From Eremomyces bilateralis CBS 781.70 (Eukaryota), in NCBI GenBank assembly GCA_010015585.1, contig ML975150.1: 64,000 bases of DNA; one strand, written 5' to 3'. Position numbers and translations under genes: made by a program. The notes below the pieces were generated by a model. It saw only the letters and a program-made list of their open reading frames with translations, had not been told where the DNA came from and searched no databases. Positions 1 to 64,000 of this stretch are shown piece after piece. The stretch's first letter is position 1. Each line of letters begins with the position of its first letter.

Positions 1-1062
1 CAGACCAGATAGAATGCCGTGCTCATAGACCCGAAAGGGATCCAGATAGTACGTTAAATTGATTCTTATTATTATTAGGAATATATACATTTCAGACATT
101 TGAGCCCCGAATTCAGCGCGTTGTGGTCATAAAATGGGCGATATCGCGTTTTCTGGTGGAATTGCGGGCGGGACACACACACTCAAAAAAACGCCAAGCG
201 TTCTCTCACATTTTGCAACCGCCAGAGGGGCAGAAAGACATTGCGCCGGGCGATGGCGAGGATGGCGAAGATGCCCGTGACATGCTGGAAGACAAACGTC
301 CAGGGTGGGATAGAAGCGGGGGTATCTATTTAATATTCAAGGGGTTGAAAGGCTACCCTCTTGGGGAAGCCAAACTCTGTTCCAGTAAGTCCCGGTACCG
401 TGCTATTTGAATGTCACCGTCGAAAAATATACCTCTAGTGGGAAAAGCGGATTCTCATCGAGAATATTCGCAGAACATTGAGGGGACGAAGGGCTTTAAG
501 CCTTGAAAGCAGCCCCGTATGTGTCGCCTAAGCCAGATGCAAGTCACCCCAGTTCCTCCTGCTTGGCCGAAATATGCAAAGGTAGATGAGGCTGCTTCGC
601 GCAGTGGTACAACAACGATACGAGGACCAAGGCTGGATATTTAAATAATTGATCGAGTTCAATCGTTACGGAAACCTCGGAAAATTCGTTCGGAAACCGC
701 TAATAGACTTGGTGATTAATATCTTTCCCTGGTTATTCCCATCAAATATCGATACAGTACCATACATACATCTCTGCTCGTAGGTTTGTACGCCGAGCTG
801 AACAGGACTTTGGTATATTACCCTGGCACCCTAGACACCTGACGTTACGGATAACGGAACGAGATGAGCCATGGGAGGAGTTGTTGGAAAACCGTGCAGA
901 AGGGCCATGATGGAAAGGCCATTATATAGAGCCGGCGAAACGAAGTCGGGGATAAGTCATCTTGCATATACATGTTAGGAGGACCAAATTGAGAGATTGG
1001 TTGACTTGAACACAGGAAATAGGTATTCCTCAATAGTATGGCAGTCAAACATACTTGTTCTT

Positions 1063-4022
1063 CTATTTCGGTTGATTTTGTACAGGAGTGGTACCTATCC
1101 GATGTTAGCATGTTCCATGAACCGATCAAGCAAGGAGCCATACCCAACACCCATCCAAGTCCCGAAGCCAATCCCCCCGCCACCGCATTAGCAACCATAT
1201 CTCGCTTCCTCACCGTTCCCTCACCATCACTCCCGCTCGCTCCTGAACCCTCTCTCTCATGCCCATATACCTGCCCCTTCTCTCCAGCCGCCGATGAATT
1301 CGCCCCTCCCCTAAGCGGAAACGCCGTCTTCGAAAATGCGGCCGCCGCTCCCCTCGCCACGTCAAACAGCCCCATAGGCGCCTCTTCCACCGCGCCCCTG
1401 CCGACCTCCCGCCGCGGCTGAACGAACGCAGCCGACGTATCGAAGCCCCCGGGAATCCGGCGATCGGCACGGTCGTTGAACGAGGACTCGGCCTCCGCCT
1501 CCTGGGCGAGGAGGGTGGTCATTTCTTCCTCACATCGGCGCCAGACGGCGAGGACTTCAGCGAGGGCGGAGGGCGGGGCAAGGAGGAGGGCCTGGGAGAG
1601 GAGTTCCATGCGCTGCTCAAGACGACGGAGTGAGGGGGGTGTTGAGGTGGCGGCGGATGCGTGGATGGCGAAGGTGGAGGGGTCGGAGGGTCGGAATTTG
1701 CCGGCTAGAAGCGCAGCTCGCCATGCGATGTCATCTGCAGGGGATTTGCGGGCACGCGCTGTAGATGGAGTTGATGGGCGGTCGACTTCCTGCTGAGGGT
1801 TGAGTCGATTGACGACGTATGAGTATGCCGTTTCGAAATCGTCTTCGGCAAGCGCAGCTTCAATAGCCATGCCCGTTACTCGCATCTCCGCCGCGAACTG
1901 CTTAGTCTCGAGATCTGGCACCGGACGCGAGCGATGTTCTTCGTCGGGAGAGTCACTAGGCAATCCGGCACCGACGAAGTTCTTCGCGATGCTGATTAAA
2001 TCGTCGAGCTTGGTATAGCTCTTGGGGTTCTGGCTAAAGACTTTGCCAAGAAGAGCTAAAGGATCGCCGCTGACACGGATGCTAACAGGCTGGAATGGAA
2101 CGGCATGCTGTAATGTTAAGGAATAGAAGGATAATGCATGAGTAGCGGAGATAAGTGCGTCACAACGTTTGAGGCCTTCCGAGAAACGGAATTGGGGACG
2201 AAATATTGCGAGTCTAGGCCAGTGTGTCAGTAAATGTATTGTCAGAGAATATGAAATGCAAGGATTGACTCTCACATTTCGGTGGCCTTCTTCATCCCTC
2301 CTCTTGTCTTATTTCCATTACTGGCATTGTCATAGCTGGTGAATATGGCTGCAAGAACAGTCGCTTCGACATCGCCCCGTTCAAGTGGGCTATCATTCTC
2401 TTGTAAATATGTTCGTATAGCAGATTGGTAGCCTAACAGGAGTCAGTGATTGTAATCCCATTCGAGAAATCATACTTACAGCCCGCAGTGAGAAAAGTTT
2501 TCAGAACATGCTTCTCTAGCATTGCTCTGTCGATCGCTCCAAGTACTCCATTGCTGTGTTGCACGCCTTTGACATCCTCTGGGTTCCAGCTCCATAGCCA
2601 TAGTACCTTTTCTCGGATAGAAATCCACTCTGGTTCAGCGAGCCGTATTGACAGCCTTGAATGTAGAATCTTTTCCAGGACTGCAAGCTGCTCTTGAATA
2701 TTTCCCCGAGACTTGATCTTTGCAGCGTTTGCGACTGAGACATCATGGCCCATCGCCCCCAGCATTGATGAAGACAAGACGCACGCTTGGAGCAGCGAGA
2801 TGGCGTCCGGCGTCGGTTCCGATAGCGCCGTATTCCGCAAATTCGAATTGGAGTTCAGAGTCCGCACAATGTCTTGGACGATCGGACTATCCGGCGCCAC
2901 CCGAGGCAATTTCGCATTTGGATCCAGAGCAGCGGACGGCTCGAACCCTCCCAAAGTCTCAATCCGCCGCAGTAACCTCTGCGCGATGCCCGAAGCGCTC
3001 GCATCGTTCTGGAGACCGTAGATGACCGCAACCATGGACCTCACGTATTGCACGTCGAGTGCATCTGCTTGTTCCTGCGTGAGAGCCCCATAGCCACCCG
3101 ATTCACCCAAATCGACATTGTTCGGGCCGCTCCAATCGTCGATGCTGTCCACGACATAGCTGGGGTCTTTGACGGCCGTTTCTTGAAGCCAGTCAAACAC
3201 CCGGTTCCAGTCCGCCTCAATGCCGGAGAGACCCTCGTAGGGGTCCACGGATTGTTGGATGAGCGAGGGTCTTCGTTCTGACTCGCTCCGGGTTTCGGTT
3301 TTAGGTCCTACACGCCGTCTTTTGCGCTCATTGCTGCCGTACACCCAAGGTCCGACTAGCGCTTTAATGTCCCTGGCAGCCACCTTTCCGTCCCTCTCAT
3401 CCTCGTTGTGATCTGTCTGGCCTTTCGCCAGCAATGCATCGACTCCTTCTCTGCCGAATAGAGTCTCTATGACTGGAACCGTCCAGGTTGGGTCAACGTC
3501 CGGATAGAACTCTAGGTTTACCCGGACTAACGGGAGGACGATCGAAGTGTACCATGTACGGAGGTAAGAGGAGTGGTCCAGGTATGGCGTTATAAGACAA
3601 GGTGTAAGTCGTAGCAGCCCCGCCTGGTCTAGCTGATATGCCCGATGAATCAGAAAGTGGGTGAAGGTGTCCAGCGTGTCATCTTCACTCCGCGATGGGT
3701 GTCGCACCGGAACGAGGACCAGCCGTTTCGCCCGCTTCTTCGCCACTCCATCCGATATCTCGTCAACTGCCGAGATGTCGACCTCAACTGTCGGCTCTTC
3801 CGAAGGCCGTAGATGAGCAATGTCGCGTGCTAGTGGGGTATATCGGCCGGGCTCGGTGCCCTCGGAGAGGAATGTCAGGAGGATTCGAAGGAGTAATTCG
3901 GCATCGAAGCATTCGGGGCGGGAAGCTCGCAAGGAGGAGAAGGCGGAAATGTTGGCTTCGCTCGCATACTGAGCTGCAAGCAGGAAACAATGTGACCTGG
4001 AGAGCTGCGTTAGGTGAACCAT
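1063..4022 (-). CDS. SEC39: Sec39-domain protein (Dsl1 ER tethering complex)
   Basis: ORFs 2433..4022 and 845..2275 join through GT-AG introns at 2479-2433, 2275-2214 and 1143-1095. Motifs: LLRILLTFL.EG.EP..Y, F(T)SYDNASNGNKTRGGMKKA, ALAEDDFETAYSYV, EEAPMGLFDVARGA, GLASGLGWVLG. The last exon ends GTTPVQNQPK*. Confidence 0.88.
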
Positions 4023-4501
4023 TCGGTGCGATTTGCGATGCGATGTCCGGCGTTTAGCAGCTGTGGCGTGTCACGAAATACTCGATTTCGAATTGTGTCA
4101 TGCTCTGCCTGGTGTCTAGAAGTCAATCAGGTATCGAATTTACACAAGGAGCGACCAGATGGTTCAAATAGTTGTTCACACCGATCCATGGAGCTCTCAG
4201 CCAAGAAAGCCACATCTGATGCAAGCTCCAATATGACCAGGGTTGACAACTGGACTGTTGACATCACTTTCAACGTACGGGAAGTATTAGTTAGTGCTTG
4301 GGCAATTTATATAAAAGTATTCCAACCCTACAGGAATTAACTAAGGCACGTTTAATTTTTGTATGTATTTGTATTGTCATTTAGAATGGGAGAAGTAAAT
4401 TCCAATGCTATATATACAGATCTGCGGTCTATGCCAGAACAGCCAATGCTTGAAGCCCAGAAGCAAGTTTCTAGTAGCAAATTCAAAGTCCTATCTTAAA
4501 T

Positions 4502-5879
4502 CTATTGAGATTTCTCCCTCTTCTTCTTCTCCATGGCTTTCTTGCTTTTCTCCCTCTTCTGAATCACTGCCTCAGCACCAACCCCGCCAAATACCAACCC
4601 CACACCAAACCATTGCATCCCCGAGATCTTATGACCAAACCAGATCACAGACAGCACCATCGTCAGCATCTTCCTCGTCACTGTCACCGTGACGAGCAGT
4701 AAACTGGAAAACCGGCTTAGTGTCCGGAAGATGAAGACCTGCCCGACGGCACCGCAAATGGCGAAACCGAGCACGTCCAATCGTGCTTCTGGATGTCGTT
4801 GTAAGAAGGCGAGACCATCCCAGAGCTCGTTTGCGGCTACACTGGACAGGCCCAGATACGCACCGACTGGAGTCCGCGAGATCGTGGGCGCCAAGGCAAG
4901 GTAAGCCACGTTGATGAGCGACGCGATCGTATTCTGCGCGACCATCATCTGCGGCCCCGAATACGGCGCATGCGCCGTGAAGATATGGTCTTGCGTGCTG
5001 TTCGTGATGCCGTCGAACAGCAGGTTGATCGACAGCAGAAGCAGACCCCACGCTGCCGCGCCACCGATGCCCGTGGATGCGGTAAACCACGACACGAGGC
5101 CTTCCGGCACGAACGACGGCATCTCCACATCCTTCTGCGCCGCGGAGCGTTTCGCAGCCTTCGCGGCGGTGGAGGGATGGTGGACGGTGAAGACGGCGAC
5201 GCCGGCGGTCACGGCAAAGACGACGAGATATTTGTAGAGGGGGTAGCGGCGGCGGAAGAAGGTGACGTGGAGGGCCATGACAGGGAGGAGCTTGCATGAT
5301 TTGGCGAGGATGAAGGTGATGTAGTCGATGTAGTTGAGGCTGGCGTAGCCGAAGGGGGCGGCGAGGGAGCTGGTGAGGGAGACGAGGGCGAGGGGCGGGA
5401 GGATGGATGCGCGGGGGAAGATTGCAGGGCGCGAGGAGCGCGAGGAGGTGATGTTGAAATACAGCTTCCCTGCGATGGCGGCGAAGAGCGCTTGGATCGT
5501 GAGCAGCAGGATGCTGTATTGGAATCGCTCAGGCTTGTCTGATGGGCCATATGATTTGGTGGTGATACGCTCTTGGAGTAATGCCCAAGTTAAGCTGCAG
5601 GAGTCAATACAGTCAACGATGATCTTTGATTTGCGAGTCTGGAATCGCTGTCACATACAATGCGCCGTATATCCCGCCAACACATATCACCAACTCCGTG
5701 AGCCCTGGGCTCGAACTCTCCTCGGTTGGCTCTGCCCGTTGGATCGACTTCTTCTCAACCGGAGTGGCTGGCCGAACGGTATGTCCGTTTGACGCATCGT
5801 GATGTATCTTTCCGTAGGTTTGATTATATAAATCCGACGGTTCCCTCCGCAGGGGAGTCTTCGGCTTTTGGCGAGCCAT
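4502..5879 (-). CDS. HUT1: UDP-galactose transporter homolog (UAA family, ER membrane)
   Basis: Exon 1 reads MARQK...ICVGGIYGA, then intron 5658-5595. Downstream motifs: FLTWALLQERIT, FGYASLNYIDYITFILAKSCKLLPVMALH, LLFDGITNSTQD, VTVTRKMLTM. The C-terminus is Lys-rich. Confidence 0.92.
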
Positions 5880-6448
5880 TGCGAACTAGAAAGGAGATCT
5901 GCAGACAGAATTTTAGTAGTCGATGGGACGATGATCTATATAAGGAGCGACATGAAGGGCATAAATTCGATACGAATGGTGAGATGGAAACTTGGTGAAC
6001 GTGGCGGCTGATAGCCAGATAATGTTTCGCCAGTGTTTCTCGAAATCTGGCATCAACACAGCGGGAGAGCCATGGGTGGGGTGAACACTGAACACCCCTG
6101 TTCCTTGAATAAGAACCGCCTCCATATTTGAGGGAACACCCGGAACTAGAGAGACGACACCCTCACACCCTATTGTTAATTATGTGGACGTGATATCCGG
6201 TACTTCACGATTGACTATTACGCGATCCATTGACTAGCGCTACGGTACTGGTATCTAAACGATTGTCCCTGAAAGCCGAATTCTGAGTAAAAGGTATCTT
6301 CGCTAGCACTGGCTTTCAAAGAAGCCCATACAACGAACAACTGAATCAAATGTGAGAATACGATTGTCCCCGATCGTCATCACCGTAATTAGAAGGACTT
6401 TCCTGCAACCTGAGCGGACCCATCTCCCAGTCCACTTCGATCCGACCA

Positions 6449-8942
6449 TTACACACCCTCGGTCACAGGTTTATCAGTCGACTCTGCGGGAAACGCAGCG
6501 GGAGCGGCCGCCTCGAGCGCTTTCTCCCCTCGAGTGTAAGGGTTCGAAACACCCTCGAAATGGTACAGCTCCGGGCACGTCTCGTTCTTGTGCCACAGGA
6601 TCCAGCGACGGAACCACCATGGAAGCACGGACCCCGTCTGGTAATTCACGTGCTTCCTGGTCGGCACCGCAAAGACGTAGTCCAGCTCCTCGAGCGTCCG
6701 TTGCTTCGTCTCCGGCACGAACAGGAAGATGAGCAACAGCGCCACTAGATTCAACCCTGCGTAGAACCCGAATGCCCCGGTCGCCGTCATGGCGCGCAGC
6801 ATGCGGGGGAACGTCAACGCCAACACGGAGGCCCAGAAATTGTTGGTCGCGACGGCATACGCCATGCCGACCTCACGATGGGAGAGGGGGAATACTTCGG
6901 CGCTGTACATGAAAGGAACGGGGCCTTCCCCAGGGCTGTAGAACGCAGCGAAGAGGTAGACGAACAGGGCGACAAGCCCGAGACGCAATTTGCTGTCTTC
7001 GACGCTAGGTTCAATCAAGTAACACAGTCCGGCAGCTAAGATCGAATTAGTCCTGCTTTTCGGAAACCGGTAGCTTGGGGGCACATACCAAGCAACGTCC
7101 AGAACATCTGAGGGAAGGTGAAGAGCAAGAGCGTACGACGGCCAAAGGTGTCGATGGTCCACACCGCAGGCCACGCAAAAACGAAGTTGATCAATCCGAA
7201 GCCGAACGATGCAAAAAGTGCAGTGAAGTCGCTGATACCAGCCTCCTTGAAGATAGTGGCGCTGTAGAACGAGATGATATTAACTAGATGAATGCATTAG
7301 TATGTGGTTTGGCTTTTTAGTCGACTGTGCGATACGTACTTCCGCACATCTGTTGTGCCAACATAACGATACCAGACGCATACACCGCACGACGGTTTCG
7401 GGGCATCGTGAAGAGCTCAACGAATCGAGTGAACGTGTTGCCACCAGACTTCGCGATAGTGGATTCCTCGATGAGCAGCTCTTCCTGTTTCAGCAATACA
7501 TCGATGTAGTAAAGATCACGAGCAGCTTGAAGCGGAGTGTTGCGGAGAGCCTTCAGGGATTTCCAAGCTTGATTGTAATTGTTCTTGCTCATCAACCTAA
7601 CGATCCCATGTTAGCGACCTGTTATCATCCTGTACGGCAATCTTACATACCAGCGAGGAGATTCCGGGCACCAATAAACACCGAGAACCAATGGAACTGC
7701 CGGAATGAAGGCGGAGCCGAATTGCAGACGCCATGAGATCGCGCCAGTCTTTGCTACGGCCAAGTTGGAGCAGGTTCCAAGGAAGATACCTATATTTGTG
7801 AGCCTTTTGTCCACTAGAAGTTGTACGAAGGCACGAACCGAATGCCGTCCAAACTTGCCAGGACATTACGAGACCGCCGCGAATGATAGTTGGAGCGTTT
7901 TCTGCTGAGAAAACAGGCACGGTGACCTCTTTCAACCCCATACCAATACCAAGGAGCATGCTGATCATTTCTCGTTAGCGCGCAGACAGTGCGCCATTGT
8001 AGGGTCAAGAACGTACCGACAAGCCAAGAGCTGACCCCATGTTTGAGAAAGCGCCATACCGAATGGGGCCAGAAGCGAGAAGATGGCGGCAATGAAGATG
8101 ACATGACGCCGTCCAAGCCAGTGATTGAGGGGATCAGAGATCCATCCAGCGCTTCGAGAGGGTTAGTTAGAGCACCATGGAATGGTAGGGCGGTTGCAGG
8201 GGCTAGCTTACAAGAGGCAAATGGTGATATACGGCATGCTGTTGATAAGTCCCACAATCCAACTGTTCTTGGAACAGTCACCACCATTGATGTCCGGTCC
8301 ACACTCGGGTGGGTTCTCCGGAAGATTGAACGCTTGTGGAAAACTCAAGTTCGCCCCATTGGATCCAGTCTGACATTCCATTAGCGGACTGAAAAGCAGA
8401 GTCAGATGGTGAATTGCATACCTGATCCCATCCTTGAATGGCAGCGGCAATTGAGTTCAAAATGATGGTGTAGTAGAGCGGCCACGGGTGCCTCCAGCGA
8501 TGCTCGACTTCATCAATCAGTGCTTCCTTTTCGAATTCCTCGAGCTCCGTGATGGAGTCCAGCGCAGCGGGATTCTGCGCAACCAAGGCGCCCTTCCGCA
8601 GCAATGGAAGGATATCCTCTGGGAGGTCGTGTTCCTTGTGGAAGCGGTCAACGTTTTCCAGCAGGATTTCTCGAGGAATGTCCTTGAGAGGGTTGCGAAT
8701 CTCTCCAGCCACGTTCTCGGTCAGCTGTGCGATGCTGGCTCTGCGTCGGGCTGTCTCGTCTCCCTCGATGGGGACTGCCTTGGATCTAGACATTTAGAAA
8801 GCCTGATTAGCATGTGGTGTCGAAGTGTCCCCAGTTGAGTGTGTGGGATGAGTGTTACACATGAAGTGGAAGATATTGGCTGTGTTATAGGAAGTGTATG
8901 AAGCAATGGAACCTTCACATACTCTTCCACGTCCTTCGCCAT
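6449..8942 (-). CDS. MFS sugar porter (polyol/inositol/hexose transporter-like), multi-exon
   Basis: Motifs [53 protein letters not shown] and [14 protein letters not shown] lie across several exons. The start is either ATG 8942 (MAKDVEE, then a GTATGT intron spliced in frame at TCTAG) or ATG 8793. Confidence 0.9.
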
Positions 8943-11900
8943 AGTGAATGGCCTCGATGTTGGTTTCAGTCAAAGCTCTTTCTCTTAATGTGGTCTTCTC
9001 AAGTATGCGAACCGAATGCCGGTACCTTCACTCGTCACAAGGACAGGAACAAAAACTGCTCGAAACGCAGATGTGTCGGCGAAGATGGGGGAGCACAGGC
9101 GAATTTAAATACATTCGCCCTAGCTACCACGGTCAAGCACGCATGGCACCAAACACAAACCCTCATTCGAGTTAGATCATTCTAACTAGCGGGGTTCCCC
9201 AACCTCAGAATTTCAATATCCTTGCTTCCATTCACCTGGTTCTCTGGGTGGGAAATCAGACTGCAGGTTAGCCCAATGATCAGCATCGACTGACCATAAT
9301 GTTACAGTGTTTAGTGTTACACCCATCCACCAGAGTCGGGAACCTGCACCCAGAGTCGGAAGCCGTCTGCCTCACGCCGTGTTCCGGAAACACTCTGGCT
9401 GGCGCACAAGATGGACTTGGAACCTGGCAAGGCGGCTCAGAGCATACCGAACTTGCCAGACCCAATCTCTCATTTCCCGTCGCGGTGGTAACTAGAGACT
9501 CTCCCGGACCTGTGCCCTTACTTCGATTTAGCATGGACTCTGGGCTCTGCACAAGGCCAACGTTGCCCGTTGGCGACATGCCGGCATGGAGGGTAGTGGA
9601 TCCGGCAAAACGCATGAAGGGAGGGCAGAATTAACGGACAGTGTCGAGAGAGGAAAAGATCGGACGTTTACAGATGAAAGTCATCTCGCTCCCCTGCACT
9701 GATAGACCCTTGCGAGCTATCGGTTAGCGTTGGCATTTCTTGGGTGGCAGGCTTGCTGCAAAGAGCAAAAGCTTTCCCTAGCTTTGGCGTCTTTGTCACC
9801 AACCGCTAGCGCCCAGTCGTCGGCTTATCCGATGATGGCGTTTTGAAGCTTCATCCTTGGCCGGTTCTTGAGGAAAATTGAGCCTTGGAAGGCTGAGAAA
9901 TCAAGAGAGAATTCAGCCATCCACCGTCCCCAGTCAGTCCATGAGAGAATCGTCCTCTCTGTATCTGAAGGTGGTTACATCCAAATCCTCCTGCCTCCCA
10001 GTCAAGGTTAGGGCCTCGTCCTTGTGGTAAGATTAGGAAAGGGACTACTCCGTACATCAAATCTAAGAAACAAGAGTTCAAGACGCTCTGGGATCTGGTA
10101 TCAAAGATCTCATATAAATAGGACGATGGTTTCCTAGTCACAAAGAGCGGAAGCCGAGTAGCATCATATTGATGATCCACTGCTGCCCATCCCAACTGAT
10201 ACCTTCGGCGGTCTAGCTTCTGGGCTGAATGGTGATTAGGAAAGTGATAGACTGTTGACCAGACTGATGCCCAGGCGCTACTGCAATCAGAGAGACCGCC
10301 AAGGCTAGGCTCGAAACCATATCAAACGCCGCCGACATCATTGGTGCTCGCATGATTTTCGGCCTTTGGGGCTCTCTCCCCCGCCGCGGACTGCCAGACG
10401 ATTATAGCGCTCGGTTTCGACGTCCGGATCGGGAACATGGTGAGTGGTGAACTCTCTTGAGTCTCTGGGAATTTCAGCGCTATGGGTGCGGTTTTATATT
10501 TTCAGTTGGCTTCCACCCCTTACGTAGCGGTTTCATTCAATACCTTACGGTTCATAATTCCGATTGTGAGCATGCGAATTGGCCAGGCGGTGACAAAGCA
10601 GGATCTAGGTCAGGCTTTGACCAGGTCCATATTGCATATATGCCTCGTATGAGGCTGACAGTGTCTGCTTCCTTACTTATGCAACTCCATGTCGTGCGTC
10701 CGAGCACTGCGCCCATCTCATCGAGAGGAGTCCCCGCTGCAAGAGTAGGATCTGGTCTGCGGGGTAACAGTTACGAGTAGGTATCTTGCTTCACCATGCA
10801 TTTGCGGTTTAAGCGATTGAGGCCAGTGAGGTGACACTGCATCACGTCAAACGCCGGGGTCGTTGATTACTGGACAAGGCTAACCTGGACGGCTGACTGA
10901 AATAATTTTGCCCAGTAAGTAACTTTGTCGGTGGAGGATCCTAAACCATGTCCTCATGGCAAACTTGGTTCAACCTGCCACTTCCAAGCTCCCAAGGGGT
11001 GTTGAATTGTCATGTCCTCACCCATGTCCCAGACATGAGCCCCCATATCCTAACCACCGAGTAGTGGCAGAGCACGATTCCATATGACCTCCAGTCTCCA
11101 GATCCATTTCTGATGAAGACGAACATTAACGTGTGGGGTGAAAGGACATCTCGCTAACCCGTGACCATATCCTCCCACCATTCCATGGACGCGACGCCAC
11201 GCTATCAGATATCGCGCTATCCTTCAACGACCTTTGGCATCGCGAGAATCCGACTGCTTGAACAATGGGTGTATCAAGGGTGTAGTGATAGTATATCCCG
11301 TACACTGAAATACTTATCTTTAGAATGGTATTATTGCAAGCATCAAATCGGCGCCCCGATGTGCAGCAGGCAACAGGCCCACGATCGTCGCAGTGATCGA
11401 CACGGTCCATAGAAACTGGGGCTCAAAGACCCTGATCTCCGTCGGGTCCTGCAGGTGTCAGTAACGTCACTGGTGTTCGACTGAGCTATCGTCTGATCTG
11501 AGGAGACGAACTAAGGGCCAAACTTTCGGGCTGCCTTCCCGGCTGCTTAATGTGATTCGAATAGGGATCACGAAAGCAGTCCTTGGGATGCATATCCCGC
11601 ATCCGCAGATCTCAGCAACTGTGAACTGCTCGTGCAGGTCCGGTTCCATAATATTCCGTGTTCAGGATATGCGATCGCATATCTTGAGATGATATGGCTT
11701 CATCCTAGGTGAGATCGACACGGCAACAGCATATCGTGCTGTACAACTGGATTCGGCCCGGGGTGTGCAAATTATCCTGACGGCGGAGAACTGGCCCTTC
11801 AGGTATATCCGTTGACCGGATTATTCTCTTCCGCCAGTCATGTATGGAGCCGCTTGATCGACAACCCTCCCTCTTCGATATTCCGATTCTCCCCTGTTCC

Positions 11901-13082
11901 GTCGCCACGGGCTCCACAGACCGGAAGTGGACGATCTCTCATGCCTCATAATGGTGGAGAGTTTCTACCGTTCCCTGGTAATATGTGTAGATTTGACTCT
12001 CAGTAGCATCTTCGAGGTTTTGAAACCCCCGATGCAATGCAATTGGATGTTGCTCCGGAGTCCGCTGCACAACGCCACTGAAACAAAGATGACGAACTGT
12101 TCCGAGACGTTCAAGTTCCGATTGATGGACCCAGAAGGACTCATCCTGCACGCAGTCATGCTCGATGTGGTATATATGCTTGAGTCACAAGACTGGTAGA
12201 AAAGAAGACCTTGGCGTGTAGACCAATCCAACCCTCTAAAAGAGGACGCGAAAGGGCAGTGACTCAACGACGAAGAAGATACGCGGTATTCTGCCAAATA
12301 CCAACATGTTATCAGGGACTCGGTACCGCATTAGCCACTTTATTATGAGGCTTCAAGCTGAGATAGTGTTAAACATCCTGATGCCATGATGCCGAAACGG
12401 AGATAGTTCGAGGAACCGAGGACAATTATCTGTACACGTGGACCAATTGCTGAGTGTTGACGAGTTATACCATGAACAGGAGTACTGTTGTTGCGTATCA
12501 AAGGAGCAAAAGTTGCTCCAAGTCAAAGACCCGACGTTTTAATTCCCATTTCGTGGGTTGCACATCATGGCAAGGAAGAGGGAGATCCCAGGAAGATCCG
12601 GCGACCTGGCGATCTGCACAGAAATTAGTCGCTTCGGCCAGCCTAAACACTCTAGCAGTCGAGCTTCATTCGTTGCATAAAGCCACTCCAAGTCACCGCA
12701 CATCTTCATAATCGATCGAAGACGAACCCAACTTATCATATTTCGAATATCCTATCTCTACCTTCAACTGCAAGTGCCTCTATCAACTCATCCTTTCCTC
12801 CGTCAAAATTGTTTGTCAATTGCACCCTGCCGGTCGGTTCACTACGTGATCCTTACACGACGACTTCACAGGAGGTCGTTACTTGTACGGTCGTACCACC
12901 AGCGAACGATGTTCATTCAGTCATCGATTAACATTTAACAGGATTTTTTAACCATCTCATTCGCTTCCTGGTAGTACTCTATCCTGTACAGCATCCATGA
13001 CGCCCTAACGTCCCGTTTGCCGGTCTTTTACTTGCACTGAGCGGCGTCTATCGAGTGCTCTCGACTCTTTGAAGCCGCTCGG

Positions 13083-16000
13083 ATGACAAGACCAAAGGTA
13101 CCGCCAGATCAGCGGCAGAGGATTGCGCAAGCCTGTCAAAGGTTGGTTGGTTTCTCTCATATGTTTAAACCTTCTCGCGACCTCAAGGCGACGGTGACGG
13201 GGCTGATGCGGATAGCTGAAAAGTTGCAAGAGACGTAAACAGCGGGTGAGTTCATTCAGGCGAGAGTTCATCAAACTTCATTTTCACAGCTCCATCCGAT
13301 ATCCGATGAAATCGGATCCCTTTACAATGTGCCGTTGTTCGGCAATGTCCTTGCCTGTCTTTTTCTCCCAAGTTCAATCAAGTCTTCAATGTCCCATTCT
13401 GCGCTTCCGTGGGGACCAAATTCCATGGACAACGGCACTTGAAGCTCGCCAGCATGGTGGCATTTCAGGTATGAGCTTTATCGAATCCTCGTACCTTTCC
13501 AGGGTTGTGGCATGATAATAATAGTACAACATATTTTGTGCAACTCCCCTGGATCGGGGCAGCGTTTGGAGCGCACTCATGACTCAGGAATTCACCCACC
13601 GAGCCCATGTCCATTCAGATGCAGATAAACCCTTCACGGTCAAGTCGCACAGGACATCGCCTGGAATTGCCTGGAGTAATGAACTCGCTCGCCCTTGGAC
13701 AGGATCTCGGTTCGAACAAAATATAAATGTGTAGCGTTCCTTTTGTGGCATCAAGACTGTCCGCCCTTATGCTTATGTCCGGTCCTAGGCATTGGCCAAC
13801 GAGAATCGTGTTGCTTCACCATGTTCTTTTGTGTGCCACCAGCCTGCTTGTTTGAGCATTTGCTAAATTTTTATTTAGTGCAACGGTCAATGCCCATGCA
13901 ACACCTGTGAGAAGCGACAATTCGATTGCATTTATGATGATCGGGAAAGTGGGTCAACCCCTGAGGGTGGCCCGAAAGCAAAGAAACAAGCGACTGGAAG
14001 AGATCTAAATTTTCCGCTGGCGGCCCAACCGGCAACAGTCCATGCAAGATATGTTGCGAAGGAGCCAAACCAAATCAACGGATTTGACTCGAAAACACAT
14101 CTGTCTCTGTCGGGCGATCAACCGTCGCCTTACCCGCCTAGCACATTCAATCACCAGCGCATCCCGAGTTCGACTAATGGGTCCGGGAGATCAACTTCTA
14201 AGGACTTAATTCCAAGGGAGCCGACTCAGTCACTGCCTGGGAATCTCTCTACGCCTGATGATGGAGGCAATGGTGCTCCAACTATGTCCCGTACGACGTC
14301 CCAGAGTGGACCAGAGGAAGAAGTGCACGCTTTCTCAGAAGCTCGGATGCTGCAGGATCCCACTGGAAGATTACGTATGTTCACTCCTTGAGGAATGAAG
14401 AGGTTCAATATATTTGCTTGCTGACATGAACCCGGTACAGTCTATCTGGGGGATGCGGCGACTTTGGCGAACCTCCAGTTAATTCGCATGATGATCGAAA
14501 GCGTCGCTGGTCCTTCTCCGTTCACTGCCGATGCCAGCAGGCATAAAATCATGGAATCTCAGATCTCGATTCCAAACATGCGACACCCTCAGTTGCTACC
14601 TGATAAAAAGACCGCGGTTGTCCTGGTCGACAGCTTCTTCATCAATGTAAGTCTACCATATGGGTTTTAGGCTAATATTCTGACCTGCCGTAGACCCATG
14701 GTCTAGTACATATCTTCGAACGACAAGACTTTCTCAGCCGCATGGATGCATGCTATTCGGATCCATTATCTGCTGACGCCCCCTGGCTCTGCTTACTCAA
14801 CCTAGTGTTTGCAATTGGCCTTATACTGGCCACGCCAGCGCCAGGTTCAATAGAAGAAGACGTGATTGTAAAGCTTCGGAAAAATCCCGAGGAACTGTCC
14901 GATAAATTCTACCTCAGCGCGAAAATCTTGAACGATCCAGTGGTTGGCATCGAGGACTCCGACTTCTGGTCCATCCAGGCTCTTCTTCTCATGACATTAT
15001 ATATGCTAGCTAGGTCAAAACGGAACACCGCATTTGCCCTACTCGGTATGTTCGCCTTGTTAAGTTGCTCTAGGCGTTGCTCATAATTGGATAGGTATGG
15101 CAGTGCGGTCTGCATATGCTCTTGGTTTGCATCGACAAGAGACAACGCAGATCTTTCCTTCCGAAACGCAATCGGCCAGACAGAATATCTGGAGGTCCCT
15201 GTTCGTCCTTGATCGATTCCTATCCTCCTCTCTCGGCCGTCCCACAGCAATCTCCGAGGATGAATGCAGTGGGAAGGCACTCAACCCAAATTTCAAGTTT
15301 CAACCAACTCCGGTATCGTTCGACCCCATTTTGCCAGGGCCAGCGGTATTTTATCAGACCAGCATTCAAGGCCTTGATTCGGTAGTGCGGAGTTGCTCAG
15401 TGATCGGCATGACCCTCCGGCGTGTGTATCAACCACGCAAGATCTCGACCAAATTGGCGCAAGAAATTGCAGATATATACAAGCAGTGGCCCAAGAATCT
15501 CGTCGAAGAGCTACACTGGCGCCATGCTCGCTCGGCATCAGCAAGTCAAGGAATCGCCATTCTCCATGTCAACCTCTTCTTCTGCCACTCGATCATTTTG
15601 CTGTCGCACCCTTTTTTCCTTTACCTCATGAATATGATCATTACGAAGCGCTACAATCCGACAGAAGCATCGAACCGTTCAAAACGGATGTACACCCGCA
15701 TGACTCTGTTCAGCAATTCTTGTGTCGCCGCATCTTCTCAAACCATTAACATCCTTCAAAACGCATATGTAGCTGGGTATCTCCCAAGACGAAACCCTTG
15801 CTTCATCTACTTCCTTTTCAGCGCCACGATAATCATCCTCTGCAACGAGTTTGTCTATCTATACCAGCATTCCGACGCTACCCGCGACATCGAGAACGCA
15901 TCTCGCCTAATGGACTACTGCGCGGAGACGGATCCACATGCATCGACACTGACGTATATCGTCTCCTCTTTCCGCGACGTCGTGGAAAAGGAAAAGGCTA

Positions 16001-16503
16001 AACGCCCACAACCATCTGACGGTCCTTCGCCGGAGCCGACTTCCACAGGTGCATACCCTAATCCAAATCCAGTCGCTCAGGCACCCATGGATTCAAAAAC
16101 TAGCGCTCCGAAGCAGGGATACTACCTTCCTCACCCCCCAAGTGCCAATTTACTCTCATCAACGGCCCATTCGACCCCGTCAGCAACCGCCACCACAGCC
16201 ACGCCCGGCATCCCCACCCTGCAGCCCTTACCCCCCTCTCAAGTACCTCAAATCCATCCCGGCTACAAGGCCAAGCCGTCCTACCCCCAACCCCCACGCC
16301 AACCCTTCTTCAACCTCGACTCCCTCCACAACTCTGGCTTCTCATTTCTCCATGACCAGCACCGAAGCGACGGAGCCGACGAAGTCGAACGCGAAGGTAG
16401 CTCTGGGAATGAAGACCAGATCGATTTCAACACACTGTGGCGGTCGTGGCCGCATTCACAGCAGCAGCAGAGCTTTGGGGGTGGGGGTCCGCGGCCAGCA
16501 TAA
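13083..16503 (+). CDS. Zn(II)2Cys6 fungal transcription factor with Fungal_trans domain
   Basis: Exons 13083-13141, 13224-13245, 13879-14374, 14441-14646, 14694-15045, 15095-16503. They rebuild MTRPKVPPDQRQRIAQA-CQSCKRRKQRCNGQCPCNTCEKRQFDC (C-x2-C-x6-C-x5-C-x2-C-x6-C), followed by RMLQDPTGRLLYLGD and GMAVRSAYALGLH...WRSLFVLDRFLSSSLGRP. Confidence 0.9.
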
Positions 16504-18433
16504 TAGGGTGGGGAGAAGGGCGGAGAGGTGTTCACGGAGGTGGAAGTGCCGGAAAGTAGTTCGGCGGTTCCGTTATATGGAGTTAGCATGGGGTATAGGT
16601 GAATAGTTGGAGGTAGTCATAGAGCACAGATTGAGGTTGATATGTTCCGGATCGACTGATGGCCTTGACTATTGAAAGTGCGACATTAAGGGCCTCAAAT
16701 GAGAGCCATCGAGACGGGAAACACGCATAACTCCGTTTCCATCTCATTCTCTGCTCTGCCTTAACCAACGTCGATATAATATTCCACGGGTAGCAGCTAA
16801 ACAGACCTCGAACCAGTGTTTAAGGAGAAATATGGGAGAACCGTGCATTACCATGGGCTTGTTCGTTTAACTTGGCCTCAACCCCTACCAGTCATGTATA
16901 TTTAGCAAAGCTTGCACTCCTGCGCTTCTGCGGCCGACCCGTTTCCCTGGGCAAGGTTATGGATTCATAGAAGAACAGGAGCCTGTCTCTCATGAACACC
17001 TCTTGCCTTCTGTTCTTATCTTTTCGACCACTTGATATCTTAAAACTTCCAATCCCCAACCAAAATCAGGTTGACTAGATCATGGTGAGCTAAACTGATC
17101 TCCGTATGACCGAACAGAGTCGAGACCGATTCGCCAAACGCAGTGTCGAGAGGAAGATGGTTCCCAGGGGGGCAAATTACGACCATCCGCCCAATCACTC
17201 TCATACCCCAAATGCCCTCATCCATCACCCCAATGATCCTCCACTGTTCACACTGGTCCCCACGGCGGCGGCAGAAATAATCCGTTCAGCATTGCCTGCA
17301 GGAGCAAGAACTGCTGATAATCACCCTTCGGGTCCTCGTCATTGATCCGTCTCATTGCTTTAGTCGCCAGGACCATTTCATCAACTTGTATACAGAGGGA
17401 GATCATGGTGCGGTCGACGTGGCAGGAGCAAACGCAATGTGGCAGCTACGATTAGGGTTGAGTTGTTGGAGAGGACTAGGTAGTAGATGCAAGGTAGAGG
17501 TGGCGAGAGATTTGGTCGACGAGGTCGATGTCTAGGGGGTTTAGGGTAGCCATCGAAGTGGAGTCGAACGGAGTGAACGACAAAGGATCTAGAAGAAGGT
17601 GTGATATTCTTGAGTCCGGGATTGGGAATAATATGGTCGTGGGCACGAGAAGAGGAAGATGTAGATAGCCATGGTGGAGAGAGATGGACAACGTTGACAA
17701 TGACTGTTCGTCACTGAGGTCACTGAACGCTCTACAATCCACGTCAAAGAAATGTTTGTATGCTTGAAGATGCGGCAACCTATTCAGTCCTATTCAGTCC
17801 TCGCTCGTCTCTTCGAGCTCTAAGGACAATTCTATATGGCGGTTTAGAATCGAATATAGGCATTACTTGGATAGGAGTCGCTGCCAGGAGATGGACCTAC
17901 TCGTTTCTACCTACCCTGATAACTAGGTACCAACACGACGCCCAGAGTTCACGGTTCATGCCAAGTAGGTGATCAACTCTAGATCAAGAGAGTTAATTAG
18001 TGTAGAATCTCGCTCGGATCAAGCGATTCCACTCTTCTTATCGTCGCATCATCAGATTCCCCCATAGGTTCCCCCATAGGTCCAGCCCTATTTTGGCAAG
18101 GAGATTTGCGGCGGTGATCTCTGGGCTCTTGGAAATATCAAATCTTCACAAAATACCTAGGGGGATGAGGTCCTCCGTCGGCCACCCCGTACCGCCGCGA
18201 TGGTTGGCATCGACACAGAATAGGAAGAAAAGACGAGCAATCTCGTAGATACATAGTTGGGACGAAAGTACTACGTACATATCATTATGACGGCGAAAGC
18301 CCCCGAAGGGGGGACTATGCCTTCTATAGCTAATGATATTATGATCCCTACTAATCACTTGGCGGAGGAATTGTTGGCAACATACGACTGAACGACTGAG
18401 CGACTGAGCGGCTAGGGAAACCACGGGTAAAGA

Positions 18434-18441
18434 TATATAAA
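18434..18441 (+). promoter_or_regulatory. TATA box upstream of the candidate secreted-protein gene
   Basis: TATATAAA about 110 nt upstream of ATG 18545. Confidence 0.45.
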
Positions 18442-18544
18442 TGGTCGATTGATGCACATTTGACCACGATAGAACTCCAATAATTCCCGCACTTCCCACC
18501 GACCCACCTACTGTTCTGTTTACACCACTCCCACTGCATTCAAG

Positions 18545-19132
18545 ATGCATTCCTTATCATTGCTTTTCACTGTTGGCAGTTATCTCCTAGCCGGGCCTTG
18601 GGGGGCCGCGAACGCTTTGCCACAGGGCACTGCAGCATCTATACTTGTGCCCTTCCTAGCCAAGGAGTTCGAAAAGATCTTCGGACAGCCACTCTCTTGC
18701 TGCGGATCGCTCGAAAATTGTCATGGATTTAAAAACGCGGAGGGTAACCCGAACAGATTCCACGCCTGTTTTAGAAAATACCGAATACCGATTAAGGGCT
18801 TCATAGGTAATAGGTGCAGACGACTGACTCTAGTTCAGCCCCGGGTGCTCAGGAATTCTCCGCAGAGGACGTCGAAATCGCCAAGTGCCTTACAAATCTG
18901 CACTACAGGCAAACGGATGTTTGCATTTCTGTTCAGGGGAGCAGTTGTGATAACAATGGATATACCGCTCGAGGTGGACGAATTTAGAATATGTAAAGAA
19001 ACTGATTCTTCCCCCAACTGTAGAGCGACTATCGAAATACTTACTCATATCCCAATAGGCATAAATCGTGGCTCACGGCGTCAAGACCGCTTACTACAGA
19101 AGAGTCCTGGTCAATCCAAGATGGATCTATAG
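18545..19132 (+). CDS. candidate small secreted cysteine-containing protein
   Basis: 195-aa ORF with a signal-peptide-like start (MHSLSLLFTVGSYLLAGPWGAANA|LPQG), several Cys and an upstream TATA. A possible in-frame intron lies at 18744-18833 (GTAACC...CTGAC..TAG). No recognisable domain. Confidence 0.45.
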   Translation: MHSLSLLFTVGSYLLAGPWGAANALPQGTAASILVPFLAKEFEKIFGQPLSCCGSLENCHGFKNAEGNPNRFHACFRKYRIPIKGFIGNRCRRLTLVQPRVLRNSPQRTSKSPSALQICTTGKRMFAFLFRGAVVITMDIPLEVDEFRICKETDSSPNCRATIEILTHIPIGINRGSRRQDRLLQKSPGQSKMDL

Positions 19133-22100
19133 CTCTTAAAGGGACTAAAATGAAGACCGACGATAGCGCGAAACCATATGTCGATCCAATCATAAGTAGA
19201 GCCAACCTTCCCAGCGTTGAGGCTAGGTTTAATTACATTGGATAGCCGGCGTGTTAGTAGGGCAGCTGCATTGGTTTAGGTAGACTTAGAGTACTTTGAT
19301 TGAGCTAAGGATTGTTAGGCGCAAAGATTGGACCGAATAAAATGGAAGGCAAAGGTTTGTTTGTGGGATAATTGATTTGATATTTTTGGCTCACTGTACT
19401 ATACACCATATGAACAATCTACTACCTATTGATCTAGACAATGAAGACGGTTCAACCGCGGTTTTTATTAAGCCTATCCTCAGTCCTCACAGTCTCATTC
19501 TGGGGCCTTTCAGTTTCGGGCCGTAGGCATGGCCTCGAAAACTGCCCGTGTATCTCGAATTGCTTGGGTTATAGAAGCCGACCCTGGATGGGTGGTGCCA
19601 CTGATTATTATCACGGCTACTGATCCTCATGAAAGGTAATCGGTAAGCCAACCGATACTGCCAGAAAGAGTTAGCAAGAGGACTCGTCGATGCTCTAACC
19701 CCTTACGATATTTTTCCATCGACGTACTGACGATTAGTGGAGTTGAGCTCGTGGAACTTCAATGTTAGCTTTCGGGAAGACGGCACCTTGTCCAATTCGA
19801 TGAATGTGCGTTACTGAACGCACCAGATACCATGCTCCGAACCAGGAGCGCTGGCGAGACGGGATTAGAAGTTTTCACAGTGAGGAGAGAAATTCATCCT
19901 GCTAGACCACTCTAGAAGCATATCATGATTGCTGCCAGTTGGAGAAATCGGAACATCTGGTAGTCGCGGGGGTTGAAGTAAATCGGAAACCTCTCTTCCA
20001 TCAGAGCAGCGACTGGAAAATGACACCAGCTACCAGGCGATGTGCACCGCCAGCCCTTGAGGCAGATCCAGAGACCTGTTTCCATCCGCAATGACCTTCT
20101 CACCAAATTGATTTCCCGAACGCGAGACCGAGTCGACGCTGTAAATCCGGATTGCGGTTTGACATGGCGGAGAAGATTGCGAGGGGCAAGAATGGACGGG
20201 CGTTAGGCATGGAGGCTAGAGTCTTAAGGTGCGTAGAGAACGACGAATAAGAAGTGTATGAGGGATTAATATTGCTTCAAAAAATATTCCGCAAACTGAG
20301 CATCGAGCTTTGTCAGTGGAAGATCCTGCTTCAGCGCCTTTGGGGCCGGCTGCGCTCTGCTCTCCTTGGACACTAGTGGCGAACTTGACGCCTCTGGCTC
20401 TGGAAGACCGTACCGATCATGGACTGGGAAAATTCCTGAAGATTGAGATCCTCTTCACCGTTGAGCTACGGCCTCTAGACTGATACGACGTCCGCGAGAA
20501 CGTCATCTCCTGGTTCCAAGTGAACCTTCTCCTTTGTCGCTGGCTTCGGGTTTATACGTTTGTAGATTCGTCTAGGACGAGGGGCTTCGTATGCACAAGT
20601 TGATCGTGACGCGAGCCATCCGGTAGACGGTGAGAATGATGGGTAGATCCGGTTGCAGGTATACCTTTGGCAAACACCCGCAGTACTGCTGGAAATATAT
20701 CGGACCTCTCGGTTCCAACAAGCTTTGCAGGCAGGAGAGGGTCGAGGTCTATGGCAGATGGGATGGGTGGTGGTCGAGCACATCCTGCCTGACTCAGACC
20801 ATCTCGATATACATCGTATAGGGCCTAAATAGTCACTGAAAGGTACCAAAACCAATCTACTCCAAAGGAGGGAATAGGGTTAAAACTTTCCAGTGCCAGG
20901 CAATCGAGTACCTGTATAACCGCAGAAGATGTGAGGATGAACGCCCTGCAGTTAGAATGAAGTTGAGAAAGGTCAGATGGTGATAATTTCGTCGGCGGGG
21001 TTGAAGATGTGTGATATAATAGAAACATGTTCACAACCAAAATGCCATATATCCATCTTTCTAGAACATTGACGGCGAAAATACCCTGGTCGTATTTGGC
21101 AAAAAGGCCTTCAACGGAACTGAAAAAACCACTCATATCCGAATTGAGGCAGTCCGCGCTAAACAGGAACTTGGCGTGACAAAGGATCTACCATCCGGAT
21201 GCCTCACCTTCGGACTGACCACGGAGAGCGCTAATACCTGGAGGGCGAAAAGAAGAGACTGGTACTGGTCCGTTTCGAGGACGATTGAACTCTCTGGATA
21301 GACTCAGTCACTCAGATGGACTTTCGTTCACCAAGGAATGCGCATGTTTCCTCGGGAAGAGTAACTGGTTCGAGCGCGTTCGTAAGGGGTAGGACTCCTC
21401 CTATTAGGACTTCTTCAGCATCGAGTACCGAGTACCTGAACTTAGTCACACAAAATTTGATTCGTACCTAGAGAGCTTGAGGGGTTTGTCGGGTCAGTCA
21501 TTAACTAAGTAATATTATTCAGAGACTCACATGCATCCAGAGAATGCGCCTTCCTAAGAACTATATTGATAAGTGCAGCATGACGTATGAAGCAAGGGAT
21601 GGAGGGAAGGAGCTAAGGAGGGCAGGATAAAGGAAGGGTGTCCTAAAGAGGAATAGCGGGCTTCTTGGTCAGCTGGGCCTTCGCCATGCGAACAATCTCT
21701 GCATCTCACCACCAACGACCCTGCACTCGGTGTTGAGTGTTGAGTGCCGACGACACACTTCAAAGTACCAGCTCCGAACGGGCTTGGACTTCCGAATCCC
21801 AATTTAAATCGCCAAAAAATTACCACTCGATGGCTTCTATCCCTTATTCGCTCATTTTCAACACCGATTAATCTCTCCTCAAAGCCTGGTCACGCCGGCA
21901 ATCGCGCCCAAGGGCGATGGATCTGCCAGTGTGTCAATATGGCGCGGCGGGACTGGCGCGTGCCGTCCGCCATGGCACTCTCCCGCTCTGGCGCACGATT
22001 GACGCCATTCGCGCAGGAGAGGAAAAGCCCACAGAGCAGGCAGAGTGACCGAACCCGTCCGAGTCGCTCAATTCCACCGTCCACTTTGTTCCTCCGCATA

Positions 22101-22392
22101 TCTGGCCACGCTCGACCCGTAGCTGAACGACCAATTTTTCTTCCATTGTACGCGAGAGATTCCCCAGATGTTTCTGTCTCCCGACGTATACGTTAACCTC
22201 GAAACCTCTTCCCGCCCCAGTCCAACTTGACCGTGTCCGCAAGCTCGTCGAGGGCTAGGTCACTCAGCGGAGCTGTCCGTCGAACTTGTCTTTGGAACCA
22301 TTCATAAGATTGTAGAGAGAATCCGGATCATTACACTGCTTGGAATCATCGTCTTTCGAGTTTCGTCTCATACGACCTCTTGACGCCTCACG

Positions 22393-22547
22393 GTACGTGA
22401 CTGGTCTCGTCTCGGAATTTGTTAGCTGGCACACCCCCTCCCAACACTCTGGCCGATTTCTCAGCGACCACCTTATCGATGGCTCGCAAAACATCATTAT
22501 GGCCGATATACGATGATAGGAAGCTAATGACGTGAATGGCTTTCTAG
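22393..22547 (+). other. probable 5'-UTR intron of the CTI6-like gene
   Basis: GTACGT donor, GCTAAT branch site and TTCTAG acceptor, ending about 70 nt upstream of ATG 22620. Confidence 0.5.
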
Positions 22548-22619
22548 AATTCCGTAAATTCGATTCCGACCGATTCCACTCCCATACCATCCCCCTCACC
22601 ACGAGCGACACCAACCACT

Positions 22620-24918
22620 ATGTCACCACGACGCTCGTCTCGAGCACGAGCAACCCAACCGCCTCATCTCGCCCATAACACCAGCACCCACAGCGCCGGG
22701 AACAATGGCAATGGCTCGTCGTCCAATTCTGCCACCTCGTCGCTTCGCGCGGAGCGCTCCACCCGCTCCGCCGTCAAGTCGGGGAGCCCTCAGAAGACCG
22801 AGGATATCACGCGGTCTGATGATGAGGTCGAGGACGACGAGGCCAGTGAAAACATCAAACGCGAATCCCGACGAAACCGGACCTCGGGACGTCGCAATGG
22901 CAACCATGACTCCTACGCCCAAGCGGATGACGACGGTGACATGGACATGGACGAGATCGAAGTCGAGCCGCAGGCCATCGATGAGATAATTGAGGAGGAA
23001 GAGACAACGCGGTGCATATGCGAACAACTGGAATACCCTGGCCCGCCGGTCATGGAGGTGGCCGTCACCACCGGGCGGGCCACGAAAGGAAGAATGGGAT
23101 CGGCCAGTGGTCCAGCCATGGCCGCCATCATCGCCTCAACCGGCGCGGATGCCCAGTTTGTCGGCGAAGAAGCTGGCAGTCTCTTTATTCAGTGCGATTC
23201 TTGCAAGGTCTGGCAACACGGTGGGTGTGTCGGGATCATGGAAGAATCGTCCTGTCCCGACGAATATTTTTGCGAGCAGTGCAGACCAGAATACCATCAG
23301 CTGGGTAAAAGTACTATTGGGTAAGTCGTCCTTCTGGCAGCGTGATTCCGCTGAGAAGCCATCGAATGGCACGATGAGCCTCTTCCGTCTTTTTCAATCT
23401 CTTTCGGTCGTTTGTTTTGGTGAATGTCACGCTGACTTGGTCCATGACACAGTCAAAAATACTCCAAATATCTCCCCGTCGTCGAACCGAATAAGCCTCT
23501 ACCGAAATCTTCTCGAAAAGTCTCGGCCTCCCAAATCAAAGAAACCGAAGCTCAGGCAGCCAGAGATCGTGAACAGGGCAAATTGAGTGCGCGTAGTAGC
23601 GTCGATATCCTCACCAAACGGAGATCGACCATGAATAGTCGCGCCGCATATGACGAGGATGAAGTGCTCCGGAAAGTACTCGAAGAAAGCAAAGGAGACT
23701 TGCCGACAGGATCTGAACAAAGACGAGCCAAGCGAGTTCGAGATGATAGCGAAGAGTAAGTTTACTCCAATAAACCTCGGCCACATGTCTCTTCCCAAGA
23801 ATGGGCCTAACAAGGACAATCAGTGCTAGCAAATCGCCGTCGAAACGAATGCGGACCATGTCCGTGTCCACCGGGCACTCTCGGACTTCGGAATCTGCCG
23901 GTATACCCGACTCGGACCAAGAAACACCTCGAGCCTCGAAACACTCCAAGAACGGGAGAGATGTGGGCTCCCGAAATTTGCGGGAAAAGGAGCCTCGGGA
24001 AAAAGATAAGGGGCGCCTTGAAGTCGCCAAACGGAGAGGCGGAAGGGGAGAACGGAGGAGAAATGACGGTAAGATGAAGATCAAAGTGTATCCAAACATG
24101 TTGGCTAACCCAGCGAAGGCCTCGAGTCGTCCCCCGTCTCATCCACCCCCCAACCCAACTCCTACCCCAACTCCCTCCCTCCCCGCTCCACCCTCCCTGA
24201 CCCCAACGGCACCCCCACCCGCGACACCTCGACTGCCCTCCCCGACTCCCCCGCCCCCTCCACCTCTGGCGTCCCCCCTCACCCCACCTCCTCCCACAAA
24301 AAAGGCGGCCGACCCCCCACCAAACGCCGCCTCGGCCGCAACCAATACACCCGCGACCCCACCGCCAGCGCCGACCACAGCCCCAAACCCGACTTCGCCG
24401 ACGCCAGCCCCAGCTCCGCCGACGCCTCGGGCGGCCTCCACCCCGACGTCGTCAACGGTGCCACCGCCAAATCCGACAAGCCTGATGGTGCCGTCCAGAC
24501 CACACAAACCGGGACCGGCAGACGGAAGGGCCGCGAGCGCCACGGGCTGACGGATCTAAGGAAACGCGCGGCGTATATGATGGAGTATATCTCGCGTGTG
24601 CAAGTCGACCTCGCACAGCGGCCGGGGGTAAATGGCAATGGCAACGGCAGCGGCAGCGGCAGCGGGACTGGCACCCCGAAGAAAGGCCGACGCGCGGACG
24701 AGTCACCTGGGAGCGGTGGCGGCAGCGGAGCGTCGAGCCGCGAGGCGACAGTGAAGGAGGAAGGGAGCGTGGCGGAAACGTTACGGACGATGTTGAGCGG
24801 GGGCGGGGAAATGGGGTTATCGACGTTTCAGGGGCTGAGCACGATGGAGATGATGGATGATTTGACGCGGAAGTTGGTGCTATGGCAGCGGGAGTTTGGG
24901 AAGTTTGGGGAGAAGTGA
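22620..24918 (+). CDS. CTI6: PHD-finger subunit of the Rpd3L histone deacetylase complex (Cti6-like)
   Basis: Motifs MSPRRSSRAR, TRCIC...FIQCDSCKVWQHGGCVGI...YFCEQC, RSTMNSRAAYDEDEVL, KRRLGRNQYTRD, MEYISRVQVDLA and MMDDLTRKLVLWQREFG. Intron donors at about 23322, 23756 and 24069. Confidence 0.85.
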
Positions 24919-25393
24919 GGGTGGGAGGAGTAATGGATTTATGAAGTATGGATAGTAGGTTGAATATATGGATGTTTATGATCATTAGGTGAATGAGTTG
25001 AGCATGCGTGACCGAGACCTGCGAATGGGGAGTTGGAGACGAGCTCGATTTGGCGGGAAGTATCTACGGAGTAAATGTGTTGCCCAGTGCATTTCCGTGC
25101 TAGAATAGCCTATTCACAGTACTGACCACGTGCCTCGGACAGAGACGTAGGTCAAATGAGGGTTCGCAGGCTGAAGGTATGTCAAGACCGTGAAACATGA
25201 AATGAGACTGAGATGCGTTGATGATTGGTTTATGGCTGACAGATAGTATATCAACAGAAGGAGCCCGAATATCAGGACTATGCACCCAGAAGCGCCCGGG
25301 TAGGATATCCCACGCTTTCCCACCAATTCCATAACCATGCCATCCCCATAAACTCCATTGATGCACCAAGAACCCCAAAACCACACCCTCCCC

Positions 25394-26787
25394 TCATACA
25401 CCCCCATCCCCCTCCCCCCCAATCTGCCGCACCCACTTCATCATCCATCCATTCAACGGCCCCGCAAACCCATGTACCTGGCCCAAATGCTGCAACAACT
25501 TATCCTTCCTCACAAATGTCCGCTCCCCCTCCTCCCGCGCCGCACAGTTCAACGCCCGGTGCTCCGTCTCCAAATGCCTCCCCGTCGGTTCTCCCTCCCC
25601 ACAAAACACACAACACCTCCCCCCTCCTCCTTTTCCTCCTATCCCATCCTCCCCACTCATCTTCCCCATCCTCTCTCCCACCTCCACCACCGCTCCCCCC
25701 AACAAACACGTCCACGCCTCCCTCGGCGCATGAATCGACGACACATGCCTCTGCAAGTCGCTCTTCCGCCGAAACCCGGCCCCGCATACCACACAGCGAT
25801 GTGGCCTCCCCGGGTCCCCCGCGGGCATCTCCCGGCGCACCTGCCACGAGAGCAGCGCGTCGGCGCGCAACGCCGCGGGGATGTCGCCGCTGGAGATGGA
25901 GTGGCGGTGCTTGCGGCGGCCGCGGCGGGGGGGGAGGAGCGGAGAGGAGGAGGGGGGAAGGGGGGGGTGCCGCGGGAGGATCATGCTGGGAAGGGAGGGG
26001 GTAGAGGAGACTTCGGGGATGGAGGCGAGGGGGGGGTCAAGGGTGAAGGCCGGGGGGGAGGGGATGAAGGCGGGGGGGATGGGGGGTGCGGAGAGGGAGG
26101 AGATGATGGTGCTGGTGGAGAGGGAGGAGGGGAGGAGAGGGGGGAAGAGGGGGAGGTCGAGAGGGGGGTTAAACGGGAGGGGGAAGCCCGGGGGGAAGTT
26201 GCTGGTGAAGAGGGTGTCGGGGAAGGAGGACGGCCAGGTGGGGTCGGGGTACGTCGTCCGCGGTTGGTAGGGCTGTAGTATATCGTTGAATTGTGGCGCC
26301 GAAGACGTCCTGACGATCGGTTTCTGTTGGCCTTGGTCGGGCTGCTGGCCCGTCGGCGGTTCTCCTGCGCTCCTGTTAGTCTCTAGCGCATTTAGATCGC
26401 CCCATCGGCAATACCGAGCCATGATCTCCTGCTCCGCGCATTGTTGATATAGGTCTTCACCTGCTGCGCGCTCAACCCCGTCAAGTTCGCCAACGCATCC
26501 GCGTTTCCCGGCTTGAGATACGGGTCCTGCTTGTTGATCAGCAGCCACTGATCCAGCAACACGCGCGCGGCGGAGGGAAGTCGGCGTGAGGTCGTCCGGT
26601 TCGACGAGCTGGCGTGCGACTCCTGCCCAAGCGACTCCAGATCGTCGTCCAAGGCGTCGGTGGACGTGCTCTCGTTCAGGAACATCGAGGACCCGTCCGC
26701 ATCTTGCAGCTCGTCATCCTCACCCCACATATCAAACATACCGGGCCTCACGACGGTGCCCCCAAACTCCGAACTGATGAGATCCAT
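25394..26787 (-). CDS. homeobox (KN/TALE-like) plus C2H2 zinc-finger transcription factor
   Basis: Homeodomain RRLPSAARVLLDQWLLINKQDPYL...TGLSAQQVKTYINNARSRR is joined by intron 26414-26365 to a Pro-rich linker, then HRCVVCGAGFRRKSDLQRHVSSIH...W.C and F.RKDKLLQHL.QVH. Confidence 0.85.
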
Positions 26788-27842
26788 CGTTGGCTATCCG
26801 TCAGATTTGATACCGTTACATTACGTTCCGACGACGCGGTCATTATATAGCCGCAGCCCATCGTGGTTCGGCGGAAAACTTGGGTTGGCAATTTCTTTCT
26901 GCTGGAGATCATTTGCGGAAGGGGACGATGAAAAGGGCGTTGTTGAGGCATGGATGAGTTGTCACGAGGTTGCACAGTTGCGGTGGATGAAGCCCGCTAA
27001 GCCCCTTCAGGCAGACCGACGTTCCGAACACGACGATGCGACGGGATCATGGGATGGCAGGAATGTAACTTGACAAATTTGATGATGCGGCTCTCACACT
27101 TGCGGTCTGTATGTACGAATTGGAAAGAGTTGAGGTCTGAAATCGAGCCGCTGAGTGGGAATGCATGTGATACGGGGTCAGGAAATCAGAAAGTGTCATG
27201 GCACTGATAATAAATCGCTCAATCAATGGTGGTGGGCCGGCAAATGATATGTCACAATAAACGCTAACCTGTGACGCCGTGAGACCGAAATGTCTGGAAT
27301 GATATGATACGCAGGAGAGGCTTGATTGTTCTAGGGTACTGGAAGCTGTCAGGATAGCGGGTGGTCAATGTCGGGAGCTGCTTAGTCCAACATCGAGGAT
27401 TTCTCTCGCTATCCATGGTAACCTTGGCCGTATTCGAGATTGAACCAGCCTTTCCAAAAACCGAATGCCACTCATCGTGGTTATGCTAGGGGTTTGAGAT
27501 ACCTCGCCAGGTCTTCGGGGTTGACATCATGACATCGAGGCCATGTCGGGAGACGTTCTCGGTTCAAAGAAATTGTAAAGGGCCCGCCGACCATCCCATC
27601 GCTTGATTGCTTCCATGATCTTTCCTGGCGCGTGAACAAGAAAGCTAAGAAGTGCCAGAGTTAGCAGATGCGTGGAACGGCCAGTGGTTCGCCTCAGCAT
27701 GGATTGCTCAGGGTAATGATGTCGATCGGGGAAGGGGAATAGAAGGGTTGAGATGCGGAGTGGAGGGATAAGGCTGATAACGATAAAAGGAAATCGATCG
27801 AGTGATAGAGGTCTGAGGGTCACGGTGCTTTGTGTCCAAGCC

Positions 27843-30039
27843 TCACAATGAACCTGGAATCGGTGGCGGTCCCGCCATAGTACCCGCATACGCTTGACCT
27901 CCGCCTCCGTCATTCCAGGCGTTCCGAATCGGGTTCGATGGAGTATGAGGCAAAGCCCCCGGTGGCATCGTCTCGTCGTACCCGCCGCCTTCGTAGCCGT
28001 CATCTTCGAAGAACTCCTCCTCATAGTCCTGCTCCCCCCCTGGAACGGCTTGTGCCGAGCTTCCGCTTCCACTTGCTTGGTGTTCCATGCCATCACCGTG
28101 GGTGTGTTTGCCCTGATTCGCATCGACGCCAGCTGCATTGGCATTGGGGTTAGCGCCTTTCCCCTTCTTGCCCTTCTTGCCACGCCTGCCCCTCATACGC
28201 GCCTTCTCCAGGAGCCGGCGTTTCTCCTCCATGCGCTTTTGCTCCGCTCGGTCCTTGATTTCGTAGGATCGGATCAAGGCTTCGGGGCGGGTGCCGAAGA
28301 TGGCCTCGTACTCACAGAACTCACAAATCCACATGTCGCTGGGTGCGGGAGGATTGTGGATATTCTGACCCTCTTGCTTCCTGCGTCGCTCACGTTCGGC
28401 TTTGGCGTAATACATGGCTGCGGGGCGCTTGGGGCGAGGTGGTTTCGCTTGAGTCGTTTGGGGAGGGGCTTGATTCGGGTTCGGCGCCGTGTTTGGCGGC
28501 GCCGGAGGATCATATGCTGCTTTTCCAGAAGTCATAGGTGGCGCTCGTTGGCCGGGATGCATTGGACGTGCTGCCATTCTGCGTTGATCTTCTGCAGTGT
28601 AGGGTTCTTATCCAGAGTGTCAACTGTGAGATAAGGGAAGTTTAGGCAACGCAAGCAGCTTACCTGGCCAGACCACGTTGTTGGAAGTTTCCGATTCGCA
28701 AGTAAAAGTGAACTGACTGTTTTTGGGTCCCTGTTTCGTTGCCTCTTGTTGTAGTAGGCTAACGTTCCCGTTTGTTTTAGTCGTGTTGTTTTGCCCGTAC
28801 TCAGCTGCGTTGGCGATGGCTGCGGAAATAATCCCCTGCTCTGAAGGTGGACGACAAAGTTAGCAACATTTATCACATGAAAGGAATCACTGCCATGCCT
28901 TTCTCGTCAACACTCGCCCCGCCACTCCACTCTTTGCGAGTCACTGCATTTGGATTCGCACGGGCATTCGCTCCAGACGTTGATAGACCTAATGGTCTTC
29001 GTTCAGAAGGAACCCGACCGTTTCGCCCGTAACGTCCGCGTCCGGCGCCTGAGATCCCTGTCCCCGATGCAGAGGTGGCCGAAGTACCGGAGCCATAGTA
29101 CTGACCTGTCCCGGAAGATGGGTCGTCGAATTGACTAGCATCCGTACGACTACTCGGCACCGCGACTCCAGGAGCCTCCGCGAGCACGGCGTTGCTATGC
29201 GCGCCAGCAGCGCCAGACACTGGAATCTTCCGCTTCTTTTTATTGTTCGTGTTCTCGAAGGACTCGTATCCATCGGCCGAAGACGTTGTCGAACCAGGTG
29301 GTGGTGGTGGGTGTGCAGCGGATTGGCCTCGAGGACGTGCAGATCCATTCATCTCCTCCATAGACGCACGATCGATCCGGCCGGTCTTCGCATTATATCG
29401 CTTTCCATCCACCCAATATCCGTCATCGACGTCTTCCTCTTCAGCCGGCTTGTGAACATCTGCTGGATGAGCATGCTGATAAGGATGTTCTCCTTCACCT
29501 CGATGTGGACCTGCGGAGAAGGGTGGTGATTGACTGTAGGGGAAGCTGAAGAGCGGACCGGTTGCCGGAGGTGCAGGCGGATAGACAATGGACCCAGCCT
29601 GTTCTGGGGACAATCGGGAGCGAAGAGGACGCTTTGGTAGCGGTCGAATTGGGCGATCGGGGTAGGTAGCCGAGTGAGGGCTGGGAGACTGCCGTACAGG
29701 CACTGGCGTTCTGGCCCATTCGTATACTGCGATACATATCACAAAGGTTAACAGGAGACTCACACCGGCAGCGATGAGGGAGGCGAGGAGTCGGGTCTTG
29801 AGCGAAAGGCCGTCCTCAACTTGGGCATCTCCACCGTCCTCGGCCATGCTGTCGATCAAGCGGTCTAGGCCGCAACGCAGAAAAAGAAGGAGTTGGAGCG
29901 ATGGTGGTGAGTGAGTTTGCGAGGAAGCGGCGTAAATGCAGGAAAATCGCGAGAAGTAGGAGAGAAGTGGGAGAGCGAGAAGGTAAGAAGACGAACCAGA
30001 ATTGACAGCAGCCATCGTTTCACGTTGTGTAAGTGACAT
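27843..30039 (-). CDS. conserved fungal hypothetical protein (NLS-like KKKRK; C-terminal CxxC motif)
   Basis: Motifs RPIRPLPKRPLRSRLSPE, SSADGYESFENTNNKKKRKIP, QGIISAAIANA, QFTFTCES and WICEFCEYEAIFG..PEALIRSYEIKDR. Introns at about 29996-29727, 28898-28841 and 28664-28592. Confidence 0.8.
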
Positions 30040-30899
30040 CCAACTTCTTCAGGATTTCTTCCTCACGCCGTTGATCCTTTCCACTCAGCTGCTGTGAGGT
30101 GGTATTATTTCTCCTTCCAATATCCAACACGCAGACACGACGGCCAGGCAACGCCAGATCACCCGCCAGTCAACAATCGAGGTACCCTGGGCCGGTATCC
30201 CAAAGCCAAATCCTTCTAACCGATATCTGATATGGATTTATAATGAACTGGCCGTTTTGGGCAGCGAAAGGAGGTCGTCGTACCGAGATCCGGACACGGC
30301 GAATGCAGGAATGAGCACACTTCGCAGGCGCTGTATCCAAGGTCCACACGGTTCGGATATATACCAACACTGGGGGAACCAATGCTGGGAAGAGGGCGTT
30401 GAAGAAATAACGTTGGAGATGATGTATGCGATGGGCCACAGGTAACCAAGTACGTGGTGGTAGGAATGGATGGAGTTGCCATTGTGCTGAATAAGTCGAT
30501 TTGGTGAGTTTTGGTGTCTTGGCCCGAAGCCCCACTCCTACACGTGCCCTGTGCTCTGACAGTAATTTCTGGACAATTTCTTAACCTCCCCTAACTCAGG
30601 AGTGCTTCATAGTTCATCATGACGGCCGTATGTATTTCCCATCATGCTGGATATATTCGTTTGGTTATGGCAAAGTCTCTTTTGATGTTGTTGCATTGCT
30701 CTTCGAGTTATATCTTCCTTCGTATTGTGTTCATGGAATCTAGGTTGAATAGGAGGTCCGCGCGATTCAAGAGTCAAGACACGCCAGGTCTCCGTCCTAA
30801 TGCATTTCAAAATGACAGGTCCAATGACAGGGAGACACATTCTAAATGATACATAAACTAATGACCTCGCTTCTGTCCATAGGAACTGGTTTCTCCTTG

Positions 30900-32322
30900 C
30901 TAGACTCTTGATTTCAGTTTAGAGTTTATCCGTAACCTCGCAAATGCCGCAAAACCCGCTGCCCCGAATGCCAGTGTACCAGCATAGAACATCGCCGGAC
31001 GATAGGCTTTGATGCCCTCGTCTGTTCCACCGTATGCAGCTAACAAATATCCAGCGATAGGAGCACCCTAAATCCGATTAGAAGCCGGGAATCCCAATAT
31101 TTTGAAGAGCTTACCATCAAATATCCAGCCGTCCATCCGGTCACAACCATGCCCATCACGAGAGACACTCGAGCCGATCCGAATACGTTTCCGACAACCG
31201 TTGGCATGGTCGAAAAGAACCCTCCATTGCTGGCTCCATTGAGGACCACGAACACCGCCATCGGCGCCAACGTCGTACTGACGGGCCACAGCGCGAGCAT
31301 GCTCAACGCACTCCCCACGAGCGAGAGGATGAGCGTATTGAGAGGGCCGATCCGGTCGGTTGCAAGACCACAGCCGACTCTCCCAGCCGCAGAAGCCAGG
31401 TTGAATCCCGCGACCAGACCGGCTCCCGTCTTGGTGCTAAACCCAAGTGAGCGGCTATAGAGGGGCAGGAAAAACGGCGGGACGAAGAGAGGGAACGTCC
31501 CGATGGCACTAGCGATGAAGATCATCGAGAAGCGGAAATCCCGGAACATACGCCTGTAAATATCAGCATCAGTCCGTCCAGATGCCAGTCCACATACCAG
31601 TCCACGAATTCCGCAATCGGAGTCAACGCTCTATCCTTAATCAGCCACGCCGCCGGCAATCCCGTCGCCCAGATCAGACACCCCACCACCCGAAACGTCC
31701 ATGCCGTCCCAACCCTCTGAATTAACGCCTCGATCACAAACGACATCACCGCTCCCCCAACCCCACCCCCTGCAAACACCAGCCCGTTCGCCAACCCCCT
31801 CTTCCCCACGAAATACTGCGCCGGCGCCGTCGCCACCACCATAAAACCTAACGACGTCCCCAACCCAAACCCCACCCCCATCGTCGCAAACAGTCCTCCC
31901 ACCTCTCGCATCGCCCACCCGCTCAGCACCTGCGCGCCCCCCATCATCCCCACCGACACCAGCGCCGTCGTCCGCGTCCCCATCCGCTGCATCAGCCGGC
32001 TCGCGAACACCGACGTCGCCGCCATGCATGCGGGGCTGAGGGATCCGACGAACGAGAGTGTCGAGGGGGAGGAGAGACCGGAGGTGACCAGCGCGTCTTG
32101 GATGATCCCCCAGCAGTACGAGGTGCCGATCACCCAGAAGGTGAGGATCGCGCAGCCGAGGACGACGTACCACCCGGGTCCACCGTCGGGAGGAGCGGTA
32201 GCGGGGGGCCGGGAGGGGGGGTCGTCGAGGGGGTGGGAGGGGGAGGTGAGCCGGAGGTGATGCGAAGGGGGAACAGTCTCGAGCGAGATGGTGGTGGTGA
32301 CGGTTTGGGTTGTAGATGCCAT
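30900..32322 (-). CDS. MFS monocarboxylate-permease-like transporter (MCH family)
   Basis: Motifs PPDGGPGW, AQYFVGKRGLANGLVFAGGGVGG and GRVGCGLATDRIGPLN. Two introns near 31597 and 31113. Ends RINSKLKSRV*. Confidence 0.88.
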
Positions 32323-32772
32323 TGTAGACTGAGTATGGTGATTTATGACTAGAAATGTAGAATTAAGAATATGACACTCCTATTGCGGAGAACCGTTTCA
32401 AGACGTGGAAGTGAGATAAACTTTGACAGACTTGAAGATCGGGAAAGGTATTTGGATATGTCTCCGTCAGAGAAGCTGTCGCACTTGATAATCCAGATCG
32501 TTCAATCAAAGCCCACGGAATATTTATCCGGCGGAAGTATGTCTACCGAGCTGAAATCATGGCGGTGGCAATGGCTTACATGCAGTGCGTTCGATGCAGT
32601 CAGGAGCCAGCTTATCTTTGAAACCTGCGAATTTGCGGGATCATTGCCGGTAGGGAATGATACTACTGTATGTCCTTTGGTCGCCAAAGCCACCACCTTG
32701 GCGTCGAGCCGATCGTCGCCGTGGTAAGCGGGCGGGGTATGCACTATGCAGTCAAGTGGCTTCTTGAACCAA

Positions 32773-32976
32773 ATAATAGTTAGTTAGTTAGTTAGAATGT
32801 AAGTTAACTTAAGTTAAGTTAGTTAACTGGGACTTAGGTAACTAGTAACTAGTAGTTATGTGCATCGTCACTCAGCATAGAAACACTCAGGAAACCTTTA
32901 TCATACTCTCCATCCGGACATCAGACTAGATGGTCGATCTAATAACTAGTTAGTTACACAGGGAACTAACTATTAT
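32773..32976. repeat. TpA-rich degenerate element with 13-bp inverted termini (possible MITE or RIP-eroded remnant)
   Basis: ATAATAGTTAGTT (32773-32785) and AACTAACTATTAT (32964-32976) are exact reverse complements. The interior is rich in TAGT/TAAC units. Confidence 0.45.
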
Positions 32977-34234
32977 AACATTCATTGGGCCGGGGCCGCT
33001 TATGCTCCAATATCTCTCTATTCCAATGCCAACATTCTTGCCAAAACGCTTTAGTGGTGACGCTACAAAAGGGGCCGAGAAACAGAGTAGAACCTCTATC
33101 TCCTATCAAGACCGCTCTCCCTCATCGCTTCTCACAAGTCCAGCCATGCAACACCCCCAAGACGCCAGCATTAATTCCGAGATCGTGCTGCGGAAATTAA
33201 ACATCTGCGGATGTAATGTCGTACGGGAAGACCATCACGGAATGACCCGCATTGTGCGCCGGAGAAGCGGGAGCAAAGACATTGGGATAGAGACCATCCT
33301 CGCGCTCCGATTCGGTGGATGGTGGGGGTACCTATGATAGGGACATCTCCAAAGTGAACCTATGGATGCGCCAGCCTTCGACCCAAAGCGCTCTCGTCCG
33401 CTGGGCCTGGGACGAGGGAGAACAGAACCGGATCGAGCACAATAGCAAATATGTTCTTGTAAGATTTTGATAATACTCAAGGTGAAGACGGCGGGCGGAC
33501 TTGTGGGACAGAAAATAGCATATAACAAGTCCTTTGCGGACGGGGTGGGATTACAACCCATTGAAATAGGAACATATCAACCAGTGTGCCAGTTTAGCGG
33601 TCCTTGTCAGTCGATGCTTGATCGTTGCTTGGTCTCGCGGCATACTTGAGACGAGTAGAGGCAGACCGCCTTGTAGAGTAGAAGGAGGGATGACGGATCA
33701 AATCATCGACACTCGTGTTGCCTTGCCATTGAAATCCAGATACGTTTCGACATGCCAGCTCAGAGAGGCAGTATGCGACCTATTGGGATGTTCATGACCA
33801 ACACAGAGACGAGGGTTGTGGTGATCTCATAACCTGATCGTTGCGTGTTACCAACCGGACCCATATTGGCAAGATGGGAATGGTCATTTAAACTCTTGAT
33901 GAGATGATAGTGCTGTCATTTTGAAACTTTTGCTGCGGGGAGAAGGAGAGACCACGAAGTTGGTGTAGGATCTCCTGTTCATCAATATCCGAAGGCAAAA
34001 TAAGATGCCTGACTAAGCCTTAGTGCCTGAGTTCGTTGAATTTTGCCTGGCATTTGAACCTGAACGACGCAGATTTCCAATGACGGATTTCTAAGCGCAA
34101 TAATATCTCCATAATTATTTTCCCATGAACAAGCAGAGCTTATGACAGTTTAAGTTCTCCTAGGTTCTCCTACGCTCGTTCTAGAGTTACTTTGGAAGTC
34201 TCATTACTTTTATTTGCTTTGTTCAATTTCCCTC

Positions 34235-35783
34235 ATGGCATCCCATCATAATGAACGACCAGAAGAGGAGGAGTTTGAGGAAGAGATCCTAGAAGAAGAT
34301 GATGCAGCCGAGGAGATTGATAACCAGGACGATGATGTTCCGATGGATTCGGACTACGATGATGAAGAGGAGGTGATAATCTTGCAGAATGACAGCGTCG
34401 CCCATTTTGATAGGCACACTGACTCGGTCTTCTCAATTACGTCACATCCCCGTCTCCCCAATATCATCGCAACCGGTGGCGGCGACGACGTAGGATACGT
34501 GTTCGACAGTGCCGTACAATCACCAGTACTACCGGCCTCCTACTCCACGCCTCCCCAAGAACCGGAACGACAGAGTATCGAGGCACTGGCAAAACTCGAC
34601 GGCCACTCGGACTCCATCTGCGCCATCGCCTTCACGCAGCCGGCCGGACAATATCTTGTCACAGGCGGGCTCGACGGGCGGCTACGGGTATGGAAAGGAA
34701 GTAACGACGGCCGGCAATGGAAGCCCCACGCTGCCGCTCAAGAGGTGGAAGAAATCAACTGGATCGCGACCTCGAAACTCACGTCCCAACCGAACGCCTT
34801 CGCTGTTGGCGCCTCCGACGGCAGCGTCTGGGTCTACCAAGTCTGCGAAGGCGCCTCGAACGACGAGAAATTGGTTCCGATCCAAACCTACTTCCCCCCC
34901 GCCTCCGCTAGCAGCACGGCCGGCGCGTGGTCGCCCTCGGGCGTCCTTCTCGCAACGGTGTCGGACGATGGATCGTTCAACGTCTACGATCCGTTCGGCG
35001 AAGCCGCTGCCAAAGGACTCGTCCCGGCATCCGGCCAGCAATCGCTCGTTTCGCTCGGCCACGGGGACGAGCGCTTCCGAGTGGAGGGAGGGCTGTTCAG
35101 CGTCACGATCGGACCCACGGGATCGTTCGCGGCGATGGGTGGCGCGGACGGTGAGATCAAGGTGGTCGGGATGCCGAGGCCGGCCACTCCAGGGGCGAAG
35201 GGGAAAGCCGGCGCGGCCAATCCGGGTGGGCAACTCCTTGCGAGCTTGAACGTGCAGAAGGACAGCCTCGATGAAACGCCCGCGGCGAGTATCGAGAGCA
35301 TCGCGTTTGCGGCGCCGTCGGTGGGGTTGATGGCCGCTGCGTGCGTCGATGGGAGCATCTCGGTCTTCGACACGTCGCGGAACTTTGCGCTGCGACGGTA
35401 TATCCAAAACGCACATGATGGTGAGGCGGTCATTTCGGTGAAGTTTGTGGGTGGTGGTGGGAATGGGGATTGGTTGCTCACCAGCTGTGGCTATGACGGG
35501 GTTATCAAACGGTGGAACCTCAGGGGTGGTGCGGCGGTGGGAGCTGGCGCGCAGTCGACGTCAGTGGAGGATTTGAGGGAGAAGGGATTAGTTGGCGAAT
35601 GGAAGGGGCATAGAGGTGGTGGAGAGGGTGGAGGTGTGCTTGGGTTCGTCCAGCACGGGGATAGGAGCGGGAATTGGGTGGTTACCGCTGGCGATGAGTT
35701 TGTGTTCTCCTTCTATTGATCTTATGCATGCTAACTGTGACTTTAGTGGCGTATCGTTGATCTTCTTGACACCAGTCGGTTGA
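34235..35783 (+). CDS. SQT1: WD40 60S ribosome assembly chaperone
   Basis: Acidic N-terminus, then LQNDSVAHFDRHTDSVF, ATGGGDD, GHSDSI, VTGGLDGRLRVW and EWKGHRG...GGVLGF...VVTAGD. One intron near the 3' end, starting at about 35698. Confidence 0.9.
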
Positions 35784-36245
35784 AGGGTCAAATAAAGTTG
35801 AATTGGGCATCGATTGAGGGCTGTATCAAACGGGCGGGTTGTATATACATGAGATTAATCCCCAAGCGGCACACGCTGCGTTATGAACACTTCCACATGG
35901 AGGATATCCCTCCTTCAGCAGCGCTACAGTGAACCTCAACCCTACAACGTCCTCGACCATGACAATCATCCGTAGAGATATCTTTGACATATCCCTCGCA
36001 GGAAATATCATCCATTTATTTCCCTGTAACCATAAAGACATTCTATTTCCAAAGTTTGTGCACTCGCCTTGAATATTTTATGTCTACAATCGCCGCCTCT
36101 GATTGGACGGGAACTTGGACCACCTTGACATCAGAAATTCCAACTCTGCAATTCCTTCTCATATACACACCGCACTTCCGCATTAACCTCTACTCTTTCC
36201 ACTCTCCAACTTCCCATACCTTCCCTCCGACTCCCAAATCCCAAA

Positions 36246-37176
36246 ATGTCGAACCCCAAAATGTCCAACCCCAAAATGACCCCCCACATCGACCGCGTCC
36301 GCGCCGGCCGCATCACCAAACCCGGCGCCCGCCCCCCCACCACCCATAAGCCTCCCCCCGCCAGCAAACCCACCAAGAAGTTCCCCGTCAATGCGCTCAA
36401 GAAGCGGATCCGTGACCTGGAGCGACTGCTGAAGAACGTGGACGAGCTGGCGGCGGACGTGCGCGTGGAGCGGGAGCGGGAGCTGGCGGCCAGTCGGCAT
36501 GAGCTGGGACATAATCAGGAGCAGCAGCGGCGGGGGGATATGATTAAGCGGTATCATATGGTGCGGTTTTTTGGTGAGTACGCTCGACTGTTGATTATCA
36601 ACGAAGATAGAAGGAGGAAAAAGAGGAAGGCTAGGAGAATAAGGAAATAGAACAGGATATATTCCAGAACCTAGGTCGCTAACTACTTTTCTTTTCTTCC
36701 CAGAACGCCAAAAAGCCACCCGTGCGCACAAAAAAGCCCTCAAAGCCCTCAACGCCACCACCGACCCCGCCGAGCGCGCCCGCCTCGGGCCCCTCGCCAA
36801 AGCCGCCGAGATCGACCTCAACTACACCATGTACTACCCGCTGATGCTGCCGTACGTCTCACTGTACACGGACCACGGGGCTTCCTCCTCGAAGAACGGC
36901 GGTGCGGACGATGTGGAGAAGGACAAGGCGACAGAAGAGGGGGGGAATGAAGCGGTGCCGAAACGGCGGGGCGACGTGCATGTGCGCGGGATGATCGTGG
37001 AGGCGATGGAGAATGATTCGTTGGAGCGGTTACGCGATCGGGGGGATGTGGAGGAGATTCAGAAGCGGAGGGGGAAAGCGAAGGCTGCAGCGACGGCGTC
37101 GAAGGGAGCAAGTTCAAAGACCGGGAAAGATGGGAGGAGAGAGGGGATGGAGGGGGAGGAAGTTGATGAAGGGTGA
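36246..37176 (+). CDS. EFG1: rRNA-processing protein Efg1
   Basis: LKKRIRDLERLL...ADVRVERERELAA...MIKRYHMVRFF, then an intron, then ERQKATR...EIDLNYTMYYPL..PYVSLY. Confidence 0.88.
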
Positions 37177-38206
37177 GGGAGGGGGGAGGATGGTAGTTTC
37201 AGTAATGCGGCAAGTTGCGATGTCGGCAGGGTGGCAGGGTTGGGGATGTTGGGGAAGACGGTGGTAGATGATAGTGGGATTACGGCCAGGCCTACTCTAT
37301 TGGGAAAATGACTGCGCATATCTACTGTCATATATTTAGGCACGAGGATCGTGTCTAGAATGGCAAGGAATGGACATCTGATATGTGCCACCTTCTCAAG
37401 GGAAAGTCGGTGGCGGCAGGTTCTCTATACCAGCGTATTATATCAACGAAAAGCTGTCAAACAAAACCCATGAAGTCACATTGTTAAAAAGTCAGGAGTC
37501 AAACCTACGACAGGATACATCACTCATAACGCATCACAATCATTAAAAAATGCCAGTTCTAAGAGCGAAACAAAATAACCATTTCTATTCAACGGACTAT
37601 TTGAACAAAATCCCACCCCGTTCGGAATCACCCACTCTCGCGCGTCGCAGGGCAAACGAGAGAAGGTGGTGATCAACCAAAAGGGAAGGAAACGGAAGGA
37701 AAACAAAACCGAGAATTTTGGATGAAAGGGAAAAGGCGAATGGGGACGGTGAGATGCGAAGCATGTGATGAAGCGCGGTGATTTTGAGAAAAGGGATCCA
37801 TCATTTTAGTACAGGGCGAGAATTGGGGGAAAGGTAGAAAATAAGACTCCTGATGCGTGTGCCCGGGTTGTTGTGGTTGATAAAGTACAGTGTTTTGATT
37901 GCTTTCGAAATGAAAAAGACGTTCCGAGCAGGATTCACCGAGAGGCTTTACTTCCCCTCGTCCCCCAGATCCCGCTATTCAGGCACCCGATAGAGAGGGA
38001 TTCTATTCTCTATCAAACGCATGATCCCAGAAAACGTGGAAAAAACTTGGCATCTCTCGCCACACGGCACCAGATCGGCCCCCATCGCCTCGACTCGCAG
38101 CTATCCACCAAACCATCCTTCTCTCTCCACCGGGTTGCAATCGTGCAATCTCACACCATCACCCCTTGTGTGTGCGCTGGGCTTGTCATTGTGTGGGGCG
38201 AGTGAT

Positions 38207-39642
38207 TTACTTGAACTTCTTGCCGAACAGGATGAGCTGGACCTGGTCGTAGATGGACAGCACACCGGCACCAGCGACACCACGGAGGATGTTGGCACCG
38301 GCACCCTTGAAGAGCGAGCGGATACCCTCAGCGGCGACGATCTTGTTGAAGGCATCCAAGGAGGACTTGTACTTGACGGCCTGGGGAGGGTTAGCAATGG
38401 GTTATGGGGAGGGGATGTTGGAAAAACTCACCTCTCCGGAGGTCATCATCATGCGACGGCGGACGGTGTCAAGAGGATACGAGGCGATACCGGCACCGGT
38501 GGTGACGCACCAACCGAGAGCGAACGAAGCGAGGAAGTTGCCCTCAAGAGGACCAACGAGGACAACCGGCTTGAAGGAATCGTAGAGACCGAAGTACAGA
38601 CCACGGTAGACGACGATTCCGAGGACGGAGGGACCGAACCCACGGTAGAGACCAGCGACACCGTCGGAAGCGAGGGTCTTCTTGTAGACATCGACGAGCC
38701 CGTTGAATTGACGGTCACCGCCCGACTTGGCGTTCTTCGCGTCGTTGGCGAGACGGGTACGGGCGTAGTCCAGGGAGTAGACGAACAGGAGGGAGGTCGC
38801 ACCAGCAGCCTGAGATTGAATGAGTTTTTGACACGGAATGGGATGATGTTTGTTAGAGACTTACACCACCGGAAGCCAAGTTGCCGGCCATCCACTTCGC
38901 GTAACCATCACGGTCCTTCTTGAAGTTGAACATGGACTTGTAGGTATCACGGAAGGCGAAGTTCAGCGCCTGGGTGGGGAAGTATCGGATGACGTTGGCA
39001 GTGTTGCCTCTCCACAGGGACATGGCGCCCTCGGAGTTGATGGTTCGGGAGAAGCACTCCGTGATACCAGCATAACGTTTCTCCAAACGACCGGACTTCA
39101 ACATCTCATCCTGGGAAAGGTTAGGTCGGGTTCATTGATGCCATCAATGGCGGTGGGCGAATGTACGAACCTGATTCTGGATGAGGAGCTTGACACGCTC
39201 GATGGGAGCGGCGGCGGTCTTCGAGACGGCGGCGGCAACACCACCCACTGTAGATAAGGCGTCAGCAAGCTGTCACGGGACCGACATTGTCAAATGGATG
39301 GAGATTCCATTCGACGGCGATGCGCCCGAGATGAAACATACTCAAGAAATCGACCATGAACCCCTATGAAGAAATAACCGTTAGCAAAAATGTTTTCCAT
39401 TTTGATGATCCCAGATCCTGGTACCGAGATTGCTACGGCGGTCCAAAGAACACGGTTGACAAGCTGCGGAAATGGCATTGACGATGCTCATGTGTGTCAT
39501 TAAGCTTCACGATGCCAATACCGAGCCATTGATGCCGATGTTGGATGGACGCCATTGACCGCTGCGGCCGAATCTGTGATCAAGAGTTGACGAAAAAAAA
39601 GCTTACCGGCATCCCGAGGACGGATTTATCTTGTTGCGACAT
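38207..39642 (-). CDS. AAC: mitochondrial ADP/ATP carrier
   Basis: Exons [12 protein letters not shown] | GFMVDFL (22-nt micro-exon 39363-39342) | [26 protein letters not shown]. Also [23 protein letters not shown] and the RRRMMM signature. Ends LFGKKFK*. Confidence 0.97.
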
Positions 39643-40730
39643 GATGGCGGTTGTGCGAGGAATCCGACCGAATTAACTCGTCGTAGGAGAATGGAAAAAG
39701 GCGAAGGAACGGGGGTGGAGGGGAGAGATTGCAAGATTGCGCGACGGAGAAAGATGAAAGGAAGAAGATGTGAGAAAAAGCTGGGAGGAGGAAAGGGTGA
39801 TGGGAAGAAAAATGAGCCGTGAGAAATTTATGGAGTTGGCGCTGGGCGCACCAGAGGACGGCGCGCGACCGGGCCAACTCGGGGCGTGTTTTTCGCTGGC
39901 CACTCGCACGGCCTTTTCATTCACTTGCTCTCACTGCAGTCCGTAACAAAGATAACGACCTCCCACGATTCCCGATTTCACCTCGGGGTTCCCAGGCCCA
40001 ACGGGGGGATGGGCCGAAGGGTGGACTTCGCCGCCACAGCAACAGAAACAAAGTTTTTACGATGGTTTTTTTTTTCAGGACCCAGTTAATCTTGGTTGGG
40101 AAATGGCTGTTTTGCCGTTTTGGTGAGAGGATATCACATGCAGATCCCTATGAAGAATTGAAGATATCGATCTGAGAGTTGAGAGTTTCTCACGATGCGG
40201 CTCTGGGATCACGACATGTAACGACGGCTCTTTGGCTTTGGTTTGCTGCCCTCTGGAGACAGCTGCCCTCCGGAGACTGTTTTCCATCCATTGGTCCCTC
40301 AATCGATTAACTTGACCAATGCTTCATCAATCCGATCATATCTCCATCCAAATCATCCCCAATTCCCAACTCACGGAGAAAAGGACACTAATCCCGTAGT
40401 ACAGGTATGGTACGGTATTATAATATTATTACACCATTCTGGGCCGTCTTCCCCTGAGATTAGGTCCGATCCAGTTTTGTTGCCATGGGAATAACGACTT
40501 AACGAGAGATGCCGAAGGCACCAAGGCTGACATGGATTAAGAAGAATCTTGGATAAGCTGCCAAGTCGAGCATCAGGATTGGACGCTGTGGATTGTGATT
40601 ATTATCGATTGATTATTGAATTACCGTCCATCTACCATTACATACCGGTACACAACTTGTACTTTTCCGTAAGAACCTAACATACGTAAGGTATACTGTC
40701 GACCTTCCCTCCCTCTTGAACAACCCCACT

Positions 40731-42274
40731 TCAATACACATACGGAATGATGCGATACGGCACCCGCCGACAATACTCCTCCCAATCCGCCCCATACTTG
40801 TTCCGGCACTTCGCATCGTCCCTCCGCTCCCGATGCACCAGCAGCACCGCGAAGTACGCGAGGTAGAAATACGTCACCACCATTCCCCAATACCGCGCCT
40901 CGCCTACCTCCACACTCGTCCCGCCGCCCGCGCTCCGCACGATCTCGTACCCCGCCAGCCCCGTCGGGAGGCAGTACGCCCACGACTGGATCCAATCCCC
41001 ACAGTAGTTAATATGCCGCGCCCGCCCCCACCACCCACTCACCAGCAGCCGGCTCCCCGAGCGTGTCTCAAGGTACTCCAGATGCGCGACGCGGGGGTCC
41101 TCAGGGTTGTTCCTAAAGATGTTTTTCTCGTTGTTGGAAGCGCGGAAGATATAATAGCCGAGGGCTTCGGTGGCGAAGATGAGGGCGATCTGCGGGTAGG
41201 TGAGGGTGACGGGGTGCACAGCCAGGTAGCGCGGCTGCAGGGAGAAGATGAAGGGGACCCAGACGAGGTCGCCGAAGGAGAGCATGAAGCCGAAGCCGTC
41301 GACGATGACGTCGATGGTGGTGAGGATGGCGGGTTCCATGAAGATGGAGTCGATAACGTAGAGAGTCTGCGTGCCGACGGAGAAGAGCATGCTGAAGGAG
41401 ATGTAGTGGTAGGTTCGGTATTGGTGGATCACGAATGTGGCGTTGAGAATCATCCAGAGGAGCATCCCGGGACGGAGCTCCATCCACGTCTTGATGTCCA
41501 CCTCAGGAATCAGCGGGATCTTGATTCGGGAGTTCAGCTCGCGGCCCATGAACCAGTCGTGGATCATGTTCCCGGTGAGGCCGTGGGAGGCCAGTTCGCG
41601 GCGCTCGGGGTTGCCCGGTGGTCGGACGCCGAAGCTCTTGAGGTAGGTGTACGTCGCGAAGATGATGGAGAGGATGATGTTGCTGGTCATGATGGGGATG
41701 TAGTTCTCCCAGATGAAGGTCCAGAGTGGAGCGTCTTCGATGCCGTGGTATGCTGTGTACGCTGCGAGGCCGGCCAGGGTGGCCAATGCGGAGTAGAAAG
41801 CTGTGCGAAATCAGATACCGCATAGGATGGCGTGAACGGCAACGAACCATTGAATCGATACCTCAACCTCCCGCCATAACGCAGCATCGTTCCTGAGACC
41901 TCGTTCGCCGGGATGATGGCGTAGAGAAACAGACTCAAGAGGTAATATCCCACGGTGAGCGCGAACGCCTCGCAATTGAACAAGCTCGACCAGCCCGCCC
42001 ATCCTGTCTCTTCCTTCAGCTTATCGAGCGTCAATTGCGACGGGTGCAGCAGCGACGGCACGGGACACCCGGAGACGTCGTTGCAGAGGAATCCCATGCT
42101 CCATGTCAGGAGCGGGAGGGCGATGATCATGGGGAGGATGACCCAGCTGTATTCATCGTTAGCATGGACGGGTGTCGATTCTGAGGTTGGCTGGAGAGCT
42201 TACGGGCCGCCGAAGGAATAGCCATGGCGTTCGTAAACCAGTCGTTTTGGACTGTCTCTATGCTTGGGAGGCAT
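40731..42274 (-). CDS. ERG24: delta(14)-sterol reductase (ERG4/ERG24 family)
   Basis: Motifs YSFGGP, CNDVSGCPVP, HDWFMGRELN, ELRPGMLLW, DGFGFMLSFGDLVWVPF, LLVSGWWGRARHINY and HRERRDDAKCRNKYGADW...VPYRIIPYVY. Confidence 0.95.
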
Positions 42275-42342
42275 TGTACGGGCAAGCGAAGGCTGAATGC
42301 AATAGTTTCGCGTGCTTGATGAGGGGGGGATGATGGCCGACC

Positions 42343-42348
42343 TTTATA
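42343..42348 (-). promoter_or_regulatory. TATA box of ERG24
   Basis: TATAAA on the minus strand about 70 nt upstream of ATG 42274. Confidence 0.5.
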
Positions 42349-43164
42349 TTTGGGGGATTAGCTACCCTAGCGACGCATTTGTCGGATTAACGTCACAAAC
42401 CTGGCTGGGGAGAACCAACGCGCGGCAATACCTGAATTTGGCACCCACAGGACCTTCTCTTCGACACTCTCAAATCGATCTTGGCATTATTATTGAACAA
42501 AGAACATCGTACGACCCGGAACTTAAGGAAGTTGTCATTCATACATAATCATCTGTCGTGGAGACATGGACCTCTCGGTCTCTTTCCATCCGGACGCGGA
42601 GATCTGGGCTCATCTACATCCCCTGTCAGGCACCAAGGCGGCTACTTACCTTAGCGCCTTTGTCATAAGCGTGGCTGCCAATAATACCGTAATTTTCTCC
42701 AGACTCCATCGCGTCTAACCCATTTTGTACGAACAACTGTAATATTTCTAATATATGTATTTAGATATAAATTTCTGAAGCAATCATCTAGCAGTAGTCT
42801 TCACATATTATATATGACTTAGATAGAGCCCCGAAGACCATGTTCCTTGTAGAGACTTGCCTCCTTCGGTAATAATTACATGTACTTTGTAATCACCTCC
42901 GCCTACTAACCCAGGTTTCCTCGGAACGGTGCCTGGGCTTGGCACTTCCCTTGTCAGAACATCAAGCAATACGTAGACATTCTTGCTATACTGAAGTCCG
43001 AACTTTGAAATAACAAACTTACCTTGGACTCAGAACGCTTCCCAATCGCTCTGAGCTCCTGATCAAGAAATGACCCCCAGCCTCACCTTCACAGCAAACC
43101 CCGTTTGCCCTCCATATTAACAGCACCTCCGCTCCCCGATCTTCATCCCATCCTCCAACCCTCC

Positions 43165-44414
43165 ATGAAGCTCCCACATCTCCTCCCTCTCTCCCTCGCC
43201 CTCCTCACCCTCGCCGACAACAAACCCCCTAAACCCCCCGCCCCCTGCACCATCCGCTCCCACAGCACTGGCACCTTCTTCGACCTGAACCCGATCGCTG
43301 TGCACCCCGTCAAGAAAGCGCTGTCGGGCGCGGAGTCACCGCACAGCTGGCGCGCGAAGGGGTACCACTACGCGGCGAACTTCTCGGTGAACTTCTGCGC
43401 GCCGGTGGTGGAGGAGGTGAAGGATGTGGTGGGGGTGGAGAAGGGGCTGTGGGGGAATGTGAGCGCGTTTTATGAGATGGGGGGAAAGGTGTATTCGTTG
43501 GGGTGAGTTCCGCTCTGGCTTCTTATGTCGGGTGCATTTCGCTGGTTGCGATGGACGTCGTGAAGGAAGGGATATGGAGGCTGACTGTGTGATTTTATAG
43601 GAACCAAAACACCGAACCCGTCATCCAAGGCCGAAACCTCATCCTCAACTACACCAACGGCTCCCCCTGCCCGTCTCCCCCCTCCAAACGTCAACTCCAC
43701 ATACACACCCCCAACCGCCCCAAAGACAAAGACTCCGAAGACAAGGACAAGCACGACGATGACGACGACGACGACGACGATGACAAGAAACCCGACCATA
43801 AAAAACCCAGTAAAGACAAAGACCAGCCCATCCGCCGAAAAGCCGCCCTCATCCACCTCCTCTGCGACCGCGACCCCCTCGCCCCCAAAGTCGCCCTCGC
43901 CTTCCTCGGCACCCTCGACGAATGCACCTATTCCTTCGCCGCACGCTCGATGGCGGCGTGTGGGGGCGTGTTGACGCCGCAGCAGACGTTGAGTCCGGGC
44001 GGAGTATTTGGCGTGATGTGAGTAGTTCCTTTGCGGATCGATGCTGTTGCAGGGCTAATTTGGGTGGCAGTGCGCTGATCGCGGTGTTGGTGTATTTGGT
44101 GGGCGGGTGCGTGTATCAGCGGTCGGTGCTACATCAGCGGGGATGGCGGCAGATGCCGAACTATTCGATGTGGGCCGGATGTTTGGGGTTTTTCGTGGTG
44201 AGGACTACCTCCTTCTATATTCCCCCATAGTGTGACCGCTAACGGTGTTTCGCAGGATATCTTCGTCATCGCCACCTCGTCCTGCGCGAGACTTCTCCCG
44301 AGGAATCGCGGATACAGTCGCGTGTCGTTGGGAAATCAACATCGCGGGCGGGGGACGAACTCGGAGGATGAAAATCGGTTGATTGATCAGCTAGATGAAG
44401 AATGGGATGATTGA
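43165..44414 (+). CDS. MRL1: mannose-6-phosphate-receptor-like vacuolar sorting protein
   Basis: Signal peptide, then PCTIRS..GTFFDL, SWRAKGY.Y.ANFSVNFCAPV and LNYTNGSPC. A TM segment is followed by VYQRSVLHQRGWRQMPNY and the tail EDENRLIDQLDEEWDD. Three introns. Confidence 0.88.
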
Positions 44415-44752
44415 TGGTTTGGGGATTGTGCATTATAGGCGTTGGAAGGAGGTCATGGTGGGTTTTGTATCCATCAGGCGGTTGGATGTCTAGATACATC
44501 GGGTACATATGCAGCCGCGATGGATGGAGCCTGGGATATATGTTTGAATCACTTGTCATTTATGTCGCCCAAGTACATGTTCCTGACATATTTTGAATTG
44601 TCTAGGCTACCCACACTAGCGGTGAGTAGAGTATGAAGGATCTATCCACATCCCAGAAGTTTGCAATTGCTGTTCATTCCTCCTTGAGCATCGTCACACA
44701 TGGCTGTTCAAACCTCCGTCTGATCCGCCTGATTGATGAGGAACGGAATCCC

Positions 44753-45561
44753 TCACACGGAAGACACCGCCGGCGCCTCCTCGACCTTCTTGAGGCAGTC
44801 GCGGAACTCGCTCCAGTGCTTCATCACGACGATAGCGCCGCACTCCTCCTTCAGCATCTTCGTCTTCTCCTCAATCTCATCGTCCTCGTACGGCCCAACA
44901 TACCCAATCAGTGGAATCCCCGCATTCTTCGCCGCGGTGGCGCCGCTCTTGCTGTCCTCAATAGCGACGCACTCCCCCGGGTTGACGCCGATCTGCTTGC
45001 AGGCGAACAGGTAGACGGCCGGGTTGGGCTTGGAGGTAGGCTTCTCGAGTGAGGTAGCGGCACTGTAGACCCAGTCGGGGCGGAAGAACTTGTCCATGCC
45101 GACCTTGTCGAGGGAGGCCTTGACGCGGCTGAGGGCGCTGGAGCTGACGACGGCCATCTTGTACTTCCCTTCCTTGTGCAGGGCGTCAACCTCGTCCATG
45201 GCGCCAATGCAGGGCTCGGCCTTGGCCTCGAGCTTCTTGACGACGGCTTGCAGCTCCTTCTCGACGTACTCGTCCAGTTCGGCGTCGGTGAGGGTGATGT
45301 CAAACTTGCCCATCAGGCCGACCATCATGCCGCGGAAGTTCTGGCCGACAAAGTCCTTGAGGAGCTCCGGGCCAGTGTAACGCTTAGGGTTGCCTTTCTT
45401 CTCGAGGATCTCGTTGGCGAGGTCGGCGCATGCTTCGAAGGCGAGAACCTCGGAGAGGACGAGGGTGTTGTCGCAGTCGAAGAGGACGGTGGTGATCTTG
45501 GGATAATAAGCCATTGGAGCGGATTTGGTGGTTGGTGGATGTTAGGACTTGCCTTAGGCAT
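44753..45561 (-). CDS. HAD-superfamily hydrolase
   Basis: Motif I FDCDNTLV, then VVSSS, SKPNPAVY and AIEDSKSG. The probable start is GCCAAAATG at 45561 with a GC-AG intron 45552-45497. An alternative in-frame ATG lies at 45514. Confidence 0.9.
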
Positions 45562-48500
45562 TTTGGCGGATGTTCGTAGTTTCACTAGAAGATTTATGGG
45601 TTGGTCGAGCTAGAGAGGTGGAGATGTCGATGATGGTGGGGTAGCGTTGATGTTGATGTTGATGAGTTGGAAGCAAGGCAATTGAGTGAGAGAAGTTGAG
45701 TTGAAGGTGTTTTGAAGATGGAGAGAGAAGTAGAAGGAGAATATTTGTAGTTTGTTTTGAAAGTAAGTCACCAGCTGATTAAAAAAGAAAAAGTGAGTGG
45801 GAGGTGAAGGTGATGATAATGTCAGATGCAGGTGAAGCATGTGGGGGGAGGCAGCCAACAGTCCACAGTCCACTCCTCCAGCTCCCCCACAGTTCCTCCA
45901 CAACCATTGTCAAGTCATATCCCACATGTGGAAAACATTGGAAACGCCGGGACAACGCATATGAAGCTCCAATTGCATTGAATCATAGCGCTTTAGATGA
46001 TATCTGACACTCAAATGATAGGGGACCTCCTTTATTTCCATCCTTGAGCCATGCAATTAAACTTGTGCTTACAACCGCAGTCTGTCTACTCAATTCTATG
46101 CTGGTCAACCGTCAACACAACGAATGCTCCATGACCTCTTCTGCAATTCTGTTACTCCATCATCCATGCGGCTCAATTGTCCGGCGTTTGGATCCAGAGG
46201 GCTTGAACTTCTAGTGCCTGGAAAAGTAGTACTGGATACGCCACCATACCACAAACTTCCGATATCGACATGTTTATCCTGACTTCGCGTATTTGGCATG
46301 TTCCTATTCCTATCAACCATTGGCGTACCTGATTTTCCTCAGACTATCAAAACACTGCATCATGTCGTGGCTGGATCTTCTCTCGCCTCCCACGTAATGG
46401 CGGGCAGTGGAGGTTGAGGTCAGACCGCTTGTTCCATTGACTCGTGTGTTGTCAATGAGGTGTCTTTCGCTGCATCCTCCTGCAGATACGGTCCAGATCG
46501 TTCCTTTGGTTGCAGGCCGCTAATTCAAGTCATGGCGTTCGCATTTGGTATGACCCTAAGTTCTCCAGCCTTGTATTGAGTTCGCTCGGTTGCGACTTGT
46601 GGGTATTTTGAGTTCCTGACGGTTCCTGACGGTCCCTCTCGCAGTCAGTAAAGCGGGTTCTCAATGCAAAATACAATCTTTCTGCTCTTCGGATTTGCTT
46701 GACGGTGCATTAAAGAACCTTTAGAGCGACGTAGTACGCTCCGTCACTCCCGTGAGTCCCATCTCCGAACCATGTCGTCCACCGACGTCTCATCTTCTCA
46801 CCGCACCACCTCACGATCTCCACTTACGGCAGACACCGCCATTATGAAAGGTTAGGCAGGGCCCGCGGGTCCGGGACAAATGTCCGCCAACAGGCTACGG
46901 CACGTGGAGGCAGAAAAAACATAATATTCCTTCACGATAGTCCGCTCCGCGTGACCGCGTGAGGATGCTGTGTCACCCCGCGAAACGCATCCCGCGCTCA
47001 TGGAATCTCCGGAATTCCTAGTGCGAATAGCCTGAAGACTGGATCGTCGACGTGGCTAAAGCCACCAAGTGCAGACTGATCAATGATTGCAAAAGACGCC
47101 GATATTCACAGAAATGGGACACGGTGCAAAAAAAAGCCCCCCAAGGAAAAAGAAACTGCATCGCATCATGGACTAAAATCTAAGTTAATTGGACTCTTCT
47201 AGCAGCTTTAGGAAGGACGTCGAGCGCTCGATAGCTACAGCTTCGTTATACTCAAGTCACCTCACATAATCATATTGAACAAAGCCGAACAGTTAGGTTG
47301 ATCCAAACCAACAACCACGATGGATTTCTCACTTGGGTCCCGACATCAAAATTCCGGATATTGAGAATTGGCGTTCAACCGCCTTAAAAGAGTCCGTAAT
47401 GATGGCTTCCAAGAAGCGGAAGAGGTGTCCCCAATCTTCGACAGTATTGACCGCGATGAGGATGATACTATCAACCCCCGACTTCTCCGTTTCTTCTAGC
47501 GGTGGACTGAGATTCCCACCAGAACCAAGCCACACTACTATCACCTGAAACCCTAACGATATGGACAGGCGGATACAAGACCTCGTAGCAACTGTGCTGG
47601 TAACTCTGGCTGTTCCTCATGAAACGAGTCGGCGGAGAAGATCACCCCAACTCGATGGAGGCGAAGTTGAATGGTTAGTTATGTTGCTCGATCACTACCG
47701 CTAGAGGAAAACGCCACGCTTTCGATGAAGAGAGGATGAAGTTTTGCATGGGACATCCCATAGATATATTTTCGGTGGATCCCAGGCAGCCGAAAGCACT
47801 CGCTAGGAGCCGACGAGCATCGTAAGCCATTATCGTACTGGATATTTCACCGAAGGGGGAGTCGGAACCTCCTATTTTCAACAGTCGCAAGTCTGGAGCA
47901 GATGGGGTGCTTCACACTCATATTGTCCCTACTCTACAGTGGAGGCGGAGAGGCCATCGGTTGCCCATCTCGACCTTGCGAAGAGATATCCGCCGCTACC
48001 GAATAGGGACTGTGAGATGCAACCTATAGAAGCTGGCAGCCTCTTCGAGGTTGCAATAAGGTGCATTGTGAGGATCTTGAGACTATTCGCTGACGTCAAT
48101 TGCTTTCGAGTAGAGTGAAAAGTTACCCGCTTCGCGGTGGGGTTAGAAGGCTCAAGATAAAGCCACAGTCCAAGCCTTGGGACACAGCTCTTTCTATTGG
48201 AACTGAATGATGACGATTGCTCGATGAGATTTATTTAGCTGTTGTGGTGATGAGTTCATATCAGACGGTTGGATGGCTCTCCATCCGCCGCTGTGACTTG
48301 ATACAAGTCCTAAATAAACTGAAACCCCCAAGAGGATATCACATGCAGTAGAACTTACTGTAGAAGTGTTTTATGTCCTCGGGAACATGAACCGAATGTT
48401 GGACCCATTTCATCCCGTTCCACCTATTCCGCCTGAAAATATCTCCATCCGCAACCGTCCTCAGATGCCCCTAGGTACACATTTCTCCCCTCCCCGGACG

Positions 48501-48880
48501 GGAATTTGCGACGACCCGAAGCCGAGATTTAAGGAACTCCACGCCTCCCCGGGTTCCCCCCAACCGAACCATATCTCAAGCGTTCTATGGAGTGCGGAGC
48601 GCTAGCGCCGGGAATGAAGCTCCAGTCCTCTATGCCACCCGCAACGTGCTCCCCTCTCCTCTCTCGGTGCATTTCCAAGCAGCCAAAAATGGCGTTCGGC
48701 GTCCTGTGTTACTCGGTTGACCCGAGGATGTCGCCTAGTGCGATTACCGTCTGGCCCCAAGCGCCAGATCCAGGTCGATGGTGAGGCTCCTTTAAAGGGA
48801 TCGGCCTGGAACATTCCGATCGCTGTCTGGGCTGTGGAACACTGTTTAATCGCGAGTAACCAATATCCTTGATTCTAAAT

Positions 48881-50727
48881 ATGACGGATTTGACAGGACG
48901 TACGGTGGTGGAGAAGACGTCGGAGGGATGGCGGTATCGAGCTGCGAAGACCTATCCATTCCCGGAGATCGACCTGCTTACTATGTTGTTTGGTATGGAA
49001 TAATATGTCAAGCATGTTCAATCCATGGGAATTGCCATCTAACTTTCGGCACTAGAAAACGAGAAGTGCAAGGAGGACACACCAGTCCATATCGACGCGG
49101 CGAACCCAACTCTCCGGTACACCAAGGCCGAAGCCCGCGAACTACTCCAGTACAACGCACACATCCTCCGCCACCAGTACGGCATCGGAGTCAATGGTCC
49201 CAACACAGACGTCGTCACCTGCCTCGCCAGCGGCGACTATTTCCTCCCCGCCATTTTCTGGGCGATCGTCGCAGCCGACGGCGTCTTCTCCGCCGCCTCC
49301 GCCGCCTCGACGGCGGGGGAGCTGGCAAAGTTGATCGAGCAGGCCGGCAGCAAGCTGCTCATCGTCACGCCGGACTTGAAGGAGATCATCGTCAAGGCGG
49401 CGAAGCTCGCGGGCATCGGGACCGATCGTATTTTGGTGCTCGATGGGCCAGAGAAGTGCTTGAGGACGTTCCAGGGACAGAAGTTGGTGGCGCAGGGAAA
49501 GCTGCCATGGAAGAGGATCACGGATCGGAAAGCGTTGGATGACAGCTTGGTGGTGCTGATTTACTCCAGCGGGACCACGGGATTGCCGAAAGGTGGGAAG
49601 CAAGCCACTAAAATCCAGAACTTTGCTAATGCATCATAGGTGTCCGTCTGTCGCATACCAACCTTGTCTCCGAAGCTGTCATCCCGGGCGACATGTTCCT
49701 GGAGGGCATAAAAAGAGACAAACCCAACTTCGAGTATCGGACCCTCGCCCATCTCCCTGTCGCGCACATCGCCGGCATCCAAGGCTATCTGATCAACCCC
49801 TTCTACATGGGCGGTCCCGCCTACTGGATGCCCCGCTTCGACTTCGCCCAGTTCCTCGAATACAACCGCAAATACCGCATCTCGTTCTTCTTCACCGTCC
49901 CGCCGATTTATCTCTTGATCGCTAAGGCCCCCATCATCACCGATCATTTCGACTCCTTGGAAGTCGCCATCAGCGGTGCCGCGCCGTTGGGCAAAGAGCT
50001 GCAACATGCCGCTAGCCAGAAGCTCGGGAAGGGGAAGACATTCATCAGCCAGACCTGGGGGTTGAGCGAGTCAACGGGCAGCGCAACCATTATGCCATAC
50101 GGCCAGGATGATGATACCGGAAGCGTGTCGGCGCTGATCCCGAACATGACGGCGCGTCTGGTGGATGACGATGGCAATGATGTCGAGCCCGGGCAGCCCG
50201 GAGAAGCGTTGCTCAAGGGCCCCGTCGTCACGCAAGGGTACCAGAACAACGATAAAGCGAACCAGGAATCGTTCATCGACGGATGGTTCTGCACCGGCGA
50301 CGTCTGCGTGTTCAAGGACGGATTGTTCTACGTCGTGGACCGCAAGAAGGTATTCATCGTCTCCCTCGATTTTTCCCCAGGCAATCTTTACTAACCCCGT
50401 CTCAAGGAATTAATCAAATACAAAGGCCTCCAAGTCGCCCCCGCCGAACTCGAAGCCCTCCTCGTCAGCCACCCCAAGATCCTCGACGCCGCCGTCATCG
50501 GCGTCGACGCCGACGACACTGAAGTGCCGCGCGCATACGTTGTCGCCGACCAGGCGCAGATCTCTGCCGCGGACATCACGGACTACGTCAAGCAGAACGT
50601 GTCGAGCCACAAGCAGCTGCGCGGCGGCGTGGTGTTCTTGGACGTGATCCCGAAGAGCGCGGCGGGGAAGATCTTGCGGAAGGATTTGCGGGCGCTGGCG
50701 AAGAAGGAGACGGGGGCGAAGCTGTAA
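48881..50727 (+). CDS. AMP-binding acyl-CoA synthetase (4-coumarate/phenylacetate-CoA ligase-like), peroxisomal
   Basis: Motifs IYSSGTTGLPKG, QTWGLSE, WFCTGD, VDRKKELIKYKGLQVAPAELE and IPKSAAGKILRK. The C-terminal AKL is a PTS1. Three introns. Confidence 0.92.
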
Positions 50728-51031
50728 ATCGGTTTGTTTTAGAGGTCTCCTTGCCTGTTGTATATTCTTCCATGTTGCTCCACTGTGCCATTGCGGTTTT
50801 GTGCCTTTGGAGAGGTTCTCATACACTACTTCCTTACGTATGTACCCTACGCGCGAGTCCCGGCACGCAATATATGTATTGAAGTTTCTCGACTGGTTCT
50901 CGATTGTCACCGCAATGGTGTACTACTGTAGGCAATCTCCATGCAAGGACCCAGACACCGAATGCGGACCGTCGTCATGTGTGATGTGTGACAGCTGTGC
51001 CGCCAGTCCAGAAACAGTCTAAAACAAATCG

Positions 51032-51070
51032 ACTAGTTAGTTAAACCTAAGTCAAAAATCCATTAACTAG
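51032..51070. repeat. short inverted partial copy of the 32.8-kb TpA-rich element
   Basis: ACTAGTTAGTTAAACCTAAGTC...CCATTAACTA resembles the reverse complement of about 32820-32855 (ACTAGTTACTAGTTACCTAAGTCCCAGTTAACTA). Confidence 0.35.
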
Positions 51071-51413
51071 TACCATAACATCTCAACTGTGTTTTTATCT
51101 ATTGTACCATACAGGTATCACCAAACACGCCAGTACAACGGAGCAAATATGAAATTCTGTATGTGGGTAGCCGGACTCTTCAAATTACCTGTTACAGTAC
51201 CTGTCTCAGCTATAAACCTATGTTCATCCGGTCCTATGTTAGCTAGCTCCGCTCCAGTTATGATATTAATTTACCTGATGTTTGAATGGTCGAACATCAT
51301 GGCTTCTGGAATTTCAATAACAGCTTATAAGACCAGAATGAATGCTGCGGTCGTCAAGCAACTGGACCAGTTGAGTCCGGTCGGTGCGGCCTTTACCTCT
51401 CTTCTCCTTCAAT

Positions 51414-52729
51414 ATGATCCTTCAGGTCGCCTCATTGATTGTGGGCGTATTGACATTGCTGAGGCCGGTTCTCTCTGAGCAACTTGCCTTCCCCGGTGCG
51501 GAAGGCTTCGGCCGTTATGCGACTGGGGGTCGAGGTGGCAGCGTCTATACCGTAACGAACCTCAAGGATAGTGGTCCCGGGTCCCTCAGAGATGCGGTCT
51601 CGAAAACAGACCGCATCGTTGTGTTTGCCGTGGGCGGGACGATCAACATCGAATCCCGGATTGTGGTCAGCAAAAGCGTGACGATCTTGGGCCAAACGGC
51701 ACCTGGTGGTGGAAGTGCGTAGTTTCGCGGCTTTCAAGCATTGGTATCTAACTGGCATTAGTTACTACGTACGGCAATGGCTGGTCTTTCTCGAATGCGG
51801 ATAATACGATTGCACGTTATATTCGCATTCGAATGGGCAAGGGTGGCGATGCTCGCAAAGACGGTATTGCGCTTGCGGAAGGATCCAATATGATCTTCGA
51901 CCATCTATCCGTCACCTGGGGCCGTGACGAGACGTTTTCCATCAGTGGCGATGTCTCGAACATCACCATCCAAAACAGCATCATTGGCCAGGGCTTGGAA
52001 CCGCACTCGTGCGGCGGTCTCATCCAGACAGACGGGGGAGTTTCGCTGTTCCGGAACCTCTACATCGACAATAAGACGCGCAACCCCAAAGTCAAGGGCA
52101 AGAACGACTTCACTAACAATGTGGTGTACAACTGGGGCGGTGGAGGGGCCTACATCGCGGGCGATTCGGACGGCAAGTCGTCCGCCAACATCATTGGGAA
52201 CTACTTCATCTCCGGACCAAGCTCGTCCGGTGGAGCATTTACGCGCGGCAATGCCAACTTCAACGGATACGTACTCGACAATTTCTACGATCCGAACAAG
52301 AACGGCGCGCTCGATGGGACGGCCTTGGGCGCTTCGTCGTCGAACTATGGCGGCATGGCGCTGGCGTCAACCAAGTTCGACTATCCTGCGCCAGAGAAGA
52401 TCCTAGGGGCCACGGATGCGGTAGCGCATGTCCTCAGTAGCGTTGGAGCATCTAAGGTCCGCGATCCGGTCGATACTCTCTTGATCAATGAGGTCAAGTC
52501 CTGGGGGAAGAATGGGAAGCTGATCTCGGATGAGAAGGCCAGTCCTGTCAATGGGCCTGGCGTTGTCGCTTCGGGGGCAGCAGCAAAAGACAGCGATGGC
52601 GATGGGATTCCCGACGATACTGAGACCAAACTTGGGAGTAGTCCCTCAGTTGCGGACAGCATAGAGGTTAAAGATGGCTATACGAATGTTGAGAACTGGG
52701 CCAATTCGCTCGTTCCATCCTCTTACTAA
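51414..52729 (+). CDS. secreted pectate lyase, polysaccharide lyase family 1 (PlyC-like)
   Basis: Signal peptide, then AFPGAEGFGRYATGGRGG, VTNL.DSGPGSLRDA, TILGQTAPG, IFDHLSVTWGRDE, NKTRNPKVKG and a C-terminal DSDGDGIPD. One intron at about 51716-51761. Confidence 0.93.
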
Positions 52730-54779
52730 AGTCTTCATATTTAGCGTACGTCAATTTCGAAAGTTGATATTGAAGCCTGCTCTGGGTTATGCACGTATGC
52801 ACCTGTGGAGAGCGCATCTGCCCAGGTGCGGTGAAGCCTTGCTTTGGTGCTTGGTTCGGTCGTGCATACTTCTTCCGAAGTCTTGGTTTCTTCTCCCGAA
52901 TGTCGATTTTCTGTGCAGTGAAGGCACCCCGAATGCTCTGAAAATCTGGTCGGACCAACGCGTGACTGTCCATAGAGAATCGTCCAGTGACAACGACAAA
53001 CGCGATGGCGACGGCGTAGCGTGAGATCATGCCATTCATGTGACCATCGTGCTCGACTGAACACCGATCTCCCGTTCTTTGCGTCTTCAGAGTGACTCGG
53101 ATCTCAGGGGGAGCTGCAATGTCATCAGTATTACAGCGCGGGATAAAGTGCCCACTGAATCCACTGAGTCGACCAAACATGCCACCTGATTCCTGTCACT
53201 GAAAAAGACTCCCCGAAATCGCAACTCATCTCCAAAGGCGAAACGCCTGCCGCTTTGAACCCAGCACGATTAACCGTTCTTAATTCCCCGCCGTATGATA
53301 CGTCGCGATATTATCGACCGGGATACGTAGCGTGCGCAATCACAACCTCCCACGTCGATAACGTGCTGGGCCAGTGGGCCTGCATCGCTAGCCGATGTTG
53401 TAATTGGACGATTTATCCCATTCGTCAACGCGGAGTGGCTAAGTCGCCAACTCGCAAGTCCCCCCGCATTTGCGGTTGGTCTCCGCGGGTATGGATTACG
53501 GAATCTTCCAATCGTCTAGGTAGTGGGCTAAGTCGCCCGATCGCCTCTCGTGTCGTCTCGGGAGGCAAAGGGAAAAGGTACGTATGAGGGTGTTGCGACG
53601 TCGGGTTGGGACATTGGGTGAAATTTCTTGTGCATGAGGAGGCAACTGCATTAGATGCTGGATGGAGGTACGTATGTACTAGTACGTACTCAGCGAGGCT
53701 CATGAACCACGTTCAACTTCCAAGGCGTCGGAATCCCATAGCAACCGACTGAGTATTCCCTTATTGTGGACCTCACAAGGCTTGCGATTCCAAATGTGAA
53801 TCGCTAACGTATTGAGATTAAGCGCTGCCTAGCACCGCCAGCAACGAGGCTTCCGGCTCTCTGATCGATGCCTCTGGCCGTTTTCATCCTCAAATTGAAG
53901 CCTTGTGATTGTGACGTGCGTCCGCAAGAAAGCCTGACACAAGGCGAACAAACCGCGAAATTGAGGATAACTGAACTCTCGAGTCCCTGGACAAGGCATC
54001 CATGGGACAATCAGGCAGGCATCCTGCGGACCTGAGCGGACACTAAGAGGCGGGACGGAACGGGTGATGGAGGACCGTGGTACCGCATCCCATATTACAG
54101 ACGCTGACGTTGATTAATTGATATCAATTAAGGCCCAAGACGAACGTGGAAGGGGTGCGAGATTCATCCTTCAAAGGCGATACTCGGGCGCATGGCGACT
54201 GTCGAGACGATCCTGCACGGCATTGAGGCAGCACCTCGTCGCGATGCAGCCACTATGGTCAAGCCATGTGGAAGACGCTCGACCATGGGGTATCTATTTG
54301 CCGTTGCCCCGCGAGGCGATCGACGTCGAATACTGCATGGCCTCACAATTCACATTTGCTCGACACCAATGGAAACGGGCGATGCATCTGAATCTTGCCT
54401 CGCCTGTCGCCCACTCTCTCTCACACCCAAGTAACTGCAGCAATTGAAGAAGCTCCGCTGCTGTGGTGCTCACTGAGGGAAAGGGACGGTGCCCACCCGC
54501 TTCGTCCGGAGCTAGCTCGTACGTGTATGCAAGGTGATCCGTTCTGGGTTCAGTAAGCCGGACCACTGTTCGTGCAGCGTATCGAGAGATGGAGTTGACG
54601 AGAATCGAGTGGGGTCCGATGGAGAGCTCTCGAGACTGTGATGCGATTCGGGGGATGGGAGCCTGGTGGACAAGTCAAGCCTTGATTGGCTCGCAAAGCG
54701 CCCAGGAAGAATCACCTGGGAGCATCGAGGCCTTTTCCCCGCGGTCTATCACGTTCGAGCAACATCGTCCAGGGCCTTT

Positions 54780-54810
54780 CACCGATGGGAATCACCGATG
54801 GGAATCACCG
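54780..54810. repeat. short tandem duplication (CACCGATGGGAAT)x2+
   Basis: The 13-mer is directly repeated in the sequence. Confidence 0.7.
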
Positions 54811-56704
54811 CGTTCGGAAAGGTGCAACCCCATCTCCATCGCCTTGGGTCTCGATATAGGCCACCAACAAACCGCTTAGCTACGTTGGATGTCCGGGGTG
54901 AGATGGTGTGCGACCAATTAATCAGGGCACGACGTGGGAATGTGACATTCTGGAGTTTCCGTCAGGGCTCGCTCGTCGCCCCAGTGACCTCGTTCGACCG
55001 CCGCGACAGACATGAAGGGTCATGGAACAGGACATGGAATGTCTGACCGTGGGGTCCAGGTCGAATGATTGCTCGTCTCTGAGTGGCGTTGTGTTTCCAC
55101 GTACCGACAAGCAAATCTGACTTTAGGCAAGAAACCATGCGGTCAGGGCAGTCAATCAGGGCAATCAGGGCAATCCAGATGGTGGCTTTGGGATGGAGGG
55201 CGGATCGACCACTTCGCTGTTCATTGTTCATCATTTATCATCTTAGCTTAGGGATTGCTAGTCTAAAGATTAGCGTTGAGGTATTCTGCAGTCATCGAGG
55301 CTTTGCTGTCTATGCCGATTGCGGTCTTCCTATTCTTATCCAGAGTTGTTGTACAGACCTGAGGACAGAAAGGCTACTAGGCGCATGATCCATTCTCTTA
55401 ACGTGAATCTGTACCGAGTGAATCCCCACCGAAACGGGACCATTCACGTCCATTCATGCCTCACGGGATGCCATAATGCCAGCCTAGGCTCTCGAGAGTC
55501 AATCAATCACCCACATCCTGACCTAGGCGGACTTGGGCCGACCATTCCAGCCCATTCACGATCCAACTCGTTGCCCCGAGAATTGTAGCGTTTGCAAAAA
55601 CGCGTCACGAGAGAGAGGAAAAAGTGAAAAAGTGAAAAAGTAAGAAAGTTCTTGCATTCACTTGGATTTGGAACATTCGATTTGATGAAGACTGGCTGCG
55701 GGACAGGATTTGATTTGAACACTCCCAAGATCGGGTGTTGGCACTGCGGCATATCCAGGAGGCTTGTGCCTATTACGCCCCTTGCGCCGCTGTCGCAGTT
55801 TGTTCTCACATCACCCGGAGACTGCACTTCACCACGCAGATCACGCAGCCGGGGACAATTAAACTGCTCTCCCCGCTCGCCAGCTTCCCAGTCTTGTTGG
55901 ACTCCTCGTCATCGATTGTTCCCTCCTACAACTATATCATACTCACTCATCTTCGACTCATCATCGCTGGACTCATTTGCCTGACGACTATTCTACTCCC
56001 ATTCTTCTCATTGATATTGCCTATTAATTCTTCCACCTTCTCTCATTCTCCATTGCTCAGCCCCCCCCGACTTTCCGTGCCTGTATCACCCCTTCGTTCG
56101 CCACCCTGGTATCTCCGATTGGCTACCTCCTGGTATCACCAACGGTCAACTCCTTCTCCTGTTGATATTCTTCTGATTTGGAACGTATCTTACGAAGGAC
56201 AATCCTTCATTAATCCTCGGATCCTTTCCATCCTGTTCTTCTTCGGAGGAACTTTCGATCATCGGCCTATCCGTCCTCCAACCTCCGACGTTCCATTGCC
56301 ATCCTATCCCCACAGGCCCAATCACAAAGGCAGTCGATATACCACGCCGTTTGCCTCCGGTCGCAGTTTTTAATCCCGATTTTCCCAGTATTCAAGACTC
56401 TCGACGCTGGACCGTCGGTTTCTACCGTTTCACACTCTCCAGCCTCTTTTCCATATTCCTCGGAGGGAGTTATCGTGTAACTTGCGTGGCCCGTGGCACA
56501 GCTAAACACCTCGTCGATCGTGGTGTTTGGATTCTTCAACATTGCTTTTGCTCAGTCTGACCCCTATCCCTTTTAACAAGCCTTCGAAAACAATCAACGA
56601 CTTGGACGAAAACAATTCTTTCATCGCATTCGCCTCCGCAATAGACCGACTACGATCTTGTAATGACCTGACCCTTACTCCCGAATCCTCAACGAACACA
56701 AAGT

Positions 56705-58654
56705 ATGGACTTACCTCTTCCTTTTGATGCCTATGCTGCACTCGGAGTCAGCAATACGGCGGACTCCGCGGAAATCAAGAGCGCATATCGCAAACTTGCG
56801 CTGATCACCCACCCTGACAAGTTCCCGGACGAGGCCATCAAGAAACAGAAAGAAGACGAATTCCATCGCATTCGGCAAGCCTACGAGAAGGTCGGCGATG
56901 AGGATGAGCGGAAGAAGTACAATGCCGCGGTGCGGATGCATGCGAAGTTCGCCGAAGTTCAGAATCTTCGAGCCTCTGGTCCATCTGCGTCATCGCGACC
57001 ACACCCGGTGAGACGAAGCGCGACGTTCGCCGAATATGGCGGCCAGGCTTCCTTCACGACAGGTCCTTCATCGGGCGTGAACTACGAGTTCCGGGCACCC
57101 AAGCCGGACTACGATGATGACTTGCACATTAGTGCCTCTCACCAATACCAGAAACGGTCCTCGACCCTCAATCCCCACGACAAAGTCCGATCCAGCCCAC
57201 GGGAAGGGACCACGAGCGCCGAGCGTCGAGCACGTAGGGAAGGGGATAAACGCCGAGATGAAGAACATCGACGAGCGCGTGACTATAAGTACGCCCCCAT
57301 GAAACCGGAAGACGATCGAGCGAGGTTCGAAGAGGAAAGGAGACGGAGAGATCGGGATCAAGTGGAGCGACAGCGACGAGCGGAGGATCGATTGAGGGAG
57401 GACAAACGGCGGGATGACGCTCGTCGCGAGGACTCACGCCGAGAATCTTCCCGCAAGGACGCCGCTCGCCGGGATGACGAGTTTCGGAAGGCGGAGGAGT
57501 CGGTTCGGGAGGCGAGGTCCGTCCGGAAGAAGTCCTCGCCCGTGGATTCCTACTATGATTCGGTGGACCATCATGCGAAGAAGGTAGCCGATCAAGAGAG
57601 CTCGGCCAAAGCCCACATCAGCCGCATGTCCGGCCACCGATCGTCCGACGAGGATCGTCCTCGGGCGGAGCGGTCGAGCTCGAGTCGAGAGCACGCCCAG
57701 GTCCGACGCTCACGAGCCAGTGCGAAAGAGTCGGGACGAAGTAGCGGTCGGAAGGGCTCGTCCGACCGTGAGCGCAAGCTCTCACTCCATCCCGAAGTGT
57801 CGGCGCCGCCCCGAGTGTCAACCCATTCTCGCGGCCACCCCGAGCCGAAGAGGAGCTACACCACGCAAACGGACTATGACTCCCATCGTCAAGACCCCGA
57901 GCCTCGTCCCGGTGTCCTCCCCAGAATCCACACCGAGCCCATCGCCCCCACCATTTCCTCCCGGCGCGAAAAGACCTCCTCCTCCCGCCTCCGCGACGAC
58001 TCCGGCTNNNNNNNNNNNNNNNNNNNNNNNNNNNNNNNNNNNNNNNNNNNNNNNNNNNNNNNNNNNNNNNNNNNNNNNNNNNNNNNNNNNNNNNNNNNNN
58101 NNNNNNNNNNNNNNNNNNNNNNNNNNNNNNNNNNNNNNNNNNNNNNNNNNNNNNNNNNNNNNNNNNNNNNNNNNNNNNNNNNNNNNNNNNNNNNNNNNNN
58201 NNNNNNNNNNNNNNNNNNNNNNNNNNNNNNNNNNNNNNNNNNNNNNNNNNNNNNNNNNNNNNNNNNNNNNNNNNNNNNNNNNNNNNNNNNNNNNNNNNNN
58301 NNNNNNNNNNNNNNNNNNNNNNNNNNNNNNNNNNNNNNNNNNNNNNNNNNNNNNNNNNNNNNNNNNNNNNNNNNNNNCGACCGCAGCCGCGACCGCCGCC
58401 GCGATCGCACCCCTGAGCGCCGCAGCCACGAAGACTACCGTCGCACGCCGCTGTACCGCGAGCACGTGCCGGACTACCCCGCGTCGGCGAAATCGACCTA
58501 CAAATACCAGGTGCCGCCGGAGACGGTCGCGTACGCGCCGCCGTTGGGGGACGTCAACGTGCATCCAGTGTATAGTCCGTACGAGAAGGACGGGCGGGGC
58601 CAGCATTTCGCACCGAAGCCTCATATGTATCGGTCGCAGACGACGTTTGGGTGA
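56705..58654 (+). CDS. DnaJ (J-domain) protein with a long R/D/E/S-rich low-complexity tail
   Basis: DAYAALGV...EIKSAYRKLALITHPDK...FHRIRQAYE, containing the HPD motif. The frame is open on both sides of the N gap. Confidence 0.85.
   Translation: MDLPLPFDAYAALGVSNTADSAEIKSAYRKLALITHPDKFPDEAIKKQKEDEFHRIRQAYEKVGDEDERKKYNAAVRMHAKFAEVQNLRASGPSASSRPHPVRRSATFAEYGGQASFTTGPSSGVNYEFRAPKPDYDDDLHISASHQYQKRSSTLNPHDKVRSSPREGTTSAERRARREGDKRRDEEHRRARDYKYAPMKPEDDRARFEEERRRRDRDQVERQRRAEDRLREDKRRDDARREDSRRESSRKDAARRDDEFRKAEESVREARSVRKKSSPVDSYYDSVDHHAKKVADQESSAKAHISRMSGHRSSDEDRPRAERSSSSREHAQVRRSRASAKESGRSSGRKGSSDRERKLSLHPEVSAPPRVSTHSRGHPEPKRSYTTQTDYDSHRQDPEPRPGVLPRIHTEPIAPTISSRREKTSSSRLRDDSGXXXXXXXXXXXXXXXXXXXXXXXXXXXXXXXXXXXXXXXXXXXXXXXXXXXXXXXXXXXXXXXXXXXXXXXXXXXXXXXXXXXXXXXXXXXXXXXXXXXXXXXXXXXXXXXXXXXXXXXXXXXXDRSRDRRRDRTPERRSHEDYRRTPLYREHVPDYPASAKSTYKYQVPPETVAYAPPLGDVNVHPVYSPYEKDGRGQHFAPKPHMYRSQTTFG
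58008..58377. other. assembly gap (370 N)
   Basis: Run of N inside the DnaJ gene. Confidence 1.
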
Positions 58655-59673
58655 GGGAGGGGCATTTGAATGGACGGACTGGAATGGAAGCGCTCTTGAT
58701 GGGACGTCGTCAAATGGATTGCTAAGGGATTTCGAAGGCACGCATGCACTCACTCTCATGTTTTTCCTATTTCGATTCTTGTTTACACTTTTTTCTCTCT
58801 ACGATTTTGTTTCATTGTATGTCATCGCATATTTCGGGTGGGCCATTTCGGTTTTATGTAGATAACGACTCTTGCTCTTCACACCTCGGCGGTATTTCGT
58901 CCATCTCGCTCGCTGCGCACGCATGGCATAGCTCGCGTTGCATCCATTCGCCGCTTATGACATGAATTATCTGGCTTTCTGATCCGGGCTGGTGGAGGAG
59001 GATATGCACCCGGTCTTTTGGGGTAGAAGCATGAGGTTGGGGGTTTTCGGATTCTGAATTTGTAGTTCGAGATGAATACCATGATTATCTAGCCTCTCCT
59101 CTCGCAAATTCTATGCATATGAATTGTGTATATGGCATCGTTAAGCCAGCTATATCGAGGCGGCTCTCGGCGCTTCTTTGTCGGTATCTGCCAATAAGGT
59201 AAGCTGATTTGCCTACAAGTCCAATGATACTCGACTGAAGTATTAAGGGCTTAATATTAGTTAGTGATCTTGGTGACTTAGATAGCGGAAGAGTATAATG
59301 CCAGAAGACCGAATTGGCCAAGCGTGAAGTAGTTCTGAAGTACGGGCTCAATTCATATTAGTAAGGCATTATTAAATGCCTGAGGCATACATATCTATCG
59401 TAAGGCACCAAATATGGACGACTGACGACAAATACGCAGTTCCATCTCGATTTGACGACGACATAAATAGGCCGGCCCACCTCAGTTAATATGAAAGGTA
59501 ATACGTTACTGTATAATATATGTGTATAACCTCGAAATCAATCCGACCTTCGGACCGATGTTAAACACGATCAGTATGGTCGCTGCTAGATGATCCGGCG
59601 ATTGCCAAACCTCACAGCGACGCGCTCCTCCTCGTTATCTCATGAATGAGAGCACGCGAGAAGGGGATGCACT

Positions 59674-62599
59674 ATGGAGACCGCCATTCGATGGTCGCCC
59701 CACGCCACCGCCCAGAAACCGCGCTTCGTCCTCATCGACGTCGCCGTCAATCGAATTCGCCTCTGCGAGATCCAGAACATCCACAAGCAGACCTCCCAGG
59801 TCCGCTACCGCCAAGTCGCGCAGCGTGACAACCTCCCGAACTTCACCGCCTTCGACTGGTCAAAGACGCACGAGAACCTGATTGCGCTGGGCTCCCTCTC
59901 CGGCGAAGCAAACCTCCTACGTCTAGACGTCGACGCGACGGAGCCGGAGGCGCTGCGGTCGTTCCCCATCAAGAGCCAGCGGAAATGTAATTCCATCGCG
60001 TTCAGCTATCGGAACCTGCTCGCGACGGGGCTGGAGCGGGTGCGGAGTGACTTTTGCTTGCATATTTATGATCTGAATTCGGAGGGGCCAGCGGGGTCGC
60101 AGGAACCGATTCGGAAATTGTCGGGGTCGGAGGCCATCACGAGTGTGAAGTTCTTTGCGCGGGAACCGGACCTGGTGGCAGCGGGCGTCTCGAGAAGTTG
60201 TATTCGGATATGGGATTTGAGAGGTAAGGTTGAGAGCACTCGGTGAACTCCATATCTGACCTTGGGTAGAATCCGCGACAAGTGCAACGGCGCAATATCC
60301 AACTCGCCAGGTACACAACCTAGCGATTGATCCGCTAGACGATAACTACTTCGTCTCGGCCGGCCCGCCAGGTGACCCGGTTGTTTGTGTCTGGGACCGT
60401 CGCTTCGCCTCTCGAGCCGGCCCATCTACTCCTTCTAGTTCTGAACCTCCGGGACCGCTGCTGGAGATCAGGAACGCAATCGATACGAGCCAGCATCGCC
60501 CGTCGATCTGGAGCCTGCGGTTCTGTGGTGTCCGGCCAGGATGTTTTGGAATCTTGTCCAGCGCCGGTGAGATCAAGGTGATTGAGATTGCTCGATTTAA
60601 CGCTGCTTCTGGAGGTAGAAACAGTGGTTATGGTTCAGTGGAAGGATCTGTTACGAAGCCGCAATACCATGCGTCATTCACCCACAATGTCACATGGCCT
60701 TGGTATGACATGCACCGTGGACAACCAGAGAATAACCACGTGATGGCCTATGACTTTATGTCAGTTGGTCCCACGAAGAATCAATCCGTCATCGCGCTTC
60801 GATCATCACGCGAGGTCGAGATGATTGAGATTCCGTCAGCGCAGCCGGAGGTGGGTCTGAGCAACCTTGATGACCTCCTCGTTTGGAAGGAGTCGAGAAC
60901 GCTTGTGCCATCCAACCCATCCTTTGGGACGGTTGCAGAGGAACTGCTCGATATGCAGGTCCGAAAACTGGGTTCGGAGCACACTCGCAAATCCGCTTCT
61001 GACCAGATTGGCGGGGAGATTGCGGCGAGGATCGACAAGCTACACATCGACAGCAGCGCAAGTACAACAGCGAATGATGCGTCCGGTTCCAACTGGGATC
61101 TCCACGAGGAATTACTCCATATCGGCTTCCCCAAGACAAAGCTGGATTTCAGCGATATCCACACCTTGCTTTCCGTGCAACGTCGACGATGCCAAGAGGG
61201 CTATTTGTTCGATGTGAAGAAGAACAAGTCCATCGTAGCGAACGATAGGTGGCTTGTGGAGATGTGGGATACCGTCAAACGGTTTGAAGAGTTGGCAGTA
61301 GACCGTGGAATGATCGGCAATAACCTTGACTTGAGCTTCGTTGGAATCGCGGGCATTTGGAAGAATTCCTTCGGATCTAGCTACGTCAACCGAGTGCTAG
61401 GAAGCAGTTCTTCCGCCCATGACGAGTTCATCGACGCAGTTCGAGCCATTGTATCTGCCAAGGAACTCCCCGAATACGAGGGAGTAGAGACGGCATACCC
61501 CGAGCACCGACAGCTCTGCCTGGCAGTCTGCGGTTGGACTTTCGCTTCCGTAAACCGACTCCGTCAGAAGTGTCTCGAACTCATCGAAAATGGCGACCAC
61601 TACAAAGCGATTGCGATGGCGGTGTTTCGTGGGAGGAAAACTTTGGCGCTGGAGTTGTTGAAACAGTGTATCCGACAGAGACGCGTCGACAATATTGGTC
61701 TGGTGGCGGTTATCGCATGCGACACGGTTAATGAGGAACAGCGATCACTTTGTTCATGGATGGCCGACGAAACGAGCGATCCCTACTTGAAAGCGTTACT
61801 AAGCTACTTCGTCATCGGAGACTGGAAGGTTGTCGCGAGCATGAACAAAATCTCCCTCTCCGAGCGGATCGGCGTCGCCATGAATTACTTGGACGATGCC
61901 CGGCTCGGCGAATTCATTTCCATCGAAGAGCAAGGTGTCATCTTGTTCGGAAACATCGAAGGCATCATCTTCACCGGCCTGACAGATCGTGGCGTCGACC
62001 TCTTCCAGCACTACGTGGCCAAGTTCCACGACGTGCAGACCGCGGTGCTGGTGATGGCACACACGATCCCGCGATACCTCAGCGACATGCGCTTCGACTC
62101 TTGGAAATCCACCTACCTGAACCAGATGCAGGCATGGCAGGCGTACGTCCCCCGCACCAAGTTCAACATCCTCCACACCCGCAAGTCCATCGGCCCCGAC
62201 GGCAAACCCGTCATGAAGCCTCCACCCGCCCCGATCCGCGTCCGCTGCACGCACTGCCACGCCTTCCTTGGCGTCGACGCGCCCACCAAGACCAAAGAAA
62301 CCCCCACGCCCGCCCCGAACACCCGCCGCAATCCCGCCATGAACTCCGGCATCATGTGCCAGCAGTGCGGCAAGGCGATGCCGCGCTGCGGGATCTGCAT
62401 GCATTACCTGGGCAGCCCGGACCCGTCACGCAAGGGGGGCGTGGAGGCGCTGAAGGGGGAGGAGCTGATGTCGAGGCAGATTGTCTTCTGTGCGAAGTGT
62501 AAGCATGGGAATCATGATGGGCATGCGAAGTTGTGGTTCGCGAAACATCAGGTCTGTCCGGTGCCGGATTGTCAGTGTATGTGTGGGCTACTTCACTAG
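59674..62599 (+). CDS. SEA4: SEACAT/GATOR2 subunit Sea4/MIOS (WD40 plus C-terminal zinc/RING)
   Basis: Motifs MEtAIRWS, FTAFDWS, QRKCNSIAF, LATGLERVRSD, IRIWDLR (intron at about 60224-60269), PYLKALL, EGIIFTGL and PRCGICM...FCAKCKHGNH..HAKLWF.KHQVCPVPDCQCMC. Confidence 0.92.
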
Positions 62600-64000
62600 G
62601 GCTGTGGTTGGACGTTGAACGGGTGGATTTTCAATATTGACTATCATAGAATATCGAGCCATATTGGTAGTCGATAAAAGCCACGATTAGACCTTGCATC
62701 AAAGCAGACATGGAGTGAATATTCCCCACCATAGGTTCAGTTGGAACGTGGAGGTCTGGTCTCTGGAGGACATCAAGAATTCAAGATGTCTTCCAAGTTC
62801 CATCATGAATTCATCATGTTGTTGAATTGATAGTGGCAGCCTGGCTCAGGCCCCGAGGCAACCATGTTGAGTGGGTCTCATCCTGTTTCATCTTCGCGAA
62901 GCCCAAACATCATCTGAACCTCAACTGTCACAACCTTGCCCTCCAACTGGCTCTCCTTCACCAACTACTGTATCATCAGTCTCATACAACATCAAATACC
63001 CGCTGAGACCTTTATCCTGGTTCACTCTCGTTTCGCTTCGCAAGCCCTGTCCGCCGAAGTCTCGACTATCCTAACCTTCGACTTATGCCATTCGTGGACG
63101 GGATATCTCATACACCACGACTGCCGTGGCTTTGGAACCAGCCTCTATATTCCAACCATTTCTCGCTCGCGGGGTACGAGAATGTCAATGGTAGGTACCA
63201 ACACGCGCTCCAGTGAGATGCCGGACGCGAGGGACACGGTTGTAGGGCGTCCATAGGATCACCTCCGGGTTGGTATAGGGGTAGGCGTGAATTATGTACC
63301 TGATCCCGTTCAGTCACGAACCCGAGGCAGGGAGGGCATAGTCAGCAATTCTCCGGCGCGGTATGAAGGAGAAATCAAGGTAGTTCCATCCGAGTGTCGA
63401 GAACCACACAATTTACCCTAAAGAGATGAGATATGAATCGCTTCCCCATGTCATCCCTTGCTGTCGTTCGTCTCCTTCCTACAGTTTCGGGCAGCATCTC
63501 CACCCAGACTGTCCCAGATTCGTTCGGCCAAGCTTCCGTTCGATACTTAGTTTGGGCTTATACCCGCTGCATCGAAGCGGGACGGTCCATGTCTGATGGA
63601 GTGGTGGTGGTTTGTGCACATTTTTCCTGGCTCAAGGCTCGGTCTAGGAATCGCCAACATCCCCCGAGATCCGCTTCGTCTAGAGCCTAGCGTTCACGAT
63701 CCCCCATTCCTACTCATTCCTAGAAGTACAAGTCTCCTCTGTTGCCCATTCCATCCAAATTGTTCTCACTTTGGCTTCGTCGCTCCTTAATTCTTACGCC
63801 CGACTCTCTTTGGCTTCCCGACATTCATTTTCGACAGCATAGTGTTTGTTTCCTTTCCGCTCTGGCAGCAAAAGGTTCCCAACTAATGCTGCCAATCATT
63901 GGAATCGACTTTGATATACACCGCTTCGTCCCTCTCCCCTTCATTCCTATGCCCAACCACTTTCCTTGACCTGTTGACCCTAACCATCATATGTCATGAG

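Follow-up and report, generated by a model that had tools for sequence, protein, structure and literature searches.

Does the long intron that cuts through the Zn2Cys6 cluster of a transcription factor gene of Eremomyces bilateralis CBS 781.70 decide, by the way it is spliced, whether an intact DNA-binding domain is made? The gene lies in a window of 64,000 nucleotides (the whole stretch of contig ML975150.1, assembly GCA_010015585.1, that was analysed), and the original prediction viewed this intron as a splicing switch based on two in-frame cassette exons. The part of this proposal that stands is that alternative splicing in intron 2 decides whether the cluster is intact; the mechanism observed is an alternative donor, and no in-frame cassette is seen.

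Structure of the gene and of its second intron

The gene is a conserved Dothideomycete Zn2Cys6 transcription factor, carried by the + strand, with six coding exons (13083-16503) and a product of 847 aa according to the spliced model (Table 1). The spliced translation reads C18-x2-C21-x6-C28-x5-C34-x2-C37-x6-C44, a Gal4-type cluster that follows the pattern C-x2-C-x6-C-x5-16-C-x2-C-x6-8-C near the N-terminus. Taken alone, exon 3 gives a sub-threshold Zn_clus match (15.2 bits, cut-off 21); the complete orthologs are annotated with PF00172. The fungal-specific middle homology domain PF04082 is matched in exons 5 and 6 (34.7 and 31.7 bits, cut-off 23). In blastx, exon 1 matches a stretch of 18-19 residues located at the N-terminus or close to it (mostly residues 1-19) in the 20 complete-cluster models listed. 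The queried exon is 100% identical to the E. bilateralis model P0001, and the public model of the gene (664 aa) begins at Met184 and does not include the cluster.

The cluster is split after Cys2 and before Cys3 by intron 2, a spliceosomal intron that is real and of unusual length. The last position of exon 2 is 13245 (..CAG CGG/GTGAGT) and exon 3 starts at 13879 (TTTATTTAG/TGCAAC), so that C-x2-C-x6-C is read across the joint 13245/13879 in the spliced product (joints are given here as last/first exonic position). Both the model and the contig joints confirm the length initially claimed, i.e. 633 nt versus 82, 66, 47 and 49 nt for the other four introns of the coding part (range 47-82 nt). 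At E<=1, Rfam detected no family within 12000-17500, and hence no known intron-borne RNA; scanning 12900-14200 for repeats gave no direct repeat and a single inverted pair, which corresponds to the predicted helix discussed below.

Table 1. Features of the Zn2Cys6 gene and of its second intron (positions in the window)
Feature	Position	Strand	Description	Evidence
Coding exon 1	13083..13141	+	ATG; MTRPKVPPDQRQRIAQACQ + 2 nt; bears Cys1	joint 13141/13224 in RNA contigs
Intron 1	13142..13223	+	82 nt, GT..AG; retention also seen	contig joint, depth 39.7
Coding exon 2	13224..13245	+	22 nt; ..SCKRRKQR; Cys2 and six-residue spacer	model, contigs, blastx
Intron 2	13246..13878	+	633 nt, GTGAGT..TTTAG, phase 0, directly before Cys3	contig joint 13245/13879, depth 14.3
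Helix 5' arm	13242..13264	+	predicted long-range helix, covers canonical 5' splice site	in silico
Exon 2 extension	13246..13468	+	223 nt, kept upon use of the alternative donor; 223 = 1 mod 3	contigs, translation
Cassette 1 candidate	13290..13328	+	unsupported as exon	no joint at either end; donor GTGCCG without G at +5; chance level
Cassette 2 candidate	13373..13468	+	only 3' end (donor 13469) used	contigs
Alternative 5' splice site	13469..13474	+	CAG/GTATGA	joint skipping 410 nt in contigs
Helix 3' arm	13666..13692	+	predicted, pairs with 13242..13264	in silico
Branch-site-like TGCTAAAT	13861..13868	+	11 nt upstream of 3' splice site	inferred, read from sequence
Coding exon 3	13879..14374	+	CNGQCPCNTCEKRQFDC..; bears Cys3-Cys6	model, domain search, contigs
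Premature TGA	13908..13910	+	reached in alternative-donor isoform; 466 nt before next exon joint	translation
Intron 3	14375..14440	+	66 nt; fully spliced in contigs	bin depth equals expectation at zero intron cover
Coding exon 4	14441..14646	+		model, contigs
Intron 4	14647..14693	+	47 nt	contigs
Coding exon 5	14694..15045	+	Fungal_trans domain	model, domain search, contigs
Intron 5	15046..15094	+	49 nt	contigs
Coding exon 6	15095..16503	+	ends at TAA stop	model; 100% identity to model P0001

Two donors for one acceptor

The RNA data originate from a single run (X1), kept as contigs and obtained in one condition; depths are contig-wide k-mer means and isoform shares are rough. The run behaves as RNA: each of the five coding introns has its GT..AG joint, and the cover of introns 3-5 is zero. 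Two donors are joined to the same acceptor in this run, both with GT..AG boundaries: besides the canonical joint 13245/13879 (depth 14.3), the joint 13468/13879, which skips 410 nt, is found at a depth of 15.9. One contig (record 3) is continuous over 13220-13468 at a depth of 29.4, versus 38 for the downstream exons. Another (record 2) runs across 13112-13245 at a depth of 10.9 and thus retains intron 1. By these rough depths, about half of the transcripts use the second donor, which truncates the protein. As 223 nt is 1 mod 3, the extension shifts the frame, and the resulting isoform encodes 111 aa that include only two of the six cysteines. Its stop codon lies 466 nt before the joint 14374/14441, far beyond the distance of 50 nt upstream of an exon joint that characterizes AS-NMD stops, and three joints follow it.

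Our preferred explanation, held with moderate confidence, is that the two donors are in competition for a single acceptor, that the alternative isoform is unproductive and that the splice choice sets the level of the factor. The fate of the transcript is then as follows. Use of the donor at 13246 leads to the conserved 847-aa factor. Use of the donor at 13469 keeps the 223 nt, shifts the frame and leads to the stop at 13908-13910 and to the 111-aa product. This isoform would be unproductive and is probably a substrate of nonsense-mediated decay. Splice-site choice, or the efficiency of splicing at intron 2, would set the amount of DNA-binding-competent factor, and in E. bilateralis a helix predicted to cover the canonical donor may bias the choice between the two. 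Alternative splicing at intron 2 is possibly regulatory; an intron of such atypical length could also just be mis-spliced frequently, as mere noise. The 13468/13879 isoform is abundant at steady state, an observation that speaks against the decay reading.

Cassette exons and a small protein

The two segments originally proposed as cassettes, 13290-13328 (39 nt) and 13373-13468 (96 nt), are present as described: stop-free, a multiple of three in length, bounded by AG and GT and each preceded by a 44-nt GT..AG interval. With one or both included, the factor would keep its full length but have its Cys2-Cys3 loop disrupted, and would be inactive or dominant-negative. The donor that follows the second segment is truly used, but the contigs and their translation give the truncated 111-aa product and not a protein of full length whose loop is remodelled. 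Among the seven joints listed, 13245/13879 and 13468/13879 are present and 13245/13290, 13328/13373 and 13245/13373 are absent, although contigs can miss rare forms, and could therefore drop a minor cassette-containing isoform; the contig covering 13220-13468 is also uninterrupted. The first segment is followed by a poor donor (GTGCCG). Neither 44-nt interval contains a CTRAY branch motif, and in length both fall below all the confirmed introns of the gene. Moreover, the proposed cassettes are no more frequent than expected by chance: intron 2 contains 20 segments of 27-150 nt that are bounded by AG..GT, free of stops and frame-preserving, versus 22.7±8.4 in 500 dinucleotide shuffles (314 of which reach 20), and eight such segments with a pyrimidine-rich upstream tract versus 4.5±3.5 (87/500 shuffles reach 8). 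Similar peptides, which the original prediction suggested for models of related factors, were found neither in 122 ortholog models, none of which has an insertion between Cys2 and Cys3, nor in 35 orthologous loci, where tblastn gave nothing below E = 0.17; blastx of intron 2 against 120 ortholog models gave no match below E = 3. The cassette explanation is thus largely refuted already, and its probability is now minimal.

It is very unlikely that the 111-aa product, made of a basic N-terminus, Cys1 and Cys2 and an 84-residue tail, is a functional small protein. The read-through frame is open over 89 codons, a length reached by 1.5% of 5000 mononucleotide shuffles. Four stop codons in a row (13513-13524) terminate this frame. 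However, at least 40 open codons are found in frame 2 for 10 of the 18 orthologous intron groups versus 7/18 in frame 0; that another frame is at least as open in these introns is better explained by composition than by coding. One match (E = 7e-5) came out of a search of 1.84 billion representative proteins, to a tandem-repeat protein with about 30% identity in seven stretches; it is read as spurious, and Pfam returned none. A coding potential of the extension was rejected on the basis of the orthologous frames and of the protein search.

Two-step removal or an internal promoter

The abundant 13468/13879 joint might also be that of an intermediate, if intron 2 were removed in two steps (nested or recursive-like): first the 410 nt of 13469-13878, then the remaining 223 nt (GTGAGT..TTTCAG). 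The sequence 13466-13474 (CAG/GTATGA) is indeed a 3'-site-like motif abutting a 5' site, a YAG/GTRNG motif being present in only 2 of the 30 distinct introns at this position, and after the first cut the remainder would begin with GTGAGT and end with CAG beside exon 3. Among complex fungal introns, stwintrons are documented to be removed in steps, as far as the accessible text goes. This scenario is nevertheless improbable: an intermediate would not usually match the final product in depth in steady-state contigs, as this joint does, and the reciprocal joint 13245/13469 is absent from the joints listed. The lack of a CTRAY motif within 45 nt upstream of 13468 is weak evidence, because the strict pattern also goes undetected in three genuine introns out of six examined, namely intron 2, intron 5 and the one in the 5'-UTR. 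Intron 2 was rejected as a stwintron in the strict sense. Removal of 13469-13878 reconstitutes nothing, as the GTGAGT and the CAG that begin and end the remaining sequence are intact from the outset; no splice signal is interrupted, so that by definition there is no stwintron. According to the accessible text, stwintrons and recursively spliced introns are likewise long fungal intervening sequences, and an internal 5' site next to a 3'-site-like CAG makes stepwise removal conceivable here. The present intron differs in that no signal of an outer intron is interrupted by an inner one; of the possible intermediate joints, only one is seen.

Another reading invokes a second promoter and start within intron 2, giving transcripts that encode a factor without an intact cluster. 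It is inspired by ace3 of Trichoderma reesei, whose intron between Cys2 and Cys3 exceeds 400 bp and contains a mapped start site, according to the accessible part of the report (PMC7412840). In E. bilateralis, the 3' part of intron 2 (13533-13906) is covered at a depth of about 9 and is unspliced into exon 3, and the public model starting at Met184 lacks the cluster. Contigs cannot reveal transcript starts; the contig over 13533-13906 is joined upstream to 13439-13468 and so does not mark a start of its own. As for the public model, a missed annotation is the simpler explanation, such misses being common in the family (100 of the 122 models here lack the cluster; see also the accessible text of PMC10141177). 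A promoter inside the intron thus appears quite improbable, and competition between two donors is retained as the preferred explanation.

A predicted helix over the canonical donor

The canonical 5' splice site is predicted to be buried in a long-range helix. Predicted pairing probabilities reach 0.96-0.97 for 13242-13254, and the predicted duplex energy (-24.4 kcal/mol versus -16.3±1.9 in shuffles) is attained by 1 of 1500 dinucleotide shuffles. The alternative donor is likewise mostly paired in the thermodynamic ensemble (mean unpaired probability 0.10). As the partner strand is transcribed 420 nt after the donor, co-transcriptional binding of U1 could pre-empt the helix. A donor-masking helix was rejected as a conserved feature: p<=0.05 is obtained for only 3/29 introns (that of E. 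bilateralis included), with a median p of 0.57.

Orthologous loci

An intron at the exact Cys2/Cys3 position is found in 33 of the 34 orthologous loci that have both flanking exons, i.e. in 33/33 measurable ones, as the 34th (L001) is a spliced cDNA form of L010/L011. These introns measure 160-478 nt in 31 loci and 52 nt in two; the next intron downstream measures about 46-56 nt in 19 loci. GC-AG introns have weak donors and are often alternatively spliced. Among the distinct introns at the Cys2/Cys3 position, 13 of 30 start with GC and some others have poor GT donors, and one GC..AG intron is confirmed as spliced (L001 versus L011). By contrast, the canonical donor of E. bilateralis is a consensus GTGAGT, and any weakness would be due to competition with the second donor and to the predicted helix. 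According to the accessible part of a survey, GT-AG introns make up 98.7% of fungal introns (PMC7072748).

The C-x6-C spacing is found in all 21 cluster-bearing models among the 122 orthologs. Verruconis gallopava PV09_02690 is annotated both as an 898-aa form with the cluster and as an 834-aa 'variant' starting at Met65. Similarity of the E. bilateralis intron 2 to any orthologous intron is undetectable, so that conservation of the alternative donor and of the helix is at most putative. Pairwise intron similarity is confined to six close groups whose whole loci align and is for this reason uninformative on constraint, and apart from splice and branch signals no 6-, 7- or 8-mer is shared across the orthologous introns above shuffle maxima. 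A broader proposal is that the long Cys2-Cys3 intron, whose donor is weak or GC, would serve the Dothideomycete orthogroup as a conserved post-transcriptional gate: the efficiency of its splicing, or the donor used, would determine if a DNA-binding-competent factor is produced. In E. bilateralis this gate would operate through a helix of 15 bp or more hiding the canonical donor and diverting splicing downstream to a dead-end mRNA; this is a tentative and rather unlikely generalization.

Comparison with known systems

In unproductive splicing coupled to nonsense-mediated decay (AS-NMD, or RUST), the use of another 5' splice site in a regulator gene shifts the frame and creates a premature stop that lies far ahead of further exon joints. 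The locus described here resembles it by its alternative donor, its frameshift and its early stop with further joints downstream, decay, regulation and feedback being putative.

The closest precedent is the >400-bp Cys2/Cys3 intron of T. reesei ace3. As far as the accessible parts of the report indicate (PMC7412840), intron 2 of ace3 likewise splits the cluster into two and four cysteines, is atypically long and lies directly before Cys3: the boundary here is KRRKQR/C, and the ace3 variants diverge, by eye, just before Cys3 (supplementary Fig. S2). Both genes have alternative transcripts without an intact cluster and public models that disagree at the N-terminus (PMC7412840). The second transcript of ace3 comes from a start inside the intron, and its authors argue against alternative splicing (PMC7412840), whereas an alternative 5' splice site is used here. 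Beyond the family motif, the cluster and domain sequences look unrelated (by eye only, in the supplementary figure) and the two genes are seemingly non-orthologous. A literature search found no description of the present Cys2-Cys3 intron: in their accessible text, a paper on Botrytis Bcin04g03490 is irrelevant ('50 nt long intron') and the DsAce3 paper says nothing about introns.

Significance

Zn2Cys6 factors are the largest family of fungal regulators, and very many public models lack the DNA-binding domain. The accessible text of the CeGAL study describes such mis-annotated 'MHD-only' factors (PMC10141177). The public model of the present gene and 100 of the 122 ortholog models likewise have no cluster despite existing upstream exons. 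Here, a likely and concrete cause can be named: the cluster is interrupted by a long intron whose donor is often GC. This offers a simple rule of annotation repair for the orthogroup. In the single RNA data set, most transcripts of the regulator cannot encode a DNA-binding protein, and the intron may thus have a biological use. If the splice choice responds to conditions, it would constitute a compact, conserved switch acting before translation, which can be tested in any tractable species of Pleosporales.

Gene structure and public model

The long intron lies between Cys2 and Cys3 of a Zn2Cys6 factor with five coding introns (82, 633, 66, 47 and 49 nt). Its ends agree with the original prediction: exon 2 ends with CAG CGG/GTGAGT and exon 3 starts at TTTATTTAG/TGC. 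The intron is real and unusual, and the spliced product carries the pattern C-x2-C-x6-C-x5-C-x2-C-x6-C. In Pfam searches, Fungal_trans is found in exons 5 and 6, and exon 3 alone matches the C-terminal two thirds of Zn_clus with a score under the cut-off. The last exon has 100% identity to the public Eremomyces bilateralis CBS 781.70 model P0001 (664 aa), which begins at Met184 and has none of the cluster. A probable intron was also found in the 5' UTR, as a contig placed from 12942 has 173 more letters, their end matching the window up to 12884; if this intron is real, the 5' UTR is at least about 310 nt long.

Features of the gene and of its long intron (positions in the window)
Feature	Position	Size	Remarks
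Gene, + strand	13083-16503	847 aa	six coding exons
Probable 5'-UTR intron	12885-12941	57 nt	GT..AG
Intron 1	13142-13223	82 nt	between Cys1 and Cys2
Long intron (intron 2)	13246-13878	633 nt	between Cys2 and Cys3
Canonical joint	13245/13879		depth 14.3
Extension	13246-13468	223 nt
Alternative 5' splice site	13469		CAG/GTATGA
Alternative joint	13468/13879	410 nt skipped	GT..AG, depth 15.9
Non-canonical joint	13468/13533	64 nt skipped	GT..AT, no microhomology, depth about 9
Cassette 1	13290-13328	39 nt	followed by GTGCCG
Cassette 2	13373-13468	96 nt
Stop after intron 1 retention	13236-13238
Successive in-frame stops	13513-13524		TGA TAA TAA TAG
Stop of extended form	13908-13910		TGA
Predicted helix	13242-13256/13678-13692	15 bp	two G-U pairs included

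Transcripts of the long intron

RNA evidence comes from contigs of one public sequencing run (X1), in which each depth is the mean of a contig and rare variants may be lost. This run is spliced RNA, each of the five coding introns being represented by a GT..AG joint. Bin depths across introns 3-5 exactly equal the expectation for zero intron cover, which rules out contaminating DNA as its source elsewhere in the gene. Both the canonical and the alternative joint, which the original prediction had proposed to count, are present, and an unbroken contig runs across 13220-13468 (depth 29.4 versus 38 for downstream exons). The extension is retained whole through the alternative 5' splice site. The long intron could conceivably be removed in two steps, as the motif at this site would permit, but the alternative RNA is more abundant than a simple intermediate should be. 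A stwintron was also considered and rejected, the intron falling outside the definition. Intron 1 is partly retained (unbroken contig across 13112-13245, depth 10.9 versus 39.7 for the spliced joint), unlike introns 3-5, which show zero retention in these contigs.

A further contig joint shares the alternative donor but has a non-canonical 3' end, and its contig continues unspliced over 13533-13906, into exon 3. An odd but real splice, a jump during reverse transcription and an effect of assembly are all conceivable origins.

Use of the alternative 5' splice site yields an abundant frameshifted transcript. The extension leads to a product of 111 aa, and its stop sits 466 nt upstream of the next exon joint, with three joints downstream. 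The product has 116 aa when the whole intron is retained and 117 aa in the 64-nt-skip form; transcripts that keep intron 1 reach a stop within exon 2. Judged by these approximate depths, no more than about 40% of this sample's transcripts can encode the intact factor.

Cassettes and coding potential of the extension

Two in-frame cassettes had been proposed to act as a splicing switch. Both are as described, stop-free, of 3n length, bounded by AG and GT and each preceded by a 44-nt GT..AG interval. However, the seven joints listed for the X1 contigs include neither 13245/13290 nor 13328/13373, so the 44-nt intervals stay in the RNA; the switch is unsupported and, among the splice sites proposed inside the intron, only the donor after cassette 2 is used. 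Cassette-like segments are at chance level: frame-preserving, stop-free AG..GT segments of 27-150 nt number 20 versus 22.7±8.4 in dinucleotide shuffles (314/500 reach 20), and those with a pyrimidine-rich upstream tract 8 versus 4.5±3.5 (87/500 reach 8). The donor after cassette 1 lacks the +5 G, and both intervals are shorter than every confirmed intron of the gene. Neither contains a CTRAY branch motif, a strict pattern that also misses 3/6 real introns tested.

The read-through frame of exon 2 stays open for 89 codons, a length reached by 1.5% of 5000 shuffles. In orthologous introns, at least 40 open codons occur in frame 2 in 10/18 groups and in frame 0 in 7/18; frame 2 is thus no less open than frame 0, which points to composition as the cause of the openness. 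No Pfam match was found in two scanned cassette-frame ORFs. Among 1.84 billion representative proteins searched, one matched (E = 7e-5), a tandem-repeat protein weakly aligned in seven stretches; this match is read as spurious. The frame is closed by four successive stops, 45 nt past the alternative donor.

Predicted RNA structure

A predicted helix, lengthened to 13264/13666 by added pairs, encloses the canonical 5' splice site. Compared with 20 shuffles, folding of 13236-13888 gives a z-score of -3.43, with pairing probabilities of 0.96-0.97 over 13242-13254. The duplex energy is -24.4 kcal/mol versus -16.3±1.9 in dinucleotide shuffles, 1/1500 of which reach it, and versus -10.4 to -16.7 for donors of the other introns against the same body. 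The predicted helix could favour the downstream donor, which is likewise mostly paired in the predicted ensemble. A donor-masking helix is not common to orthologs (p≤0.05 in 3/29 introns, the window's included; median p 0.57).

Conservation across orthologs

It is the canonical product that is conserved. The full motif with six-residue spacing occurs in 21/122 stored ortholog models, one has only Cys3-Cys6 and 100 lack any cluster; none has an insert between Cys2 and Cys3. When the intron was compared by blastx with 120 stored models, no match was better than E = 3.

A metagenome-contig scan with the N-terminal motif yielded 35 loci, 34 of which include both flanking exons (L015 stops within the intron). 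An intron lies exactly between CKRRKQK and CNGLCPC in 33/34; the 34th, L001, is cDNA from the organism of L010/L011 with the intron spliced out (99.7-100% identity). The intron measures 52 nt in L010 and L011 (same sequence) and 160-478 nt in the other 31 loci, the window's being the longest among 30 distinct introns. In 19 loci the next downstream intron, measured as the gap minus 6 coding nt, spans about 46-56 nt. A GC start (GCAAGT or GCGAGT) occurs in 13/30 distinct introns, with poor GT donors in several more; of fungal introns at large, 98.7% are GT-AG (PMC7072748). The 52-nt interval (L011 6073-6124; start GCGCGT, end CAG) is missing from spliced L001, which directly evidences a GC-AG intron at this position.

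Neither the cassette and extension peptides (best E 0.17-0.94 for the peptides searched) nor the intron DNA (best E = 0.39) matched the 35 loci significantly, and intron groups share no motif except splice signals. Conservation thus concerns the intron's position, length and weak donor rather than its sequence. A literature search found no account of this orthogroup's intron. That a conserved, long intron with a weak donor interrupts the cluster is newly observed for the orthogroup. In Verruconis gallopava, the annotation of PV09_02690 gives an 898-aa form containing the cluster and an 834-aa 'variant' starting at Met65, which would fit alternative processing of this region in another order.

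Many orthologs (L003, L005, L006, L008, L010-L013, L018, L023, L027-L031, L033) carry an additional short intron of about 46-56 nt immediately 3' of the CNTC[DE]K codons, absent from the window's gene. Intron 1 of the latter was found in 0/35 loci.

Comparison with known systems and significance

The nearest precedent is T. reesei ace3 (PMC7412840), which by eye does not look orthologous, with an intron of more than 400 bp between two-cysteine and four-cysteine exons, directly before Cys3. Its second transcript encodes an incomplete cluster and was mapped by its authors to a start site within the intron, alternative splicing being argued against. Mis-annotation of 'MHD-only' factors is reported in PMC10141177, with which the missing cluster of the public model and of most ortholog models agrees. 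Adding exons 1-3 as defined here would lengthen P0001 from 664 to 847 aa. Regulation of this factor through its long intron is plausible.
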